The position numbers were made by a program, and so were the translations under genes. 64,000 nucleotides of DNA. It comes from Spirochaetia bacterium (lineage in GTDB: Bacteria; Spirochaetota; Spirochaetia; UBA9216). The stretch spans positions 3,072,001-3,136,000 of the forward strand of contig OY776510.1 in assembly GCA_963675665.1 (NCBI GenBank), in the 5' to 3' direction. Below, piece after piece: positions 1-64,000 of the stretch. Positions within the stretch are counted from its first letter, which is position 1. Every line of letters starts with the position of its first letter. The notes under the pieces were generated by a model. It searched no databases. It was not told the origin of the DNA and saw nothing but the letters and a program-made list of their open reading frames with translations.

Positions 1-2
1 AC

Positions 3-2369
3 ACTGATAATGGTCGTATAAATACTTCCATACCTATTGACGGCCTGAGATTGTTCGGATTAAACGATGTAAACAACAGCAATGTTCTCTGGTTTGGTTC
101 TACCAACTCCGGACTTATAAAACTGGACAAGAATAAAAAACTTGTCAGTTATCTTGATGAGGAGAAACAGGCAAGGGTTAAAATTATCCTTGCACAGGAA
201 GAAAGCGGGGGGTTGTGGATTTCGAGTTTTGGTGAGGGTTTGCAGAAGTTCGACACAAACAGTGAAAAATTAATCGCTGAATACAATCTTACCCTTGCAA
301 AGACAGGTAATCCTTCAGGCTTTTTCAAGGACTCAAAAGAACGCTGCTGGGTTTCGTTTCAGAACGACGGGCCTGCTTTGTTTGATCCTGCAGACGGTAA
401 CTTTATTTATTTTGAAAGTTATGCCGGGGCGCCATGGCCGGCAAAGGGGTCGTCCGGAATACTGGAAGACAGGAACGGCATATTATGGATAAGTGGTAAC
501 GGAAGCGGCGAAATTGTCAAATTTGAACCGGATACGAAAAAAATCAGTCTCTATACTCAGTCCGACGGAGTTGCCCTGGGAACCTCGGGGACCTTCTGTC
601 AACAGCCGGTTAAAGAAAATGACGGTTCATTCTGGTTTTCAGGAATGGGAGGCGTTACAAAGTTTTATCCTGAGACCGTAAAAGACAATGAATATAAACC
701 TCCGGTCTTTATTTCAGAGTTAATGCAGAACGGGAAACGGTTATATTTAAGCAGAGATGAGAATACAATCCCTGTATTGAGAATCCCTTCTGAAAAGAAT
801 TATTTCGAGTTTGAAGCAGTTGCTTTGAATTATCGGTTATCGGAAAATAATAAATACAAGTACAGGTTAATTGGCCGTGATAACGAATGGATTGAAACGG
901 GCACCAGAAGAAACGGATTCTACTCCGGGCTGGAAGAAGGAATGTACCGTCTTGAAGTAATGGGATCAAATAATGATGGAATATGGTGTGACGAACCTGC
1001 GCAGTTAAACATCTATGTAGAACCCGATATTCCTGATGATTATGTATTTATTCAATATTCCGAATTAAACGGCGGCGAAAAGAGAAAGTTGAAACATAAC
1101 TCGAATAATCTTTTTATTGAAGCTGTAGAAATTGATTTCTCTATTTTAAACAGTCTAAAGTATAAATATAAACTGGAAGATTATGACGAAGACTGGAGCT
1201 ATATTATAAATGAAAGATATATTTCATATCAGAAGATACCGGCCGGCAAATATTTTTTTAAAGTTGTCAATACTGACAGTGGTAATGAAAAGAATCTGGA
1301 AATTATTATATCTCCTGCCTTTTACAAGTCATGGTGGTTCCTTTGTCTGATTATATTGGCAATTATTGTGATAAGCGGATTATTCTGGCATCAAAGTGTA
1401 AATCACCTGCGCAAAGAACAGGAAGAAATGAAAAGGCACAGGAAAGAGGAGCAGCTTCTTGATAAATCAAGAAAAGAAGCTCTTGAAGCAAGAATAACAG
1501 CGGCTACCGAGCGCGAAAATGCTGTTAAAGCTTTACAAATAAGTGAAGAAAGAAACAGTGAGCTTTTAGCGGCAATGACAGAGGGATTCATTATATCGGA
1601 TAAGAATTGGCAGCTTAAATATGCAAACGACAGGTTCTGTCAAATGATAGGTTATGGCGCAGATGAAATTAAACACAGAAATATTCTGGAATTTATAGAT
1701 GAAGTGTTTCAGGAAAAGTTGAAAAGTAATCTTACAAAATTAAAAAGCGGCGAAAAGACTACTTTTGAAATGCGCTGGATACGGAATGATAATAAAAGAA
1801 TAACCACACTAATCTCTTCAAGCCCTCTTGTCGGCAAGGACGGTGAATATAAGGAAAGTTTTGCAGTAATTACTGATATATCAAAGTTAAAGGAAACTGA
1901 AGAAATACTGCTGAACAGCCAAAAAGAATTAATGATGGAAAAAGACAAACTTGAAGAGGTTAATACCGCTTTAAAAGTATTGTTGAAGAAGAGAGATGAT
2001 GATATAGAAGAAGTAAAAAGCCGGCTGCAGTTAAATATCAGGAAACTTGTTGTTCCCTATACTGAGAAGCTTCTGAAAACCAGAATCGATGAACATCAGA
2101 AAAAGATGCTTGAGATAATAAACACCAACCTGTCGGATATTGCTATGGAATTATCACAGAAGCTGAAACTTGAATATGCTGATTTAACTTATTCTGAAAT
2201 CCAGGTCGCATACCTGATCCGGGACGGACTGGAGACCAAGGAGATTGCTTCTGACCTCAATATTTCAATGCGTACTGTTGAATTCCACAGAGCGAATATC
2301 AGGAAGAAGCTGGGATTGAAAGGTAAAAGTGTTAATTTGAGAGATTACCTGATGAATTTGCATGAATAG
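3..2369 (+). CDS. Membrane-anchored one-component regulator: periplasmic Reg_prop beta-propeller + two Y_Y_Y domains, TM helix, PAS, C-terminal LuxR HTH (5' truncated by window)
   Basis: Frame open from base 3; propeller repeats (EDRNGILWIS, DSKERCWVS); YKYRLIGRDNEW and YKYKLEDYDEDW Y_Y_Y motifs; PAFYKSWWF + TM; PAS (YANDRFCQMIGY); LuxR HTH (LTYSEIQVAYLIRDGLETKEIASDLNISMRTVEFHRANIRKKLG). Confidence 0.85.
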   Translation, partial: TDNGRINTSIPIDGLRLFGLNDVNNSNVLWFGSTNSGLIKLDKNKKLVSYLDEEKQARVKIILAQEESGGLWISSFGEGLQKFDTNSEKLIAEYNLTLAKTGNPSGFFKDSKERCWVSFQNDGPALFDPADGNFIYFESYAGAPWPAKGSSGILEDRNGILWISGNGSGEIVKFEPDTKKISLYTQSDGVALGTSGTFCQQPVKENDGSFWFSGMGGVTKFYPETVKDNEYKPPVFISELMQNGKRLYLSRDENTIPVLRIPSEKNYFEFEAVALNYRLSENNKYKYRLIGRDNEWIETGTRRNGFYSGLEEGMYRLEVMGSNNDGIWCDEPAQLNIYVEPDIPDDYVFIQYSELNGGEKRKLKHNSNNLFIEAVEIDFSILNSLKYKYKLEDYDEDWSYIINERYISYQKIPAGKYFFKVVNTDSGNEKNLEIIISPAFYKSWWFLCLIILAIIVISGLFWHQSVNHLRKEQEEMKRHRKEEQLLDKSRKEALEARITAATERENAVKALQISEERNSELLAAMTEGFIISDKNWQLKYANDRFCQMIGYGADEIKHRNILEFIDEVFQEKLKSNLTKLKSGEKTTFEMRWIRNDNKRITTLISSSPLVGKDGEYKESFAVITDISKLKETEEILLNSQKELMMEKDKLEEVNTALKVLLKKRDDDIEEVKSRLQLNIRKLVVPYTEKLLKTRIDEHQKKMLEIINTNLSDIAMELSQKLKLEYADLTYSEIQVAYLIRDGLETKEIASDLNISMRTVEFHRANIRKKLGLKGKSVNLRDYLMNLHE

Positions 2370-2402
2370 ATAGAAAAAGTGAAATTTAAAGTTCTCTCAC
2401 TA

Positions 2403-2470
2403 CTAGTAAAATGCCCGTAGTATTCCGGTAGTTTCCCAACGTTGACTGTCGGGAAATATGGCTTTTAAAT
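2403..2470 (+). promoter_or_regulatory. Putative LuxR-type operator repeats and promoter of the hydrolase cluster
   Basis: (c/g)GTAGT direct repeats at 2416 and 2427 (11-bp spacing, weaker copy at 2403) just upstream of TTGACT (2442-2447), which lies inside the imperfect inverted repeat ttcccaac...gtcgggaa. Confidence 0.4.
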
Positions 2471-2508
2471 AATAATTAAAATTACACATTTATTTTTTAG
2501 GAGGACTT

Positions 2509-3927
2509 ATGAAAGTGTTTAAATCCGAAACCTTCAAAGTCGTTATGCTATGTATTTTCATGGTTATGACGGCAGGAGTGTTATTTGCCGGAGGGCAGCA
2601 GGATGTTGCCGGAGAACGGATTATAACCGACGAAGTATTTGCACCCGAAAAGGTTGGTATGGACAGCGAAATTCTCGACGAAGGTATTTCCAGAATTGTC
2701 AATACTTATATAGACAGTAAGAATATACCCGGTGCTGTCGTTCTGGTTGCAAGACATGGAAAAATCTGTTACTTCGAAGCTTTCGGCGAAATGCAGGAAG
2801 GACAGCCGATGACCAAAGATGCTATTTTCAGTCTTGTTTCCATGAGTAAGACCCCTGTGGCAGCTGCTGCAATGACCCTGGTTGATCAGGGCAAAATACT
2901 TTTAACTGATCCAATCTCAATGTACATCCCTGAATTCGCCGAAATGATGGTTGCGGAACTCGATGAAAATGGAGAAATAGTTCTTGTTCCGGCTAAAAGA
3001 GAATTGACTCTTCATGATTTTCTGTCAATGACTACAGGGATTTTCAGACCGACAAACAACACCGGGGATCCTGCTGCTGATGCATATACCGGGGATCCGG
3101 TTATGGATTTTGTAGGCGATTTGATGAGAGATTCAGGAATTATGACAGGTTGTGACGACTATGATCTGACGATTGAAGAAAACGCGAAACTTGTAGCAAA
3201 ACTTCCGCTTATTTTTCATCCGGGTGAAGGTTTCGGTTATACCGATCCAAGTGCAGATGTGCTCGGTTACATTATTGAGGTAGTTTCAGGCATGCCTCTT
3301 GACGAATACATGGAAGAAAGTATTTTTAAACCGTTGGGTATGGTTGATTCGTCTTTTTATCCTGAAGATTCAAAGATTGAGCGGATACCTTCAATGTTCT
3401 GGGGCGGCGGACCAGGCACACCGGCAGAATTGTTAGGCGAATGGTGGGACAGGGATTTTGTTCACGGCGGTTACGGTTGTTGTCCGTTGGGGCTCGGAGG
3501 AGTTCTTGGTGAACATAAAAAGTGGTTCAGCGGAGCAGGCGGATTGTATTCAACTGCGGCCGACTTTTTCCCGTTTGCACAGATGATGCTGGACGGAGGA
3601 ATGTATAACGGAAAAAGAATTTTAAGTGAACAGTCGGTAAACAAAATGACAACAAACCAGATTGGAGAAAATCACAATTCATTCTGGGCAAACGACTGGG
3701 GTTATATGCTGGATATTCAGGACGATAATGTTGCAGATTTGCCGTTCGATCATGATAACGGTGGTCCCGGAGCGTACGGATGGATGGGTGCAGCAGGTAC
3801 CAGATGGTATGCAAATCCCAATGAAGATACAGTAATAATTTTTATGTCACAGTTATGGTTTCTGTGGAATATTCTTCCGGCAAGCGAAAGGATTGTCGGT
3901 GTAGTAAACCAGTCGATAATGGACTGA
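2509..3927 (+). CDS. Exported serine hydrolase, beta-lactamase class C/EstB-like family
   Basis: SxxK motif SMSK, PLIFHPGEGFGY, GAGGLYST, YGWMGAAGT; signal peptide ending LFAGGQQD; RBS aggagg. Confidence 0.88.
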   Translation: MKVFKSETFKVVMLCIFMVMTAGVLFAGGQQDVAGERIITDEVFAPEKVGMDSEILDEGISRIVNTYIDSKNIPGAVVLVARHGKICYFEAFGEMQEGQPMTKDAIFSLVSMSKTPVAAAAMTLVDQGKILLTDPISMYIPEFAEMMVAELDENGEIVLVPAKRELTLHDFLSMTTGIFRPTNNTGDPAADAYTGDPVMDFVGDLMRDSGIMTGCDDYDLTIEENAKLVAKLPLIFHPGEGFGYTDPSADVLGYIIEVVSGMPLDEYMEESIFKPLGMVDSSFYPEDSKIERIPSMFWGGGPGTPAELLGEWWDRDFVHGGYGCCPLGLGGVLGEHKKWFSGAGGLYSTAADFFPFAQMMLDGGMYNGKRILSEQSVNKMTTNQIGENHNSFWANDWGYMLDIQDDNVADLPFDHDNGGPGAYGWMGAAGTRWYANPNEDTVIIFMSQLWFLWNILPASERIVGVVNQSIMD

Positions 3928-3945
3928 ATATTTTTAAATTAACTT

Positions 3946-3969
3946 TATCCCGGCAATTGCGCCGGGATA
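3946..3969 (+). terminator. Stem-loop after serine hydrolase (terminator or mRNA processing/stability hairpin)
   Basis: Perfect 9-bp inverted repeat tatcccggc/gccgggata, 6-nt loop; no good U-tract on + strand. Confidence 0.55.
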
Positions 3970-3990
3970 TAAAATTTGAGTGAGGAATAA

Positions 3991-4494
3991 ATGAATAAGA
4001 AAATAATCAGCATACTGTTATGCTTAATCATATCCGTATTTTTTTTACCAAATCTTTTTGCGGCACCTTCCCGCGTATCAGCACAGCCAATAGACGATGA
4101 TGTTATAAGAATCTACGCATACCGTACAGACCCGCTGGTGACTCTTGATGAGAACAATCCCGGGTTTCTGGTAGAGATAGTAAAAGAGGTTATCAGGCAC
4201 CCTGAATTCCCAGTCGAAGTCGAAGTCAGTCCTGTTGCTGTGCTTATGAAATACAGTCTGATCCAGGCTGTGGGTGTAGGTGCAATCGGTTTAACAAGTG
4301 ATTTTTCAAGTACTGACTTGAAGGACCTGAAAGAAATTCCCTTATACGAACTGAAAGGAAAAATCTATAAACTGTTTTTCAATTCTTTGAATCCGCAGGG
4401 CGTGGAATTATTCGAATCAACTGCAGAAAATGTTCAGGCTTTGAAAAGCAGCAGTAGATTTGAAGAGCTAATGAACAAGTACAAACTTAAATAA
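3991..4494 (+). CDS. Exported hypothetical protein, resembling a shortened family-3 solute-binding protein
   Basis: Signal peptide; P..PGFLVEIVKEV and C-terminal LKSSSRFEELMNKY resemble the termini of SBP family 3 proteins; RBS gagg. Confidence 0.55.
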   Translation: MNKKIISILLCLIISVFFLPNLFAAPSRVSAQPIDDDVIRIYAYRTDPLVTLDENNPGFLVEIVKEVIRHPEFPVEVEVSPVAVLMKYSLIQAVGVGAIGLTSDFSSTDLKDLKEIPLYELKGKIYKLFFNSLNPQGVELFESTAENVQALKSSSRFEELMNKYKLK

Positions 4495-4506
4495 GCAGGG
4501 TATTTT

Positions 4507-5802
4507 ATGATATCGGCAATAATTGCATTAATTGTTTTAATAACCGTAGTTGTATTAACGTCTACTGTAATAAAAGTCCCGGCTCCGTTTGGACTTGTAA
4601 TTTCGGCTGTGGCTGCCGGTCTTGTTGCCGGTGTCGGTTTGCCGCTGACAAATATTGTTGAGGGTTCTTTCGGTTTTTTCTATATAGTATTAACATTCGG
4701 CTGCGGATTGATTTTTGTTAAAGTCATGACTGAAATTGGATTTGACGAAGCAATAAAAAACCTGATTCTTGATAATCTCAGTGAAAAAAAAGCATTGCTG
4801 TTTTTAAGCTTGATGGCAATCCTTATGATTCCCGGCATGCTTACAGGAATCGGTTCGGTTGCAGTTATAAGCACCGGCACTGTTGTTGCATCGGTATTGA
4901 CAGGTATGGGGGTTCCAAAGTCATGGACCGCAGTATTTATTATTACCGGTGCCATTCTCGGAATGATTGCGCCGCCGGTAAATTTACCGTTGATGTATAT
5001 GGGAGTTTTGATAGCTTTGCCGTATGCGGGGTTTACTGAAATTCTCCTGCTGTTAACAGTTCCGCTCGCAATATTCTTTGCACTTTTTATCGGTTTTAAA
5101 TTTTCAGGAAAAGAATCAGTTGAAAATATGAAAATCATTCCTGCAGAACAGGCGAAGACTGACAATCCAAAAGAAAACAGAAAAAACCTGATTGTCTATC
5201 TGCCTATAACAGTTGTAATTGTGCTTTTGGTATTGGAACGCGTAATGCCTGTTTGGGTTGATTTGGGTTTGCCGCTTATTCTTTTGATAGGCGCGCTTGT
5301 CGGTTTGCCGATGATGGGGTTAAAAAGATTTTTTAATTTATCTGCAGAGGCTTTGCGAGGCCAGGGGTTTATCATTCTTATGATAATACTTACTGCCGGA
5401 GTAAAAGGAGAGTTTTTATCGTTGAGTGGAGTTCGGGGATTACTGGCGACATTTTTCTTTGCAGTTATTCCGGCATGGCTTTTCCTGCCGGGTCTTGTCA
5501 GTTTACCCCTGCTGGGAGCATTTGGCACTGTTTTCGGAGCAACCTTCATTTTGGGTTACCCTCTGGTTCTTGCCCTGTTGCCGAAAAGCAGCATTATTTG
5601 TGCAGCTGCGTTATCAATGATAGCGGCAGTAGCCGATATTATGCCGCCGACTGCATTATCTGGCAATATAGCTGCTCATCTTGTTGGAGAAAAGCTGTAT
5701 CGGAGGGTTTTTGCAAGAGCTTTATTTCCGGCGATTGTAATGATAGTTGTTGCAATTTTAGCGATTATATTTGCCGATCCTCTAAGCGCCTGGCTGACCT
5801 GA
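4507..5802 (+). CDS. TRAP large permease (DctM-like)/ion-transporter superfamily membrane protein
   Basis: About 12 hydrophobic segments; GMIAPPVN and DIMPPTAL hairpin motifs. Confidence 0.75.
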   Translation: MISAIIALIVLITVVVLTSTVIKVPAPFGLVISAVAAGLVAGVGLPLTNIVEGSFGFFYIVLTFGCGLIFVKVMTEIGFDEAIKNLILDNLSEKKALLFLSLMAILMIPGMLTGIGSVAVISTGTVVASVLTGMGVPKSWTAVFIITGAILGMIAPPVNLPLMYMGVLIALPYAGFTEILLLLTVPLAIFFALFIGFKFSGKESVENMKIIPAEQAKTDNPKENRKNLIVYLPITVVIVLLVLERVMPVWVDLGLPLILLIGALVGLPMMGLKRFFNLSAEALRGQGFIILMIILTAGVKGEFLSLSGVRGLLATFFFAVIPAWLFLPGLVSLPLLGAFGTVFGATFILGYPLVLALLPKSSIICAAALSMIAAVADIMPPTALSGNIAAHLVGEKLYRRVFARALFPAIVMIVVAILAIIFADPLSAWLT

Positions 5803-5815
5803 AAGGAGAAAGACG

Positions 5816-5980
5816 ATGAGTGAAATAATATTTATACAATGGCTTTACAAAGCGATAATAGCCTTTTTTATTGTGCTTTTTATTAAAAATATCATGGATA
5901 AAGAATCTACTGTTTTCGGCCAGATAATGAATGCTTTCATTATGATTCCATTTGTGTTGCGGCTTTTGTCAATCAGGTGA
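5816..5980 (+). CDS. 54-aa two-TM membrane peptide (not in ORF track)
   Basis: RBS aaggag; MSEIIFIQWLYKAIIAFFIVLFIKNIMDKESTVFGQIMNAFIMIPFVLRLLSIR fills the gap between permease and deacylase. Confidence 0.75.
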   Translation: MSEIIFIQWLYKAIIAFFIVLFIKNIMDKESTVFGQIMNAFIMIPFVLRLLSIR

Positions 5981-5993
5981 TAAAGGAATAATA

Positions 5994-7151
5994 ATGAATA
6001 TAATATTCGATAAAATAAAATCAGCAGACAGAAGAGTAACCGGTATGATATTTCTGGTTTTGTCTGTAATCGCAATGATTTATACAGGCAACCAAATATT
6101 AAAGATGCATGAACCGGATATTTTGTATCCCGGGGAAGGCGTAACCGAAAAAAAGAGTCTAAGCGATTATGAACAGGGGCTTCAGAACAGCCCTGCAGAT
6201 ACAGATATTTATTTTCTTGAAAGCGGCGAACCGGGGGCAAAAGTCCTTGTGCTGGGAGGTACTCATAATGATGAACCGTCGGGGCAGTTGTCGGCAATAA
6301 CACTTCTTGAAAATGCGGTAGTAACCTGCGGCAGTCTTTATGTGATACCCCGTATAAATAACAGTGGGGCGACATATACCCAGGAAATGACAGGCCAGCC
6401 TAAATATGTTGAGTTGGAGACAGCAAAGGGGATTAGAAAAATAAGAACAGGATCAAGATATGCGAATACTGCGCATCAGTTTCCCGACCCGGATGTCTTT
6501 GAGAATACCGGTCATGCAAAATATCCCGGTCCCGAATCAAGAAATATGAACCGGGTATATCCCGGACGCACGGACGGATATCTTGCGGAGCGTGCTGCCC
6601 ATGCACTTGTGGAATTCGTTAAAAAGGAAGAAATCGATCTTGTAATAGATTTACATGAGGCAGTGCCTGAGCATTATGTTGTTAATTGCATGATTGGACA
6701 CGATACGGCAATGGAAGTTGTCGCATTCACTCTTATGAGTCTTCAGATGCAGGGAATAGATATCAAGATGTATCCGTCTCCAGATGTTCCGGGTTTTTCT
6801 CACAGATCAATAGGCGACAGTACCGGGGCAATGGTTGTCCTTGCCGAAACTACAAATATTCTTCAGGGAGCTTTCAGGGGAAAACCGACACAGGAATTGC
6901 TGCAGACCGGAAAAGATCCTTTCTACGATATACTTGTCAGGAAAGAAAAGGTATTTGTAGATTACTCATCAGAAATTGGGGTCTCATTGAGTGAAAGGGT
7001 AGGCAGGCATCTGACTACAGTTATGGAATTGACAAGAACCCTTTCTTTTTATGATCCGGAAAAAATGATCATGATTGAGAATGTCCCTGAAATACAGGAA
7101 TTAATGGACAATGGAATTGAAACATATCTTGAACCGAAATCGGACGTATAA
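5994..7151 (+). CDS. Membrane-anchored succinylglutamate desuccinylase/aspartoacylase (M14-like zinc deacylase)
   Basis: GGTHNDE (HxxE), NMNR, IDLHE motifs; N-terminal TM; start moved to ATG 5994 behind aagga. Confidence 0.8.
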   Translation: MNIIFDKIKSADRRVTGMIFLVLSVIAMIYTGNQILKMHEPDILYPGEGVTEKKSLSDYEQGLQNSPADTDIYFLESGEPGAKVLVLGGTHNDEPSGQLSAITLLENAVVTCGSLYVIPRINNSGATYTQEMTGQPKYVELETAKGIRKIRTGSRYANTAHQFPDPDVFENTGHAKYPGPESRNMNRVYPGRTDGYLAERAAHALVEFVKKEEIDLVIDLHEAVPEHYVVNCMIGHDTAMEVVAFTLMSLQMQGIDIKMYPSPDVPGFSHRSIGDSTGAMVVLAETTNILQGAFRGKPTQELLQTGKDPFYDILVRKEKVFVDYSSEIGVSLSERVGRHLTTVMELTRTLSFYDPEKMIMIENVPEIQELMDNGIETYLEPKSDV

Positions 7152-7174
7152 AAATATTAATTAGGAGATTACTT

Positions 7175-7756
7175 ATGAAGCAAGCAAGGAAACAGTTAAC
7201 AATTATAATTGTATTAATAATGATTTGTATTTTTCCAAACCTGTTAACAGCCCAGGAAATAAACGGCGTAAAGAATTATCCTGCACCGTTTTTAATGACG
7301 GCGGCCGGTCAAACACCGGACGCTTTAATGGTTAAAATAGTAGCCCAGAAGAATAAACTGGATTTTACTTTTGAAGCACTTGCCGAGGCAGATGATCTTG
7401 CGGGAAACAAAACTCTGGTTCTTGTAATGGGAGTGAGCATGAAAGGCCTCGGTTCCGCAGGGATTGATATGGATGAGGAATTCGATCGAATAAACGGAAT
7501 GATTGAAAAGGCAAGAAAAGATGATATCGGCATTATCGGAATATTTGCAGGAGGTGCCGGCGGAAGAGGCGGGCGTGATGAATTGACAGATTCAGTAATA
7601 GCAGAGGTCGCGCCAAGAGTAGATTACCTGGTTGTAATTAAAACAGGGGACAAGGACGGATATCTTAAATCTATTGCAGAAAAAAACAGTATTCCGCTGA
7701 CATATATGAATACAATCATGGATATGAACAAAATTGTTCCGCAAATCTTTCAGTAG
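7175..7756 (+). CDS. DUF6305-like exported protein
   Basis: Signal peptide; TAAGQTPD, LVMGVSMKGLGSAGID, GGRGGRDELTD motifs as recalled for this family; context next to deacylase and permease. Confidence 0.65.
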   Translation: MKQARKQLTIIIVLIMICIFPNLLTAQEINGVKNYPAPFLMTAAGQTPDALMVKIVAQKNKLDFTFEALAEADDLAGNKTLVLVMGVSMKGLGSAGIDMDEEFDRINGMIEKARKDDIGIIGIFAGGAGGRGGRDELTDSVIAEVAPRVDYLVVIKTGDKDGYLKSIAEKNSIPLTYMNTIMDMNKIVPQIFQ

Positions 7757-7775
7757 ACAATCAGCAGGAGTGTAT

Positions 7776-9413
7776 ATGTATTTTAATATAAACAATAATG
7801 GAAGATTTCTGATATTTCTTGTTATTTTAACATTCTTGATTCCTTCGGTATTTATTTTCAGTGAAGGCATGCAGGAATATGAACAGTCGCTGCTTGAAAA
7901 GGAAGAACTGAGTCTGATGGTACAGCAATTGTCCGATGAAATTGAAGACATGAAAGAGCAGAATGTTGATCCCTATAAAGAGATAGGTTCTGTTCCCGGT
8001 TATAACCCGAGAGCAAAATACTATGAAGTTCCGGAAGGCTTTAAAAAGATTGATTCACGAGTCAGGTATATAGGTAACCTGCGCGGCAGCTGGGAAGAGA
8101 TGGGATATCAATACGGTGAAAGAACAGGCGATTTGATTCTTAATGTTTTTAACTATTCTGTAGATTTTTTTGCTCAAAGAAATAAAGATATTAATCAGCT
8201 TAAAACAGAACTGAAATTATATCAGGCTCAAATAGAAGCGTATGCGCCGGAGATGATGGAATTTATGAAGGGCATTGCCGACGGAGCTTCCTGGCAGTTG
8301 AGCGAATCTCCCTATGCTGAAGATATGAGCGATTTTGAAAAAATTCTTCTTGTAAATATCCATCTGGATCTTGATTTTTTTCCACCGAAAACAGACGGCG
8401 GAAAAGATTTTTCAATTGAGTATTCAACTCATGATTCTCTGGCTTTAAAAGAACATTGTACCGGTTTTGCATGCAGCGGAAAGGATAGCGGCGAATTACT
8501 GTCTCCCACGAAGAATGGAGAAACAATTGTTGTAAATAACTGTGATCTTGCACAATTTGTTCCATACGGCTGGAATTGCGTTTTTATAGCCACACCAAAT
8601 GATCCGGATGCAAATACTTTCTGGTCCATACAGCCTGCTGGTGTTGTCGGCGGGTTGAATTTATGTGCCAATGATGAAGGTGTTTCACTTGGTAATTTCT
8701 TCGGAGGTCAGAGTGAGGATACCTCGTATGATTACGGCGTTCCAATGGGCGTATTGCAGATCCATGCCCTGGCGTATGCAGATACTGCAGATGAAGCCGT
8801 TGAAATTATGGTTTTTGGAGACGAGAGATACAGGTTCGAAACCAATCGCAAAAAGGTCCTTCAGACCGGGTTATGGTCCTATCTTGCAGCCGATTCCAAT
8901 GAAGTTATGGTTCTTGAAACAACGCCGAATCGTCATGCCGTTCGTTCTCCCGGCGACATGAATGAAACAGGGAATTATGTCATTTATGCCAACTGGTACG
9001 GTTCGAAACACTATTATGATGAAAACAATGTTTTCGTAAATGAACCAATCGGCATTTGCCCTCCTGAATTCCCGGAGAGGTATTATACTTATGAATGGTT
9101 TATAAAATATAATTTTGGTCAGATTGACGAAGCTATGGCTAAAGAGGGACAGAAGATAACCTACTATTATGAAAAGGATACCGGGCGCAGAATTGATTTT
9201 CTTGAGGGCAGTTCGTATCCGCTGTATTTGGGTGTGCATACCATTTCAGCATACTGGGGTGCGGCTCTTGGAATGGATATCGGCGGAACGGCCCATGCTT
9301 CACAGGTTATTGTTGAACCGGCCGGACGAATAAAGTTGAACTGGGTCCAGGGGAGGCCGTGTGAATGGGTCGGCCCATGGCAGTCGGCAGATTTTTTCGG
9401 ATATCAGAAGTAG
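7776..9413 (+). CDS. Exported C45-family Ntn hydrolase (autoproteolytic acyltransferase/amidase)
   Basis: GSWEEMGYQYG, MKGIADGA, HCTGF (nucleophile Cys), NDEGVS; start ATG 7776 behind aggag. Confidence 0.75.
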   Translation: MYFNINNNGRFLIFLVILTFLIPSVFIFSEGMQEYEQSLLEKEELSLMVQQLSDEIEDMKEQNVDPYKEIGSVPGYNPRAKYYEVPEGFKKIDSRVRYIGNLRGSWEEMGYQYGERTGDLILNVFNYSVDFFAQRNKDINQLKTELKLYQAQIEAYAPEMMEFMKGIADGASWQLSESPYAEDMSDFEKILLVNIHLDLDFFPPKTDGGKDFSIEYSTHDSLALKEHCTGFACSGKDSGELLSPTKNGETIVVNNCDLAQFVPYGWNCVFIATPNDPDANTFWSIQPAGVVGGLNLCANDEGVSLGNFFGGQSEDTSYDYGVPMGVLQIHALAYADTADEAVEIMVFGDERYRFETNRKKVLQTGLWSYLAADSNEVMVLETTPNRHAVRSPGDMNETGNYVIYANWYGSKHYYDENNVFVNEPIGICPPEFPERYYTYEWFIKYNFGQIDEAMAKEGQKITYYYEKDTGRRIDFLEGSSYPLYLGVHTISAYWGAALGMDIGGTAHASQVIVEPAGRIKLNWVQGRPCEWVGPWQSADFFGYQK

Positions 9414-9425
9414 CAAATATTTCAC

Positions 9426-9462
9426 ATTATATTCCCGGGAGGTTTTAACCCGGGAATATAAT
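9426..9462. terminator. Probable bidirectional terminator between convergent operons
   Basis: Perfect 14-bp inverted repeat attatattcccggg/cccgggaatataat. Confidence 0.7.
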
Positions 9463-9683
9463 ATCAGTTCAGGTTCATGAATCACGGTTCGGATTTAGAA
9501 GCGTTATTTTATCGTGGGAGAAAGAAAGTAATTGTACTGACGGGCGATGATTTTTATCTTTCGGATTTGTGCGGCGAGTCCGAGGCCTAAGAAGAACTTG
9601 ATATTCTTCTGAAAAAGTTTTGTGCAGAATGATTAAACGCTGATATTTGAATTGATAAAATGATTATTTTATCTTGTGTTAAA

Positions 9684-11257
9684 TTACTCCTCGGTCCAGT
9701 CCAGGTAGTGAATATATGCTGCTCCGCCGCTGACGCCTCCTTCATCTTCGTAGGGCGCGCCGACAATAGCGTAATTGCCGTCTGCATTGACGGAAAAACC
9801 GAAATTGTCGCCTTCCTCAGCATCGAATGCAAAAATTTTCTCGCCTGAGTCCCAGGTGTTTGTTCCGGTTCGGTGAAACAGAACAACAGCTCCGGCGCTG
9901 GCTCCGGCGCTGTCGTTGCCCGGCGCGCTTATAAGAGCCCTGTCGCCCGCTATGGATACTTTTCTGCCGAAAAACTCTCCGGACTGGGCATTCGGCGCCG
10001 TAAGTTTATAACCGGCGTCCCAGGTTGTGGTATCTGTACGGCGAAAGATGTAGGCTGCGCCGGCATTTTCACCCATATCTTCATTACAATCTGCTCCGAC
10101 AACGGCATAGTCACCGTCTATGGCTACGTATGAGCCGAACTGGTTTTCGGCCCCGTCGATAACAGCCGAGGGCTCGGTAATCTTTATTCCCGAGTCCCAG
10201 GTATTGTTGTCGGTGTCGGTGCAATGAAAAAAATAGGCGGCACCTGCGCCTAAAAAGGGATACGGTCCTACAACGGCATAACTTCCGCTTATTGCAACTG
10301 AATTACCGAAAAGCTCATTTTCATAGGGTGCGGTCGACTTGATTTCTGTTCCGGCGTCCCAGATGTTTGAGGCCGTATCAGTACAATGAAAAATATAGGC
10401 GGAGCCTTCTCCAACATGGCTGTCATAATCACCTGTAGCCCCGATAATTGCATACTCCCCGTCGATATCAACCCTGTCGCCGAAATACTTGTTATTATTC
10501 GGATCAGAAGGAACAATTTTTGTGCCTGTGTCCCAGGTATTGCCGCCGGTACGTCTGAAGATATAGGCTGCGCCGCTGTCTGAACCTCCGCCGTTATCGT
10601 TGCGCCATGCGCCGACAATAATATAGTTTCCGTCGATTGCAACTGCAATTCCAAACTCGTCTTCTGCAGTCGGGTCAGTCGCAACAAGTCTTGTTGCTTC
10701 ACCCCAGCTGTTTGTTCCGGTTCGGTGAAAAACATAGGCGGCTCCCGCTTCGGTTGTAGCGCCGTAGTCTTCCTTGCTGGCTCCTACTACGGCGTAATCG
10801 CCGCTTACGTCGACGTAACGGCCGAAATTTGCGCCGTCAGCGGGGTTTTGCGACAGAAGTTTGATCATGTCGGGGTACCACTGGGCGTAGAGGGCAACAT
10901 CTTCAGTGCCCATGGAAAAGGTCTCACCAGGTTCATAGGAAATGCCGCTTCCGTTCGACGCTGTGTTCCATGATGAAAAAGTAAATCCGTCCCGGTCAAG
11001 GTTTCCCTCGTCAAGAACGGTGACTGAAGCATTTTCTTCGTAGGCGTTTGCGTCCAGGGGAACTGTGCCGCCGTCCGAATTATGACCCATATAGGTAACT
11101 GTAAAGGTCGGCGCTTCAGCGGTAAGCCCGAGATCGGAATTTATTTTCTGCTGGATTATATCTACAAATGAAGAGTTAAAGGTGCAGGCGGTAATAATAA
11201 CGGGTATTGCTGTCAGTATAAATACCTGAAAAACCAATTGTTTTTTTCTTTCTGCAT
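9684..11257 (-). CDS. Lipoprotein: conserved N-terminal tag + InlB B-repeat (Flg_new) domain + FG-GAP beta-propeller; 5' end frameshifted or TTG start at 11237
   Basis: Lipobox IITAC; GFTFSSWNTASNGSG...LYAQW; seven FG..VAIDGDYAVVGA...GAAYIF repeats; RBS-linked ATG at 11257 is 1 nt out of frame across an A7 run. Confidence 0.8.
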
Positions 11258-11273
11258 CTTTTCCCCTTTTAAA

Positions 11274-12764
11274 TCAGTCCCTGTAAAACCAGGATACGGA
11301 ATCTGCTCTGTTGCCGGTGACATAGGCATAGGCGCCGTCGGCGGTTACAGCTATCGAGTCCGCTTCGTCAATGTAATCACTGCTGACTTCACACATATAG
11401 GTCATTTCGCCGGTGCCTGCGTCAGTTGAAAGACAGGCCACATCGGTGTCTCCCGGCACGTATACTGTAGCGTCATCAGGCGATAAGGCAACGCAGGAGG
11501 CAAAATACATGCTGTCGTTTGAAACCCTGTGCATATACGAGAGCGCGCCGGTGCCGGTATTTCTTGAAAATGCTGCTGCGCCGCTACCGCCGGATGTTGT
11601 ATAGACATTATTCCCGTCCGCTGTAACAGCTGCAAACGTTATAGTATCAATATTTGAATTGGTTAATTCACCAACATATGAAAGGGCCCCGGTTCCGGAA
11701 TCTCTGTTAAACCAGGCAACTGTATCGGTATTAAATGCATAGACGTGCAGCCCGTCAGGCGAGACGGTAACGAATGAAAAGAATGTACTATATGTGTATT
11801 CTCCCGTGTAAGTAAGGGTCCCGGTATCAGTGTTCCTGGTAAACCAGGTTACCTTGTTGGCGCTTGAGCAAACCGCATAAACATGTTTGTTGTCCGGTGA
11901 AACCGCTACGGATCTTGTATTTACTATAGATTGATGCCAGAGTTTGTCTATATAGGTCAGGGCGCCGGTGTCGGTGTTCCTGGAAAACCAGGCTACCGAG
12001 CTTTTGTTAAACGAGGCAAGATAGATGTGCTTTCCGTCGGGGGCAATTGTAATCTGGTAGGGATAGCTCAGGTTATCGGAATCAACGTACCGGTCTGTAT
12101 AGGAAAGGGCCCCGGTATCAGCGTCTCTGGAAAACCAGGCAATCCCGGCGTCGCCTAACAGGCAGACATAAACATGCTTATTATCAGGCGAAAGGATAAT
12201 ATCGGTTGGAGAGTTTATTGTAGTTTCATCCGAATAGCTGCCGATATAAGAGAGCTCGCCGGGGTTATTTATTCCGGTAACCGAGAATATATAGTTCTTC
12301 TCATCAGTGTCGTTTGTTGTCACCATTACCGTTGCTGACTTGTTCCCGCTGGATAGGGGATCAAACCTTACTGTAAAGGTTGTTGAACCTGAAGGTGTAA
12401 CGGAGGCTGATGTTCCGTCGGTCAGATCAAAGTCAGCTGTATTCCCTGACGATAAAGATACGCTTTCGATAACAAGGTCGGCTGTTCCCGTGTTTTCGAT
12501 CGTAAAGGTTATTTCTCCGCTCGCGTAGCCCCCGTCGCCGTCGTTATGCATATGGCCGAAGCTGTATGTCCCCATGCCTGAAGCCAGTTCGGTTGAACCC
12601 TGCTTTACGGCAATTTCCGGTTCCGCAACCTCGTCGGTAATACCCAGATCGGTATTAATCTTGTCCTGGATCAAATCGACAAAGGACGACTCAAAGCTGC
12701 ATGACGCTGAGAAGGCTGTCAGGATTATAATTAATAATATTATTTTTCTATTTACATTTTTCAT
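11274..12764 (-). CDS. Lipoprotein: conserved N-terminal tag + choice-of-anchor D/ASH Ig-like domain + lactonase-like 7-bladed propeller
   Basis: Lipobox SASC; FTIENTGTADL...FTVRFDP...TNDTDE; repeats SPDNKHVY...WFSRDADTGALSY. Confidence 0.85.
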   Translation of the reverse strand: MKNVNRKIILLIIILTAFSASCSFESSFVDLIQDKINTDLGITDEVAEPEIAVKQGSTELASGMGTYSFGHMHNDGDGGYASGEITFTIENTGTADLVIESVSLSSGNTADFDLTDGTSASVTPSGSTTFTVRFDPLSSGNKSATVMVTTNDTDEKNYIFSVTGINNPGELSYIGSYSDETTINSPTDIILSPDNKHVYVCLLGDAGIAWFSRDADTGALSYTDRYVDSDNLSYPYQITIAPDGKHIYLASFNKSSVAWFSRNTDTGALTYIDKLWHQSIVNTRSVAVSPDNKHVYAVCSSANKVTWFTRNTDTGTLTYTGEYTYSTFFSFVTVSPDGLHVYAFNTDTVAWFNRDSGTGALSYVGELTNSNIDTITFAAVTADGNNVYTTSGGSGAAAFSRNTGTGALSYMHRVSNDSMYFASCVALSPDDATVYVPGDTDVACLSTDAGTGEMTYMCEVSSDYIDEADSIAVTADGAYAYVTGNRADSVSWFYRD

Positions 12765-12789
12765 TATGCCATATCCTGTTTTCTCCGGA

Positions 12790-14394
12790 TTACCTGAACC
12801 GATATACTATATTAAGATCATCGGAAGAACTCCCTGCGACGACTATCTTGCCGTCTGAATCCGTTGCTATTCCCGCGCCGGTAGCGGAGGTGCCGTCGTC
12901 GCAGACAAAAGCGCCGTCTGTACCGAAGGTCGGGTCGGAGGTCCCGTCGGGCAGGTACCTCCAGATTGCTATCCGCCCCGTATGTGATGCATCTACATCA
13001 ACCCTTCCTGTAACCAGGATGTTACCTGCGTTATCCAGACAGAGGCCGTAACCATAGTTAAACATGTAACCATAGCTGTACTCCAGGTATCCGTTTATGC
13101 CGAATGAGGTATCCAGTGAACCGTCATCATTCAGACGTAACAGAATCATATAGTAGTTACTGCCGTCATAGGCGTATCCTGTCACGAGGATTTTCCCGTT
13201 GGCATCAATGATGACGTCCTGACCGTAATTGCTGGTGTTTCCCAGTTCGGCACTGCCTAATATTACTGCGCCGGATGTTCCGAAGGTGCTGTCGGCTGTA
13301 CCGTCGTTTTTGTATCTCCAGACACCAAGGTTTCGCACTGCACCGGAATAAATATATCCGGTTACAACAATATTATTCTCTTCGTCAAGGGTAACCGCAG
13401 AACCCCAATCGTTTTCGCCGTGGTCTATTGTGACGGTGCCGTCGTCATCAAAGGATGTATTTTCTGAACCGTCGTCGTTGTATCGTTGGATTAAAATGTC
13501 GTCGTCGGAAACAGGCCTTGTATAACCGGCAACTACAATCTTGCCGCTGTCGTCGATAACAATGCCGTTTGCAACGTCTGAATCGTTGGTTACGTCACCT
13601 TCGTAGTTAACCATAGAAAATGATGAGTCTGTATTCCCGTTTTCCAGATAGCGCCAGATAGCCAGATCAACAAAACCTGCTCCATCTCCGGTTTTCCCTG
13701 CAATTAAAATATTATTGCTGCCGTCGGTAGTTATATCGCAACCTTCAACAGGATCAGTGCCTGAAGAGCTGATTATTCCGTCGGTATTGAAGGTCTGGTC
13801 AAGACTACCGTTGCTGTTATAACGGCAGGAGTACATGTCCATTTCTCCACCCATAAGTGTATCGGCCCAACCGGTTACAAGGATTCTGCCCTCAGTATCG
13901 AAATGGACAGCATTCCATCCTCCCTGGCTCAGGCTCTGGCCTTTTAATTCCTGGCGAACGTAGCCCAGCGTATTGAAGTCGGTATCGATTTCACCCTTCG
14001 GGAGCACCAGGAACTCGCATGTTGCTGAAAATTCCCCGTCGGAGGTTGTCGCGGTAATGGTTGCGCTTCCAGGTCCGGTGCCGGTCACAAGGCCCGTATC
14101 GCTGACTGCGGCTTTGTTCCCGTCGTTGCTGGACCAGTTGACGACCTGGTTTGTTGCATTGGCGGGTTCAAAAACTGCCGTCAGCTGCTGTGTATACCCC
14201 GAGGTGACTGTAATATCAGATTTGTCGAGAGTGATGCCGGTTGCAGCCACATTACCTGCAATCCCAAGGTCGGTATTAATCTTGTCCTGGATAAGATCGA
14301 CAAAGGACGACTCAAAGCTGCAGGAGAATATCAGAAATACAAACGGTATGACGGTAAATGAGATTGACGCTGATAAAAAAAGTTTTTTTCTCAT
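12790..14394 (-). CDS. Lipoprotein: conserved N-terminal tag + Big_2 Ig-like domain + delta-60 repeat propeller
   Basis: Lipobox IFSC; QLTAVFEPANATNQVVNWSS...ATITATTSDG; repeats DGKILVTG...RYNDDGSLDTSFG; ATG 14394 overlaps upstream TGA (ATGA). Confidence 0.85.
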   Translation of the reverse strand: MRKKLFLSASISFTVIPFVFLIFSCSFESSFVDLIQDKINTDLGIAGNVAATGITLDKSDITVTSGYTQQLTAVFEPANATNQVVNWSSNDGNKAAVSDTGLVTGTGPGSATITATTSDGEFSATCEFLVLPKGEIDTDFNTLGYVRQELKGQSLSQGGWNAVHFDTEGRILVTGWADTLMGGEMDMYSCRYNSNGSLDQTFNTDGIISSSGTDPVEGCDITTDGSNNILIAGKTGDGAGFVDLAIWRYLENGNTDSSFSMVNYEGDVTNDSDVANGIVIDDSGKIVVAGYTRPVSDDDILIQRYNDDGSENTSFDDDGTVTIDHGENDWGSAVTLDEENNIVVTGYIYSGAVRNLGVWRYKNDGTADSTFGTSGAVILGSAELGNTSNYGQDVIIDANGKILVTGYAYDGSNYYMILLRLNDDGSLDTSFGINGYLEYSYGYMFNYGYGLCLDNAGNILVTGRVDVDASHTGRIAIWRYLPDGTSDPTFGTDGAFVCDDGTSATGAGIATDSDGKIVVAGSSSDDLNIVYRFR

Positions 14395-16505
14395 TCTTCT
14401 TCTTCCCATAAAACCGTATCGCGGAGTCCTGCTGTATCGGCCGCCCTTACGGCTTCTTCGCCCCTCAGGTCAAGATACGCAAACTGTGATGCCGTTTCGG
14501 GGGAAAGAATTTTTAACCGTTCGTATGTTTCCCCTACCATGCCGTAGTTTTCAAGTTCATGATTGCAGCGTGAAATACCCAGCAGGGCGGTTTTATCTTC
14601 GCTGTTAACAGCAAGCGCCTGCTGATAATACCCGAGCGCCTGTTTAAAATCATCCTGGATGAAATAAATATTTCCAAGGTTATTTAATGACGGTCTGTAT
14701 TTTACAGTGCTGATGATTTTCTTAAAAAGATCGGCCGCGCGATCGTATAGACCGTAGCGGGCGTATAAAACAGCCAGTCTGTTCTGCAGCTTGTATTTTG
14801 TATTGCTTTGCTCGATCTTTGCCTGCAACTGGGCCGTCTGGGGGTAAATTTCCTGCTCAATGTGCCTGGAGAGGGTATTTTTAAAGGAATCTTGTACCTT
14901 ATCCTTGTCCGGAAGGTTGATAGCAACAGAGCTTTCACTGAAACCGACGGCCTGATAGGTCTTCCATGATTCCCTGGTAGGGTAGAGTACGGCCTGTTCC
15001 TTCGATGCGTTCTCGCGCCACTCCTTTGCCCCGGACTGCCAGGCATTTCTGAAATTGTCCTGGAACATCGTGATCTCAACCGGGACCCATGCCTTGTTTT
15101 CGCGGAAGATAAGTTCGTCCGACCGGCTGAAGACGTTCCGCGCCTCGTCAGGACCTGTTTTCAGCGCAAATGCGGTGTAAATATGACCCGGAATGGTTAT
15201 GACTGCAGTCTCAACGCCTACTGCCTCAAGCAGAGCTGTGTACAAGGCGGAAAGATCATCGCAGTCGCCGTTGGTGTATTCCAGGGTCTGCCTTGGAAAC
15301 TGGAGAAAATCAACAACTGTTGTCTCCTGTGATAATTCGGAAAAAGGAGTAGAAGGATCAATTTCATATTGTATCCCGTAGATTTGTATCGCGTTAAACA
15401 GCGCCATTGCCTTTTGTAAATTCTCATCCACAGCAGGATTCTCTACTTCATGCATCCAGCTCATAACGTTCTTTGAGAAACTCAGCACAATAGGGTCTTT
15501 TGCGGTAATAAATGATGATATCTTTCGATCGTCGTCCCAAACCAGGGCGTTACGGTTATGAAACTCAAGCACGGGGTTATACTCGGCCGAATAGAGTTGA
15601 CCGTCCAGAGTATACGAAACAGTGATCTTTGTGGAAGCCTTGGTGCCTTCGGTAATATCCATAAGATCTTCGGTAAAGAGTCCCAGAAGATTTATTACAG
15701 TTTCTTCTCTCGGTTCCAGGTTAAAGCTCGCGCCGCTTTCCATCGGGTTGTCCATATAGCGTTCAACATAGAATTTTATCTTTATGTCCTTTACCGGCTT
15801 TTTCTCATGATTAACAACCCTTGCAGTTCCTACAGGATTATTATCGTAGTATTTGTAGAGGACCGGAAAAAGCTGGTTGAGAGTAATATCCTGAAGGCCT
15901 ATGCCCCTTCCGTCTTCAAGGGTCTGCGGCTGCATTCCGCCGGGCATGAATGATGTGCCGGAAGATGATTTTACGGGAACATCCATCTTCAGCAACAGGC
16001 TGAAATTGATTCCATTATAAAGATTTTTCATGAAATCATATGAAGTGCCGATTCCGAGAGAAAACGGTCCGGCAAGTTTAAACGTTCCTGCCGCGCTGGT
16101 TTTTATATAAAAGTCTCCGCCGTTCCCGTCGCCTGCGTCCCAGCCGACAGGGTTCCAGGAATAATAACCGAAATTACCGAAAATATTCAAACCGAAGCGA
16201 TTGCCAAGAGGAAAGTTGATAACAGGTCCGGCCCCGAAGCCGAGCGTTCTGATTGAATCCGCCGTCTCAAGCGGAAGAACGGTGAAGTCTCCGCCTATAC
16301 CCAGGCCGAAATATTTTAAGAATGAGGGAATAAAAAAGGCTTCAACTTCAGCGCCGGCCCCCATTTTAAATAATGCGGTACTGCTGGCACCGAGAGGGAC
16401 AGCTCCGTGGGGAACAACATTAATCGACAAAATATTTTCCTGCTGACTGAAAACCACGGGGGCTACAAGTATCAAAACAAACAATATTGCTATAAACTTT
16501 TTCAT
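14391..16505 (-). CDS. Outer-membrane beta-barrel + Ig-like + transglutaminase-like (Cys/His/acid) + TPR protein
   Basis: Signal peptide; ~160 aa of amphipathic Gly/aromatic strands; GDCDDLS, PGHIY, WVPVEIT; TPR (SLNNLGNIYFIQDDFKQALGYYQQAL); start ATG 16505 behind aggag. Confidence 0.75.
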   Translation of the reverse strand: MKKFIAILFVLILVAPVVFSQQENILSINVVPHGAVPLGASSTALFKMGAGAEVEAFFIPSFLKYFGLGIGGDFTVLPLETADSIRTLGFGAGPVINFPLGNRFGLNIFGNFGYYSWNPVGWDAGDGNGGDFYIKTSAAGTFKLAGPFSLGIGTSYDFMKNLYNGINFSLLLKMDVPVKSSSGTSFMPGGMQPQTLEDGRGIGLQDITLNQLFPVLYKYYDNNPVGTARVVNHEKKPVKDIKIKFYVERYMDNPMESGASFNLEPREETVINLLGLFTEDLMDITEGTKASTKITVSYTLDGQLYSAEYNPVLEFHNRNALVWDDDRKISSFITAKDPIVLSFSKNVMSWMHEVENPAVDENLQKAMALFNAIQIYGIQYEIDPSTPFSELSQETTVVDFLQFPRQTLEYTNGDCDDLSALYTALLEAVGVETAVITIPGHIYTAFALKTGPDEARNVFSRSDELIFRENKAWVPVEITMFQDNFRNAWQSGAKEWRENASKEQAVLYPTRESWKTYQAVGFSESSVAINLPDKDKVQDSFKNTLSRHIEQEIYPQTAQLQAKIEQSNTKYKLQNRLAVLYARYGLYDRAADLFKKIISTVKYRPSLNNLGNIYFIQDDFKQALGYYQQALAVNSEDKTALLGISRCNHELENYGMVGETYERLKILSPETASQFAYLDLRGEEAVRAADTAGLRDTVLWEEEE

Positions 16506-16546
16506 TATTTCTCTCCTAATGCAGCGTGAAAATAAGCTTTGCTGAT

Positions 16547-16555
16547 ATTGTAACA
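16547..16555 (-). promoter_or_regulatory. Putative extended -10 promoter of the transglutaminase/lipoprotein operon
   Basis: TGtTACAAT on minus strand about 40 nt upstream of the start; small palindrome ggcat-acttc-atgcc at 16564-16578. Confidence 0.35.
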
Positions 16556-16663
16556 TCTATTTCGGCATACTTCATGCCATATTTATATAAAGAGTAATAT
16601 TTTATCTAAAGAGATTTACATTTGTATAGGTAAATTAAATTAAAGCCCTGCAGATAACGGGGC

Positions 16664-17971
16664 TTATCCCTTAAGCTCTTTTATTTTATTAACAGCCTCT
16701 TCAAGAGAAATCATATCATAGTTTTCCCTGGCGTTGAGATCTTTCAGATTGATCTTGCCGGCTTGGTATTCTTCTTCGCCGCAGATTACTGCAAAAGGAA
16801 TGTTCTTGCGTTCTGCAAAATTAAACTGGTTTTTCATTTTCCTGTTTTCAAGGAAAATTTCACAGTTCAGGCCGGCTTCGCGAAGTTTGGATGCAAGGCT
16901 GAAATAGTGTCCCTTCAGATTGTCGTCCATGTTGATGACAAGCACATCGGTAAGGCTCTTTCTTGGGGAAGATACGCCGAGCTCTTCAAGGGCCGCCATA
17001 AGACGGTCGAGACCGATTGAAGATCCTACCCCCGGCATTTCGGTTTTTGAATAGATGGACGCCAGATTGTTATATCGTCCGCCCGAGCAGACTGAGCCGA
17101 TGCCCGGCAGGGCATCAAGGAAGGTTTCGTATACTATGCCGGTGTAATAATCAAGGCCGCGTGTTATTGAGGGGTTGAGCACGAACAGTTCATCAATTCC
17201 GCATTCAACCATCATTGAACGTACAACTCTTAAACGTTCGCTGCCTGCCGACGAACCGCCGGAAAGGGATTCTATACGGTCGAGAATTTCATCAAAGCCG
17301 CCTTCGGCGCTGATATATTCAAGAATCCTGCCGGCCTTTTCCGGGTCGGAGATTTCTTCCAGCATTTCGCGGACATTGTCTTCTCCGACCTTTCCCAGCT
17401 TGTCTACAATTCTCAAAACCTCCGCCGAGTTGTCGGAAATGCCGAGGTGATCGAGAAAAGTGTTGAATATGCCGCGGTGCGACAGGTGGATATGGATATC
17501 GGGCACGCCCATTGCGGCCATTGATGCGTGCATTATCGAAAGTATTTCAAAATCGGCTTCAGGGCTGTCCACGCCGACAATGTCAAAATCGCACTGGGTA
17601 AACTCGCGGTATCTTCCGCGCTGGGTGTTTTCGCCGCGCCAGACCTTTGAAATATGGTAGCGCTTGAAAGGCAGGTAGAGTTCGTTTATATGGGCTGCCA
17701 TGAACCTGGCGAAAGGAACGGTAAGATCAAAACGCATTGCAACATCGCGTCCTCCGTGGTCTTCAAAACGGTAAATCTGTTTGTCTGTTTCGCCGCTGCC
17801 TTTTCCGAGCAGAACATCAGTGTATTCGAGAACAGGCGTGTCTATCGGGACCATTCCGAACGATTTAAAGGTCTGCTCAAGAACAGACTGGATATCTTTG
17901 CGGGAGATCTCGGTTTCGGGCAGAAAATCCCTGAATCCCTTTAAAACTTTCGGTTGTACAAGCTCAGCCAT
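16664..17971 (-). CDS. hisS: Histidine--tRNA ligase
   Basis: KGFRDFLP, RFDLTVPFAR, WRGENTQRGRYREFTQCDFD, RGLDYYTG, GGRY. Confidence 0.97.
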   Translation of the reverse strand: MAELVQPKVLKGFRDFLPETEISRKDIQSVLEQTFKSFGMVPIDTPVLEYTDVLLGKGSGETDKQIYRFEDHGGRDVAMRFDLTVPFARFMAAHINELYLPFKRYHISKVWRGENTQRGRYREFTQCDFDIVGVDSPEADFEILSIMHASMAAMGVPDIHIHLSHRGIFNTFLDHLGISDNSAEVLRIVDKLGKVGEDNVREMLEEISDPEKAGRILEYISAEGGFDEILDRIESLSGGSSAGSERLRVVRSMMVECGIDELFVLNPSITRGLDYYTGIVYETFLDALPGIGSVCSGGRYNNLASIYSKTEMPGVGSSIGLDRLMAALEELGVSSPRKSLTDVLVINMDDNLKGHYFSLASKLREAGLNCEIFLENRKMKNQFNFAERKNIPFAVICGEEEYQAGKINLKDLNARENYDMISLEEAVNKIKELKG

Positions 17972-18133
17972 GCTAACTCCTATAAAAACTTACACCAGGG
18001 AAGGTGTTTATTACGTGCAGATTTTAATAAAAAAAAGGCAAGTATTCAACCAGCGGTAATTTGGTAAAAACATACTTGCAATTTATGGATAATCGAATTA
18101 TAAATTTAACAATAATATGACACGGAATTCAAT

Positions 18134-19246
18134 TTGCTGATAAGATACGGAACTAATGAAAAAGGAAAACGCGTAAAGATTGCAAATATCTATACCGTAG
18201 ATGAGCATGGTATAACAACCGGAAAAATCGACAGCGAGGCCCTTAAGATAATAAAAAAACTGAGGCATGCCGGCTTTAATGCTTATGTTGTAGGCGGAGC
18301 TGTCCGTGATCTGCTTTTGGATAAAAAACCCAAGGATTTTGATATTGTAACGGATGCTCATCCGCGTCAGATAAGAAAGTTATTCTGGAACGCGAAGATA
18401 ATAGGAAGAAGATTTCGGCTTGTCCATATCCATTTTGAAAATAAAATAATAGAGGTTTCGACTTTCAGGGGGCTTACGCCTGGAGATGAACAGAATACTT
18501 TCGGGACTATTGAGGATGATGTAAAACGCAGGGATTTTTCATTTAATGCATTATATTATCAACCTGTTGAAGAACAGTTAATCGACTACATAGGCGGCTT
18601 CGAGGATGTCAGGCAGGCAAGAATAAGATCCATGATACCGCTTGATGTAACTTTTAAGGAAGATCCCGTACGCCTGATTCGTACGGTTAAGTATGCTGCT
18701 ACAACCGGGTTCGTTTTACCGGGCAAAATAAAAAAAGCTTTGAAGAAATATGCACCGGAACTCGGGAGAGCGGCAGTATCCAGATTAACCGAGGAGTTGA
18801 TGAAGATTCTGTCATCAGGGAACTCAGTGCAGATTTTCAATTACTGTATTGAATATAACATGCTTAAATATATTGTTCCGGGGATCAGTGAACGGAAGAA
18901 TGAAGAGATGATGAATAGCCTGGAAAAGCTCGACAGCGAGATCTCTTTGAAAGGCAGTGTTAAACGTGAATATATGATTTATTCGCTGACACGCAGCTTT
19001 CTTGAACCTCCGACAAATTTAATGATAAAAACAAAGACAGCATTTCGTGAAGTTTTCAAGGCAATGAAAGAGGTTATTGCCCCGCTTACGCCGCCGAATA
19101 TTGAGATTGAAAAAGCGGTTGTTCTGTATTTCAGGGAACTGGGAATTACGGTAAAAATACCGAATGCACACAACCCCAGACAACGCAGAACTAACAGAAG
19201 AAGGCCCAGAAGTCCCAAAAAAAGCAGACCGACAACATCGGGTTAA
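18134..19246 (+). CDS. pcnB: Poly(A) polymerase I
   Basis: VGGAVRDLL, DFD, PAP signature IIGRRFRLVHI, RRDF, EDPVR; basic C-tail. Confidence 0.88.
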   Translation: MLIRYGTNEKGKRVKIANIYTVDEHGITTGKIDSEALKIIKKLRHAGFNAYVVGGAVRDLLLDKKPKDFDIVTDAHPRQIRKLFWNAKIIGRRFRLVHIHFENKIIEVSTFRGLTPGDEQNTFGTIEDDVKRRDFSFNALYYQPVEEQLIDYIGGFEDVRQARIRSMIPLDVTFKEDPVRLIRTVKYAATTGFVLPGKIKKALKKYAPELGRAAVSRLTEELMKILSSGNSVQIFNYCIEYNMLKYIVPGISERKNEEMMNSLEKLDSEISLKGSVKREYMIYSLTRSFLEPPTNLMIKTKTAFREVFKAMKEVIAPLTPPNIEIEKAVVLYFRELGITVKIPNAHNPRQRRTNRRRPRSPKKSRPTTSG

Positions 19247-19290
19247 GAAAAAAATAAACGGTTATATTAATCCGGTTGTGAAAATATGAA

Positions 19291-19329
19291 AGGGGCTGTA
19301 CGGCTATTGCCGAACTGCCCCTGTTTTTT
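19291..19329 (+). terminator. Intrinsic terminator after pcnB, probably bidirectional
   Basis: aggggc..cggc-tatt-gccg..gcccct followed by gtttttt. Confidence 0.65.
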
Positions 19330-19337
19330 GAGTGTTG

Positions 19338-20609
19338 TTAAAAAGCGCTTAACGCAGCGTCTATTTCAGCCTGTGTAATTCCTAAAGTTTCCAGGTAGGA
19401 AGTTACAAATCCCGGCTGCTCCTTATCCATCTGGACCAGAAGCGAAACCGATTTTTCTCCGTAAAAATCAGGATCATCACGGAATGAGTATACAAGGTCT
19501 TCTACAGCATCTTCGAATCTGTTGTCCGCGTATGAATTAACGCCCAGAGCGTAATAGGTAATACCTTCTTCGCCGCCCATCTGGATTGCTGTTTCGTAGT
19601 AGTATTCCGCCATCATATAGTCTCTTTCTGCATAGTAGATAAGTCCGAGGTAATAATAGGGAACCGGATGATCATCTCTCATGCTGAGAGCTTTTATAAA
19701 TGTTCTTTCTGCAAGTGCCAGATCGCCTTCGGCGTATAAATCCATTCCGTCCTGAACAAGATCAGGGAATGTTTTAATTCTGTCTATATAGGTTGCAAAA
19801 TCCTTTGAGAATTCATTTTTCCCGACCCATTCAAAAGCGTTTTTAATGATCGCGACCTCATTGTTTTTTCTGTCGGAAGCCGGAGAAAGGGTTTTTATTG
19901 AATCCCAGATAATCCTGTTATATGCGTTATCGCTGCTGTTTAAAAGGAAATGTACAAGGCCCCAGGATTGTGCATAAAAAACATCTATGCTTGCGTTTGC
20001 ATTCTCGACATTCATCGTCAGCAGGGTGGGGAACGGGATGATCGAATTCTCATAACCTGCTGCGGTATTGCTGAGATATTTTTTAAGAGTAAAAAGCCAA
20101 CTGAGGTTTTCCTTGTATTCCACCTCTTTTGATTCTGCCGAGTAATAGCATTCTTCAAAATAAATTGCGAAGCCTTTCTGCATCCAGAGCGGCGGATTCG
20201 GAATAAAAGTTTTTAAAAACTGCATGAAACCGTGATGTGCAAGATATTTGTTGTACGAGGCATCTTCCGAGTAGTAACATACCAGTTCATTTTTATCGGG
20301 TTGATTATACTGCAAAAATACAAAAGAATTCTTTTTGTCGGGGATAATATCTGCAAGATAAGAGTCAAAAGATGCTTTATCCCTGAAGACCTTGACTTTC
20401 ATTTTGTAGGAAAGAGCTTCTTTATTAAAATGGAAGTAGTCGTTATAGAAATCAAAATATGCGTCAAGAATTTCCGCAGTTTCGGCAGCATGACCTACAC
20501 TCACTTCGGAATAAACCTTGTAATAATCACTTTCAATAAGGTTCATATCCTGCGAGAAGAGAAAAACCGAAAGGAAAATAAAAACTGCACAAAATATCAA
20601 TTTTTTCAT
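19338..20609 (-). CDS. Exported TPR protein with degenerate peptidase MA/DUF1570-like domain
   Basis: LAHHGF...PPLWMQKGFAIYFE, FYAQSWGLVHFL; TPRs (YYYLGLIYY). Confidence 0.7.
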   Translation of the reverse strand: MKKLIFCAVFIFLSVFLFSQDMNLIESDYYKVYSEVSVGHAAETAEILDAYFDFYNDYFHFNKEALSYKMKVKVFRDKASFDSYLADIIPDKKNSFVFLQYNQPDKNELVCYYSEDASYNKYLAHHGFMQFLKTFIPNPPLWMQKGFAIYFEECYYSAESKEVEYKENLSWLFTLKKYLSNTAAGYENSIIPFPTLLTMNVENANASIDVFYAQSWGLVHFLLNSSDNAYNRIIWDSIKTLSPASDRKNNEVAIIKNAFEWVGKNEFSKDFATYIDRIKTFPDLVQDGMDLYAEGDLALAERTFIKALSMRDDHPVPYYYLGLIYYAERDYMMAEYYYETAIQMGGEEGITYYALGVNSYADNRFEDAVEDLVYSFRDDPDFYGEKSVSLLVQMDKEQPGFVTSYLETLGITQAEIDAALSAF

Positions 20610-20668
20610 GTTGGATCTCCTTACGTCTTAAGTAGACAGCCAAATTTTATGCAATAGTTTACGATCTG

Positions 20669-21547
20669 TCAAACCTTTTTCTTTTTTGTGAAAAAATCTT
20701 CAACATTTATGCTCACAGAATCAATCATAATGCCCGAATAACGCTCTAAATTGTCAATAAGGTATTCCCTGAAGCTGTGAACAGTGTTTGAAACCTCGAT
20801 TCCGTACGGAAGGCTTATCTTGAGCTTCAGTATATATCCTTTAATTTCTTCCCGTACCGAGATTTTTGTAATTGCAATAGAGCTGTCGTATTCATCGGCA
20901 CAGTGAAGTATCATCTGGGTAAGCGCTGATTCGGAAATGCTGACACGGCCTTTCTTGCTGAATTCGGGTCTGACTACTGTTTTTTCAAAATACTTGCCTT
21001 TCTTGGTAAAGTTAAGAAACTTCTTTTCCATAAAAACTTTTACAGAATCGTAGACCATCTGTGAATAATTCCGGTTGATTTCAACTGCGGGGACGGGAAT
21101 GACATGTTTCCCTTCAAGTTTCCGGGATCTGACTGCAGTATTAATTTCTTCGGTAGTAGCAATATCTTCTATACGGATAACCTTGCTGATTTGCGGCAGG
21201 TTCAGACGTGAAGCTATCTTGTGGGTCATTCGTTCAGAAGTTCCAATTATAAGGATTCGTTTAAATTTTTCTTCCCTTAAAGTATTAATAACCGAATCGC
21301 GATGTATTTTGTCATCGAAAAGTGCGGTTTTAATCGCACCGAGATAGGTATGTTCCTTTTTTGCAGATTTTCCGGCGATTATTTTTTTACCGCGGATAAG
21401 AAGCCCGTCATCTATTATCAGTTCAATTCCAAGTTTATCTGCAATAAGTTTCGCCCTGAAGCTTTTACCAGTTCCGCTTTTCCCAACCAGTGAAAAAACT
21501 TTAACCCCTCTGAGTACCCATTGAATATGTCTGAATAGATGGTTCAT
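20669..21547 (-). CDS. P-loop NTPase fused to Asp23/Gls24-like domain
   Basis: GKSGTGKS, IIDDGLLI; C-terminal LERYSGIMIDSVSINVE. Confidence 0.7.
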   Translation of the reverse strand: MNHLFRHIQWVLRGVKVFSLVGKSGTGKSFRAKLIADKLGIELIIDDGLLIRGKKIIAGKSAKKEHTYLGAIKTALFDDKIHRDSVINTLREEKFKRILIIGTSERMTHKIASRLNLPQISKVIRIEDIATTEEINTAVRSRKLEGKHVIPVPAVEINRNYSQMVYDSVKVFMEKKFLNFTKKGKYFEKTVVRPEFSKKGRVSISESALTQMILHCADEYDSSIAITKISVREEIKGYILKLKISLPYGIEVSNTVHSFREYLIDNLERYSGIMIDSVSINVEDFFTKKKKV

Positions 21548-21553
21548 ATAAGT

Positions 21554-21582
21554 ATAATAGTTATAAAGAGTTAAATATCCAA
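21554..21582 (-). promoter_or_regulatory. Sigma70 promoter, probably leaderless
   Basis: TTGGAT-17-TATTAT-6-ATG, no SD. Confidence 0.55.
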
Positions 21583-21585
21583 GTA

Positions 21586-22563
21586 TTATATTGAAATTAT
21601 TTTGGATTTTGCTTTCTGTAAGGCTGAGTCAATATGACTTTTCCCCCAGATTCCGGATAAAATTTTCAACTGCCCGGACGGAAGATCAGCAAAAACAGAG
21701 CGGAATCCGCAGATGTCGTCATACTCCGGAAGAACCATGGCCCAGGAGTGCAGGATATATCTTTTAAAGTCTTTTGTTCTTCTCCCGCCGTATTTTGAAT
21801 CTCCTGCAAGCGGAAAACCGGCTGCCGCGGCCTGGCTGCGAATCTGGTGAGTTAAGCCTGTTTCTATCCTGAAAAGGCATAATGTAAGGTTATCAGTACT
21901 GCATAGCGGTTCGACCTCGGTGATCCCTGTTTTTGAGTCATTATCGGTTCCGGATGAAGCCTTTCTTGTGATGTTGCCGCTGCGTTCAAGGCTGTCTACC
22001 AGCCGTATCGGTTCTGCGGGGCCGTTAATACAGACGCCGAGATAATATTTTCTGATTTTACGCTGTTGCATCAGCTTACTGAACCTTGCGGCCCCTTTAA
22101 TAGAAGCTGATATTGTAATTAATCCCGATGTGTTTCTGTCAAGCCGGTGCAGGGGAGCGGGTTTGAATGAGAGTGAATCTTCTATTCCGACAAGGTGGCA
22201 AGGCAGCAGCTCTGCAAGCGAATTGCTGCCGTGAGTAAGCATGCCGGAAGGTTTGTTTATAAAAACCAGGTTGTCGGTTCGCAGGACAGTAATAGAATCG
22301 AGATCTGCCTTACTGCCGGAGTTTTCCGGAACAGGTTTTTCTGTAGAAGACGAATGCTGAATTGTTTCCTTTACAGCAATAACGTCATCTTCCTGAATTC
22401 TGTATGACTGACAGCTCTTTTTGCCGTTAACCCTGATGGTTCCCTTTCGAATCGAAGAATAAATCAGTCCGGCAGGAATATCGGGCAGCATTTTTTTTAC
22501 TACCCTGTCGAGTCTTCGTTCCTGATCATTTGAGCGGCAATAAAAAAGTTTATATCCTTTCAC
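21586..22563 (-). CDS. RluA-family 23S rRNA pseudouridine synthase with S4 domain
   Basis: RRLDR, INKPSG, HRLDRNTSG, TGLTHQIR, GDSKYG. Confidence 0.92.
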   Translation of the reverse strand: MKGYKLFYCRSNDQERRLDRVVKKMLPDIPAGLIYSSIRKGTIRVNGKKSCQSYRIQEDDVIAVKETIQHSSSTEKPVPENSGSKADLDSITVLRTDNLVFINKPSGMLTHGSNSLAELLPCHLVGIEDSLSFKPAPLHRLDRNTSGLITISASIKGAARFSKLMQQRKIRKYYLGVCINGPAEPIRLVDSLERSGNITRKASSGTDNDSKTGITEVEPLCSTDNLTLCLFRIETGLTHQIRSQAAAAGFPLAGDSKYGGRRTKDFKRYILHSWAMVLPEYDDICGFRSVFADLPSGQLKILSGIWGKSHIDSALQKAKSKIISI

Positions 22564-22566
22564 CGA

Positions 22567-22595
22567 TTGTCATACTAACACGCCTCGTTTATAAT
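22567..22595 (+). promoter_or_regulatory. Sigma70 promoter of the rnf operon, probably leaderless
   Basis: TTGTCA-17-TATAAT-7-ATG(22603), no SD. Confidence 0.7.
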
Positions 22596-22602
22596 ATCCA
22601 CA

Positions 22603-24111
22603 ATGCTTAGACGTTGTATTTATAATTTCCCATTGATGTGTGTCTTTGTACTTCTCTGTGCGGTAACATTTTTCCTGGCTGCAGGCAAGAATGAGATAAA
22701 ACTGTGGGATGATTATTTTATAATTGCAGTGCCGGAAGGTCAGGCTGAGTCAGCGGCGGCAAGAATATGCAGCACTGAAAAACTGCGCGCCGAAGCTGTA
22801 ACCGAATATAATACTGAATTCATTTTCAACGATTTCGGCAGGGATGAGACAGTAAAGCTGACTGATCTTGAAGAGAGATTTGTAGAAGGCGATCCGCGGG
22901 TTGATCCTTTTATGGAGAACGCGGCAAGTTTTTTCCATACAGTAACACAAGACGGAGCGGGCAGGGAGCTGATTTACGTAAAAAGCGGTCTCAAAGGTTT
23001 TTCGTTTTATTACAGGATAAAAAAAATATTCGGTGAAGAAACAGACAGCTGGGTATTTCCTGATTTCAGACTGGAGAACAGGCTGTATCCGTTGTTGCTG
23101 TTTGCTGTTTGCTGCTTTTTTGTGATATTGCTTTTAAAAGGGTTGAGAATACCGGCAATTGCAGCAAGTCTGCCATGGATTGCAGCAATTGCGGCAAACG
23201 GTGCCGGGATTCTGCCTGCTGCTGTCGCTGTTTATATTTTTACTGCCTTTCTTGTGCGTGAGACATTCAGCGATATGCTTTATTACCTGAATTACAGGCA
23301 GATAAGAGTCGGCCGGAATTTTCTTGTGTATGCTTCGGCTTTTATAGTTTCCATATTTATTTATACAATACTGAATTATTTATCCGAAAAACCAGTTCTT
23401 CCTGTTTTTACTGCTGTAGCAGCTGATGCGGTCTTTTTTTTAATTTTCTACAGTATCAAAAGCCAGAAAGTGACAATGCAGGAACACCGGTTGTTTTTTC
23501 CGGTCAGCATATCCAACGAAACTGAAAATGAATATAACGTGCGAAAACTTCCTGAAACAGCAGCCGCAGCCGCAGCCGTGATAATTCTACCCATGTTTAT
23601 GCTTTTTTTTAACGACAGCGTTTCTTTGGAAATCCCAAAACCGGAAAAATCAGAAAATGTACTGGAGTGGAACTGGGAAAATCTTGAATACCTGAATAAA
23701 ACCGGGGAAGGGCTAATCAATGCTTCAGATTATATTACACACAGGGCTTTTCAGGACGGTTTTATGTACGACAGGGATTATATTTTCCCGTTGCGCGGAG
23801 AAAGCCTGATGCAGGGGAGTTTTGTTTCCGAAAACAATGAAATTCTATATAGAGAGTATTGTATCCGACAGTTTACAGATGAATGGTATACAAGTATAAT
23901 CAGCCAGGGGTCGAAAACAGGTTTGACGGCACTTCTGCTGAGCCAGAAGTCGCCGGGCGGAATATCTATAACTTCAGATATCTCTGACACAGCAGGCGGT
24001 TTTAATCCCGTAAGGCATATAATAGCAGGCTTGCTCGCGTTTATACCGCTGACAGGTCAATTACTGATAAAAGTACGAATTACAGTAAGGAGAAAGGGTC
24101 AAGAAGCATGA
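22603..24111 (+). CDS. Hypothetical multi-pass membrane protein, first gene of rnf operon
   Basis: 502-aa ORF with ~8 TM segments; stop overlaps rnfC start (ATGA). Confidence 0.7.
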   Translation: MLRRCIYNFPLMCVFVLLCAVTFFLAAGKNEIKLWDDYFIIAVPEGQAESAAARICSTEKLRAEAVTEYNTEFIFNDFGRDETVKLTDLEERFVEGDPRVDPFMENAASFFHTVTQDGAGRELIYVKSGLKGFSFYYRIKKIFGEETDSWVFPDFRLENRLYPLLLFAVCCFFVILLLKGLRIPAIAASLPWIAAIAANGAGILPAAVAVYIFTAFLVRETFSDMLYYLNYRQIRVGRNFLVYASAFIVSIFIYTILNYLSEKPVLPVFTAVAADAVFFLIFYSIKSQKVTMQEHRLFFPVSISNETENEYNVRKLPETAAAAAAVIILPMFMLFFNDSVSLEIPKPEKSENVLEWNWENLEYLNKTGEGLINASDYITHRAFQDGFMYDRDYIFPLRGESLMQGSFVSENNEILYREYCIRQFTDEWYTSIISQGSKTGLTALLLSQKSPGGISITSDISDTAGGFNPVRHIIAGLLAFIPLTGQLLIKVRITVRRKGQEA

Positions 24112-25433
24112 AAGGAGAAAAGACTTTTCCCAGGGGTGGAATCCATCCTCACGGGAAAAAACATTTGACGAACGGTAAAGCAGTCGTCAAAGCAGAAATT
24201 CCCGATACTCTTATTATTCCAATGGGACAGCATCTCGGGGCTCCCGCAGAAGCTGTTGTAGCTGCGGGCGACGAAGTGACTGAAGGAATGCTGATAGGCA
24301 AGCCGGCAGGGTTTATCTCCGCCGGAATTCACAGCCCGGTAGACGGAACAGTAAAAGAATTGAGAGATGTTTTTCTTGCAAACGGTATGAAATCCATAGC
24401 CGTTGTGATTGAGAAAAAAGAGGGTTTCAAGCCGGCTGAAAGGAACAGAAACGACGGCTGGAAAGACAAAACTCCGCAGGAGCTGAACGAAATTGTCAAA
24501 GACTCCGGTATTGTCGGATTGGGAGGCGCAACATTTCCTGCAAATGTAAAATACGCAGTACCAAAAGGCGAGAAGGCCGAATATCTGATTATAAATGCTG
24601 TTGAATGTGAACCTTATCTTTCAGCTGATCACAGGCTTATGCTGGAGAAGACTTCGGAAATTATTGAGGGGCTGAGGATTTTAAAGAAGATTGTTGATCC
24701 TGAAAAGATCGCAATCGGGATAGAAATAAACAAACCGGATGCAATTGAAATTATACGAAAGCAGGCTGCAGAGGAGAACTTCGAACTTGAGGTAGTTCCC
24801 CTGAAACTGAAATATCCGCAGGGAGACGAAAAACAGCTTATAAAGGCTGTTACCGGTCGGGAAGTTCCTTCCGGAGCACTTCCTATAGCAGTAGGATGCG
24901 TTGTTTCAAATGTCGGAACGGTAAATGCTGTTTACGAAGCTGTTGTTCTTGAAAAACCGCTGTATGAAAGAATTGTATCGGTAACAGGTCTGGGTGTTAA
25001 AAATCCCGGGAATTACCTTGTAAGGGTAGGAACTCCGATATCACTTCTGCTTGAAGCATGCGGCGGAACTGTTAAAAGACCTGCCAAAATTGTTGTAGGC
25101 GGACCGATGATGGGTTTTTCCATCTATGATACCGATACCCCGGTTACCAAGGGCACTTCAGGTATACTGGTACTGACTGAAAAGGAAGCAGGTGCTGCCG
25201 CAAGAACGGCCTGTCTGTCATGCGGAAAATGTGTAAGCGCCTGCCCGATGGGACTTAACCCAACCAGAATGTTTAAATTTATCGATCATTCTGATTATGA
25301 TACTGCCATGGAGATCGGCCTTATGGACTGTAAGGAATGCGGATGCTGTGCATTTACATGTCCGGCGCATATTCCGCTGGTTCAGGGGATGAGGCTTGGA
25401 AAGAAAATGGCAAGGAAAAAGAAGGTAAGCTGA
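24108..25433 (+). CDS. rnfC: Rnf complex subunit C
   Basis: GIVGLGGATFP, NAVECEPYL, KYPQGDEKQLI, two CxxCxxCxxxCP. Confidence 0.96.
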   Translation: MKGEKTFPRGGIHPHGKKHLTNGKAVVKAEIPDTLIIPMGQHLGAPAEAVVAAGDEVTEGMLIGKPAGFISAGIHSPVDGTVKELRDVFLANGMKSIAVVIEKKEGFKPAERNRNDGWKDKTPQELNEIVKDSGIVGLGGATFPANVKYAVPKGEKAEYLIINAVECEPYLSADHRLMLEKTSEIIEGLRILKKIVDPEKIAIGIEINKPDAIEIIRKQAAEENFELEVVPLKLKYPQGDEKQLIKAVTGREVPSGALPIAVGCVVSNVGTVNAVYEAVVLEKPLYERIVSVTGLGVKNPGNYLVRVGTPISLLLEACGGTVKRPAKIVVGGPMMGFSIYDTDTPVTKGTSGILVLTEKEAGAAARTACLSCGKCVSACPMGLNPTRMFKFIDHSDYDTAMEIGLMDCKECGCCAFTCPAHIPLVQGMRLGKKMARKKKVS

Positions 25434-26464
25434 TGTCGGAAGAAGTGAAATTAACAATTGGCAGTTCTCCGCAGATACACTCACCCGCATCAACCGCAAG
25501 AATTATGTGGCTGGTTGTGCTGAGCCTTGTACCTGCAGGAGTCTGGGGAGTCTATGCGTTCGGACTGCGGTCATTAGCTGTTCTTGCAGCCTCCATTATA
25601 GCGGCCGTAGTTGCCGAATATTTTATGTGCCGGATTTTCAAAAAGGGCAATATTGCCGACGGCAGCGCATTTCTTACGGGGCTGCTGGTAGGCTACAATA
25701 TGCCGGCCGAAGTTCCGATTTACATTGCGGTAATAGCATCTCTGTTTGCTATTATTGTTGTTAAATGGACTTTCGGCGGATTGGGAACAAACTGGATGAA
25801 TCCTGCGCTTGCAGGACGTGTGTTCGTGTTCTTTTCATGGACCGGTGGTATGAGCCGCTGGTCAATGCCGCATATGGTTGCCGATACGGTCAGCGGTGCA
25901 AGTCCGCTCGGTTTTCTGAAAACCAATATGATGACCTTCAGCGGCAGCGCTGCCGGACCAATGGATTTTCTGGCCGGACAGGGCTATCCGGTAGACAGTT
26001 ATCTGGATTTGTTTATCGGAAGAATTCCCGGCTGTATCGGAGAGGTTTCAACCTTGCTGCTTCTTATCGGAGGATTGTTTCTTATAATCGTAAAAATAGT
26101 TGACTGGGAAATACCTGTTTTTTATATCGGAAGTTTTGCGCTGCTGTCGTGGATTTTCGGAGGACTGGGATTCGGGAACGGTTTTTTCAGCGGAGATGTT
26201 CTGTTTCATCTGTTTACCGGCGGCCTGATGCTTGGAGCGTTGTTTATGGCAACAGACATGGTTACCTCTCCGATAACGCGAAAGGGAATGATTATTTACG
26301 CAATCGGATGCGGTTTCCTGACTTTTCTGATTCGTTTTTACGGCTCATTTCCGGAAGGCGTATCTCTGGCAATTATTCTTATGAACATTTTTGTACCGTT
26401 AATCAACAGGGCGACACAGCCCGTCAAGTTCGGTGCTTTGCCAAAGGAAAAGAAAAATGACTGA
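25433..26464 (+). CDS. rnfD: Rnf complex subunit D
   Basis: SSPQIH, FGGLGTNWMNPALAGR, SGASPL, GCIGEVS, FMATDMVTSP. Confidence 0.95.
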   Translation: MSEEVKLTIGSSPQIHSPASTARIMWLVVLSLVPAGVWGVYAFGLRSLAVLAASIIAAVVAEYFMCRIFKKGNIADGSAFLTGLLVGYNMPAEVPIYIAVIASLFAIIVVKWTFGGLGTNWMNPALAGRVFVFFSWTGGMSRWSMPHMVADTVSGASPLGFLKTNMMTFSGSAAGPMDFLAGQGYPVDSYLDLFIGRIPGCIGEVSTLLLLIGGLFLIIVKIVDWEIPVFYIGSFALLSWIFGGLGFGNGFFSGDVLFHLFTGGLMLGALFMATDMVTSPITRKGMIIYAIGCGFLTFLIRFYGSFPEGVSLAIILMNIFVPLINRATQPVKFGALPKEKKND

Positions 26465-27005
26465 TATGTTGAAGATAGGCGGAAAACTTGCACTGATATG
26501 TGCTGTAGCAGCCCTGTGCCTGGGAGCTGTAAATATGATTACTGAACCGCAGATAGCATTATTCAGGGAGCAGAAGCTTCAGGCAGCTCTTGAACAGGTT
26601 TCGCCGGGGGGAACCATCGGTGAAGAAACTGCTGCTGATAACTCTGTTGTAGGCAGTTATTACAAGGTTGAAGAAGGCGGTGCATGCACCGGATACATTC
26701 TGAACCTGAAAGGATCAGGGTACGGCGGCGATTTGAATCTACTGGCCAGTTATACGCCTGACGGCGCTCTTTTCGGTTCGGTACTGATGGATAATGATGA
26801 AACTCCGGGACTGGGAAAAGAGGCGGAGAAAGAATGGTATATGAAAAAATATATCGGTTTTACCGGAAACAATATTCCTACCTCGAAAACACAGCTGAAA
26901 CAGGAAGACGCGGATGCAATCTCGGGAGCAACAATAACCTTTGCCGGTGTTGGAACAGCGCTGATTGCAGGTTCTGAATTTGCGTTGAAGATGGGGGGTA
27001 AATGA
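26457..27005 (+). CDS. rnfG: Rnf complex subunit G (FMN-binding)
   Basis: GYGG, ETPGLG, DAISGATIT. Confidence 0.93.
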   Translation: MTDMLKIGGKLALICAVAALCLGAVNMITEPQIALFREQKLQAALEQVSPGGTIGEETAADNSVVGSYYKVEEGGACTGYILNLKGSGYGGDLNLLASYTPDGALFGSVLMDNDETPGLGKEAEKEWYMKKYIGFTGNNIPTSKTQLKQEDADAISGATITFAGVGTALIAGSEFALKMGGK

Positions 27006-27628
27006 TGCTTAAAGAATTTACAAAGGGTCTTATCAAGGAAAACCCTGTTTTTGTATTGGCGCTTGGATTATGCCCCGCACTCGGTGTTACTTCGAAGGTT
27101 GTAAATGCACTTGGTATGGGTTCCGGAGTTATTTTTGTATTGCTTGGATCAAATATCTTTGTTTCGCTGCTCAAGAATTTTATCCCCGAAAAAGTCAGAA
27201 TCCCTTCCTACATAGTTATTATTGCGTCGTTTGTAACTATTGTCGAGATGGTTATGGAAGCGTTCATTCCGTCCTTGTATGAAGCTCTCGGGGTGTTTGT
27301 ACCGCTGATAGTCGTAAACTGCGTAATTCTCGGCAGGGCTGAGGCTTTTGCCAATAAAAACACACTTGGTGCATCGATACTTGACGCACTTGGAATGGGT
27401 ATAGGTTTCACCCTCTCTATTGTTGTAATAGCTTTGGTAAGAGAGATACTGGGAGCGGGTACGGTTACACTTGTTCCGATAGGTAGCTGGGACGGTGTAA
27501 TAACCATCCCCGGACTTTCCTCATCTCCGGCACGTGTTTTTTCACTTGCCGCCGGGGCGCTTCTGGTTATGGGATACCTTCAGGCCCTGATAAAATGGAG
27601 CACATCCAAAAAGGCGGAGGCGAAATAA
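27002..27628 (+). CDS. rnfE: Rnf complex subunit E
   Basis: ENPVFVLALGLCPALG, PLIVVNCVILGRAEAFA. Confidence 0.95.
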   Translation: MMLKEFTKGLIKENPVFVLALGLCPALGVTSKVVNALGMGSGVIFVLLGSNIFVSLLKNFIPEKVRIPSYIVIIASFVTIVEMVMEAFIPSLYEALGVFVPLIVVNCVILGRAEAFANKNTLGASILDALGMGIGFTLSIVVIALVREILGAGTVTLVPIGSWDGVITIPGLSSSPARVFSLAAGALLVMGYLQALIKWSTSKKAEAK

Positions 27629-28218
27629 TGACTTATATTGGAATAATAATAACATTTGTTTTTATAAATAACTTTATTCTGACCCAGTTTATGGGATTAT
27701 GCCCTTTTATCGGTGTTTCAAAGAATGTTGAATCAGCGGTTGGAATGGGCTTTGCTGTAACTTTTGTAATGTCTCTTGCTGCACTTGCAACCTGGGCTAT
27801 CCAGAATTTTATACTGGTTCCGCTTAATGTTGAGTTTTTGCAGACAATTACGTTCATTCTGATGATTGCAGCTCTGGTGCAGTTTGTAGAGATGTTCATA
27901 CAAAAATCATCGCCGTCTCTTTACAAGGCGCTTGGTATATATCTTCCTCTTATTACAACAAACTGTGCCGTTCTCGGTATAGCACTGATAGCGGTTAGAA
28001 GCAATTATAATGCGATTGAAAGCTTTATAGCAGGAATAGCAGCCGGGCTTGGTTTTCTGCTTGCTATTGTGCTGATGTCAGCGATACGTGAAAAACTTGA
28101 TTCGGAATGGGTACCAAAACCGTTAAGGGGAACTCCGATTGCATTTATAACAGGCGGTCTGATGGCCCTTGCCTTCATGGCATTCGACAAGGCGCTGCTT
28201 AACAACCTTATAGGCTAG
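27628..28218 (+). CDS. rnfA: Rnf complex subunit A
   Basis: NNFILTQFMGLCPFIGVS, LPLITTNCAVLG. Confidence 0.95.
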   Translation: MTYIGIIITFVFINNFILTQFMGLCPFIGVSKNVESAVGMGFAVTFVMSLAALATWAIQNFILVPLNVEFLQTITFILMIAALVQFVEMFIQKSSPSLYKALGIYLPLITTNCAVLGIALIAVRSNYNAIESFIAGIAAGLGFLLAIVLMSAIREKLDSEWVPKPLRGTPIAFITGGLMALAFMAFDKALLNNLIG

Positions 28219-28228
28219 GAGAATTAAG

Positions 28229-29038
28229 ATGATAGACAGAGTAATTTATGCTTTTCTTTCTGTAGGGGTTCTCGGCGGCTTGCTTGGTCTGGCGCTGGCT
28301 TATGCGGCAAAGGTTTTTGCTGTCAAGAAAGATGAAAGAGTCGGAATAATTGAGGAAATTCTGCCTGGAGCAAATTGCGGAGCATGCGGTTATCCCGGAT
28401 GTTCAGGTTATGCTGAAGCAATAGTGCATGAGCAGGCTGATATGACACTGTGCAGCCCGGGAGGACCGGAAACAGCCGCAAAAGTCGGCGAAGTTATGGG
28501 ACAGGTTGTAAACGTCAGCGGCGAAAAGATGGTAGCCCAGATACATTGCAGGGGAACAAGAGATACCAGCCAAGTAAAATACGATTATAACGGAATTGAA
28601 GACTGCAACGCGATGCATTCTTCATTCGGAGGTGATAAAACCTGTCCATACGGATGTCTCGGTCTGGGCAGCTGTATCAAGGTTTGTCCTGTAGATGCAA
28701 TAGAAAAAACAGAAGCGGGATATCTGAATATTGATAAAGACAAATGTATAGCATGCGGAAAATGTATTGATGTCTGCCCGACAGGCGTTATAAAAATGAT
28801 TCCCTATAAAGCCTCCGTGATTGTAGCATGCAATTCAACAGATAAAGGCGGAGCTGTAAGAAAGTACTGTTCAGTCGGATGTATAGGGTGTAAAATGTGT
28901 GAAAAGAAATCGCCTGAAGGCGGATTCAAAATAGAGAATTTCCTGGCGACTATTGATTATAGCGCTGAGGGCAGCCGTGATGAAGCCATGGAAGTCTGTC
29001 CTGCAAAATGTATAGTAGATCTGGATGTTGCTGATTAG
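28229..29038 (+). CDS. rnfB: Rnf complex subunit B
   Basis: LPGANCGACGYPGC, multiple ferredoxin Cys motifs. Confidence 0.95.
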   Translation: MIDRVIYAFLSVGVLGGLLGLALAYAAKVFAVKKDERVGIIEEILPGANCGACGYPGCSGYAEAIVHEQADMTLCSPGGPETAAKVGEVMGQVVNVSGEKMVAQIHCRGTRDTSQVKYDYNGIEDCNAMHSSFGGDKTCPYGCLGLGSCIKVCPVDAIEKTEAGYLNIDKDKCIACGKCIDVCPTGVIKMIPYKASVIVACNSTDKGGAVRKYCSVGCIGCKMCEKKSPEGGFKIENFLATIDYSAEGSRDEAMEVCPAKCIVDLDVAD

Positions 29039-29067
29039 GGAGGGGCGGCAGCCGGAGTTGGCGCGTA

Positions 29068-31077
29068 GTGAAGAAAGTTAAACTGATAATTGGTACTGTA
29101 AACAGCTGTTCTGTATCAATAGGCACAGATAAGCTCGAAGAAATATATGAAAGCTCATATAAGCCCTTCCTGCGGACTGTGCACAAGAACAGCCTTCCGG
29201 TAACATTTTATTACAGCGGAGAGCTGCTGTCCTGGTTGATTGATAATCATGACGGTATTCAAATGCTGTTCAATGACATTATAAAAAGCCGCAAAATTGA
29301 AATACTTGGGGGAGGGTTTTACTCTCCTCTGTTTTCACTAATCCCGAGAAAGGATCGGGTTGGTCAGATAGAAATGATGACAACGGAGATCCGGAAAAGA
29401 TTCGGCCGCAGACCACGCGGTATGTGGATTACCGAAAAGGTATGGGAGCCGTCCATGCCTATGACAATGAATTATGCCGGGATGGAATTTTCATTTATAG
29501 ACGAAGAATTTTTTGAAGATGCAGGTTTATATAACGGAGAGTTATACAGGCCGTGCGTAACCGAAGATCAGGGGAAAAAAGTCATACTTTTTCCGGTTTC
29601 AAACAGGCTTATAAGTCAGTTTATGCTTGATAAACCCGAGGAAGTACTGGAACAGATAATCGGGTGCGGTTCAGAGAAAGAAGAACGTATTATTACAATG
29701 ATGATTCCCGGAGAAGATCTTGATTACAATAACGGCGCCGGAGTAAAGATTGAAAAATTCTTCAATCTGATAGAAAAAAACAAAAAGCATATAGACGTTG
29801 TTCTGCCGGGTAAAATTGTGCGTGAACTTGGTTGTATGAAAAAAGTATATTTCGGTTGTGTTTCTCCCGGAGAAATAGGCAGGTGGAGCGGGCCGGTTTT
29901 CAGGGAAAAGATAGAATCCAACGGCACAGAATTGAACAACCAGATAGCAAAAGGGCGGGCTGTAAACAACCAGAGTTTTTTTAGACATTTTCTGTCAAAA
30001 TATCCTGAAAGTAATTACCTGTATACCCGTATGCTGGATATTCATAAACTTATTGCACAGATGCGCGGGGATCGTCAAAGAAAAAAAACTGCTGAATGTG
30101 AATTGTATAAAAGCCAGAACCATTCAGCATTCTGGCACGGCGGAGGAAGCCCGGGAATTTATTCATTTGAGTCAAGAAGCAAGGCGTATGCAAGTCTTAT
30201 AGAAGCTGAAAAGCTGACACGCGAACGAACCGGGTTCAGATCTTCTCTGCAGAAAGATGATTTTGATCTTGACGGTCTAGATGAATTCATCTACCGGGGG
30301 TTAAGTCTTAATATAAATTTGCATCGCAAAGGCGGCGTAATATTTGAACTGGATTATTTCAGAACGCCGCATAATTATCTGTCTACAATGGCACGTCACA
30401 GGGAATGGTACCATACAGAAGGAGTGTATGATAAATATACCCGGAATGCTTTTATAGATCATTTCTTTCAAAGAGACGTCGCAATTGAAAATTTCTTCGA
30501 TATGAGTTACAGGGAAACAGGAGATTTTGTTTCCGGAATATATGATGTCGAAAAATATAACCGTGAGCGCAGAATTGTTAATTTCATAAGAAACGGAAGC
30601 GTTATAACGAAGAAAAACAAATTTGCCGTTCAGTTAAAGAAGAATTACAGTTTTAAACGTAATACCGTTATCATCGATTATGAAATAATAAACAAATCAG
30701 ATGCAGTACTTAATACTTCTTTCGGAACGGAATTGAACCTGGCTCTAAGTTCTGAAAAGGGAAGGCAGATAGAGATAACCCTGTTTAAAAATGAAGAAAA
30801 AACTTCACCGGACAGCGACTGTTTCGCGGCAGAACGAAAAACAAAGATGCTGGTTAAGGACAACAGCCGGAAGGCAAATATTATATTCAACAGCGATCTT
30901 GATTTTGACGTTTGGGGCTTTCCTGTTTATACAAAAACCGGAACAGGTAAAGTTGTAGAAGAACTTTACCAGGCCGACTGTTTTATGCCTTTCTGGTTTA
31001 TATCGCTTGGACCGGGAAAATGCTGGAAGAATCAGCTGCAATTAAGGATTGATCGAAGATCCAGAGGTTCCGATTAA
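29068..31077 (+). CDS. GH57 alpha-amylase/4-alpha-glucanotransferase-like protein (DUF1925/DUF1926), degenerate motifs
   Basis: EILGGGFYSP, PRGMWITEKVWEP, FLSKYPESN, DFDLDGLDE. Confidence 0.8.
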   Translation: MKKVKLIIGTVNSCSVSIGTDKLEEIYESSYKPFLRTVHKNSLPVTFYYSGELLSWLIDNHDGIQMLFNDIIKSRKIEILGGGFYSPLFSLIPRKDRVGQIEMMTTEIRKRFGRRPRGMWITEKVWEPSMPMTMNYAGMEFSFIDEEFFEDAGLYNGELYRPCVTEDQGKKVILFPVSNRLISQFMLDKPEEVLEQIIGCGSEKEERIITMMIPGEDLDYNNGAGVKIEKFFNLIEKNKKHIDVVLPGKIVRELGCMKKVYFGCVSPGEIGRWSGPVFREKIESNGTELNNQIAKGRAVNNQSFFRHFLSKYPESNYLYTRMLDIHKLIAQMRGDRQRKKTAECELYKSQNHSAFWHGGGSPGIYSFESRSKAYASLIEAEKLTRERTGFRSSLQKDDFDLDGLDEFIYRGLSLNINLHRKGGVIFELDYFRTPHNYLSTMARHREWYHTEGVYDKYTRNAFIDHFFQRDVAIENFFDMSYRETGDFVSGIYDVEKYNRERRIVNFIRNGSVITKKNKFAVQLKKNYSFKRNTVIIDYEIINKSDAVLNTSFGTELNLALSSEKGRQIEITLFKNEEKTSPDSDCFAAERKTKMLVKDNSRKANIIFNSDLDFDVWGFPVYTKTGTGKVVEELYQADCFMPFWFISLGPGKCWKNQLQLRIDRRSRGSD

Positions 31078-32318
31078 TTTTTAAGTCTGAGCTTCCTGAA
31101 AAGATTTTCAATCCAGGGACGAGAAGCCATATAGAAATATTCTTCGGCAAAAAGGAATTCAGTAAAAGAATTATTGTACTCACCAAGGAAATAGTAAATC
31201 TGTCCAAGATAAAAATGTACAGATGCTTCCAGTTCACGATTACGTTTGATTTTCTGGTATTCCTGCAGTTTAACCATGGCTGATTCAAAATTACCAGTTA
31301 TAAAATCAGTATTGAGTATTTCAGTCAACATGGCGCGTTCGCTGCCGGCTTCAGGTGATTTATCCTGTTTAAGAATTACAGGCTCAAGCGGGTGCAAGGC
31401 TACAGGTTTTGTATTCTTTAAAATAGCGGCAATACTCTTCTCGGTTTCAGATGATACATCTTTTAGATCGGGTATGGTATAAATAACTGATGATGAAAGC
31501 TGGCGGCCGCTTTGATAACCGCGGGAGATAGAAAGATACGGAAGAGGTTTTGGGCGGGAAGACGGCTTTTCAGGAAGACCGATACGATCAGTTGAAGTTA
31601 ATTCAAGTTCAACCGGAACAATTGTAATATTTTCTCCTGCTTTAAAGATATAACTGCCGGTTTTTATCAGATTGGAATCAATAATACCGTAATAGTAACC
31701 GATTCCCGGAACGGGATAATCAGTAAAAGATGTTTTTGAACCCGGCAATGTTGCAATAAGATTGGCATTAAGAATATCATCCTGATCTTCTATAGGCTCA
31801 GTATTTCTGTAAATAAATAATTCTGACGATGGTTTGCTGCATTTAAATGAGAGTTCAACTGATTCCTTGCCGGCCCATGCTTTTATTCCGGTAATAAGAG
31901 CTGGAGTGTCATCCTTGGTTTTTTCCGTTATATAGGACGGTTTGCTTGAAATGTTTCTGAAAGGGATGAACACTTCATGCAGAAGAGAATCCTTGTCCTC
32001 CATGAAAACAGCATAATAATAATTCGTATGCGTATACGGCGGAAAATCCTCGTAAAATTCCACACCCTGTGGAATACGGGCTACCTTGACGGCCTCGGAG
32101 AGGTTCTGTTCATTTATAATATTGGTATGTCTGTAAATGATGCAGTTTCCTTCAACATCTGCAGTGTCTTTCCAGCTGATTTTAACACTGTTTTTAAGCG
32201 ATTCAATTTTTATCCTGGAGACAAAAGGAGTAAAGATACTGTTGGCCTGCGAAAACAGCATTGATGATACCAGTGAAAAACAAAGAATGATAAAAATAAA
32301 AAAAAGAGTTCTCTTCAT
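31074..32318 (-). CDS. Exported hypothetical protein with Fn3-like repeats and C-terminal TPR
   Basis: Signal peptide; two IYR...D.P....YYY repeats; HFYLGQIYYF. Confidence 0.7.
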   Translation of the reverse strand: MKRTLFFIFIILCFSLVSSMLFSQANSIFTPFVSRIKIESLKNSVKISWKDTADVEGNCIIYRHTNIINEQNLSEAVKVARIPQGVEFYEDFPPYTHTNYYYAVFMEDKDSLLHEVFIPFRNISSKPSYITEKTKDDTPALITGIKAWAGKESVELSFKCSKPSSELFIYRNTEPIEDQDDILNANLIATLPGSKTSFTDYPVPGIGYYYGIIDSNLIKTGSYIFKAGENITIVPVELELTSTDRIGLPEKPSSRPKPLPYLSISRGYQSGRQLSSSVIYTIPDLKDVSSETEKSIAAILKNTKPVALHPLEPVILKQDKSPEAGSERAMLTEILNTDFITGNFESAMVKLQEYQKIKRNRELEASVHFYLGQIYYFLGEYNNSFTEFLFAEEYFYMASRPWIENLFRKLRLKN

Positions 32319-32390
32319 ATCTTATATTATAATCGGCTTAATTAGTTATAAAAACACTAAATTTACATGTTTTTGTAATGCTTTCGGGGT

Positions 32391-32419
32391 TTGACATAAA
32401 AAAAATTACTTTCTAAACT
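32391..32419 (+). promoter_or_regulatory. Sigma70 promoter, probably leaderless, for cas2-like/prfB operon
   Basis: TTGACA-17-TAAACT-6-ATG(32426), no SD. Confidence 0.7.
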
Positions 32420-32425
32420 GTGCAT

Positions 32426-32698
32426 ATGTTTGTAGCAGTTGTTTGCGATATTGCAGATGCCGGTCACAGGGACATGGTTATAGATTATCTGAGGCGGTAC
32501 GGTTTTAAGCAGGCCGTTGAAAACACATTTGAATCAACTTCCATCAGTGAGAAAGCCTTAATACGTTTAAAGCGGGATATAGACAAATCGACAGATTTTT
32601 ATGATAAAATAAGGTTTTACCAGTATCCTTTTGAAGGAACATTGGTTATTTCGTATCTGAATGAAAAGAAGTGGAAGAAATCAGTCATCAGAACATAA
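32426..32698 (+). CDS. Orphan Cas2-like (ferredoxin-fold) protein
   Basis: MFVAVVCDIAD...LRRYGF....NTFE...DKIRFY matches the Cas2 pattern YDI..R..L..YG..Q.SVFE..D.IRIY; 90 aa. Confidence 0.65.
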   Translation: MFVAVVCDIADAGHRDMVIDYLRRYGFKQAVENTFESTSISEKALIRLKRDIDKSTDFYDKIRFYQYPFEGTLVISYLNEKKWKKSVIRT

Positions 32699-32707
32699 GG
32701 AGAAATT

Positions 32708-33812
32708 ATGCTGCAGGAAATTGAACAGCGAATAGTTGAAATAGAAAAGAAGATCCTCGAAACATGGAGGCGTCTTTGACCCTGATAAGCTGAAAACCCG
32801 AATCACCGAGTATGAAAAAAAGACAGCGGAAGAATCATTCTGGAACGACAGGGAAAATGCTGAAAAGACGCTTGGACAGCTGAAAATATTGAAAGGAAGG
32901 CTTGAACCCTGGCAGGAAATAAAGAATGAAATAGAAGATACCAAAGAACTTTATAGCCTTGCTGTAGAAGAAAATGACCAGTCAATCGAGTCAGAGCTTA
33001 CCGAAAGTCTTGATAAAATAGAAAAAGAATTCGAACGGCTGGAGGTTCTTGAACTTTTGGGCAGCAAGTTTGATACAAACAATGCCTTTATTACAATTCA
33101 CTCCGGCGCCGGAGGTACTGAAGCCTGCGATTGGGTGAATATGCTGTACCGCATGTATTCGCGCTGGATAGAGCGTGAAAACTTAAAATTTCAGCTTCTC
33201 GACATGCTTGAAGCCGAAGGCGGAATAAAATCGGTAACAATGCAGGTGAACGGTGAATATGCGCACGGCTATCTGAAGGGGGAATCAGGGGTGCACAGGC
33301 TTGTCAGGATATCACCTTTTGATTCAAGTTCAAGACGTCATACATCATTTGCATCCGTATATGTTTCTCCTGTAATCGAAGATGATATCGAGGTGGATAT
33401 TAGGCCTGAAGATATACGAATAGATACCTACAGGGCTTCCGGGGCAGGCGGGCAGCATGTTAATAAAACCGACTCGGCAGTGCGGATAACACACCTGGCG
33501 ACAGGTCTTGTTGTTCAATGTCAGAATGAACGGAGCCAGCATAAAAATAAGGCAAACGCCATGAAAGTGCTGAAGTCACGATTATATGAATATTACCAGG
33601 CCGAGAAAGAGAAGGAACAGGAGCAACACGCACAGGAAAAAAAAGACATATCCTGGGGCAATCAGATTCGCTCATATGTTTTTCATCCTTACAATATGGT
33701 CAAAGATCATAGAACAAAATGTGAAACAGGAAATATTCAGGCCGTAATGGACGGAGATCTTGAAAAATTTATTGAGGAATTCCTTAAATGGAATCGGACG
33801 GCGGGCAAGTGA
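32708..33812 (+). CDS. prfB: Peptide chain release factor 2 with programmed +1 frameshift
   Basis: SPF and GGQ motifs; short first frame from ATG 32708 ends in GGAGG-CGT-CTT-TGA-C. Confidence 0.97.
32766..32780 (+). other. prfB +1 ribosomal frameshift site
   Basis: Internal SD ggagg, then CTT TGA C (32774-32780); GAC at 32778 is in frame with the long ORF. Confidence 0.95.
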
Positions 33813-34195
33813 AAGCGACAGGCAGATTTCCGGGGGTATTGATTGTAGATGATCTTCAGTTTATGCGGACGGCTATCAGGGAAATCCTTCAGAATGAAGG
33901 AATCACTGTAGCAGGTGAAGCTGAAAACGGCAGAAAATGTCTGGAATTCTATTACAGACATCCCGTAGAACTTGTATTGCTTGATATCACAATGCCTGTA
34001 ATGAACGGTATTGAAGCGCTCGGAAAACTGAAGAGGATTGATCCGGATGTCAGGGTTGTTATGTGTTCGGCAATGGGGCAGGACAAGTACATAATACGAT
34101 CAATTCAACTCGGAGCTATTGATTTTATTGTTAAACCGTTCAAGGCGGAAAGGATTGTATCGGCAGTAAGAAAGGCAATTAATTTTAATGATTGA
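33809..34195 (+). CDS. Single-domain response regulator, CheY-like
   Basis: LIVDD, LLDITMPVMNG, CSAMGQ, FIVKPF; GTG start overlaps prfB stop. Confidence 0.88.
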   Translation: MKATGRFPGVLIVDDLQFMRTAIREILQNEGITVAGEAENGRKCLEFYYRHPVELVLLDITMPVMNGIEALGKLKRIDPDVRVVMCSAMGQDKYIIRSIQLGAIDFIVKPFKAERIVSAVRKAINFND

Positions 34196-35627
34196 ATATT
34201 CAAAAAAATTATGTTTATCAATCCTGATTATTTTATTTGCTGCATTACATATAAATGCGGATAATGAAATAAAGGCAACCGCAGCTGTTTGCCGGTTTGA
34301 GGATAAAAGCAGTGAAGAGAGTAATCTGGCATACGGTATAGCGATAAGCTTTTATGAAGCTCTGAAATCTGTTGGGGAACACAGGGTCGGCAACAAGGAA
34401 ATAAAAGCTATACTTGCCAAAAGCAATAAAGAAGAGATAACAAAAAAAACAACCGAGCTTGAAAAGCTGTATGAAGAACGCGACAGTTTGTTGTTCAGTT
34501 ATTCGCCAAATCAGCTTGCCCTGAAGATCGAGCAAAAAGATGAGCAGATAGAAAAAAAGAAAAGTGAGCTGCAGGAATTGAATGATTCTTTATCTGAAAT
34601 TGAAACCAACGTTGATGTTGATTTTTATTCAATAATTCCGGTTGAATTAAAGAAAAATGAGGACAGTTTCATATTTAACATGAATCCGGGGCCTGTTTCG
34701 GAAACAGCTGAAAAAAACGATCTCGATTTTATTGTTTATGGCTCTATAGAGGATTCAGGGCAGTACAGGTTGGTTGAAGTAAGGGTATGGAATAACCTGC
34801 TGAATGAGGATATTGAGGTTTGGCAAACGGCAGTGAGTTCGGATGAAGTCAGCAGTCTGATTGCTCCCGGTATAAAGGCCGTTAAAACAGCTGTCCTCGG
34901 ACGGGACTGGTCAGAGCTTACGGTGAAGGCTCCTGTAAACAGTATGATTTATATCGATGATGTATTTTCAGGAATTGGAAGTGTTAACGCGTTGATACTT
35001 GATCCCGGGGCGCGGACTGTGACTGTAAAGGAGCGAAACAGCGAAACGTTTGAGCAGGTTATAAATCTTGAAAAATATGAGCTGAAAGAAATTAATGTGG
35101 ACCTTGTAAAGATGAAGACACGGACACTGGTAATACAGACTTTCCCGCAGGCTGCAGATATATATATCGATTCTGAATGGAAGGGGACAAGCCCGTTAAA
35201 ATTTGAAGTACCGGGGTTTCCGACTTCAGTCATGATAAAGAAGGACGGTTTTGAACAACAAAATTTCTTTATCAGGGAAGATTCGGAAAGCATGATTGAT
35301 ATTATTTTAAAGCCTGATGTGAGTGAACGAGAGGAATATGTTCCTGATAAACGAAAGAGATTTTACTCAAGTCTTGGAGCAGGTATTTTGTCAATTCCGT
35401 TTACAGCATTGTTTTACAGCATGGTTGAGCAGAGCGGAGAAGCGTATTATCGGGAATACAATACTAACGGACTGAACAATACTGATGAGCTGCAGCGTTT
35501 ACAGAATGCCAATATGGCTCAATACAGTTTCTATCTTATTTCTTTGGGGCTGAATATTTTTCTTTTTACGGATACAATAATACAGGCCGTTGATTATGTC
35601 GGCAGTGTTGAATATTTCAGCGAATAA
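34188..35627 (+). CDS. PEGA-domain exported/membrane protein with coiled coil
   Basis: IQTFPQAADIYIDSEWKGTSPL...KDGFE; C-terminal hydrophobic segments. Confidence 0.75.
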   Translation: MIEYSKKLCLSILIILFAALHINADNEIKATAAVCRFEDKSSEESNLAYGIAISFYEALKSVGEHRVGNKEIKAILAKSNKEEITKKTTELEKLYEERDSLLFSYSPNQLALKIEQKDEQIEKKKSELQELNDSLSEIETNVDVDFYSIIPVELKKNEDSFIFNMNPGPVSETAEKNDLDFIVYGSIEDSGQYRLVEVRVWNNLLNEDIEVWQTAVSSDEVSSLIAPGIKAVKTAVLGRDWSELTVKAPVNSMIYIDDVFSGIGSVNALILDPGARTVTVKERNSETFEQVINLEKYELKEINVDLVKMKTRTLVIQTFPQAADIYIDSEWKGTSPLKFEVPGFPTSVMIKKDGFEQQNFFIREDSESMIDIILKPDVSEREEYVPDKRKRFYSSLGAGILSIPFTALFYSMVEQSGEAYYREYNTNGLNNTDELQRLQNANMAQYSFYLISLGLNIFLFTDTIIQAVDYVGSVEYFSE

Positions 35628-35647
35628 TATTTTAACAGGAGCAGCAG

Positions 35648-36517
35648 GTGGCTAAACCAGGAATTGGTGAAAGACTTAAAAATTTATTTACAAAATCCGG
35701 TACCGATGAAGATTTTTATGAAGATTTTGAAGATATGCTTATTGAAGGCGACATCGGAGCTTCAGCTGCAATGGAAATAAGTGATCAGCTTAAAGAGCAT
35801 CTGGGCAGAAAAGCTCCTTCCAACAGGCAGGTCGTAAGTGATGAATTAAAAAAAATAATCGGCGGTATGGTTAAAAACGCGGATCCGGCTGTTGATCCTG
35901 AAAAAACCACAATACTTATGGTTCTCGGAGTCAACGGTGTGGGCAAGACAACTACTATAGCAAAAATTGCCGATTACTACAGAAAAGAATACGGAATTGA
36001 GCCGATTTTAAGCGCTGGAGATACCTTCCGGGCAGCGGCAATCGATCAGCTGAAACTGCATGGAGAGAGGTTGGGGTTGAAGGTAATACACCAGCAGCCC
36101 GGGTCCGATCCTGGAGCTGTGATATACGACAGTATTGAAAGCGCAAAGGCGCATGGTTCCCGGATGATTATTGCAGATACAGCCGGAAGAATGCATAACA
36201 AGGCTAATCTTGTAAAAGAGCTTCAGAAAATTGATAAAATTATAAGTTCAAAAGCTGCAGATGCAGAGTACCGTAAAATTCTGATTATCGATGCAACTAC
36301 CGGGCAAAACGGATTCAGGCAGGCTGAATTATTTAATGAAGCAGTCGGAATAGACCAGATTATTCTGACCAAATACGATTCAAGTGCCAAGGGCGGAATT
36401 GCAGTCTCTATCTGTTCAAAATTAGGTCTTCGGTTCTCGTTTATCGGAACCGGCGAAAAATATTCGGATATCCGGATTTTTGATATTGATGATTATATCG
36501 AAAAATTATTGAGCTGA
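35648..36517 (+). CDS. ftsY: SRP receptor FtsY
   Basis: GVNGVGKTTT, DTFRAAA, DTAGR, TKYDSSAKGG. Confidence 0.96.
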   Translation: MAKPGIGERLKNLFTKSGTDEDFYEDFEDMLIEGDIGASAAMEISDQLKEHLGRKAPSNRQVVSDELKKIIGGMVKNADPAVDPEKTTILMVLGVNGVGKTTTIAKIADYYRKEYGIEPILSAGDTFRAAAIDQLKLHGERLGLKVIHQQPGSDPGAVIYDSIESAKAHGSRMIIADTAGRMHNKANLVKELQKIDKIISSKAADAEYRKILIIDATTGQNGFRQAELFNEAVGIDQIILTKYDSSAKGGIAVSICSKLGLRFSFIGTGEKYSDIRIFDIDDYIEKLLS

Positions 36518-37548
36518 TGAAACGCATTTTAATTACCATTCTTGTATTTTTTTCTTCAGTCTTGATATATTCTGATGAGTATTACAGATCGAATATACTT
36601 GGAATGAAACTGGAGCAGATAGACAACCCGCAGGATATAGTCGACGACTGGCTTCTTACAATAAGTTACAGGAACGGAATAGAGAGCAGAATATTATATA
36701 ATGGTGCGGAGACAGTTTCAGTAATGGAAATTGAGCAAAAGGACGGCTGGGTAATTGAAACAACCAGGAGCGGAGAAAAAACTGAAATAATCACAAGGGA
36801 AAACGGCATTATTATTTCGGAGGAAACCTTTGAAAACGGAGTATTGCCTGAAAAAAATACATATGTATACAAAAATGGAAGACTGCAGTATACAGAGCAT
36901 TATTCAGGCGATGAAAAAACCTATACTGATAAATATAAATATACAAAAGAAGGGCGACTTCTTGATGTTAACAGGGAATACAACAGCAGGGCTGATAATA
37001 TAATTGTGTCTTTTATGTTTAATGACGGAAGAATCGAAAGTAATCTTTATACATCGGGGAAAAGGAACAATTATATAATTTTTGACAAAAACGGTATTGT
37101 TCTGAGCGAAAGTTATGGCGATACCTCGAATGAAACAAGAGAATACGGGACTCTGGAAAACGGACTCAGATTTGAAAAGGTCAGCAACAGTGATAATAAG
37201 GAAATTACTACTTTAATCTTTGACGAAGAAGACCGAATTATTTCAAATGAAGTCAGGTCGGAAAACGGAATTCTCAAAGAAAAAACTGAGTGGTTCTATG
37301 AATCTGACAGCATAAAGAAGATAAAAAAGAAAAAAGAACTTTTACTTGAAGTAATTGATTTCAGCTACGACAGGGACGGGATGTTGATTGAAGAGCGTTA
37401 TACAAGAAACGGAAATATTATGCAGGTCCGGGAATTTGATTCGGAGCTTGATTATACTGAAGAATTATACCGGAACGGATTGCCGGTATTAATAATAACC
37501 TATAAAAACGGTACAAGAATAAAAACAGAACAAATCCGGGACTATTAA
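36517..37548 (+). CDS. Exported hypothetical beta-hairpin-repeat protein
   Basis: Signal peptide; repeated Y.Y..G.L motifs; coupled to ftsY and the next gene. Confidence 0.65.
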   Translation: MKRILITILVFFSSVLIYSDEYYRSNILGMKLEQIDNPQDIVDDWLLTISYRNGIESRILYNGAETVSVMEIEQKDGWVIETTRSGEKTEIITRENGIIISEETFENGVLPEKNTYVYKNGRLQYTEHYSGDEKTYTDKYKYTKEGRLLDVNREYNSRADNIIVSFMFNDGRIESNLYTSGKRNNYIIFDKNGIVLSESYGDTSNETREYGTLENGLRFEKVSNSDNKEITTLIFDEEDRIISNEVRSENGILKEKTEWFYESDSIKKIKKKKELLLEVIDFSYDRDGMLIEERYTRNGNIMQVREFDSELDYTEELYRNGLPVLIITYKNGTRIKTEQIRDY

Positions 37549-38748
37549 ATGTTTAAAGAATGGGTTTTTTTTATTTCATCGCGATATATCAGGGCGGACC
37601 GCAGGGGACGAAAAATATCTCCGGGAATACTCTCTGCTGCCGGAATTGCTGTAGGCGTTATGGCCCTGATATCTGTTATTTCCGTGATGAACGGATTTCA
37701 GATGGGTTTTATTGAAGATATACTTGAAATCTCGTCGTACCATTTGAGAATAGAAAGCAGTGATGAAAAAACAGAATCGGAAATTCGGAATATAAAAGGT
37801 ATCAGAAGCGTAATGTCGTTTTATGAAACCAAGACATTATTAAACAGCCCGTATAATATTGAACCATGTCTTGTCAAGGGAATTCCTGCTCTGGCAGAAA
37901 AGCTGGATCCTGAGTTCTTCAACCAGTTGAATATAGTCAGGGGAAGTTTTGAACCGGAAATATCCGAAAGTGTTGTAATCGGAAGAATACTGGCTCTCAG
38001 GCTGGGAATTGATATAGGTGAGCAGGTTTCGGTAGTTGCTTTGAACGGAGGCACTTTTAACAAATTAAGTCCGGAAACAACAGATTTTACAGTAACCGGT
38101 ATTTTTCAATGCGGCTATACGGATTTCGATTCATCGATAATAATTATGTCTGATTATTCTTTGAAAAAAATAGATGAGGGAGCTGTTCCTGTTCTGGGGG
38201 TTAAACTTGAAAACCGTTTTAATGATGAAAAAACGGCAAAAACAATTATCGAACACACAGGACTTAACAGAGAAAATATTGTTTCATGGAGGAGCTACAA
38301 CAAAGCATTTTTCAGCGCTCTGCGGCTTGAAAAATCCGTGATGACGATAATGCTGGGTTTGATTTTTCTGGTTGTGTCGTTCGGAATATTTAACTCAACA
38401 AGAAGGACAATAGCAGAAAAGCAGGAAGAGGTGGGAATACTCAGAGCAATCGGCTCAACCCCGGTTCAGATCAGACAAATATTCGTAATCGACGGATTAA
38501 TAATAGGTATTTCAGGAGGGCTGGCCGGTACGATTGCAGGCATACTGGTGACCACCAATATTAATAAAATACTGAAAGTGTTGTCTTTGAACTCGGCCTC
38601 ATTCCTTATAAATGTGCCGGTACGAATTATGACCGGAGAAGTGCTTTTTATTCTTCTTTTTGCAGTGATTTTCTGTGTTGTTTCGGCCTATGCTGCATCT
38701 GCGAAAGTGTCAAATATAACACCGCAGGAAGTTTTGCGATACGAATAA
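37549..38748 (+). CDS. LolC/E-family ABC permease
   Basis: GIAVGVMALISVISVMNGF, EVGILRAIG, PQEVLRYE. Confidence 0.88.
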   Translation: MFKEWVFFISSRYIRADRRGRKISPGILSAAGIAVGVMALISVISVMNGFQMGFIEDILEISSYHLRIESSDEKTESEIRNIKGIRSVMSFYETKTLLNSPYNIEPCLVKGIPALAEKLDPEFFNQLNIVRGSFEPEISESVVIGRILALRLGIDIGEQVSVVALNGGTFNKLSPETTDFTVTGIFQCGYTDFDSSIIIMSDYSLKKIDEGAVPVLGVKLENRFNDEKTAKTIIEHTGLNRENIVSWRSYNKAFFSALRLEKSVMTIMLGLIFLVVSFGIFNSTRRTIAEKQEEVGILRAIGSTPVQIRQIFVIDGLIIGISGGLAGTIAGILVTTNINKILKVLSLNSASFLINVPVRIMTGEVLFILLFAVIFCVVSAYAASAKVSNITPQEVLRYE

Positions 38749-38762
38749 GAGCGGGAGACGTA

Positions 38763-39437
38763 ATGAAACTTTTAAAAGTCAAAGAAGTTAGCAAGAAATT
38801 CAGAACTGAAGCTGAAGAGCTTCTGATCCTGAAAAATATCAATCTTGAAATCGAGAATAATACTACAACCATAATAACCGGTGAAAGCGGTTGCGGAAAA
38901 AGCACTCTGCTGAATATCCTTGGAGGTCTCGATACGGCCGACGGCGGAAGTATTGAGGTAAACGGCAGTTTTCTTGAGAAAATGAATGAAAACAGGCTGT
39001 CTGAGTATCGCAAAAAGAAGATTGGCTTTATATTTCAGTTTCACTACCTGCTCAAGGATTTTACATGTGTAGAGAATGTTATGATGCCCTTCTATATGGC
39101 GGGAAACAGTAAAAAAGCGGCTGTAGAAAAGGCTGAATCCATTCTTGAAAGGGTGAAACTCGCTGATAGAATAAAACATTATCCTGCACAGCTTTCGGGA
39201 GGGGAACGTCAGCGGGCAGCGCTTGCAAGGGCATTAATTAATGACCCCGAAATAATCCTTGCTGATGAGCCTACGGGAAATCTTGATGAGGACAATTCAA
39301 GAGTTGTTGAAAATCTTCTTTTCGACATGGTGCATGATTTTGGTAAAACCCTGCTGCTGGTAACTCATGATCCGGAACTTGCAAACAGGGGAGATGAACA
39401 CTACCAATTGCATAAAGGGGAGCTACATCTCAGATGA
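38763..39437 (+). CDS. lolD: Lipoprotein-releasing ABC ATPase
   Basis: GESGCGKST, GFIFQFHYLL, LSGGERQR, ADEPTGNLD. Confidence 0.85.
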   Translation: MKLLKVKEVSKKFRTEAEELLILKNINLEIENNTTTIITGESGCGKSTLLNILGGLDTADGGSIEVNGSFLEKMNENRLSEYRKKKIGFIFQFHYLLKDFTCVENVMMPFYMAGNSKKAAVEKAESILERVKLADRIKHYPAQLSGGERQRAALARALINDPEIILADEPTGNLDEDNSRVVENLLFDMVHDFGKTLLLVTHDPELANRGDEHYQLHKGELHLR

Positions 39438-40720
39438 AATTATTTTCGGGATTCTCTTTCTTTCTTGGAATCAGAAATTTTTATACATTCAGGAAAGGAA
39501 AAAAAAGAACAATGGCGGGAGCAGCTATAGCAATTGCCCTGTCTGTAATACCCCTTATAGTAGTTATAGAAGTCTCCGACGGTATGATTGAAGGAATTAC
39601 AAGACGATTTATTGAGCTTGAAACAGGCCATATTCAGCTTATGCCCTTTGAGGAAAGCAGTGTGAAGGAATTGAAGAATGTGAGTCTGGAACTGATGGAA
39701 TTGCCTGGAGTAAGATATGCTGCACCGGTATACCGGGGAACTGCATTGATCTACTCAAAAAGTTTCAGAACAGGAATCCAGATAAAAGCTTTTCCTGAGG
39801 ATATTCTTGAGAAAGATGACGGTTTCAGAAAGTATCTCGAAATAATCGACGGAGATTTTGATCTTTCAGATCAGTCAGGGATATTGCTAAGTAAAGAAAT
39901 TGCCGGGCAGCTCAATATATCAACCGGAGAAACTGTAAAATTATTGACAGCCAAAAGAACCAGAAGCGGAAAGATGATTCTCAGGCCCGAGCAATTCATT
40001 GTCAGGGGAATATTTTCTACCGGATATTACGAAGTAGACGCACTTTCAGGATATATTGGACTTGAGAAAGGAGAAAAGCTTTTCAGCGGTGACGGACAGC
40101 TGATTATTCAATGTAAAATTGATGATCCGTATAACGGTGCAGATGCGGCAGCAATGCAAATGCAGAAAAGCCTGGATACAGACATGTCTGTGACAACCTG
40201 GTACAGAATGCAAAGATCCATGTATGAATCATTATATACTACAAGGATACTGCTTATATTTATCATGGCGATAATACTGGTAGTTGCTGCCGTTAACATT
40301 ACATCCTCCATGATAATAATGGTGATTGAGCGGCAGCAGGATATAGCGATATTAAAAAGCTGCGGCACAAGCAGAAGACAGATAAGAAACTCCTTCATAA
40401 TAACAGGCATGATGACCGGGATTGCCGGAGCTGCCGCCGGAACATTAACCGGACTGGCTATTGCCGTCAATGTAAATGGAATAATAAATTTCTTTCAAAC
40501 TTTCTCTGGCTGGTTTAACAGAGAGATTTTAAACAGCTCCGAAACCTTCTCACTTCTTTCCGCTTCTACATATTATCTTGACGAAATACCTGTAGATCTG
40601 GATCCGAAAAAGATAATAGCTGTAGCTGCCGGTGCAGTAGTTTTATCGGTAATAGCGGCCGTACTGCCTGCGCGCAAGGCGGAAAAACTGATGCCCCTGG
40701 AAATAATGAGAAAACATTAG
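39434..40720 (+). CDS. LolC/E-family ABC permease
   Basis: ERQQDIAILKSCG, YYLDEIP, PARKAEKLMPLEIMR. Confidence 0.87.
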   Translation: MKLFSGFSFFLGIRNFYTFRKGKKRTMAGAAIAIALSVIPLIVVIEVSDGMIEGITRRFIELETGHIQLMPFEESSVKELKNVSLELMELPGVRYAAPVYRGTALIYSKSFRTGIQIKAFPEDILEKDDGFRKYLEIIDGDFDLSDQSGILLSKEIAGQLNISTGETVKLLTAKRTRSGKMILRPEQFIVRGIFSTGYYEVDALSGYIGLEKGEKLFSGDGQLIIQCKIDDPYNGADAAAMQMQKSLDTDMSVTTWYRMQRSMYESLYTTRILLIFIMAIILVVAAVNITSSMIIMVIERQQDIAILKSCGTSRRQIRNSFIITGMMTGIAGAAAGTLTGLAIAVNVNGIINFFQTFSGWFNREILNSSETFSLLSASTYYLDEIPVDLDPKKIIAVAAGAVVLSVIAAVLPARKAEKLMPLEIMRKH

Positions 40721-40790
40721 TATTGAAATAAGATTATAATATTATAGAATTTCTCCCGAAATTTTATTACACTAAAAGTAAGGTGAATAG

Positions 40791-41303
40791 ATGAAATGCG
40801 ATATTTGCGGTGAAAAAGACGCCGTTATACATGTTAAACAGATTGCAGGCGATAAAATAACTGAACTTCATTTATGTGCGGATTGTGCCGGTGAAAAAGG
40901 CATATCCGGTGAAGAAGATGTAATAGAATTGTCGCTTTCACAGTTGCTGACCAGTCTGATAGATTTGACTGATCGCTATGCCGATAAAGAAGACAGAAGT
41001 GTCTGCTCTACATGCGGAACTACAATAAAGGATTTCAGAAAAAATGCTGCAGTCGGATGTGCTGATTGCTATAATACCTTCAGCAGGGAGATTGAAGCAT
41101 ATCTTGAGAATACGGCCGGACAGGTTCAGCATGTGGGAAAACTTCCCGAGAAAGTCGGGACGCTGAAAAAACTGCTTATAGACAAGGAAAGCCTTCGTGA
41201 AAAGCTTGAGAGCGCTATTGCGCAGGAAAATTATGAACAGGCAGCTGTCCTGCGCGACAGAATAAAGATAATTGAACAACGCGCCGGAGTGGAAGATGAA
41301 TAA
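40791..41303 (+). CDS. mcsA: Protein-arginine kinase activator with UvrB/C motif
   Basis: Four CxxC motifs, HVGKLP, ENYEQAAVLRDRI; adjacent to mcsB and clpC. Confidence 0.9.
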   Translation: MKCDICGEKDAVIHVKQIAGDKITELHLCADCAGEKGISGEEDVIELSLSQLLTSLIDLTDRYADKEDRSVCSTCGTTIKDFRKNAAVGCADCYNTFSREIEAYLENTAGQVQHVGKLPEKVGTLKKLLIDKESLREKLESAIAQENYEQAAVLRDRIKIIEQRAGVEDE

Positions 41304-42357
41304 TACAGTCAAGATTGATAAAAAAAAAGGTTGGTTCTCTCAGCGCGGAAACAGGGATGATGTGGTTATTTCAAGCCGTGTACGACTTGCGCGGAATATT
41401 AACGGTCATAAATTTCCGGGTAAACTGAGTACAGAAGATGAAGAAAATGTAGATCGGGAAATTATTGATGCATTCGAAACGATGGGAAAATCGGAAGAAT
41501 GGGGATATTCCGGAATCGGTAAAATCAAGCCGCTTGACAGAAAAATTCTTCTTGAGCGTAATTACCTGACACAGGATTTTATACTGCATTTGAATAAAAA
41601 TATAATCTTGAGAAAAGACAATCTTTGCTCATGTATTTTAAATGATAAAGATCATTTAAGGCTTTCAGTTTTTAACGGCGGTCTTGAAGTCCGCAAATGC
41701 GCAGAAAGGGCGGACGCTATTGATTTAAATCTTGAGGCAAAACTGGATTATGCCGTTTCATTTGAATTCGGATACCTGAATACAGAAGTTAACAACCTGG
41801 GTACCGGTATGAAAGCGTCCGTGATGATGCATCTGCCGGCGCTTGTAAGAACCAATCTGATTGAAAAAGCTTTAAAGGCGGTAGTGCAGATTGGTTTTAC
41901 TGTCAAGGGTTTTATGGGAGATGAAGATAATTCTCTTGGAAGTATGTACCAGATATCCAATCAGTTTACAATCGGACAGTCCGAATCCGAAATTATTGAG
42001 AAGCTGGAAAATCTTGCTATACAGATATCCGATTACGAACAAAAAGCAAGAGTAGAAATGTATGAGAAAAAGCGAACCGAGATTGAAGACTATATTTTCA
42101 GAGCTTTCGGCCTTTTGACTAACTGCAGGCTGTTAACGTCAAATGAGGCTATAAGTAATTTGTCGGCATTGAGAATGGGAATATCGCTCGGGTTAATTGA
42201 TTTGCCGATTGAGATTTGTACCGGTCTGATTTTTCTAAGCCAGAAATCTCATATTCAGAAGATGATAAAGGATAAGGACGCAGGGGCTGACGAAATGCTG
42301 GTTGATTATACACGTGCAGAGTATATCAAGGACGCAATCAGTAAAAAGAAGCTTTAA
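41296..42357 (+). CDS. mcsB: McsB-like ATP:guanido phosphotransferase (active-site motifs degenerate)
   Basis: [30 protein letters not shown]. Confidence 0.85.
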
Positions 42358-42374
42358 CCATAGTGGAGGACAGA

Positions 42375-44864
42375 ATGTTTAAGGGTTTGACACAGAGAGC
42401 ACAGAGAATACTGACAATTTTCGCACAGGAAGAAGCTAAAAGGTTTCATTCCGACCAGCTGCTACCTGAGCATATAATTCTGGCGATCATTAAGGAAGGA
42501 GAAGGCATCGGGTACAAGGCCATAAAAAATCTCGGTGTTGATCCTATTGAATTGCAGCTTGAAATAGAACGCAATATTCCAAAGAAACACAGCGGTCTGA
42601 TTCTGGGAGATGTACCGCCTTCAAGAAGAGGTAAAAAAATCCTTGAAGATTCGGCGGAAGAAGCCAGGAATCTTGGGCATGACTATATCGGAACAGAACA
42701 CCTGATAATCGCCGCAATAAATGAAAGCGGCAGTATAACATCAAGGTTTTTTATCAAACAGTCGGTCAGCCCTGAGAATGTACGCAATGCCGTTATGGAA
42801 TTACGCGGACCGGGCAATGTAAAACAGAAGCAGCCCATGCAACAGGAGCAGGCCAGGAAGAAACAGACTGTCAACGGAAAAAAAAGCACGCCTACTCTTG
42901 ACGAGTTTGCAAGGGAATTAACTGAATATGCCCGAGAGAACAAACTTGATCCGGTTATAGGCCGAGATAAGGAAATCCAGCGGGTAATCCAGATTCTGGC
43001 AAGAAGAAATAAAAACAATCCTGTTCTTATCGGAGAACCCGGTGTCGGCAAAACGGCTATTGTAGAAGGGCTTGCGCAGAAAATAGTTTTGGGAGAAGCA
43101 CCGGAAGTACTTATAGGCAAAAGGGTACTGACGCTGGATCTTGCCTCGCTGATTGCCGGGACAAAGTACAGAGGTGAATTTGAAGAACGGCTTAAAAGGG
43201 TTATGAAAGAAATAAGAGCAGCCGGGAATGTAATTCTTTTTATTGACGAACTGCATACAATTATCGGCGCAGGCGGTGCTGAAGGGGCTATAGACGCGTC
43301 GAATATGCTTAAGCCGGCTTTATCAAGGGGAGAGCTTCAATGTATCGGAGCTACAACACTGAACGAATATAAAAAATATATTGAAAAAGATGCCGCGCTT
43401 GAAAGACGTTTTCAGACAATACTGGTTGAAGAACCCAATGTGGATGATACCATTGCCATTCTGAAGGGAATAAAGCTTAATTATGAAGAGCATCATAATG
43501 TACGATACTCCGAAGAAGCACTGCAGGCTGCTGCAAAGCTTTCCGACAAGTATATATCTGACAGGTTTCTGCCGGACAAGGCAATTGATCTGATAGATGA
43601 AGCGGGATCTTACAAGAGGATAAATAACAGTATCAGGCCGAAAGAACTTGCAGATATGGAGAAAAAGATAGAAGACCTCACCCAGGAGAAAATTACACTG
43701 GTAAACAGTCAGAATTATGAAAAGGCTGCCGCTGTAAGAGATACCGTAAGAAAAATGAAGAGTGAAGTCGAAGAACTCAAGAAGGGATGGCAGGACAGCC
43801 TTAAACATGAGAAAAATGAGGTTGACGCAGACGATATTCAGGAATTAATCTCAAATATTACAGGAATACCGTTATTCAGGATTGCGCAATCCGAATCCGA
43901 ACGGCTGCTGAAGATTGAAGAAGAGCTTCATAAAACAGTAATCGGACAGGAAGACGGAATAAAGGTTATCGCATCTTCGATAAGACGTTCCAGGACCGGA
44001 TTAAGTTCTCCGTCAAGACCAATGGGTTCCTTTATTTTCCTGGGACCAACCGGCGTCGGAAAAACGCTTCTTGCAAAAACACTGGCTGAGTTTCTCTTTG
44101 GCAACCAGGATTCGCTGATACGTATCGACATGTCCGATTACATGGAAAAACATAATCTTTCAAGATTGGTCGGAGCTCCTCCGGGCTATGTAGGTTATGA
44201 GGAAGGCGGGATTCTTACAGAGCAGATAAGAAGAAGACCCTACAGTGTAATTTTACTGGATGAAATAGAAAAGGCACATCCGGACGTATTCAATCTTCTT
44301 TTACAGGTTCTGGAAGAAGGCGAACTTGCCGACAATCTTGGGCACAAGGTGTCTTTCCGCAATGCGGTATTGATTATGACCAGTAATGCCGGTGCAAGGG
44401 AAATATCAAGGGGATCTTCTCTGGGGTTTTCTGTTCACGAAGGTATTATGGATCACGGTGAAATTAAAACATCGGCAATGAATGAGTTGAAACGTGTTTT
44501 CAGGCCGGAGTTTCTTAACAGAATAGATGATATTGTTGTATTCCACAGCCTCGCAAAAAAAGAAGTTAGCGCCATTTTTGATATAATGATGTCAGAAGTT
44601 GCATTAAGACTTTTTGAAAACAATATTTTTATAGAAATCAGTAAAAAGGCAAAAGAAAAATTGATTGAAGACGGGTATGATGTTAAATTTGGAGCAAGAC
44701 CTCTGCGTCGTACTATTCAGAATGAGATAGAGGACCAGCTTTCAATGGAAATACTGAAAGGTAATTTTAAAAGCGGAGATCATATTCTGGTAGAGCTCAG
44801 AAACGAGAAGATTAAGTTCAGAAAGAAGCAGCCTCAGAAAATAGATGAGGCGCATGTTAAATAA
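42375..44864 (+). CDS. clpC: ATP-dependent Clp protease ATPase ClpC
   Basis: Clp N repeats, [19 protein letters not shown] coiled coil, GARPLRR. Confidence 0.95.
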
Positions 44865-45477
44865 GCCTTTAAGCAGTATATTTTTCACAGCTTTCGATTT
44901 CGAAACAACAGGATTGTATCCTGAAAAGGACAGAATTATAGAGATCGGGGCTGTCAAATTTAATCTCGACGGTGAAGAGTACAGGTTCTCGGGGCTGATT
45001 AATCCGGGAATGAATATTCCTGAACAGGCTTCCGCCGTTAACGGCATATATGATTCAATGGTAGAAAACAAACCGGAAATCGGTAGTATTTTGCCTGATT
45101 TTGCCGATTTTATTAACGATACCGTGCTTGTTGCTCACAATATTGGTTTTGATGCAAGTTTCCTGACTTATACAGCTGCAAGAGAAGGTTTTAAATTACC
45201 GGATCTTGTCTGTCTTGATACTATTCAGCTTGCCAAAAAATATTTCAGCGGACATTACAGCTACAGTCTGGAAAACATAAGCAAAGCATTGGGTATAAGC
45301 ATTGAAAACGCACACCGTGCGGAAGACGATGCTGAAGCCTGTATGAAGCTTTTCAGGAAATGTCTGGACAAGATAGAAGATTATCAGTATCTCGAATTAA
45401 GAGGTTTGTTAAAGAAATCAGGCATAAGAAAAAAAAGTTTGTTAAGTAATTACGGTTTGGAAGGTTGGAAAAAATGA
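44854..45477 (+). CDS. DEDDh 3'-5' exonuclease (DNA polymerase III epsilon-like)
   Basis: [21 protein letters not shown]. Confidence 0.9.
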
Positions 45478-46403
45478 ATCTTGAAGCATTTGTACTCGGA
45501 ACAGGCGGCATGATGCCGCTTCCTCACAGATTTCTTACTTCCGTTCTTCTGAGAAGAGAAGGAGAACTCTTTCTTTTTGATTGCGGAGAGGCCACACAGA
45601 TAAGTTTAAGAAAGCTTAATCTTAAGTGGAAAAAAATAACTGCTATTTTCATATCGCATACGCATGCTGATCATATAACCGGACTGCCCGGAATACTGAT
45701 GCTGTCGTCCCAGGTTGACAGAAATGAACCCTTGTATATATACGGGCCGCCTAAAATACGCGAGTATGTTGAGACAAGCAGAAAAGTACTCGATATGTAT
45801 ATAAATTACGAGATAATCGTTGAAGAAATAAGGGAAGACGGTCCGGTTTATAAAGGGGAGGGGTTTAAAATAGACTCATTCAGCCTGTCTCATACGAAAC
45901 CTTGCGTGGGTTATACATTAACGGAAGATCACCGTCCGGGTGTTTTTTACCCGGAAAAAGCTGAAGAATTAAAAGTCCCGAAGGGACCGTTGTGGTCTTC
46001 GCTTCAGAAGGGAGAAAATGTTGTTCTGGAAAGCGGGGAAACAGTAAAACCCGAAGATGTACTGGGAGATGAACGTTCAGGCCGGAAATTTTCATATGTA
46101 ACGGATACTGTATATCTTGAAAAAATATCAAAACATGTAGGTAATTCTGATTTATTCATCTGTGAAGGGATGTTCAAACATGAGCTTGAAGAAGATGCTG
46201 CTGAAAAAATGCATATGACTGCAGTTCAGGCGGCTGAAACGGCAAAGACCGCAGGCGGCGTTAAAAAGATGGGTCTTATCCATTACAGTCCCAGGTATAT
46301 AGAATCAGACTTGCGCGCTATGCTTAAAGAGGCAAAAGAGATTTTCCCCGCTACTTTTCTTACCCGCGACGGGCAGTATATTTCCATTCCGAATGTCGAC
46401 TGA
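45474..46403 (+). CDS. rnz: Ribonuclease Z
   Basis: LGTGG, FDCGE, HTHADH, exosite GP motif, HYSPRY. Confidence 0.93.
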   Translation: MNLEAFVLGTGGMMPLPHRFLTSVLLRREGELFLFDCGEATQISLRKLNLKWKKITAIFISHTHADHITGLPGILMLSSQVDRNEPLYIYGPPKIREYVETSRKVLDMYINYEIIVEEIREDGPVYKGEGFKIDSFSLSHTKPCVGYTLTEDHRPGVFYPEKAEELKVPKGPLWSSLQKGENVVLESGETVKPEDVLGDERSGRKFSYVTDTVYLEKISKHVGNSDLFICEGMFKHELEEDAAEKMHMTAVQAAETAKTAGGVKKMGLIHYSPRYIESDLRAMLKEAKEIFPATFLTRDGQYISIPNVD

Positions 46404-46405
46404 TT

Positions 46406-47572
46406 CTAAAGCGTCGATGCAATATATTCACGGTATTTATTGAGATCAGTGCGAAAAGAAATTGTCGTACTGTCCGGCTCGGATTCAGCACGTGAAAGTG
46501 CAGCCTTCGCTTCGTGAATCATGCGGTTTTCGCTGAGAAGACGGCTGTTGCGTGAGGTTAGGCCGGCATAGACTTTATATGACGAGTCAGGAAATCTTGA
46601 AACAAGACTCTTTCTGAATCTTTCTATTTCATTCAGACCTTCATCGATATCTTTTTCGGGAATTATAACGCAGAAAGTGTGTTCACCTGCTTCAAAAGCA
46701 AGATCCTTATAGGTGAAATGTTCAACAATAAGTTCGGAAATATTACGATAAGGAATAAAACCTGACGGGCTTATTACACTGATAAACGCAAGACAGCTGT
46801 CCTGATCAAAAGACGCGGCGCGCTTTAGTTCGGCCTCAAGTTTTTCACCCAGAAAATGTTCCCAAACAAGTCCGCTGCGTTCGGAATACAATCCCGTTGA
46901 GGCTTGTGATGAGTCATTTTGTGATATGTATTCTGTTGATAGTGCAGGTTCTGTCGAAACCGGAGTAATGGATGATTCGTCTGTTTCTGCTGCCATTGCG
47001 GGCTCGGAAATAGATTCGTATGAAATATTACTCTGTTTGCGGGTGAGAAAAACGATAATAATGATTAAAATATAAATCAGTGAAGCTATAAGGGCATTGC
47101 GCAGAGCAGGAAAAAACAGGTTTCTGTCCATTAAATTGAAAAGAAGAACAGTTTTAACGGAAACGCCGTTGTCAAAATATAGTTTGTTTTCATATTGTCG
47201 AAAAAAAGGCTGTTTAAGAAAGATCTCAGGTTCCCAGCCGGCGAGATTGCCTGTGCCGGGAGGATTAGATAAAATACTGGAGTCATTCAACTTTATATAT
47301 TCAGGCCCTCTGTCGGAATATATAAGAACCCCTTTCAGCGAAGGATAAATATTAAAAAGTTTGTTCACATCTGCAATGAAATATTCTGTAGAAAAAGAAT
47401 AATCGATGGAATAAGCACTTTCGATTTCAGAATTTATTCTGATGGAAACTTCTGTCGATGTATTATATGCGTTTTCCCTTTCTGTATATATCGAATACCC
47501 GGAATAAAACACAATCAGAAGATAAAAAACAATACTTATTGTAAAAAATATTTTTATACCTTTAGTTGCCAT
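46406..47572 (-). CDS. Two-TM membrane protein with degenerate GGDEF-like cytoplasmic domain
   Basis: SGL...LEAELKRA...FEAGEHTFCVIIP...AGLT...EAKAALSRA. Confidence 0.65.
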   Translation of the reverse strand: MATKGIKIFFTISIVFYLLIVFYSGYSIYTERENAYNTSTEVSIRINSEIESAYSIDYSFSTEYFIADVNKLFNIYPSLKGVLIYSDRGPEYIKLNDSSILSNPPGTGNLAGWEPEIFLKQPFFRQYENKLYFDNGVSVKTVLLFNLMDRNLFFPALRNALIASLIYILIIIIVFLTRKQSNISYESISEPAMAAETDESSITPVSTEPALSTEYISQNDSSQASTGLYSERSGLVWEHFLGEKLEAELKRAASFDQDSCLAFISVISPSGFIPYRNISELIVEHFTYKDLAFEAGEHTFCVIIPEKDIDEGLNEIERFRKSLVSRFPDSSYKVYAGLTSRNSRLLSENRMIHEAKAALSRAESEPDSTTISFRTDLNKYREYIASTL

Positions 47573-47652
47573 ATATATTATTATACGGAAGAAAATGGAT
47601 ATGTATATACTTTTTTTTACAAAAAAATATCAACATAAGCTATAATTTTGTT

Positions 47653-48471
47653 ATGAAAAGAAGGAATTTGCTTGCAGGCAGCTGGTATCCGGAAAGTGAA
47701 ACTGAGGTATCGGAGTTACTTGGCAGGTGGACGGATGATATTAAGGTTTATGATGAAAAGTATGCCGCAATTGTACCGCATGCAGGATGGTTTTATTCCG
47801 GGCGAATAGCCGCCAGGGTGCTAAAACAGCTTTGTTATAAAAAAGAACTACTGATAATAATCGGCGGTCATCTGCATCCCGGAAGCAGCATATTAGCCGC
47901 ATATGAGGAAGAGATTGAGCTTCCTTTAAAATCAGTCAAAAACAGGATTGAATTACTGGATAAATTAAGAAAAGAGATTCGTATCAAAGAGGACGTATAT
48001 CAGGACAACACTGTAGAAGTTGTTGCAGCTATGATCTCGTACTTTTCGCCTGAAGCTGAGATTTTATGGTTAAGGGCACCGGCCGACAGCCAGTCAGTAT
48101 CTCTTGCTGAAGCAGTATTTAAGTTGATGACAACTGAAAATATTAATGCTGCTGTAATAGGATCAACTGATTTAACTCATTACGGAAGCAATTATTCTTT
48201 TAAACCGAAAGGAAGCGGTAAAGACGCTTTGCAGTGGGTTAAGGAAGTAAATGATGCAGAGTTGATTAATATGCTGCTTGAATTTGATTATAAAAATGCT
48301 ATTGAGCATGCTATTAAAAAAAAATCTGCATGTTCGATTGGTGCAGCAATAGCTGCAGCAAGATTTGCCGAGCTCAACGGGGCAGAAAGAGGAATCCTGG
48401 AAGAATACGCTACCAGTTATGATATAACGCCTGCTGAATCGTTTGTGGGATATGCCGGAATATTATATTAG
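47653..48471 (+). CDS. amrB: AmmeMemoRadiSam system protein B (MEMO1 family)
   Basis: AGSWYP, PHAGWFYSG, STDLTHYG, SFVGYAG. Confidence 0.9.
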   Translation: MKRRNLLAGSWYPESETEVSELLGRWTDDIKVYDEKYAAIVPHAGWFYSGRIAARVLKQLCYKKELLIIIGGHLHPGSSILAAYEEEIELPLKSVKNRIELLDKLRKEIRIKEDVYQDNTVEVVAAMISYFSPEAEILWLRAPADSQSVSLAEAVFKLMTTENINAAVIGSTDLTHYGSNYSFKPKGSGKDALQWVKEVNDAELINMLLEFDYKNAIEHAIKKKSACSIGAAIAAARFAELNGAERGILEEYATSYDITPAESFVGYAGILY

Positions 48472-50120
48472 TCAAGGTACTTTTTAATTATATCAAGAGC
48501 CCAGCTTCTTACTTCGTTAAGAATGAAAGAAGAATTAATATTCATATGTTTATATTTTTTCCGAAAGACAGCAGCAACGGGAAAAAGGGTAGTCCAGATA
48601 TCTTTATCGGTGTATTCAAGTTTTGAGAAATATACAGCCGGGTTCGTTTCAGGAACCGGCAATGATTCAAGTCTCTTTCCATAGGAATTAAGAAAATCTT
48701 TCCAGCCGGATCTTGAACTTCCGGCGGAGAACAGGGGAAAAGCGTCAACATTCTTTTCTTTTTTGTCAACATTGATAGTCTCACCCAAACCGCCAACAGG
48801 AATAATCCTGGCATTAATTTCACCAGAAAAAATCTCCAGCCTTTCCTTGTAACTTATCATCGGCCTGGTGTTGTATCTGTAACCATAGTCTGTTTTTATC
48901 ATTCTGATATTATCGTTTCGGTAAAGAAAGTCATAGAAACTGGATTCTATCGGTTTGACACGCCGGTTTCTGCTGCTGAAATAAGGATAAATATACGTAC
49001 CGCGTGCATAACTTTTTCCTTCGGGATATGAAAAATCAGCACCGTAAATATAGATGTTACGGGCTCCGAGACTGTCGGCAAGGGAGATTGCCGCATGGGT
49101 GACATTCCCGCCTGAAGTGTCGACATAGGGAAATTTTCTCCAGTTTCTGTTAACATATCTGGAAAACGGATGTCCGCTTGTAAAGAAAATTACATTGTCT
49201 GAAAGACCGGCAAGATATCTTGGAGATGCCAGATCCATAACAAGCGGAATCTCACGCGGATAACCGGCCATAAAATGATGATAGGTAATATGCTGGCAAT
49301 CAATTGAAATAACCAAATCCGGAACGATAGAGTTTTTAAGAAGACATGATAATGCCGTATCGGTAGATATAAGGTAACTTTCATCCCTGTGAGACAAAAT
49401 ATGATCGAGATGTATTTCAAGGGAAGGACCGGCGGCAGCTATGCAGATATTTTTTTGCGGCCTGAGGACGGAAAATGATTTTTCAGCTGCTTTAAGATTT
49501 GATATGGAATTTATAAACCATCGTTTGCCGAACCACGTCTGGACTGTGTAATCGTCTGATAAAGTATCAAGAACATCCTGAATTTTTGTAAAGATTGAAA
49601 GGAAATATTCTTTTTCAGATTCTACTCTTGAACGAAGTTGTAAAGTTCTGAAATCACCAGTAACAGCCGGAAGGTAGTTGGACGGAAGATAATCACTTAT
49701 GAATTCAGAGGTTTTATCGATAAGCAAAGAAATTCTTGAGTCTGAAAAAATATCGGACATATCTATTCTTGTTAAGATTTTTTTTATTATATCGATATCT
49801 TTCTCAATTATCAGAATACCGTTTACATCCGGCTTTTCGAGTAAGGCTTTGATATGGTATCCGGCTCCGAGACCAAAAACAACAATATACCCACCCCCTT
49901 TAATAGAATCTGCATATCGCTGAGCTTCCTTCGCCGGGTCAAACATTGAATGAAGAGAATATTCTCTTCCGTTAACTTCAAAGACGGGAACAATCAGGTT
50001 AGTCTTTGAAACTTTAAATCTGATTCTATCTGAAATATCACCTTTTGTAAGTTCGGCTGCAGCTTCCTTGTTGTGTAGTGAAAGTGAAAGAAGGTTCCTG
50101 TCGAGCATATTATCCGTCAT
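48468..50120 (-). CDS. Motility-associated factor (Maf/DUF115, MptE-like) protein
   Basis: LHSMFDP..EA, GLGAGYH, AAGPSL, DLVISID, GGNV, GADF. Confidence 0.85.
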   Translation of the reverse strand: MTDNMLDRNLLSLSLHNKEAAAELTKGDISDRIRFKVSKTNLIVPVFEVNGREYSLHSMFDPAKEAQRYADSIKGGGYIVVFGLGAGYHIKALLEKPDVNGILIIEKDIDIIKKILTRIDMSDIFSDSRISLLIDKTSEFISDYLPSNYLPAVTGDFRTLQLRSRVESEKEYFLSIFTKIQDVLDTLSDDYTVQTWFGKRWFINSISNLKAAEKSFSVLRPQKNICIAAAGPSLEIHLDHILSHRDESYLISTDTALSCLLKNSIVPDLVISIDCQHITYHHFMAGYPREIPLVMDLASPRYLAGLSDNVIFFTSGHPFSRYVNRNWRKFPYVDTSGGNVTHAAISLADSLGARNIYIYGADFSYPEGKSYARGTYIYPYFSSRNRRVKPIESSFYDFLYRNDNIRMIKTDYGYRYNTRPMISYKERLEIFSGEINARIIPVGGLGETINVDKKEKNVDAFPLFSAGSSRSGWKDFLNSYGKRLESLPVPETNPAVYFSKLEYTDKDIWTTLFPVAAVFRKKYKHMNINSSFILNEVRSWALDIIKKYLD

Positions 50121-51669
50121 ATAAATTAAATCCTGATAAATAATTGAGGGCTTTATCAATAATATAGTATGCTTTATTTTGTACTTCTGATCCGGTTTTA
50201 TAAGAATAATGTCTTTTAAACTCAAGAAGCTCAGGTAAAAAAAGATTATTAAAAACCGGGTTATTCAGTATATTGAAAATAAACATACCTGAATCATTTT
50301 CTTTTATATCGCCAAGTAAAGAAGTAAGAGAATTCCTGAAATGTCGAAGGCAGTTGTCAACAAGATCCTGTTTCTGCAACAGGGAACTATTACTGACTTT
50401 CTTAAGGTTGATTTTGCAATTTATATCAAGAAGCTGTTCTGCCTCTTTATAGCCGATATTTGTAAATGATCCGGGGGGCTTTGTATGATAGTTTAGAAAA
50501 AAGACTCTGCTGCTGAACCTGGAACTGTTTGCAGCAAACCAGCCGGAATAAACTTTCAAAGCATGTGTGATTCTTCTTGATTCATCAACAGGTTTTGAGT
50601 TGATTATATTACGCCTATAGTAGATATCAGTTAACGGGAAAGTTCTGGAACTGTTTTGTTCAATAAAATTTTCAAAGCTATGCGGTCTGACATGGCTGAG
50701 CAAGTCAATGAAAGAAAAATCAAGACCGCTTAAAAAAACAGGACCGGATGAATATTTAAATGAATAAAAAAGAGCGCTTCCGGCAACAGTACCGTTGGAC
50801 GGAAGATTTATAAACAGATTAGTATTACAAAGAAGGGGTGCATCAAGGAAGTAGTTCTGAGAAACAGGAATAGTAATATTATCGAAAAAGGTATGAGGAA
50901 CTGAAGCAGAGTAGGGCAGTATCAAAGGATAGCTTTCAAATCCTGCAAGATGCAGTTTCGCCCAATAGCCGGGATCTGTTGAAATAATAAGATTCGGACG
51001 GATTTCATGAAATCTTAAATAATGTAAAGCCGACGGTAGTGCAAGAAGAATAAATCTGTCCCGATTCTTTTTAATAAAATCAATGTCGTTCTCAAGGTTT
51101 GGTCCTGAGCCTGCAACAACAACAGGATGATTGGTTCTGTCAATAGAGTAAGAATCTGCAGATATACTAAAATTTTTAATATAATTCGAAAACATGCGTT
51201 TTCCAAACCCCGAAGTGGTTGTTATATTTCCGTGTAATTCTCTTAAAAACCCCCACAAACAGGATTTAAGCCAGTCTGATAATTCCGTGAAATGATTAAG
51301 AGACGGCGGCCAGCTTATTATCTTCAATCCCTCAACATCAGTTTCTTTTATATATTCCCTGATTTTGTTAATATAAGCAGGATTGGCGCTGTCAACGAGC
51401 AAAGAGAAATCGGAGCTCGGGGATTCCCTGATAAAGAAGTCGTTAACAAAATGAATGGAAATAATTTTTGAGTTTGGTATGTTTTTTTTTATAACCCCGG
51501 CGAGATAATTCAGACAAGGTTCAATGAGGATAAATGTACTGTAGTTTTCAAGTTTATTTTTTTTAAAAAACTTGACAGCCTCATTAACCGGAGAATAAGC
51601 AGAATGCATGTATTTGTCAGAAAGCCTGGCGGTAGGAAAACCGCTTTTACTGCTCTCAATTTCTATCAT
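50110..51669 (-). CDS. Second Maf/DUF115 (MptE-like) protein
   Basis: MHSAYSPVNEA, GSGPNL, STDPG, NGTVAG, GLDF. Confidence 0.8.
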   Translation of the reverse strand: MIEIESSKSGFPTARLSDKYMHSAYSPVNEAVKFFKKNKLENYSTFILIEPCLNYLAGVIKKNIPNSKIISIHFVNDFFIRESPSSDFSLLVDSANPAYINKIREYIKETDVEGLKIISWPPSLNHFTELSDWLKSCLWGFLRELHGNITTTSGFGKRMFSNYIKNFSISADSYSIDRTNHPVVVAGSGPNLENDIDFIKKNRDRFILLALPSALHYLRFHEIRPNLIISTDPGYWAKLHLAGFESYPLILPYSASVPHTFFDNITIPVSQNYFLDAPLLCNTNLFINLPSNGTVAGSALFYSFKYSSGPVFLSGLDFSFIDLLSHVRPHSFENFIEQNSSRTFPLTDIYYRRNIINSKPVDESRRITHALKVYSGWFAANSSRFSSRVFFLNYHTKPPGSFTNIGYKEAEQLLDINCKINLKKVSNSSLLQKQDLVDNCLRHFRNSLTSLLGDIKENDSGMFIFNILNNPVFNNLFLPELLEFKRHYSYKTGSEVQNKAYYIIDKALNYLSGFNLYDG

Positions 51670-52887
51670 AGATTTTCAATAACAAAATCATTTATTCTAT
51701 CTGCAAGATCTTCTCCCACCGTTTGAATCTCATTTACAACGATTTTTGGTTTATTAAAAATCTTGCTTTTATCGAAAAGGGAAAGAAGACTTGCAGTCAT
51801 CTGATTTTCGATGATTGAATTATTACTTGTCAGGCCAGACAGAAATACAATAACAATCCGGCACTCTGTAATTTTTATTATAAAACTGGAACCGAAAAGC
51901 ATAGAGTTGTACATGCTGAAAATATTGTTTTCAACTATAAAATGATCAATGGTTTCATCGTTTTCAATAAGTGTATCTATTATATCCTTATAATCAATAA
52001 AAATTATTTTAGTATTTTCAAAAGTTTTATCTGAAAACTTTGCAAGTCTGCCTGTAAGAGTTTCATGAAAAGATTCAACGGTTATTGGAGGATCAACAGG
52101 TTTGGGCAGAGTATTAATAATTCTGGAACGGCTGTTATAAAAAAATTCTGAACTTTTCCTGGTAAACAGTGATGCAAAATCTTTAAACTTTGGGTTTTCA
52201 GAGGTTGTTGAATTAAAAAGTAGAAGAAGACCGAAAATAATATCATGATAGCTGATAAGCATTATATCAATATTTTCAATGGTATCCCAGAGCCGCTTGG
52301 AGAGATATTTCTTGAAAATATTTTTTGATATACCCGAATATATTTCACTCCCGCTGAAAACAAGATTGTTTTCCTGTATATATTTAAGTTCAATTCTGCA
52401 TCTTCTGAGACTCGTTTCATCTATTCCGAGAGATGCGAATGGTATGAATAAATTCGAATCACTTTCAAAAGTAAGGAAAAGCCCGGAATTGAAATTAAAA
52501 GAATGTATTGCAATTGAAAAAATTTGTGACGGTAAATCCATCCCTGTAGTAATAGCATTAAAACTATTTGTAAGAAGATTGTAGTCGGGCTGCCAGGGGG
52601 TGTCTTTTTCATCATTGATAAAATCAGGAAGTCCCTCAATCTCTGATTCGTCCGGCAACTCTGCTTCAGGTAGTTCTGCAAGCTCTTCAGGTAGTTCTGC
52701 AAGCTCTTCTTCATTTTTTTTATCATCGCGATTTTCTTCTGAAGAGGGAAGAATAATGTCGAGATCAATTATATCGTTTCTGTTTTCGGAAAAATCAGGA
52801 AGATCCGGCGGAATAATAATCTGTTCTTCTGCAATTAATTCTGTAGAAGAGGCTTCGTTAAATGAACTTTTTTTTTTTTGTCGTCAA
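51666..52887 (-). CDS. Hypothetical protein with acidic N-terminus and GAF-like region; 5' end uncertain (A12 frameshift or TTG start at 52658)
   Basis: Frame stays open and protein-like from 52658 to about 52883; TTG at 52887 is 1 nt out of frame across A12. Confidence 0.55.
52664..52709. repeat. 21-bp tandem repeat (2.2 copies), encodes EELAELP x2
   Basis: cttcaggtagttctgcaagct repeated at 52664 and 52685. Confidence 0.9.
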
Positions 52888-52890
52888 GAT

Positions 52891-52915
52891 GGAGAGCTCT
52901 GTTAAGGAGCCCTCC
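52891..52915 (-). terminator. Hairpin downstream of the acidic-protein gene
   Basis: ggagggctc-cttaaca-gagctctcc on minus strand; no U-tract. Confidence 0.4.
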
Positions 52916-52935
52916 GGAAGTATATTTAGTAATCA

Positions 52936-55566
52936 TTATGGTTTTAACCCCAGTTCATCAAATAATTTTTTATAGACATCAAAATGTTCAGATTTGGCAA
53001 ATTCTTCGATTTTATCGTCAGGAAGTGATTCAAGGAGGTGGTCCATATATGACAAAACGGACTTAATCTCGGTTTTAAGATCATCAGGTAATGTGGATAA
53101 TGCGTCTTCTTCAGAATCCGGGACATCAACTGAATCAGTTTCCACTTCTTCTTCATCTTCAATAGATATCATTTCACCATCAAGCTCAATTTCATTATTT
53201 GGTGTTTCAATAATATCCGTTCCGTCGTCTTCAATATTCTTTAAATCATCAAAAGCGGGGTCTGAAAGATCCAGTTCATCATCAAAATCAGGATTTTCGA
53301 CCGAGATTCCTTCTTCTTCAACCGCAATATCATCAAGAGAAGATGCGTCGAAACTAATTTCTTCATCAAGAGACAGGTCATCTATATTTTCATCGTCAAA
53401 TGAAGGGGGTGCAAGAGTTTCCCCGCCTAATGAGGGTATTTCCCCGGAGTAAGCATCTGATTCAAGGTCTAATTCCTCAATATCGTTGATTTCATCGGAC
53501 ATCTCAGGTTCTTCATCAAGAGACGGGATATCTTCAAGCTCAAGTTCTTCATCGATATCTATATCCTCATCAAGTTCAAGTTCTTCATCAAGTTCAAAGC
53601 TGATTTCATCATCTGTGCTTTGCGTATCATCATCAATAGAAATATCATCTTCGAGAGTTATTTCATCGGATATATCAGGTCCTTCTTCAAGAGACGGGAT
53701 ATCTTCAAGATTAAGTTCCTCATCTATGTCGATTTCATCCTCAAGTTCAAGTTCCTCTTCGAGGTCAATGTCCAATTCATCTTCTACACCTGAAGTATCA
53801 TTTTCAGATACAACCTCCGCAGAAATTTCCTCTTCAAGGGTGATTTCATCGGATATCTCAGGTTCTTCATCAAAAGTGGAGATATCTTCAAGATCAAGTT
53901 CCTCGTCTATGTCGATTTCATCCTCAAGTTCAAGTTCTTCTTCAAGGTTTATGTCAAGATCATCATCTGTAAATGCAACATCATCCTCAGATTCATCAAA
54001 TGAAATTTCTTCGATATCGCCGGATTCATCATCAAGGGAAATTTCGTCTTCAAGTGTTATTTCATCGGAGATTTCAGGTTCTTCATCAAGAGACGGGATA
54101 TCTTCAAGATTAAGTTCCTCATCTATGTCGATTTCATCATCAAGTTCAAGTTCTTCTTCCAGATTGATGTCAAGATCATCATCAGTAAATGCAACATCAT
54201 CCTCAGATTCATCAATTGAAATTTCTTCGATATCGCCGGATTCATCATCAAGAGAAATCTCGTCTTCAAGGGTTATTTCATCGGATATCTCAGGTTCTAC
54301 ATCAAGGTCAAGATCGCTATCCATGTCAGGAACATCATCTGAAGGAGTTTCTTCGATTAATGAAAGGTCTGAATCCGGCTCTTCGTCAAATGTAATATCA
54401 TCTTCAGTAATTATTTCATCTTCGATTGAAGCAATTTCATCAGCGGGTTCATCTATGCCGACTTCTTCATCAAAACTGATATCATCAAAGGATGAAAGAT
54501 CGGTATCACTATCAGAAGAATCCTCATCTTCGGCAATATCATCTTCAATAAAAGATAATTCTTCCTCTAAAGGTGTTTCTTCGGTTTCAGTCTGGTTAAA
54601 TCCGGACAAGAGTTCTTCAGTATCGTTCTGGTTAAAATCATCGCTTTCAATATTGTCGTCGTTTAAGAGTGCTTCGACATCAGTATCAGTGATGTCCTCG
54701 GAAGCGAAGGGGGCTTCCGGTTCAGCTTCGTCAAAATCAACTTCAAAATTATTGAGAATATCTTCTTCAGGAGCTTCGGATACTGTTCCGCTTTCTTCAG
54801 TTATATCAGCAGTATTAAGAATATTATCAAGCTCATCTCCGGTGAGTGCAATAGTTTCATCTTCATCGTCTTCAAAAAAACCTGTCAGGTCTTCACCGGC
54901 AGGTTCCTGTGGTGTTCTGTCTGTTGTTTTAAGAGAAGATAATTCATTTTTAAGTTCAGAAAGATCCTGTTTTATAGAAAGAAGTTCTTCTTCGATTTTC
55001 AGGAGAATGGAACGGGAAGAACCCTGTTCAATATCTTCGGAAGAAATAGTTTCGGATAAATTATCGATACTGTCAGTTACACTGGATTCAACTTCAGAAA
55101 GATCTGCTTCAAGAGCATCAAGATCAGAAAACTCATCTGAAGGTTTAGAAAGAAATTCAGTATCTTCATCAGAGATGTCGTCAAAGGAATCTTCAAAAGA
55201 ATTTTCATCGATTATGTCATTTTCTGTTTCGGCTTCAGGAAGGGTCATGTCGCTTATGTCATCAAAGGAAATATCATCATCGGATGATTCATCGATTTCT
55301 GTTTCAGAAATAGTATCTTCAAGCGAACCAAGCAATTCCTCTTCTTCGTCTGTAAGAAGCTCCTCAGTGTCTTCGTCTTCGGAATTGAGATCTTCAAGAA
55401 TGAAATCGGCTGAGTCGGCAGATTCAGCTTCTTCAACGTCTTCAGGTCCTGTTTTAACCCAAACGCCGTATTTTTCAAGATCGTTATCAGTATTTTTGAT
55501 ATCAGAAGAACCTATATTGTCATCCAGTTCATCAATAGAAAGATCAATATCATCAAAATCGGACAT
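52936..55566 (-). CDS. 876-aa hyper-acidic low-complexity repeat protein with short ordered motifs
   Basis: RBS aggag; LEKYGVWVK motif, coiled coil, ETIALTGDELDNILNTAD, C-terminal helical domain LKTEIKSVLSYMDHLLESLPDDKIEEFAKSEHF. Confidence 0.85.
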   Translation of the reverse strand: MSDFDDIDLSIDELDDNIGSSDIKNTDNDLEKYGVWVKTGPEDVEEAESADSADFILEDLNSEDEDTEELLTDEEEELLGSLEDTISETEIDESSDDDISFDDISDMTLPEAETENDIIDENSFEDSFDDISDEDTEFLSKPSDEFSDLDALEADLSEVESSVTDSIDNLSETISSEDIEQGSSRSILLKIEEELLSIKQDLSELKNELSSLKTTDRTPQEPAGEDLTGFFEDDEDETIALTGDELDNILNTADITEESGTVSEAPEEDILNNFEVDFDEAEPEAPFASEDITDTDVEALLNDDNIESDDFNQNDTEELLSGFNQTETEETPLEEELSFIEDDIAEDEDSSDSDTDLSSFDDISFDEEVGIDEPADEIASIEDEIITEDDITFDEEPDSDLSLIEETPSDDVPDMDSDLDLDVEPEISDEITLEDEISLDDESGDIEEISIDESEDDVAFTDDDLDINLEEELELDDEIDIDEELNLEDIPSLDEEPEISDEITLEDEISLDDESGDIEEISFDESEDDVAFTDDDLDINLEEELELEDEIDIDEELDLEDISTFDEEPEISDEITLEEEISAEVVSENDTSGVEDELDIDLEEELELEDEIDIDEELNLEDIPSLEEGPDISDEITLEDDISIDDDTQSTDDEISFELDEELELDEDIDIDEELELEDIPSLDEEPEMSDEINDIEELDLESDAYSGEIPSLGGETLAPPSFDDENIDDLSLDEEISFDASSLDDIAVEEEGISVENPDFDDELDLSDPAFDDLKNIEDDGTDIIETPNNEIELDGEMISIEDEEEVETDSVDVPDSEEDALSTLPDDLKTEIKSVLSYMDHLLESLPDDKIEEFAKSEHFDVYKKLFDELGLKP
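53490..54300. repeat. Intragenic tandem repeats, units of 216, 216, 183 and 171 bp
   Basis: Unit boundaries (EPEISDEI codons) at 54293, 54077, 53861, 53678 and 53507. Confidence 0.85.
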
Positions 55567-55709
55567 TCTCTACTCCTGCAAATAAATCGCTGGTAATATT
55601 ATCGGCAGCAAATTGCAATTAATAAATTATAAACATATTATAACAGATAAGAAAGTTGATTTCATCATAAAGACTCAAGAAAGGCATAAAAACCGCCGTT
55701 ATTGCATAT

Positions 55710-56147
55710 ATGAAGGCTATTATCAGGATATCAGTTTCGGCGTATATAACCCTTTTTTGTTTCATTATTCTGAACATAATCTGGGGCAGCTGCGGAGTTA
55801 TTTCATATAACGAACTCAGTAAATATAAAGATACGCTTGAAACAAATATATATGATTTGGAAGATATAAACGGCAATCTTGTGCTTGATTCGGAAAAACT
55901 AATCAGCCGGCCTGATGATATAAAGATTCAGGCAAGGGAAATAGGGTGGATTGCTGAAAATGAGGGTCTTATACAGGTAAGAGGATACAAAACGAATAAA
56001 ACCGGATATTCTATGGGAAAATTGTTAAGCAGCGAAAAAGGTAAACGAACTGACAACAGAAACAATATGATTATTGCCTTACTTGTAGGGGTTTCAATTT
56101 ACATTTTCAGCGGTTTCTTTAATGGTTTTAGATTAAAAGATAAATAA
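55710..56147 (+). CDS. Septum formation initiator (FtsB/DivIC-like)
   Basis: TM + G..G...Y + coiled coil + IKIQAREIGWIAENE. Confidence 0.75.
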   Translation: MKAIIRISVSAYITLFCFIILNIIWGSCGVISYNELSKYKDTLETNIYDLEDINGNLVLDSEKLISRPDDIKIQAREIGWIAENEGLIQVRGYKTNKTGYSMGKLLSSEKGKRTDNRNNMIIALLVGVSIYIFSGFFNGFRLKDK

Positions 56148-56204
56148 TTAATAAAAAAACGAAATTAATTGGATTTTTGCTTACTAATCCACTACAGTTA
56201 TTAA

Positions 56205-56279
56205 TGGCAACACTTTCTCCTGTGAACGTGGAAGCAAGGATAAACGTCGGGCACAGCTTCCACGTTCGCTTTTCATTTT
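56205..56279 (+). ncRNA. Candidate small RNA (or only a terminator)
   Basis: TTGGAT-18-TACAGT upstream; single-stranded UUUCUCCU; 14-bp stem 56222-56235/56256-56269 followed by U-rich tail. Confidence 0.35.
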
Positions 56280-56289
56280 AAGCTTAAAA

Positions 56290-57624
56290 TTATCTGATCT
56301 TTCGTGATTCAACATAAAATCTTTTTTCAAACGCTTCACCCATTGAGAATGTTTTACGCGGAAAAGCTCCGTCGTCTATGACTGTTTGAAAGAAAGTGTC
56401 CTTTTCAATCGACGGAAGAAAAACTCCAATATTTCCGTCCTTTTCTCCAAGTTCATCTGTAACATCAATGCCATGAATATAATCTACCGATGCATCCGTT
56501 ATTTGCTTCAGGTAATTGTCTATATGGTTTTGTATAGTTCCTGCTATTATGGAACTTTCAGGATTCAATGCTTCAATTATTCCATAGCCTTTGCTGGTCC
56601 GGTATCCGCAAATTTGACGTTTTCCGGGGTTGTTTATTATCTCCAGAATCCCGGGAAGATTATCAAGCTCTGAAATCCTGAAATCCGGGTTATTTTTCAA
56701 TCCGGAAAGAAAAGTATCAGGAGAAGCATTGAAGAGTACCCGGTGAATAGCTTCAAATTGAATACCATCCGAGAAAATATTTACCAGTTCAACAAGTGCC
56801 CATCGGGAAGGGTGACTCATATATTCCGGATTGCCGCTGTTTTTCTTCTTATAGTTTTCCCATATGGTTTTGGCTGTAGCCAGTGAATGATTTCCGTCTC
56901 CCATAGCAAAAACAAAGGCCTTATCGCTTTTATATTTATCTTGAAGTGTCTCCTGTGAGCTGAGGGTTTCGACAGCTTTAGAAATCAAGGCTATATGTTT
57001 TTCGGAATTGACCCTGTATCCCGTCAAATGACCGCTGTCCATCATCAAATCAAAATCATACACTTTTTGAAATTCGGAAAGTTTTGCAGTTAAAGGTTCG
57101 ATAAGCGTTTTTTCAGGATCATCAATAAGAACCATAATGTGCGGAAGTTCCAGTACGGCATTTTTACGTATTTTTACCCTGGGAGGAATCCGATCAAGTA
57201 TTGTTCCTTCTGTTGCCCTGATAAGACTGTTTGAATCCACACTGAAATCATATTGCTCCAAATCCAGAGCCGCCACCAGTCCCCACCGGGGTTTTGCGTC
57301 GGGAATCTCGCGTTTTACAAGAATAAAACCGGAAACGGGGTCACTTAATACAGATTCTGAAATATACCGTCTCATTGTCCTGTTTATATTCTCAATTCTT
57401 TTTTCAGGTTCTGCTTCTTCAAGATAGCATTCCGGGAATATCAGGTTGAGAGTAGAAGGAACGCCATTTGTCAGCTCTTCAACTTTTTTCCAGTAATCCA
57501 GTTGTGAGGTATACTGATCGCATGCTATTACAGCCCATCGGCTCATATCAAATTCTGCAGCCGGAAGAAGAACCTCCGGTATCCGGATTCCCATTTTCTC
57601 AAGTTTGTTTCTGTACTCTGTCAT
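56290..57624 (-). CDS. DUF1015 family protein
   Basis: WAVIACDQYTS, IRATEGTI..RIPPR, MGDGNHSLATAK, PRKTFSMGEA. Confidence 0.88.
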   Translation of the reverse strand: MTEYRNKLEKMGIRIPEVLLPAAEFDMSRWAVIACDQYTSQLDYWKKVEELTNGVPSTLNLIFPECYLEEAEPEKRIENINRTMRRYISESVLSDPVSGFILVKREIPDAKPRWGLVAALDLEQYDFSVDSNSLIRATEGTILDRIPPRVKIRKNAVLELPHIMVLIDDPEKTLIEPLTAKLSEFQKVYDFDLMMDSGHLTGYRVNSEKHIALISKAVETLSSQETLQDKYKSDKAFVFAMGDGNHSLATAKTIWENYKKKNSGNPEYMSHPSRWALVELVNIFSDGIQFEAIHRVLFNASPDTFLSGLKNNPDFRISELDNLPGILEIINNPGKRQICGYRTSKGYGIIEALNPESSIIAGTIQNHIDNYLKQITDASVDYIHGIDVTDELGEKDGNIGVFLPSIEKDTFFQTVIDDGAFPRKTFSMGEAFEKRFYVESRKIR

Positions 57625-57699
57625 GGGTTTATATTAATGAAAATTATAATTGTTGAATAGATCCTTTACAGCAGGAAACGCATCTGTTATTTTAATTCT

Positions 57700-58575
57700 G
57701 TGGGAAATAATACTGTCTATATTAACGTTGATTTTATGCCGCCTTCTGTGGAGCGTTTCTGTAAAGTTCCCAAGGCTGTGTCTGAAGCCGGTTATAATGA
57801 ACTGTGCATCAGAATGATTGATAATTTCCCATGGAGTTTCGACTGCAGAATGAAAAGCGATTCGGCTTATCCTGAAAACGTTGTTTCTTTTGTAGCAGAA
57901 GCCTGCGATGAAAAAGGTATTGCTTTTTCGCTGGTTTTTCCGGGTTTGTATGATTATGTAAGGCTAATAAGACTTAACGGGTATCGAAGACTGGCGTTGG
58001 ATGGGCCAGGTGTTCCGGGAATAAATACGGATGCTGTCGGTTTTTCACATTTAATTGAGACGATTACGGAAGATATGGTTTCATTATGCCCTCAGCTCGG
58101 TTGTTTTGTATTTGAAAATACAGATAAACCCGGGCAGGACTATTATTTAAAATGTTTAAAAGTAATTGAGTCATCAGGCGTGGGGACCAGAAAAAACACC
58201 GAAGAAAATGAATTTCATGTTGCCGAGTTTTTTATGACCGGAAATGATTCTGAATTGGGAACATCATTCAGAAAGCTTCAGGAAGTTATTGGAGATTTGG
58301 CCGGTTCGTTATATCAGATTCGACAATATATTGTAATGTCTTCATTGGGGACCCAGTTTCCGGCGGCCTCGGAGAAGGGAATTCACTTCGGATTTGAAGA
58401 GTTGCAGATGCAAAGAAAAGAGATCTTTTATAATTGTGACAGCTTCTCAAGGGCTGCATCGGGGCTGCTGGAGCCAGGCTGGCTTGAACATTATTGCAGG
58501 ACTATACAGCTGAATGCTGATGATGAAATATTTTCTGTTGAAAGAAGGTTGAGACAAACCGGCTTGCTTAAATGA
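57700..58575 (+). CDS. Hypothetical protein, N-terminus resembles a degenerate GH20-like TIM barrel
   Basis: GYNEL......FPW....AY......CDEKGI; promoter TTTACA-17-TATTTT-6-GTG. Confidence 0.55.
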   Translation: MGNNTVYINVDFMPPSVERFCKVPKAVSEAGYNELCIRMIDNFPWSFDCRMKSDSAYPENVVSFVAEACDEKGIAFSLVFPGLYDYVRLIRLNGYRRLALDGPGVPGINTDAVGFSHLIETITEDMVSLCPQLGCFVFENTDKPGQDYYLKCLKVIESSGVGTRKNTEENEFHVAEFFMTGNDSELGTSFRKLQEVIGDLAGSLYQIRQYIVMSSLGTQFPAASEKGIHFGFEELQMQRKEIFYNCDSFSRAASGLLEPGWLEHYCRTIQLNADDEIFSVERRLRQTGLLK

Positions 58576-58653
58576 TACTTCAGCTCTTGCAGTATTGCTA
58601 AAACAGGCTGAAAAGGTTATTCTCAACTACGTAAACTATCATTGGAGAAAGAG

Positions 58654-60489
58654 ATGAGTATACCATTAAGAAGTAACGATACAACCCAGGGGAGAAGAAT
58701 GGCAGGCGCACGCAGCCTGTGGCGGGCAAACGGAATGAAGCCGGAACATTTCGGGAAGCCGGTTATCGGAATCGCTAATTCTTTTACACAATTTGTTCCC
58801 GGGCATGTACATTTGCATGAAATCGGACAGAAGGTTAAAAAAATTATTGAGTCTAAAGGCTGTTTCGCCGCAGAGTTTAATACAATCGCAATTGACGACG
58901 GAATAGCGATGGGGCATACGGGTATGCTTTATTCGCTGCCTTCGCGAGAACTGATTGCAGACAGTGTGGAATATATGTGCAATGCCCACAGGGTTGATGC
59001 TCTTGTATGCATCAGCAATTGCGATAAAATCACTCCGGGTATGCTCATTGCATCAATGAGGTTGAATATTCCTGTCGTATTTGTGTCCGGCGGGCCGATG
59101 GAAGCCGGAAATGTTTCCGGCAAGGCAACCGATTTAATAGATGTTATGATCAAGGGCGGCGACAGCAGTGTTTCCGATGAGGAACTGGCTGAATTTGAAG
59201 AATTGAGCTGCCCGAGCTGTGGTTCATGTGCCGGAATGTTTACGGCAAATTCCATGAATTGTCTTAACGAAGCACTTGGGCTGGCGCTTCCGGGAAACGG
59301 CACTCTTGTTGCAACTCACAGTAATCGTTTCAATCTTTTTGAGAAAGCGGCAAATTTAATTGTAGAACTTGCGGACAGATATTATAACAAGGGAGACGAA
59401 AGCATTCTGCCGAAGAATATTCTGACAAAGCAGGTTTTCAAGAATGCCATGTCGCTTGATATTGCAATGGGCGGTTCAACAAATACTGTTCTTCATCTTC
59501 TTGCTGTAGCCAATGAAGCCGGTGTGGATTTTGGAATGGACGACATCGATGAGCTTTCACGAAAAGTTCCTTGTATTTCCAAGGTTGCTCCGAATTCTAA
59601 TTATCATATACAGGATGTTAACCGCGCTGGCGGAATCATGGGAATACTCGGAGAGCTCGATCGGGCAGGGCTTATTGATACAACCGTCGGAAGAGTAGAC
59701 TATCCAAGCCTGAAAGAAGCTCTTGATGAGTATGATATTATTCGAAAAAGTCATACTGAATATGCTGAAAAAATCTATCGAAGTTCAGCCGGAAACAAAG
59801 GCCGGAACCTTGTAATGGGTTCACAGTCTGAGTATTATGACCAGCTTGATATTGACCGGGCCGGCGGATGTATACGGAATTCGGAAAACTGCTATTATGC
59901 CGACGGCGGACTGGCTGTGCTTTTTGGCAATATTGCTGAAAAAGGATGCATCGTAAAAACTGCGGGTGTTGATCCATCGATAATGAAATTCTCCGGGACG
60001 GCCCGTGTATTTGAAAGTCAGGAAGATTCATGCGAAGGGATTCTGAACGGTGAAGTAAACGAAGGCGATATAGTGATTATACGTTACGAAGGACCAAAGG
60101 GCGGACCGGGCATGCAGGAAATGCTTTATCCTACTTCCTATCTTAAATCCAGAAAGATTGATAAGGAATGTGCCCTTCTTACTGACGGACGTTTCTCCGG
60201 TGGAACTTCGGGTCTTTCAATCGGTCATGCATCTCCCGAGGCGGCTGCCGGCGGGTTGATTGCGCTTGTTGAAAGCGGTGACAGGATAGAGATTGATATT
60301 CCGAAAAGAATAATCAGGCTTGATGTTGATGAAAAAATAATTGCTGAAAGAAGGAAAAAGGAAGAAGGAAGAGGTAAGGATGCTTATACTCCCAAAAACA
60401 GAAACCGTGTTATATCAAACGCATTGAAAGCATATTCTATCTTTGCTGCTTCGGCCGACAGGGGGGCTGTCAGAATCCTGCCTGATTAA
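58654..60489 (+). CDS. ilvD: Dihydroxy-acid dehydratase
   Basis: [50 protein letters not shown]. Confidence 0.97.
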
Positions 60490-60504
60490 ATCCGTAATCA
60501 GGCA
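60479..60504. terminator. Hairpin spanning the stop codons of both convergent genes
   Basis: Perfect 10-bp inverted repeat tgcctgatta/taatcaggca. Confidence 0.5.
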
Positions 60505-60644
60505 CACAGCAGTTTTCTTCGGTATTGTTCAACCTTTCTTGCGGTAATAAGGGTCCTGCGCAGTTCTTCAAGCTCTGCAGGGTCCTCTTCTTTTTGAATA
60601 CTCTTTTCCAGAAACTGTATTAAATCGGTTATAGCGCTGTTCAT
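60498..60644 (-). CDS. 48-aa helical hypothetical protein (not in ORF track)
   Basis: Strong RBS aggagg; MNSAITDLIQFLEKSIQKEEDPAELEELRRTLITARKVEQYRRKLLCA. Confidence 0.65.
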   Translation of the reverse strand: MNSAITDLIQFLEKSIQKEEDPAELEELRRTLITARKVEQYRRKLLCA

Positions 60645-60806
60645 TTGAAGTCCTCCTGCCCCGATTTTTTCATCGGCTTTCAGTTTTAAAAAACAGCATA
60701 TAACTGTTTTAAAACATCAATCATTTAATTGTCGGCCGCATACTATCAATTTTTCAGTAAATATGTTTCAATTTTTACAGAAATATTATTAAGTCAGGGG
60801 ATATTA

Positions 60807-61325
60807 ATGGAAGCTCTACTTATTTCCGGAGTGATTGTTTTTATTGGAAGGATACTGCAGGATCTTGTTTTTAATTTTAAAATTGAAATGTTTAACCGGG
60901 GAAGACTCGGCGGTGTCTTCGGAATAAATTTTATTGAAAGTATAATTGGTATGTCGGTTATAGCAATGGTTGTAGGGTATATCGATGATGACCCGAGGCT
61001 TCTGATTTTTCTCGGGTTCGGCTCTTCGGTAGGCGGAATAATAGTAATAAAGATTCGTGATTTAATGAACAAGCGGCTTGTGGGACAGCGTCAGTATTAT
61101 GCACGTATTTCTTTTACAGGTAACGAAGATTTGGCAGGTATATTGCAGAAGGATGGTTATATTTTTACCGTTGAGACAAAAGAATTTCTCGATGGAAAAA
61201 TTCGGACAATAATAGAGGGATCGCTGGAAAACAGGGCGCGGAAAGAACGACTTAAAGGGCATCTTAAAGGGCGTTCCGGCCAGCTTGTAACAATTATTGC
61301 TGCACGTGAGGTTTACTGGGTTTAA
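60807..61325 (+). CDS. Small membrane protein, DUF5698/DUF2179-like architecture
   Basis: Three TM segments (FIES, LGFGSSVG) then soluble domain; RBS agggg. Confidence 0.6.
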   Translation: MEALLISGVIVFIGRILQDLVFNFKIEMFNRGRLGGVFGINFIESIIGMSVIAMVVGYIDDDPRLLIFLGFGSSVGGIIVIKIRDLMNKRLVGQRQYYARISFTGNEDLAGILQKDGYIFTVETKEFLDGKIRTIIEGSLENRARKERLKGHLKGRSGQLVTIIAAREVYWV

Positions 61326-61395
61326 AAAGATTTTCATGTAACAACTTGTAATTACTCATGTGTATAAATTAATGGGTGTTTATAAGGAGTTGATT

Positions 61396-61995
61396 ATGAA
61401 AAAAAAACTTGTGATGATAATTATCTTTCTGATCCTGATATCTTCAGTTTTAAGTGCACAAACCACCGAAACCGGGTGGGGCTGGCAGATCGGAACCGGT
61501 ATTAATGGAAGCCTGTCGTATTTTGAAACCGGTATTATGTTTCCGCGCATTAATGAAACTGTTTTTATTAATGTCAAGATTAAAGCCATGAGTGCTATTA
61601 CCTGGACTAATTTTACGAATATGGAAACAGGAGAATCTGTTTCATTTCATCCGGCAGTGGTCGGAGGGTGCATTACGATGGGCGGCGGAAGCCGGCTAAT
61701 TAAAGATCTTTTTAAAGTTTACGGCGGAACGGATATTTTTTTAGGTTATTCGTTAACGCCCTACGACAGTTTCTTCTATAAGGTTGGAAATCTTTTTCCG
61801 CCTAATCTGACCTTCGGCGTCTGGGGTCATTTCGGCCTGGAATTTTTCACTTCAGAGAATTTATCGGTTTTTATTCAGTCCGGAGGCGGTTACAAAAGTT
61901 TGATTACCGAAGAAAAAAATAATCCCTATGCAGTTGCAGGCAGCTGGCCCGGCAGCGGTTTTTGTGTTGAAATGGGTACAAATATCTATTTTTAA
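61396..61995 (+). CDS. Probable small outer-membrane beta-barrel protein
   Basis: Signal peptide, Gly/aromatic amphipathic strands, C-terminal GTNIYF. Confidence 0.65.
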   Translation: MKKKLVMIIIFLILISSVLSAQTTETGWGWQIGTGINGSLSYFETGIMFPRINETVFINVKIKAMSAITWTNFTNMETGESVSFHPAVVGGCITMGGGSRLIKDLFKVYGGTDIFLGYSLTPYDSFFYKVGNLFPPNLTFGVWGHFGLEFFTSENLSVFIQSGGGYKSLITEEKNNPYAVAGSWPGSGFCVEMGTNIYF

Positions 61996-62095
61996 CGGTA
62001 AAGAATACAGACAATATATGCAGAAAGTGCCCGGTTTAAATTTAATAAGCGGATTTGCAGGATTTCTAAAGAAATAATAATTATCCTTTTTCCTG

Positions 62096-62154
62096 TTGAC
62101 ATTTTCTTTTCAACAGTGCATACTGTGTATATACGATATACACAGTATGCACTG
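62096..62154 (+). promoter_or_regulatory. Sigma70 promoter overlapped by YtrA/GntR-type operator
   Basis: TTGACA-17-CATACT; perfect 19-bp inverted repeat cagtgcatactgtgtatat-acg-atatacacagtatgcactg (62114-62154). Confidence 0.85.
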
Positions 62155-62167
62155 GAGGTGTTACCTT

Positions 62168-63034
62168 ATGAAAGTATTGGATGTCAGGGGATTATGCAAG
62201 AAATACGAAAAATTTTATCTCGATAACGTTTCTTTCAGTCTCGAGGAGGGGTATATTATGGGTTTTATCGGCAGCAATGGGGCAGGTAAAACGACAACCC
62301 TGAAAGGAATGCTTAATGTAATACATAAAGATGCCGGTACCGTGGAAATTTTCGGAAGAAATATAAACGGTAATGAAATTGATATAAAACAGGATATTGC
62401 TTTTATGATGGGCGGCAGCGATTATTACATGCAACGGAAGGTGAAAACAATTACTTCGGTTGTTAAGAGATTTTATTCAAACTGGAATCAAACTGCATAT
62501 GAGGGATATCTAAAGAGGTTTAAACTGGATCCTGAAAAAAAGGTTCATGAACTGTCTCAGGGTATGAGAATTAAGTATGCTCTTGCTATAGCTTTGTCTC
62601 ATAATGCAAGGTTTATAATTCTTGATGAGCCGACTTCGGGACTGGACCCGGTTGCAAGAGATAACCTGCTGGAACTCTTTCAGGAGCTTGTGGAAGAAGG
62701 AGATAAAAGCATTTTGTTTTCCACTCACATAACATCGGATCTGGAAAAATGCGCTGATTATATAACCTACATAAACAACGGCCGGATTATTGAAAGCACA
62801 ACAAAAGATGATTTACTTGAAAAGTACCGGCTGGTAAACGGTTCTGCTGATGATTTGGATGAAATTAAAGATGATTTGGTTGCCCATAAAAAAAATTCAT
62901 TCGGTTTTCTGGGATTAATTGAAATGGAAAAATACAAAAAATATAAAGGGATCAATTCTGAAGCCCCTGCGCTCGATGATATCATGATCTATTATGCAAA
63001 AAAGGAGGAAGACAGTGAACAGTCTGGTATATAA
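62168..63034 (+). CDS. ABC transporter ATP-binding protein (YtrB-like)
   Basis: GSNGAGKTT, LSQGM, LDEPTSGLDP, STH. Confidence 0.92.
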   Translation: MKVLDVRGLCKKYEKFYLDNVSFSLEEGYIMGFIGSNGAGKTTTLKGMLNVIHKDAGTVEIFGRNINGNEIDIKQDIAFMMGGSDYYMQRKVKTITSVVKRFYSNWNQTAYEGYLKRFKLDPEKKVHELSQGMRIKYALAIALSHNARFIILDEPTSGLDPVARDNLLELFQELVEEGDKSILFSTHITSDLEKCADYITYINNGRIIESTTKDDLLEKYRLVNGSADDLDEIKDDLVAHKKNSFGFLGLIEMEKYKKYKGINSEAPALDDIMIYYAKKEEDSEQSGI

Positions 63035-63668
63035 GGATTTTAAATTATCCATAAACTGGTTTTTTTATATCATGATGCCTGTAATAATGGGCGCCCTGTT
63101 TCTGATACCGCAATGGCCCTATTTAATTGTTTTTATGTATTTCTTTTTTATTTCGATTCCCAATATTTTCAGTACATTTAATGCACAAAACGATTTCGGT
63201 TTTGCCGTTATGATGCCCGTAAGCAAGAAAGAAATTGTTAAAGGAAAGATTTTAACCTTTCTTATAATTGAATTGCTTCATCTGCTTGCCGGAGCTGTTT
63301 TTGCAATACTTCATGTAAAACTATACGGATTTGATAATTTTATGCTGGATCCTGATATTGCTCTTTTCGGGACAGCCTTTATTATGTATGCAATATTCAA
63401 TATTATTTTTTTCCCTGTCTACTTTAAATCGGCTTACAGGTTTGGAGTTCCTACAATAGCAGCAACTGCCGCAGCCGTTCTGTTTGCAGTGATCGTAGAA
63501 ACATTCGGTTTAATCAGTCCTGTTTTCAGAAACTGTCTGGAGGGCCAGAGCCCGGAGATGAGAAAGCTGCAGCTTGCCATTCTGGTATTCGGAGTAACGA
63601 TTTTTTTTATTTTCGGCTTCATAACATATAAAATATCAGCAAAGAGATTTGAGAATATTGATTTATGA
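63015..63668 (+). CDS. ABC-2 type permease
   Basis: Six TM segments, MPVSKKEIVKGK, C-terminal FENIDL. Confidence 0.85.
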   Translation: MNSLVYKDFKLSINWFFYIMMPVIMGALFLIPQWPYLIVFMYFFFISIPNIFSTFNAQNDFGFAVMMPVSKKEIVKGKILTFLIIELLHLLAGAVFAILHVKLYGFDNFMLDPDIALFGTAFIMYAIFNIIFFPVYFKSAYRFGVPTIAATAAAVLFAVIVETFGLISPVFRNCLEGQSPEMRKLQLAILVFGVTIFFIFGFITYKISAKRFENIDL

Positions 63669-64000
63669 GAGGAATAAGCATATCCAATACCTCTGCAAAG
63701 CCGATTTACCAGCAGCTGTTTGAACAAATCAGTTCGCAGATATTAAAAGGCGAGTTGAAAAGCGATTTTAATCTGCCGCCGATCAGGACGGCGGCAAAGG
63801 AACTCAGAATAAGCATTATTACTGTAAAAAAAGCCTGGGAAGAATTGGAGCGGGCCGGGTTGATTTATTCCGTAGCCGGCAAGGGTTGTTTTATTTCAGA
63901 TCTTTCAAATAATGAACTGGGAAATAAAAAAAATGAAATAATAAGCAAGCAGATGTTCAAGGATTTAAAGTTTTATAAAAATCTCGGAATAACAGAAGAT
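63665..64000 (+). CDS. GntR/YtrA-subfamily regulator (3' truncated, not in ORF track)
   Basis: KPIYQQLFEQISSQILKGEL...LPPIRTAAKELRISIITVKKAWEELERAGLIYSVAGKGCFI. Confidence 0.9.
   Translation, partial: MRGISISNTSAKPIYQQLFEQISSQILKGELKSDFNLPPIRTAAKELRISIITVKKAWEELERAGLIYSVAGKGCFISDLSNNELGNKKNEIISKQMFKDLKFYKNLGITED

Follow-up and report, generated by a model that had tools for sequence, protein, structure and literature searches.

LapG and DvhG, proteases of the BTLCP family, are described as docking on a 'targeting helix' of their substrates, with hydrophobic residues spaced i/i+4, and then cleaving downstream of it (PMC13090378). The same account describes DvhG as membrane-tethered through a long disordered linker (PMC13090378), and the acidic calcium-binding residues of LapG are referred to as 'active site-adjacent' (PMC13090378, PMC4359373). 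The window analysed here is a 64,000-nucleotide stretch of the genome of a Spirochaetia bacterium (GCA_963675665.1, OY776510.1:3072001-3136000), and it contains an operon with a related arrangement. As in the LapG/LapA and DvhG/DvhA pairs, a putatively periplasmic Cys enzyme of the transglutaminase fold (gene 1), which shares the LapG fold and has an invariant Cys and His, would act on the N-terminal part of adhesin-like proteins (genes 2 to 4). Gene 1 differs from LapG and DvhG in that it is predicted to be anchored by an outer-membrane barrel rather than an inner-membrane helix and has additional Ig and TPR domains, and from the BTLCP family in that it has no BTLCP sequence match and a Cys-His-Glu in place of a Cys-His-Asp triad. 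Its partners are lipoproteins tagged after the lipidated Cys, whereas those of LapG and DvhG are T1SS adhesins with a retention module; the partners here have the helix but lack the [T/A/P]AAG site, no motif of this kind being conserved behind the helix in 46 partner N-termini. The organism also belongs to another phylum, and no LapD/DvhD-type c-di-GMP receptor was found beside the operon.

Slam proteins of Neisseria and relatives have an N-terminal TPR domain followed by a C-terminal 14-stranded DUF560 barrel, their genes adjoin those of cargo lipoproteins, and the Slam signal sits in the C-terminal barrel domain of the cargo. Gene 1 resembles them in combining a predicted outer-membrane barrel with TPRs and in being encoded beside variable lipoproteins, but its barrel is N-terminal and 8-stranded, its TPRs are C-terminal (residues 570-692) and it has a catalytic domain. 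In Bacteroidota the lipoprotein export signal (LES) of surface lipoproteins, a short acidic signal directly after the lipidated Cys, marks a subset of lipoproteins. The tag described below is likewise short, acidic and directly follows the lipidated Cys. However, the LES comprises a few residues and is not known to have a dedicated adjacent reader gene, whereas the tag is an amphipathic helix of ~15-20 residues that occurs in paralogue-specific variants and is encoded beside its presumed reader. The C-terminal part of gene 1 consists of Ig, transglutaminase core and TPR, and the C-terminal peptidoglycan-binding domain of the OmpA family proper is not among its Pfam/NCBIfam matches. The best structural matches to the core, the uncharacterised bacterial 'putative proteases' of transglutaminase-like type 3kd4 (Parabacteroides distasonis) and 3isr (Cytophaga hutchinsonii), lack the barrel, the TPR domain and a lipoprotein partner. 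A literature search for such a module found no description.

Operon structure and the gene 1/lipoprotein pairing

The first-pass annotation had read the locus as a four-gene minus-strand operon whose first two genes are translationally coupled. Both points are confirmed by four consecutive minus-strand ORFs (14391-16556, 12790-14409, 11274-12764 and 9684-11237) and by a stop/start overlap, and the domains then assigned to the four products hold on the basis of Pfam/NCBIfam matches, motifs and an AF2 model of gene 1:

14391..16505, minus strand, gene 1, 704 aa from MKKF (ORF open from 16556)
12790..14409, minus strand, gene 2, 539 aa lipoprotein with tag, Big_2 stalk and delta-60/DUF5122 propeller
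11274..12764, minus strand, gene 3, 496 aa lipoprotein with tag, choice-of-anchor D/HYDIN-type Ig stalk and lactonase-type propeller
9684..11237, minus strand, gene 4, 517 aa lipoprotein with TTG start, tag, InlB B-repeat (Flg_new) stalk and 7 FG-GAP_2 repeats
11241..11247, minus strand, A7 tract just upstream of the gene 4 TTG start

The stop codon of gene 1 overlaps the start of gene 2 by 19 nt when the longest gene 2 ORF is taken, and the second in-frame ATG of gene 2 gives an ATGA overlap; gaps of 25 nt and 36 nt separate gene 2 from gene 3 and gene 3 from gene 4. The stalk of gene 4 matches Flg_new/List_Bact_rpt. A lipobox Cys ends the hydrophobic stretch of each of genes 2 to 4 (FS-C, AS-C and TA-C), an assignment made from the sequence pattern. 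When read from the TTG start, the n-region of gene 4 contains no Lys or Arg. With one extra A in the A7 tract, an upstream ATG would be in frame, and the product would then start with a canonical signal peptide (MQKEKKQLVFQ...); the extra base is present in contig X4 of a related organism (depth 3.3) and absent from contigs X1 and X3.

The host genome encodes seven gene-1 paralogues. Strong matches to gene 1 (E < 1e-40) occur in 22 of the 41 sampled genomes of the class, the host counted, and the Ig plus transglutaminase module falls into at least 1235 clusters at 50% identity (E <= 1e-30). We surveyed the neighbourhoods of 79 homologues in 79 loci (the motif filter gave none at one locus and two at another), limiting counts to the 67 homologues with at least 400 nt of downstream DNA. 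A lipobox ORF lies downstream on the same strand within 300 nt in 45 of these 67, rising to 48 when the upstream neighbour also counts, against a background of 39/448 other ORFs (8.7%); for the remaining 22 no downstream lipobox ORF was found with what is a crude detector. Gene-1/lipoprotein junctions overlap in 36/46 cases, by 4 to 40 nt; lengths of 16 nt (12 cases), 13 nt (11) and 19 nt (6) are the most frequent. The partner bodies are very diverse: Pfam families could be assigned to 30 of the 36 complete partners, and the bodies comprise Ig-like stalks with propellers, beta-helices or FGE-sulfatase domains. It can be seen that the pairing is family-wide and recurs in many free-living spirochaetes, and that the operon studied here is an expanded copy of a conserved, widespread spirochaetal two-part envelope cassette.

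Architecture and catalytic core of gene 1

The AF2 model of gene 1 is of high confidence (mean pLDDT 89.1) and shows, in order, a signal peptide, an 8-stranded barrel, a linker, an Ig sandwich, the transglutaminase core, a long helix (residues 534-566), TPRs and a conserved C-terminus, VLWEEEE:

16443..16505, minus strand, type I signal peptide MKKFIAILFVLILVAPVVFSQ, from sequence, with an inferred cleavage site
15972..16436, minus strand, 8-stranded antiparallel beta-barrel, residues 24-178 (AF2 model, Foldseek)
15540..15902, minus strand, Ig-like beta-sandwich, residues 202-322 (AF2 model, structure matches)
14958..15530, minus strand, transglutaminase/papain-like core, residues 326-516 (AF2 model, structure matches, invariant residues)
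15261-15263, 15183-15185 and 15075-15077, minus strand, Cys415, His441 and Glu477, invariant in alignments
14430..14798, minus strand, TPR domain, residues 570-692 (Pfam, AF2 model, structure matches)

The signal peptide region is modelled as a helix (residues 2-18) and has no lipobox. The eight strands that follow it, with pLDDT mostly >90, form an OmpA/OmpX/NspA/Ail-like barrel, for which Foldseek returned 1bxw (E 2.3e-5, TM to target 0.62), 1p4t (E 3.3e-5, 0.68) and 1qj9 (E 9.1e-5, 0.67), together with 1qjp and 3qra, all within E 2e-5 to 9e-5; Pfam OMP_b-brl is matched by 11 of 57 gene-1 family members. A low-confidence linker of 18 residues (181-198) leads to the Ig region, which has many Ig-sandwich structure matches (model residues 1-120, Z 9-11). 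In the usual topology of outer-membrane proteins both ends of the barrel face the periplasm, from which we infer a periplasmic location for the domains that follow the barrel of gene 1 (Ig, transglutaminase and TPR).

The core contains the motifs GDCDD, PGHI and WVPVEIT. The patterns G-D-C415-D-D, P-G-H441-I and W-x-P-x-E477-x-T do not vary in an alignment of 54 homologues or in one of 57 sequences, three of them divergent paralogues. The Cys-His-Glu triad is invariant in both alignments, as are D414, D416 and D417 beside Cys415; the third triad residue of the family is an invariant Glu, not Asp. Acidic residues flank the Cys of LapG as well. Since the triad and its acidic neighbours are retained throughout the 57 sequences, distant paralogues included, catalysis by gene 1 appears to be under selection. 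Both the barrel and the triad on which the first-pass annotation had built are thus present (AF2 model, Foldseek, alignments of 54 and 57 sequences).

Pfam Transglut_core matches gene 1 at 19.8-21.1 bits, against a gathering cut-off of 23, and is its sole core match at E <= 0.01, with no match to BTLCP (PF06035); it reaches E <= 0.01 in 44 of 57 family members (best E 5.9e-5), and BTLCP is not among the 25 commonest of the 31 Pfam families matched by these 57 relatives. A sequence search of the core against solved chains gave no match at E <= 10. Comparison of the modelled core with VIA-align gave 3kd4_B (Z 11.1, rmsd 2.7, 130 aligned), 2f4o (Z 9.1), 3isr_A (Z 9.0, rmsd 3.2, 126 aligned) and LapG (4fgo, Z 8.9, rmsd 3.6, 140 aligned), and Foldseek found TG2, TG3, PNGase and LapG at E 6e-5 to 3e-3 (9bc4_A, E 5.9e-5; LapG chain 4u65_E, E 2.7e-3). 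The transglutaminase fold predicted for the core is confirmed by these structure matches of the model.

The lipoprotein tag and its association with gene 1

Genes 2 to 4 share the 20 residues that follow the lipid-modified Cys, with a common mature start C[ST]F[EN]SSFVD[LI]IQ[DQ]KIN[TS]DLG:

14263..14322, minus strand, gene 2 tag CSFESSFVDLIQDKINTDLG, starting at lipobox Cys30
12642..12701, minus strand, gene 3 tag, with the same protein sequence as the gene 2 tag
11127..11186, minus strand, gene 4 tag CTFNSSFVDIIQQKINSDLG, from sequence

The DNA of the gene 2 and gene 3 tags differs at 3 of 54 bases, all synonymous, and the gene 4 tag differs from that of gene 2 by 7 synonymous codons and 6 conservative replacements, while the flanking signal peptides and stalks cannot be aligned among the three genes. 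It follows that the tag is old and under selection at the protein level. A fuzzy search in six frames across the complete 5.15 Mb genome gave 36 matches. Only those in genes 2 to 4 are the real tag; the remaining 33 arose by chance in unrelated sequence and have as many as three mismatches. The common tag on three otherwise unrelated lipoproteins, as first noted, is therefore confirmed by sequence and genome-wide search.

The tag is also tied to gene 1, a co-occurrence that the first-pass annotation had singled out for checking. A degenerate DNA pattern for the narrow tag had 10 matches in 7 of 301 genomes, all 10 in gene-1 operons, with 5 of the 7 foreign matches being records already met in an earlier search of this analysis; the reversed pattern had none in the same 301 genomes. 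When a PSSM built from 51 foreign tags was used to rank 690 crude lipobox candidates of the host genome, 19 of which lie within 6 kb of a gene-1 paralogue, ranks 1, 2, 3, 6, 7 and 8 were all <2 kb from one. Some tag-like lipoproteins, such as those at 1099407, 4571892 and 3020584 of the genome, are encoded at a distance from all paralogues, indicating that adjacency is not obligatory. The four barrel-type paralogues of the host have four different tags, and the lipoproteins of one operon carry one tag (three here, two in L038). Since each paralogous cassette of a genome has its own variant, tag-reader pairs are probably specific.

The description of the tag as an amphipathic helix is supported by its maximal helical hydrophobic moment, which is 1.71 for partners, compared with 1.19 for the remaining lipobox ORFs (p = 5.7e-7 in a one-sided Mann-Whitney test, overstated since the sequences are related). 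Partner residues 2-20 are 20% acidic and 9% basic, a composition that argues for docking to a protein and against membrane binding. A complex prediction for gene 1 and the tag scored 0.50 (runs 0.50, 0.39 and 0.53), rated as 'weak support', while the best of three controls scored 0.00. Agreement between the runs is at least 96% of contacts, with partner pLDDT of at least 53. The score mark is reached by 116/157 solved complexes and 2/215 mismatched pairs, and scores of 0.60 or below comprise 18 of the 157 solved complexes and both passing mismatches; custom alignments were used, for which these calibration counts hold only roughly. Contact with the tag, which the first-pass annotation had suggested looking for at the catalytic Cys or in the TPR groove, thus gains weak support, and no interface was returned.

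A possible reader of the tag and competing explanations

In our view the tag most likely serves as a targeting helix, which its own gene-1 protein would recognise in the periplasm, just below the outer membrane. Gene 1 would be held in the outer membrane by its OmpA-like 8-stranded barrel, with the flexible linker hanging the Ig, Cys-His-Glu enzyme and TPR domains into the periplasm. The partner lipoproteins would have interchangeable bodies. Their first ~20 mature residues, which directly follow the lipidated Cys, would fold as an acidic amphipathic helix, a targeting tag that the cognate gene-1 protein reads on the inner side of the outer membrane. Once the tag has docked, a covalent step on the lipoprotein near its lipid anchor would most likely be carried out by the catalytic Cys. 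We judge proteolytic cleavage behind the helix the most likely such step; it would free the body from its anchor, as LapG and DvhG do after docking the targeting helix of an adhesin. LapG-like cleavage is, by analogy, the most plausible chemistry, and the complete scheme of an outer-membrane-anchored reader, a targeting helix and cleavage near the anchor has, in our estimate, an even chance of being correct.

An alternative would be docking without processing, in which the TPR/Ig region holds the helix in a lasting 1:1 complex and the enzyme site is structural or acts elsewhere, for example on peptidoglycan stem peptides or another envelope protein. TPR domains are typical receptors for peptides or helices, OmpA-type barrels often carry periplasmic tethering domains, no scissile motif is conserved behind the helix, and the 4-40 nt overlap in most pairs points to coupled, stoichiometric synthesis; near-equal amounts of gene 1 and lipoprotein would fit a stable complex better than an enzyme that turns over. 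However, this explanation has to accommodate the invariance of the triad and its flanking acidic residues in 57 sequences and the presence of three lipoproteins for one gene 1 in this operon, and nothing in the results links the enzyme to peptidoglycan. We regard it as unlikely.

The helix could instead be a general sorting or membrane-surface element that gene 1 does not read, its adjacency reflecting another function or operon descent. The tag-like lipoproteins away from any paralogue are consistent with this, and co-inheritance of cassettes alone would give matching clades of tags and enzymes. Yet tags differ between paralogous cassettes while being common to unrelated bodies within an operon, an acidic helix does not resemble those that bind membranes, each of the 10 narrow-tag matches falls within a gene-1 operon, and the complex prediction (0.50, best control 0.00) lends weak support to contact, so that we consider a general element decidedly improbable.

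Gene 1 had also been proposed to be a true transglutaminase that joins the tag, in a sortase-like manner, to protein or wall through an isopeptide at its Gln or Lys. The Ig sandwich and core do resemble animal TG2/TG3 (9bc4_A, E 5.9e-5; 1l9m), but bacterial putative proteases, PNGase and LapG match the core as well or better. The 'invariant' Gln and Lys of the first-pass annotation occur in each of the three tags here but do not hold beyond this operon: among 11 orthologous tags position 12 is Q, K, N, E or R, position 14 is K or Q, and only C1, S5, I15 and D18 are invariant, while 51 tags from the wider family have neither a conserved Gln nor a conserved Lys. Since neither residue is conserved in either set, a Gln-Lys isopeptide through the tag is very unlikely. 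Least probable is Slam-like export of tagged lipoproteins across the outer membrane to the surface, for even with a barrel and TPR protein encoded beside variable, adhesin-like lipoproteins the analogy fails on anatomy: the 8-stranded OmpA/OmpX-like barrel is N-terminal, reversing the domain order of Slam, and too small for a polypeptide to pass, DUF560 is absent among Pfam matches at E <= 0.01, and the element common to the cargo is N-terminal. Among the options of export, cross-linking and release that were originally put forward, we infer that release or processing fits best.

Building on the reading of gene 1 as a reader of the tag, it is possible, though we hold this only tentatively, that free-living spirochaetes carry orthogonal tag-reader pairs in which each enzyme covalently processes its own lipoproteins, by release from the anchor or hand-over to an acceptor. 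This would be a dedicated and modular route of lipoprotein processing in diderms, with no described counterpart. The three unrelated bodies found here suggest that new cargo would be recruited simply by gaining a tag cassette of ~60 nt.

The sorting, exposure and shedding of the many spirochaetal lipoproteins are understood only in part; in Borrelia, the flipping route has been proposed to be an LptD homologue (bioRxiv 10.1101/2022.12.21.521298). The operon and its recurring pairing point to a mode of lipoprotein recognition and processing that has not been described, and define a large uncharacterised family with a testable handle, namely a lipid-proximal tag, an invariant Cys and natural tag variants expected to be mutually specific. 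Even if gene 1 acts by docking only, a new class of outer-membrane lipoprotein receptors would be defined by it. Cleavage or transfer of tagged lipoproteins by the enzyme, if it takes place, would be a new post-Lol step in lipoprotein biogenesis, would extend the 'targeting helix' logic of LapG from T1SS adhesins to lipoproteins, and would provide a portable tag-reader pair for envelope engineering.

The gene 1–lipoprotein cassette

The operon of genes 1–4 exemplifies a conserved cassette that consists of gene 1, a barrel/Ig/transglutaminase-fold/TPR protein, and one or more lipoproteins. Four minus-strand ORFs fill 9684–16556, and every domain that the first-pass annotation had named in them was confirmed using Pfam and NCBIfam:

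14391–16505, minus strand: gene 1, presumed reader of the tag; MKKF at 16505 is the most likely start, giving 704 aa; TPRs and a sub-threshold Transglut_core match
12790–14409, minus strand: gene 2, cargo lipoprotein; Big_2 and delta-60/DUF5122
11274–12764, minus strand: gene 3, cargo lipoprotein; choice-of-anchor D and lactonase-type propeller
9684–11237, minus strand: gene 4, cargo lipoprotein; Flg_new/List_Bact_rpt and seven FG-GAP_2 repeats

A genome collection yielded 79 gene 1 homologues in 79 loci, for 67 of which the available DNA extended 400 nt or more downstream. In 45 of these 67 a lipobox ORF lies within 300 nt downstream on the same strand (48 when upstream neighbours are counted), against a background of 39/448 other ORFs (8.7%) with the same crude detector. 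The homologue and lipoprotein genes overlap at 36 of 46 junctions, by 4 to 40 nt and most commonly by 16 nt (12 cases), 13 nt (11) or 19 nt (6). The partner bodies vary widely (Big_2, Big_5, Flg_new, PKD, cadherin-like, HYDIN-type Ig, FG-GAP, RCC1, BNR, beta-helix, FGE-sulfatase, Lcl_C and LVIVD), with a Pfam match for 30 of the 36 complete partners, and their common feature is the start: a Cys, a helix N-cap and then an acidic amphipathic helix (residues 2–20 are 20% acidic and 9% basic). The broad partner consensus is C-x-N-P-L-L-D-x-I-E-x-D-V-E, and the tag of the window's clade is C-x-[IFL]-[DEN]-S-x-[FY]-x-x-x-[ILV]-x-x-[KQ]-I-x-x-D. The maximal helical hydrophobic moment is 1.71 in partners versus 1.19 in other lipobox ORFs of the same loci (Mann-Whitney p = 5.7e-7, a value overstated by relatedness).

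Strong gene 1 matches (E < 1e-40) are present in 22 of 41 sampled genomes of the class, host included; record titles assign the homologues to Spirochaetales/Spirochaetaceae MAGs, Marispirochaeta, Sediminispirochaeta, Spirochaeta and Oceanispirochaeta, and their source annotations read 'hypothetical', 'TPR repeat protein' or 'transglutaminase-like'. At E ≤ 1e-3 the Ig + transglutaminase module alone finds 2517 cluster representatives, and at E ≤ 1e-30 it finds 1235. The host genome encodes six gene 1 paralogues, nearly every one of which adjoins a large lipoprotein, frequently with an overlapping junction. Within this host-genome family four members align from the barrel onward and three only from residue ~190, the N-terminal 222 residues of the latter matching no Pfam family. 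These three form a second subfamily (host genome 308124–310355, 3766162–3768381 and 4158304–4160496) adjoining very large lipoproteins (916–1753 aa, LVIVD/Big_13) that start C-P-x-P-[LIM]...L..L.D...P.I.I; several of the lipoproteins at host-genome 1099407, 3020584, 4571892 and 196797 also have C-P-x-P-[LIM] starts and are far from any paralogue. One gene 1 paralogue is flanked by two 370-aa ORFs (host genome 3765016–3766128, plus strand, and 3773915–3775027, minus strand) whose N-terminal 70 residues are identical (MKMSIGVDLHKTQF...). They are probably insertion-sequence copies, one of which stands between the paralogue and its upstream lipoprotein.

The beginning of gene 2 shares sequence with the C-terminal codons of gene 1, V-L-W-E-E-E-E-stop. 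The first gene 2 ATG is 19 nt inside gene 1, and a second one, in the same frame, overlaps the gene 1 stop as ATGA. The junction (14388–14412, minus strand) is dual-coding: the gene 1 frame reads TGG GAA GAA GAA GAA TGA (W-E-E-E-E-stop), and the gene 2 frame, one base earlier, reads ATG GGA AGA AGA AGA ATG (M-G-R-R-R-M), the positively charged beginning of the gene 2 lipoprotein signal peptide. MGRR or MGGG is also the start of many homologous partners, whose genes overlap by 16, 13 or 19 nt. Either the junction overlap or binding to a TPR, as in EEVD tails, may constrain the invariant Trp and the acidic tail of gene 1. Genes 2 and 3 are spaced by 25 nt and genes 3 and 4 by 36 nt. A promoter/terminator scan (19 promoter-like sites vs 12.8 expected; 17 terminator-like sites vs 9.5 expected) gave no site convincingly bounding the operon. 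The operon (9684–16505) has a G+C content of 48.4%; the window has 41.3% and the genome 43.3%.

Gene 4 has a TTG start and a signal peptide without Lys or Arg (11235–11257, minus strand), and an A7 tract (11241–11247, minus strand) lies between the TTG and an out-of-frame ATG. With A8 instead of A7 a canonical ATG would come into frame, and the protein would start MQKEKKQLVFQ... The tract has one extra base in a contig (depth 3.3) from X4, a related organism, and A7 is kept in X1 and X3, samples of the same organism. This could reflect a frameshifted start, length variation in a tract prone to slippage, or misassembly in the relative.

Over 9684–16684, X4 has the same four-gene arrangement, on public contigs of depth 3.3–4.1 at which single differences may be errors. 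Gene 1 is ~96% identical between host and X4 (94 differences in 2387 nt), versus ~89% for genes 4 and 3 (278 differences in 2552) and 81–92% for gene 2, in which two segments of ~130 nt are replaced. The cargo thus evolves faster than gene 1.

The tag and its link to gene 1

From the lipobox Cys onward genes 2 and 3 carry CSFESSFVDLIQDKINTDLG and gene 4 carries CTFNSSFVDIIQQKINSDLG, which bears out the earlier claim of one N-terminal tag in three lipoproteins; outside it, their signal peptides and post-tag regions are unalignable. Only 3 of 54 tag bases differ between genes 2 and 3, which suggests recent homogenisation. The tags of genes 4 and 2 are separated by 7 synonymous codon changes and 6 conservative ones, a pattern pointing to an old split with constraint at the protein level. 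Of 36 matches from a fuzzy six-frame search across the entire 5.15 Mb genome, only those in genes 2–4 are the tag; the other 33, with up to three mismatches, are unrelated and due to chance. Among 17 homologous operons with at least two genes downstream of gene 1, a second tagged lipoprotein is found only in the locus L038, so the three-cargo operon is an expansion.

When 301 genomes of the class were scanned with a degenerate DNA pattern for the narrow tag, 7 of them contained 10 matches in all, and the reversed control gave 0. At nine of the matches a gene 1 homologue ends just upstream, and gene 3 accounts for the tenth. Seven matches are foreign, and five of these belong to records that the gene 1 homologue set already contained. 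The tie between tag and gene 1 proposed in the first-pass annotation thus holds for all 10 narrow-tag matches, which lie in gene 1 operons, but not for some C-P-x-P-L types: a few such tag-like lipoproteins lie far from any paralogue in the host genome and count against strict pairing. A PSSM built from 51 tags, all foreign, was used to rank 690 lipobox-like candidates in the host genome. Ranks 1, 2, 3, 6, 7 and 8 fall within 2 kb of a gene 1 paralogue; within 6 kb of any paralogue there are only 19 of the candidates. The four barrel-type cassettes of the host genome have four distinguishable tags (CSFESSFVDLIQ..., CTIESEYVTALK..., CDNPLDRIIKED..., CSDIALRTYIER...), and one operon has one tag, common to three lipoproteins here and to two in L038.

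Complex prediction for gene 1 residues 22–704 (54-row alignment) with mature cargo residues 1–46 (11-row alignment) scored 0.50 (runs 0.50, 0.39 and 0.53), and the best of three controls scored 0.00. It reported no interface; candidate docking sites are the TPR groove and the active-site cleft. Runs agreed in at least 96% of contacts, with partner pLDDT of at least 53. Of 157 solved complexes 116 attain the mark applied, as do 2 of 215 mismatches, and scores of 0.60 or below comprise only 18 of the 157 together with both passing mismatches; these counts are only a rough guide here because our own alignments were used. The prediction lends weak support to direct binding of the tag by gene 1.

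Fold and active site of gene 1

No single Pfam or NCBIfam model spans all of gene 1. Its only non-TPR NCBIfam match is a weak one (E 1.1e-12, 46 bits vs a cut-off of 1500), of residues 227–501 (~15003–15827) to positions 14–294 of the 1903-position model NF058533, 'anti-phage protein ProA'. A literature search found no paper for this NCBIfam name, and PADLOC gave no defence-system match, with two marginal matches for gene 1 (E about 6e-3) and none for genes 2–4. An AlphaFold2 model of gene 1, built from an alignment of 54 homologues, has a mean pLDDT of 89.1.

Table. Segments of gene 1 in the AlphaFold2 model.
N-terminus: signal peptide, helix
Residues 24–178: eight strands (barrel)
Residues 181–198: linker, low confidence
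Residues 202–322: beta-sandwich
Residues 326–516: alpha/beta core
Residues 534–566: long helix
Residues 570–692: TPR helices

Foldseek pairs the barrel with OmpA, NspA, Ail and OmpX transmembrane domains (E 2e-5 to 9e-5), and the C-terminal region with consensus TPR proteins. Since these matches swamped the whole-model search, the Ig and core were folded separately (pLDDT 92.3), and they match TG2/TG3, PNGase and LapG (E 6e-5 to 3e-3). By sequence, the catalytic core matches no solved chain in the PDB at E ≤ 10, and TPR proteins are the only matches of the whole-family profile.

Table. VIA-align comparisons with the gene 1 core.
3kd4_B: Z 11.1, rmsd 2.7, 130 aligned
PNGase 2f4o: Z 9.1
3isr: Z 9.0
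TglA 9crn: Z 8.9
LapG 4fgo: Z 8.9, rmsd 3.6, 140 aligned

Three motifs, G-D-C415-D-D, P-G-H441-I and W-x-P-x-E477-x-T, do not vary across the alignment of 54 and stay invariant after addition of three distant paralogues from the host genome. The invariant Cys415-His441-Glu477 triad argues for catalysis by gene 1. Even-stranded OmpA-like barrels normally have both ends in the periplasm, and we therefore infer that the Ig, transglutaminase and TPR domains are periplasmic, tethered beneath the outer membrane.

Proposed tag-directed processing of lipoproteins

The closest worked-out precedent for gene 1 and the tag is the LapG/DvhG class. Its members are described as transglutaminase-fold periplasmic proteases with calcium-binding residues beside the active site (PMC13090378, PMC4359373). 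A 'targeting helix' of the substrate is docked via i/i+4 hydrophobic residues and a nearby motif is then cut, and the membrane tether of DvhG is a long disordered linker (PMC13090378).

A tag beside the lipid anchor and a gene 1 tethered under the outer membrane would be brought together geometrically. By analogy with the precedent, and with the triad and this geometry, we favour tag-directed processing of the lipoproteins by gene 1, the likeliest step being cleavage behind the helix, which would free the lipoprotein body from its anchor. Counting against cleavage, the third triad residue is Glu and a [T/A/P]AAG-like motif behind the helix is not conserved among the partners; the coupling of the genes, moreover, suggests stoichiometric partners. 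As a candidate cleavage motif 'AG' was rejected, being present in several partners (IAGN, LAGS, QAGD) and not general. The Gln-Lys cross-link proposed from the tag is weakened, because neither residue is conserved in orthologous tags or in the wider family, and export through the gene 1 barrel, also proposed, is unlikely for an eight-stranded, OmpA-like structure.

A literature search found no description of the gene 1 architecture or of its pairing with lipoproteins. The general type, in which a periplasmic enzyme of transglutaminase fold is matched with an envelope substrate tagged by a helix, is known, and the cassette is read as a variation on it; there is a real chance that the gene 1 cassette represents a new lipoprotein-processing pathway.

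Follow-up and report, generated by a model that had tools for sequence, protein, structure and literature searches.

Among the closest described parallels to the locus considered here is the LapG/LapA system of Pseudomonas fluorescens, in which a periplasmic enzyme of the transglutaminase/cysteine-protease fold targets the N-terminal part of an adhesin encoded nearby and controls cell retention. According to the cited part of the LapG study, the enzyme, a member of the DUF920/BTLCP family with a C-H-D triad, removes 108 residues from the N-terminus of LapA (PMC3032545). A different arrangement is represented by Slam of Neisseria and other Proteobacteria, an outer membrane protein with TPRs encoded beside its lipoprotein clients; in the portion of the Slam survey cited here, 185 of 353 homologues adjoin a lipobox gene, this adjacency is used to predict clients, and the clients have in common a TbpB-like 8-strand barrel domain (PMC5449769). 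The LES of Bacteroidota, as set out in the sections cited, consists of K-(D/E)2 or Q-A-(D/E)2 directly after the lipidated Cys and is common to lipoproteins with unrelated bodies (PMC5080379). LbcA-CtpA has a TPR module that presents envelope proteins to a protease, with lipoproteins as substrates. NlpI-Prc likewise pairs a TPR adaptor with a periplasmic protease acting on lipoprotein substrates. In Borrelia, the stretch immediately following the lipidated Cys influences the fate of surface lipoproteins; to our knowledge, these tethers are described as disordered and without consensus, and the sorting, holding and release of spirochaete lipoproteins are poorly understood. A review, in the part drawn on here, reports no Slam homologue in Borrelia and describes OspE as beginning with a classic unstructured region (PMC7857515).

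A conserved cassette follows the lipobox of three tandem genes

Within a 64,000-nucleotide stretch of a Spirochaetia genome (contig OY776510.1, positions 3,072,001 to 3,136,000; hereafter the window, in which all coordinates are given), three tandem lipoprotein genes on the minus strand, P3, P2 and P1, contain a common cassette of 63 nt, comprising the lipobox Cys codon and 20 further codons. The copies lie at 14260–14322 (P3), 12639–12701 (P2) and 11124–11186 (P1), all on the minus strand and directly after lipobox-type signal peptides that end in FSAS, LIFS or IITA before the Cys. The match of 55 of 60 nt between 12642–12701 and 14263–14322 given by an earlier note was reproduced on recomputation; over the full length 5 of 63 nt differ, affecting four codons (Leu TTG/CTT, Asp GAT/GAC, Leu CTG/CTT, Gly GGT/GGG), all synonymously, and both copies translate to CSFESSFVDLIQDKINTDLGI, that is, Cys and SFESSFVDLIQDKINTDLGI. 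The P1 copy matches either of them at 45 of 60 nt (11127–11186) and translates to CTFNSSFVDIIQQKINSDLGL (Cys and TFNSSFVDIIQQKINSDLGL); with 6 of 21 residues changed (S>T, E>N, L>I, D>Q, T>S, I>L), its divergence is mostly conservative, as had been claimed. A degenerate 60-mer derived from the two close copies has 2 sites in the window, compared with 0 in 100 shuffles. Identity is limited to the stretch from the Cys codon to the 21st codon, and 15-nt sliding identity is at background level on either side; the signal peptides and passengers are unrelated.

The encoded tag is acidic, directly follows the +1 Cys and begins with S-F-E-S-S or T-F-N-S-S at this locus and with x-[ILV]-[DE]-S in relatives. 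It is predicted to form an amphipathic helix with a hydrophobic residue every 3–4 positions; in the AF2 model of the mature N-terminus, residues 6–19 are helical (pLDDT 73). No conserved cleavage motif was found after the tag, and no description of the cassette was found in the literature searched.

The proteins to which the tag is attached are diverse. Based on the ORF list, Pfam and NCBIfam, P3 (12790–14409, minus strand) combines the tag with Big_2 and a delta-60/DUF5122 beta-propeller, whereas P2 (11274–12764, minus strand) has, by Pfam and NCBIfam, a choice-of-anchor D/HYDIN-type Ig domain and a lactonase-like beta-propeller. The lipoprotein-like gene P1 (9684–11237, minus strand; orthologue P0004) carries the diverged tag, Flg_new and an FG-GAP beta-propeller. 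Judged by pattern, the lipobox signal peptides preceding the Cys are MKNVNRKIILLIIILTAFSAS in P2 and MRKKLFLSASISFTVIPFVFLIFS in P3. The same tag type is found on at least nine passenger architectures, including, besides these three, Big_2 or Flg_new with FGE-sulfatase, fn3 with GLUG, Flg_new arrays, and Big_13 with Y_Y_Y.

The tag is conserved as a peptide

Purifying selection on the peptide, as proposed earlier, is borne out by several comparisons. The P2 and P3 tags are separated by 5 synonymous and 0 amino-acid changes, and in 200,000 simulations the peptide remained unchanged after five random substitutions with a probability of 1.9e-4 (kappa 1) to 1.1e-3 (kappa 3). Between P2 and its orthologue P0122, the tag is identical at 20 of 20 residues, whereas passenger identity is 83% and signal-peptide identity 43%. 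In a metagenomic relative, the tags of the P1-like R_P1 and the P2-like R_P2 differ by 13 synonymous changes and 1 non-synonymous change; between the P1 orthologues of this genome and the relative, the numbers are 11 and 7. The pS between tags is 0.39 for P2/P3 and 0.94 for R_P1/R_P2. Furthermore, a wider search located the motif behind the lipobox Cys in further spirochaete genomes, and relatives encode the same tag peptide with quite different codons.

The tag is linked to a gene family encoded upstream

Searched across the whole 5.15-Mb genome, the tag profile has 4 matches, all beside paralogues A and B of the gene immediately upstream of P3 (hereafter the partner). Among 300 other genomes of the class, 15 places were detected at E<1e-3, all 15 right after a lipobox Cys, and at 14 of them a partner homologue (45–72% identity) is encoded directly upstream; one tag-like match, in genome G010, has no partner within 1.5 kb. 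The 15 weaker places inspected (E 0.004–0.05) had neither a partner nor a full tag. When the survey started from the partner, a lipoprotein was found directly downstream in 24 of 27 members at the fetched loci, all 16 homologues with at least 45% identity and downstream room being followed by an A-type tagged lipoprotein; in a second, overlapping survey, a lipoprotein lay beside the partner in 37 of 48 cases. Partners are encoded in several copies per genome in relatives, and each of the 7 paralogues in the present genome adjoins a lipoprotein gene. Consistently, when 271 candidates of this genome were ranked with a profile of 32 N-termini taken from other genomes, its partner-adjacent lipoproteins came out as the top 4. 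In most pairs, the partner stop and the lipoprotein start overlap by 1–59 nt; here, P3 overlaps the end of the partner gene by 19 nt if translation begins at its first ATG, and as ATGA if it begins at the second (14392–14394). Tag flavour tracks partner subfamily, and most related loci contain a single tagged lipoprotein.

Collectively, these gene arrangements indicate that the tag is tied to the upstream gene and represents one variant within a broader family of gene pairs of this kind, which would provide a reason for its conservation that the earlier note had missed. It should be noted that conservation patterns can be common to adjacent, co-inherited genes without physical contact.

Predicted architecture of the partner protein

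The partner gene (14391–16556, minus strand) encodes a protein of 721 aa, which we characterized by Pfam, an AF2 model (pLDDT 84), fold searches and homologue alignment. A signal peptide is followed by a predicted OmpA-like 8-strand beta-barrel (residues 42–194), a linker, a beta-sandwich (219–340), a putative transglutaminase-fold domain (343–533), a long helix and a TPR domain (551–700). In Foldseek, the modelled barrel matched the OmpA TM domain, Ail, OmpX and NspA (E 6e-6 to 1e-4, TM target 0.6–0.7), and in VIA it matched NspA (Z 17.0, rmsd 3.2, 149 aligned) and the OprF N-domain (Z 15.6); residues 42–194 of the predicted model thus fit the OmpA-like 8-stranded barrel class by both their eight strands and their fold matches. 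In its TPR part, the model is similar to 3-TPR domains that bind peptides (Z 14–15, a range common for helical repeats). The middle domain had no solved-structure match in the fold-search lists, which barrel and TPR matches filled. Besides TPR families, Pfam gave a weak Transglut_core match, scoring 22.6 bits when the domain was scanned by itself, just below the gathering cut-off of 23, and 19.7 bits within the full protein; together with the predicted model, this match is the basis for the putative transglutaminase fold. NCBIfam adds a partial match, to the N-terminal end of ProA (E 1e-12, 46 bits against a cut-off of 1500); the libraries searched offered no functional name for the family. 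Residues C432, H458 and E494 are invariant in 22 homologues, and in the secondary-structure order of the predicted model C432 begins a helix, with H458 and E494 on or beside the following strands. Going by OmpA-type topology only, the module formed by the transglutaminase-fold and TPR domains would sit in the periplasm.

Comparison with described systems

The likeness to LapG/LapA, which for the present locus we infer, comes with several differences. The partner combines its putative enzymatic domain with an OmpA-like barrel, a beta-sandwich and TPRs in one polypeptide, and the putative substrates are lipoproteins, whereas LapA is a type-I-secreted RTX adhesin. As placed in the predicted model, the third invariant acidic residue of the partner (E494) is Glu, unlike the Asp of the LapG triad and of known transglutaminase-like proteases. 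Peptidase_C93/DUF920 gave no Pfam match in the partner at E≤10 for the domain alone or at E≤0.01 for the whole protein, thresholds to be read with the HMMER filters, which drop most matches above ~0.1.

In Slam, the TPRs are N-terminal and a large DUF560 barrel is C-terminal, whereas the partner has an N-terminal, 8-stranded barrel and C-terminal TPRs, and Pfam detects only TPR families and Transglut_core. With eight predicted strands, the partner barrel would be too small for a conduit. In contrast to the common barrel domain of Slam clients, the lipoproteins here have in common an N-terminal helix and carry varied passengers. The LES comprises 3–4 residues, is used genome-wide and has no dedicated neighbour gene, whereas the tag is a 20-residue predicted helix beside one gene family; the tag was also considered as a Bacteroidota LES and rejected, as it departs from the consensus and has only 4 profile sites in the genome, all partner-adjacent. 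NlpI-Prc and LbcA-CtpA differ in having a separate adaptor and a C-terminal processing serine protease, other folds and no known common N-terminal substrate tag. Unlike the tethers of Borrelia, the tag is a conserved predicted helix.

Recombination at the tag

The suggestion that the cassette serves as a recombination point for acquiring new passengers gained support from two events, both in the locus of one metagenomic relative. Compared with that relative, there is a 1,599-nt indel with both ends inside tags, and two collinear alignments to the locus of the relative meet at the P2 tag. Within the relative, X1 and X2 share a 384-nt conversion tract, 96% identical, which begins 3 nt before the Cys codon. 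The common 63 nt may also act as a landing pad for passenger-swapping recombination, and the locus offers a clean natural example of signal peptides and passenger domains being recombined at a short, selectively constrained peptide-coding segment.

Proposed role of the tag and alternative explanations

On balance, we lean slightly towards the view that the 20-residue tag is a partner-recognition helix, through which the protein encoded upstream docks or cleaves the lipoprotein. The tagged protein would be synthesized as a lipoprotein and receive its lipid at the Cys, whereupon the ~20 residues after it would fold as a short, N-capped amphipathic helix. This helix would be read by the periplasmic transglutaminase-fold and TPR module of the partner, hanging beneath the outer membrane from its OmpA-like barrel. 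Recognition might either dock the lipoprotein to this anchor or enable the enzyme to cut the passenger off its lipid anchor; the latter option is suggested by the invariant Cys/His/Glu triad and would resemble the cutting of LapA by LapG. Because all tagged proteins of a genome would have to fit one partner, their tags would stay similar, with no such constraint on signal peptides and passengers.

Complex prediction weakly favours binding between tag and partner. The median score was 0.40 (runs 0.51, 0.40 and 0.01), compared with 0.02 for the best control; of 157 solved complexes, 116 reach the mark applied, as do 2 of 215 mismatches, but at scores of 0.60 or below only 18 of the 157 solved complexes and both mismatches do so. 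The runs had no contacts in common (agreement at least 0%), with no interface reported and a partner pLDDT of at least 32. The passenger domains are of kinds usually found on cell surfaces, which counts against reading by a periplasmic partner.

These surface-type passengers and the weak complex prediction would sit better with a general sorting signal for common lipoprotein machinery (Lol-type or a surface-export route), the neighbouring enzyme cooperating with the passengers but not recognizing the tag, and so would the acidic residues straight after the +1 Cys, as in the cited part of the LES work (PMC5080379). We nonetheless regard such a signal as improbable: the 5.15-Mb genome has just 4 tag-profile sites, all beside partner paralogues, flavours track partner subfamilies, neither K-(D/E)2 nor Q-A-(D/E)2 fits, and among 271 candidate lipoprotein N-termini no other pair has a common tether on unrelated bodies, except for low-complexity AKEEAAA. 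A comparably low probability attaches to a partner-independent helix that self-associates, forming homo- or hetero-oligomers, or lies on the membrane surface. Its hydrophobic residues every 3–4 positions and the co-encoding of three tagged proteins at this locus would suit it, but it leaves the strict partner linkage and the subfamily-specific flavours unexplained, and since most related loci have one tagged lipoprotein, hetero-bundling cannot be its general role.

Gene conversion among neighbouring, paralogous 5' gene ends could also have left the cassette behind as a by-product that itself does little, but this appears still less likely. Conversion does occur at loci of this type, as in the X1/X2 tract running from the tag, and tags are more similar within a genome than between orthologues; yet the synonymous sites of P2/P3 and R_P1/R_P2 have diverged while the peptide was kept, and families across the class retain the motif on passengers with no relation to one another. 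An element acting at the nucleic-acid level, as an mRNA structure or regulatory site, was considered since the repeat was first noticed as DNA, and nothing in its favour was found. Judged from the substitution pattern only, it seems very improbable, given that the P2/P3 differences are all third-position or synonymous and that relatives spell the same peptide in quite different codons.

The partner-recognition helix can be extended to a broader and distinctly more tentative proposal: spirochaetes may possess an undescribed multi-copy system in which an outer-membrane-anchored transglutaminase-fold/TPR enzyme docks the lipoproteins encoded downstream of it, or clips them from their lipid anchors, via a post-lipobox helix tag that doubles as a recombination joint for new adhesin-like passengers. 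If so, a short transplantable tag with a dedicated, linked reader enzyme would offer a directly testable handle on spirochaete lipoprotein sorting, and the tag could also be useful as a tool.

Start region of P1

The listed P1 ORF has a TTG start and, judged by pattern, retains the h-region and IITA before the Cys, the charged n-region being out of frame. Within 11241–11257 (minus strand), an ATG (11255–11257) lies one base out of frame with P1, and a 7-A run (7 T on the plus strand, 11241–11247) intervenes; the shift reflects either a sequencing error in this homopolymer or a real frameshift. If in frame, the n-region read from this ATG would resemble the MQNNTKRF of the orthologue.

Three tandem lipoproteins share an N-terminal peptide tag

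Four closely packed minus-strand genes in the window of the source genome, G000 (a single contig of 5.15 Mb, 43% G+C), encode a 721-aa protein, hereafter the partner (14391-16556 in the ORF list), and the lipoproteins P3 (12790-14409), P2 (11274-12764) and P1 (9684-11237), each with an N-terminal signal peptide of the lipoprotein type that terminates in Cys. The bodies that follow, or passengers, combine Big_2 with a delta-60/DUF5122 propeller in P3, a choice-of-anchor D/HYDIN-type Ig domain with a lactonase-like propeller in P2, and Flg_new with FG-GAP in P1. The likeness among the three genes is confined to a tag running from the Cys codon through codon 21 and stops there, with background identity on either flank, so that it does not span whole genes; the signal peptides and passengers, the latter of different domain families, are unrelated, as the earlier note had stated. 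Its observation that two copies (12642-12701 in P2 and 14263-14322 in P3) are identical at 55 of 60 nt with synonymous differences was likewise confirmed: the 63-nt segments of P2 and P3 are separated by five substitutions, which fall in four codons (Leu, Asp, Leu, Gly), and both encode CSFESSFVDLIQDKINTDLGI. The third copy (11127-11186), identical to each of the other two at 45 of 60 nt, encodes CTFNSSFVDIIQQKINSDLGL in P1; this is the most diverged tag of the three, with 14 of 20 residues common with its neighbours. A degenerate 60-mer matched solely the P2 and P3 sites and nothing in 100 shuffles, and five random substitutions left the peptide unchanged in 1.9e-4 to 1.1e-3 of simulated runs; therefore, the repeat is not due to chance.

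The start of P1 appears disrupted. Upstream of the gene (11241-11257, minus strand), an ATG followed by a run of seven A lies one base out of the P1 frame, and the in-frame ORF has a TTG start and no charged n-region, its orthologue beginning MQNNTKRF. This is either a homopolymer error of the assembly or a real frameshift, corresponding to a pseudogene or a phase-variable start. Near the operon are also genes for two uncharacterised exported proteins, one of 559 aa (7734-9413, plus strand) with nothing beyond a faint DUF1214 match, and one of 423 aa with TPRs (19338-20609, minus strand) and a faint DUF1570 match.

Distribution of the tag and its linkage to the partner gene

At up to nine substitutions, the tag peptide occurs in G000 at the three window sites only. 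In a rough compilation of 271 candidate N-termini of lipoproteins from this genome, P2 and P3 are the sole pair with an identical 20-residue tether on unrelated bodies, low-complexity AKEEAAA tethers and repeat artefacts having been set aside. A tandem array with a 525-nt period at about 1215283-1218223 of the G000 contig, which is likely to belong to a large opposite-strand gene for a repeat protein, yielded identical spurious lipoprotein-like N-termini in the ORF screen. The tag region is covered by no Pfam or NCBIfam model, and a word-index search of 5.8 billion proteins with P3 residues 25-64, in which 20-residue matches score too low, returned only P3 itself among six candidates. A narrow profile of three tags gave no real match in 40 relatives; a hit in genome G019 (E 0.001) was rejected as internal to an unrelated enzyme-like ORF. 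A degenerate DNA pattern for the peptide FVD.IQ.KIN had five matches in 185,579 species genomes (G000 perhaps not among them), none after a lipobox, which were read as chance. A variant of this pattern was absent from viral contigs and found at 30 loci in metagenome contigs, three of them real (L106, L117 and L123). Among 1.84 billion representatives, a profile search returned six proteins at E<=1e-3: three have a single full-length tag match at residues 23-45, and three have multi-stretch matches and were judged to be repeat proteins from the match table alone. Homologues of P1 occur both with the tag (P0004, which is 73% identical and reads C-TFESPFVELIQQKINADLGI, P0041 and P0093) and with the same passenger but without it (for example, P0058, P0059 and P0075).

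In its genomic neighbourhood, the tag goes with the partner, not with the passenger. G000 encodes seven partner paralogues, each adjoining a lipoprotein gene; the further ones lie at 308124-310355, 2496871-2498958, 3766162-3768381, 4007662-4009800, 4019643-4021709 and 4158304-4160496 of the same contig. Paralogue B, 51% identical to the window partner, is followed by a lipoprotein with a diverged fourth tag, C-TIESEYVTALKEKIENDLNPP. When a profile of eight tags was searched in 301 genomes of the class, its four matches in G000 were P1, P2, P3 and the lipoprotein of B. Elsewhere it located 15 places at E<1e-3, all 15 directly after a lipobox Cys, and in 14 of them a partner homologue (45-72% identical) is encoded immediately upstream; the exception, in genome G010, is a partial tag match. 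The partner is present also at a match of E 0.01 (genome G265), whereas 15 other weak places inspected (E 0.004-0.05) had neither a full tag nor a partner.

As this survey had started from the tag, it was repeated from the partner side, with nine loci overlapping those of the tag-side survey. A same-strand lipoprotein gene lies directly downstream of 24 of the 27 family members in the fetched loci, and two of the three exceptions have at most 114 nt of sequence left. For members at least 45% identical and with room downstream, the next gene encodes a lipoprotein with a tag of the P1-P3 kind (A-type) in 16 of 16 cases, including variants missed by the profile, such as C-EINSPVTEFIEEKIESD and C-SNGMLEDIKDKIVQDE. 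Sampled more widely, at 28-60% identity, the family shows a neighbouring lipoprotein gene in 37 of 48 cases; of the 11 others, 3 leave too little sequence for one. The gaps between the two genes range from -59 to +141 nt and are mostly overlaps; in the window, the partner TGA overlaps the second ATG of P3 (ATGA), or the overlap is 19 nt if the first ATG is used. In subfamilies further removed, the Cys is followed by motifs that are akin to the tag but distinguishable from it, namely C-KNPLVSVIESEVAVAVTPPEV, C-ENSLLDTVKKMVDDY and C-PEPITAPMVALVEDTIPP. A profile built solely from 32 such N-termini of other genomes placed partner-adjacent lipoproteins of G000 in the top four ranks, and in six of the top eight, among the 271 candidates.

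The passengers on A-type tags are diverse, which argues that the tag tracks the partner. Besides the window architectures (Big_2 with delta-60 propeller, choice-of-anchor D with lactonase-like propeller, and Flg_new with FG-GAP), they comprise FGE-sulfatase alone or with Big_2 or Flg_new, Big_2 arrays, fn3 with GLUG, Flg_new arrays with or without Lcl_C, Big_13 with Y_Y_Y, and one protein without any Pfam match. The distribution of the cassette is patchy, through loss or transfer: G000 has two A-type cassettes, whereas the five congeners searched (G001-G005) lack A-type tags, and their partner homologues do not exceed 39% identity; the nearest relatives of the cassette are found in metagenome contigs and other families of the class.

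Three of the G000 paralogues, about 30% identical to the window partner and aligned from residue ~167-217 onward, pair with lipoproteins of 937-1,753 aa that start C-P-x-P-[IL]..., for example CPEPITAPMVALVEDTIPP. Two 370-aa ORFs (3765016-3766128 and 3773915-3775027 of the G000 contig) have the same first 70 residues and were taken for a putative insertion-sequence transposase; one of them lies between paralogue E and its upstream lipoprotein gene and perhaps uncouples that pair.

Selection and recombination at the tag

Contigs L123, L117 and L106 overlap (100% identity over 1,504 nt and 98.6% over 774 nt) and were joined into the locus of one relative, about 72% identical to the window at the DNA level. 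It contains the C-terminal part of the partner, two further tagged genes, X1 and X2, and P2-like and P1-like genes, the last identical to P0004. Within the relative, the tags are identical to one another at 17-20 of 20 positions, compared with 14-16 of 20 for orthologous tags of the relative and G000. The P1-like and P2-like tags of the relative differ from each other by 13 synonymous and 1 non-synonymous changes, and the P1 tags of the two organisms by 11 and 7. In P0122, the P2 orthologue of a third organism, the tag is 20/20, the passenger 83% and the signal peptide 43% identical. Together with the synonymous-only differences between P2 and P3, the 13:1 count upholds the earlier proposal of purifying selection on the peptide. 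Because the tags of one genome are alike in peptide yet diverged at silent sites, all of them appear, albeit on small counts, to track one lineage-specific peptide, which a shared reader would impose. The within-genome likeness may instead stem from older gene conversion followed by silent drift. Conversion has taken place in the relative: a tract of 384 nt beginning 3 nt before the Cys codon shows 96% identity between X1 and X2, and their signal peptides and remaining bodies are at background identity.

A second event distinguishes G000 from the relative. Window positions 12636-12959 (the end of P3, the spacer, and the P2 signal peptide and tag) align at 72% over 328 nt with the end of X1, the spacer, and the X2 signal peptide and tag, whereas 10588-12705 (the tag, the P2 passenger and the start of P1) aligns at 72% over 2,169 nt with the P2-like tag and passenger onward. 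The two alignments overlap in the tag only, with region-wise identities in agreement, and the P2 signal peptide (MKNVNRKI...) matches that of X2 (MKNVNQKI..., 13/21) and not that of the P2-like gene. The loci therefore differ by a 1,599-nt segment that begins and ends in tags and comprises the X2 passenger, the spacer and the following signal peptide. With 45% identity to P3 and 54% to X1, the X2 passenger is a paralogue of old standing, and its loss from the G000 lineage is therefore judged more probable than a recent gain; the junction of G000 seems to recur in P0122. The 27-nt run identical between P2 and P3 at the tag start is roughly as long as homologous exchange usually requires. The comparison of passenger sets (X1, X2, P2-like and P1-like in the relative, the extra X2 segment being tag-bounded) thus lends support, through the indel and the conversion, to the suggestion that the tag serves as a recombination point, without proving a hotspot.

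Predicted architecture of the partner and its possible interaction with the tag

The AF2 model of the partner, built from 22 homologues (pLDDT 84), comprises a signal peptide, an eight-stranded barrel (residues 42-194), a disordered linker, a beta-sandwich (219-340), an alpha/beta domain (343-533), and a long helix with TPRs (551-700). In fold, the barrel resembles OmpA (its transmembrane domain), Ail, OmpX, NspA and OprF (its N-domain), with Foldseek E 6e-6 to 1e-4 and VIA Z 15-17, and the TPR part matches 3-TPR peptide-binding domains, such as those of Hop, CHIP and PP5, at Z 14-15, a level that helical repeats nearly reach by chance. Fold searches with the whole 721-residue model returned barrel and TPR matches only, so they barely probed the middle of the protein. 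Against Transglut_core, the alpha/beta domain reaches 22.6 bits (cut-off 23), and it matches the N-terminus of the NCBIfam model ProA at E 1e-12, far under the cut-off of that model; phmmer found no match to it among PDB sequences at E<=10. Invariant in 22 of 22 sequences are G430-D-C-D-D-L435, P456-G-H-I459 and W490/P492/E494-I-T496. In the model, a helix begins at C432, with H458 and E494 located in or beside the strands that come next, an order which, judged from secondary structure rather than coordinates, would fit a transglutaminase/papain-type triad. Barrels of the OmpA type have both ends in the periplasm, and hence the enzyme/TPR module probably resides in the periplasm, suspended from the outer membrane. 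The nearest Atlas clusters to the partner are unnamed TPR proteins, mostly of Spirochaetota; relatives bear the database names Spirochaetales and Oceanispirochaeta, and G000 encodes three FlaA homologues, which mark it as a spirochaete.

Collectively, the tag is best explained, on balance, as a helix recognised by the partner. As for the role of the latter, the invariant Cys/His/Glu triad would tip the scales slightly towards processing over docking. Similar logic underlies three known systems, as outlined in the respective papers: LapG/LapA, in which the N-terminal region of an adhesin encoded nearby is cleaved by a transglutaminase-like cysteine protease of the periplasm (PMC3032545); Slam, which has neighbouring lipoprotein clients (PMC5449769); and the post-Cys export signal of Bacteroidota lipoproteins (PMC5080379). 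The tag-partner pair belongs to none of the three, differing from each in defining features. Among the papers listed in full-text literature searches, which covered few subscription journals, none connects a transglutaminase-like protein with lipoproteins of spirochaetes.

Complex prediction paired mature partner residues 38-721 (22 rows) with mature residues 1-36 of P3 (19 rows); the scores were 0.51, 0.40 and 0.01 (median 0.40), compared with 0.02 for the best of three controls. Among solved complexes, 116 of 157 attain the mark used, as do 2 of 215 mismatches, and scores of at most 0.60 within it come from only 18 of those complexes and from both mismatches. Contact agreement in these runs was at least 0% and partner pLDDT at least 32, with no interface reported; the prediction would thus raise the odds of tag-partner binding slightly, and nothing firm follows from it. 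AF2 on a 19-row tag alignment predicts a helix at mature residues 6-19 (pLDDT 73), preceded by a cap-like D/E-S-P/S/A stretch, and the hydrophobic positions of the tag are 3, 7, 8, 11, 15 and 19. In two loci (L138 and L142, from genomes G176 and G162, contigs C144 and C172, respectively) with partner homologues 55-58% identical, the lipoproteins read C-NIDS[ST]YTD[SA]MWHYEL..., the tag being truncated after nine residues, which suggests that its first half may be the essential part.
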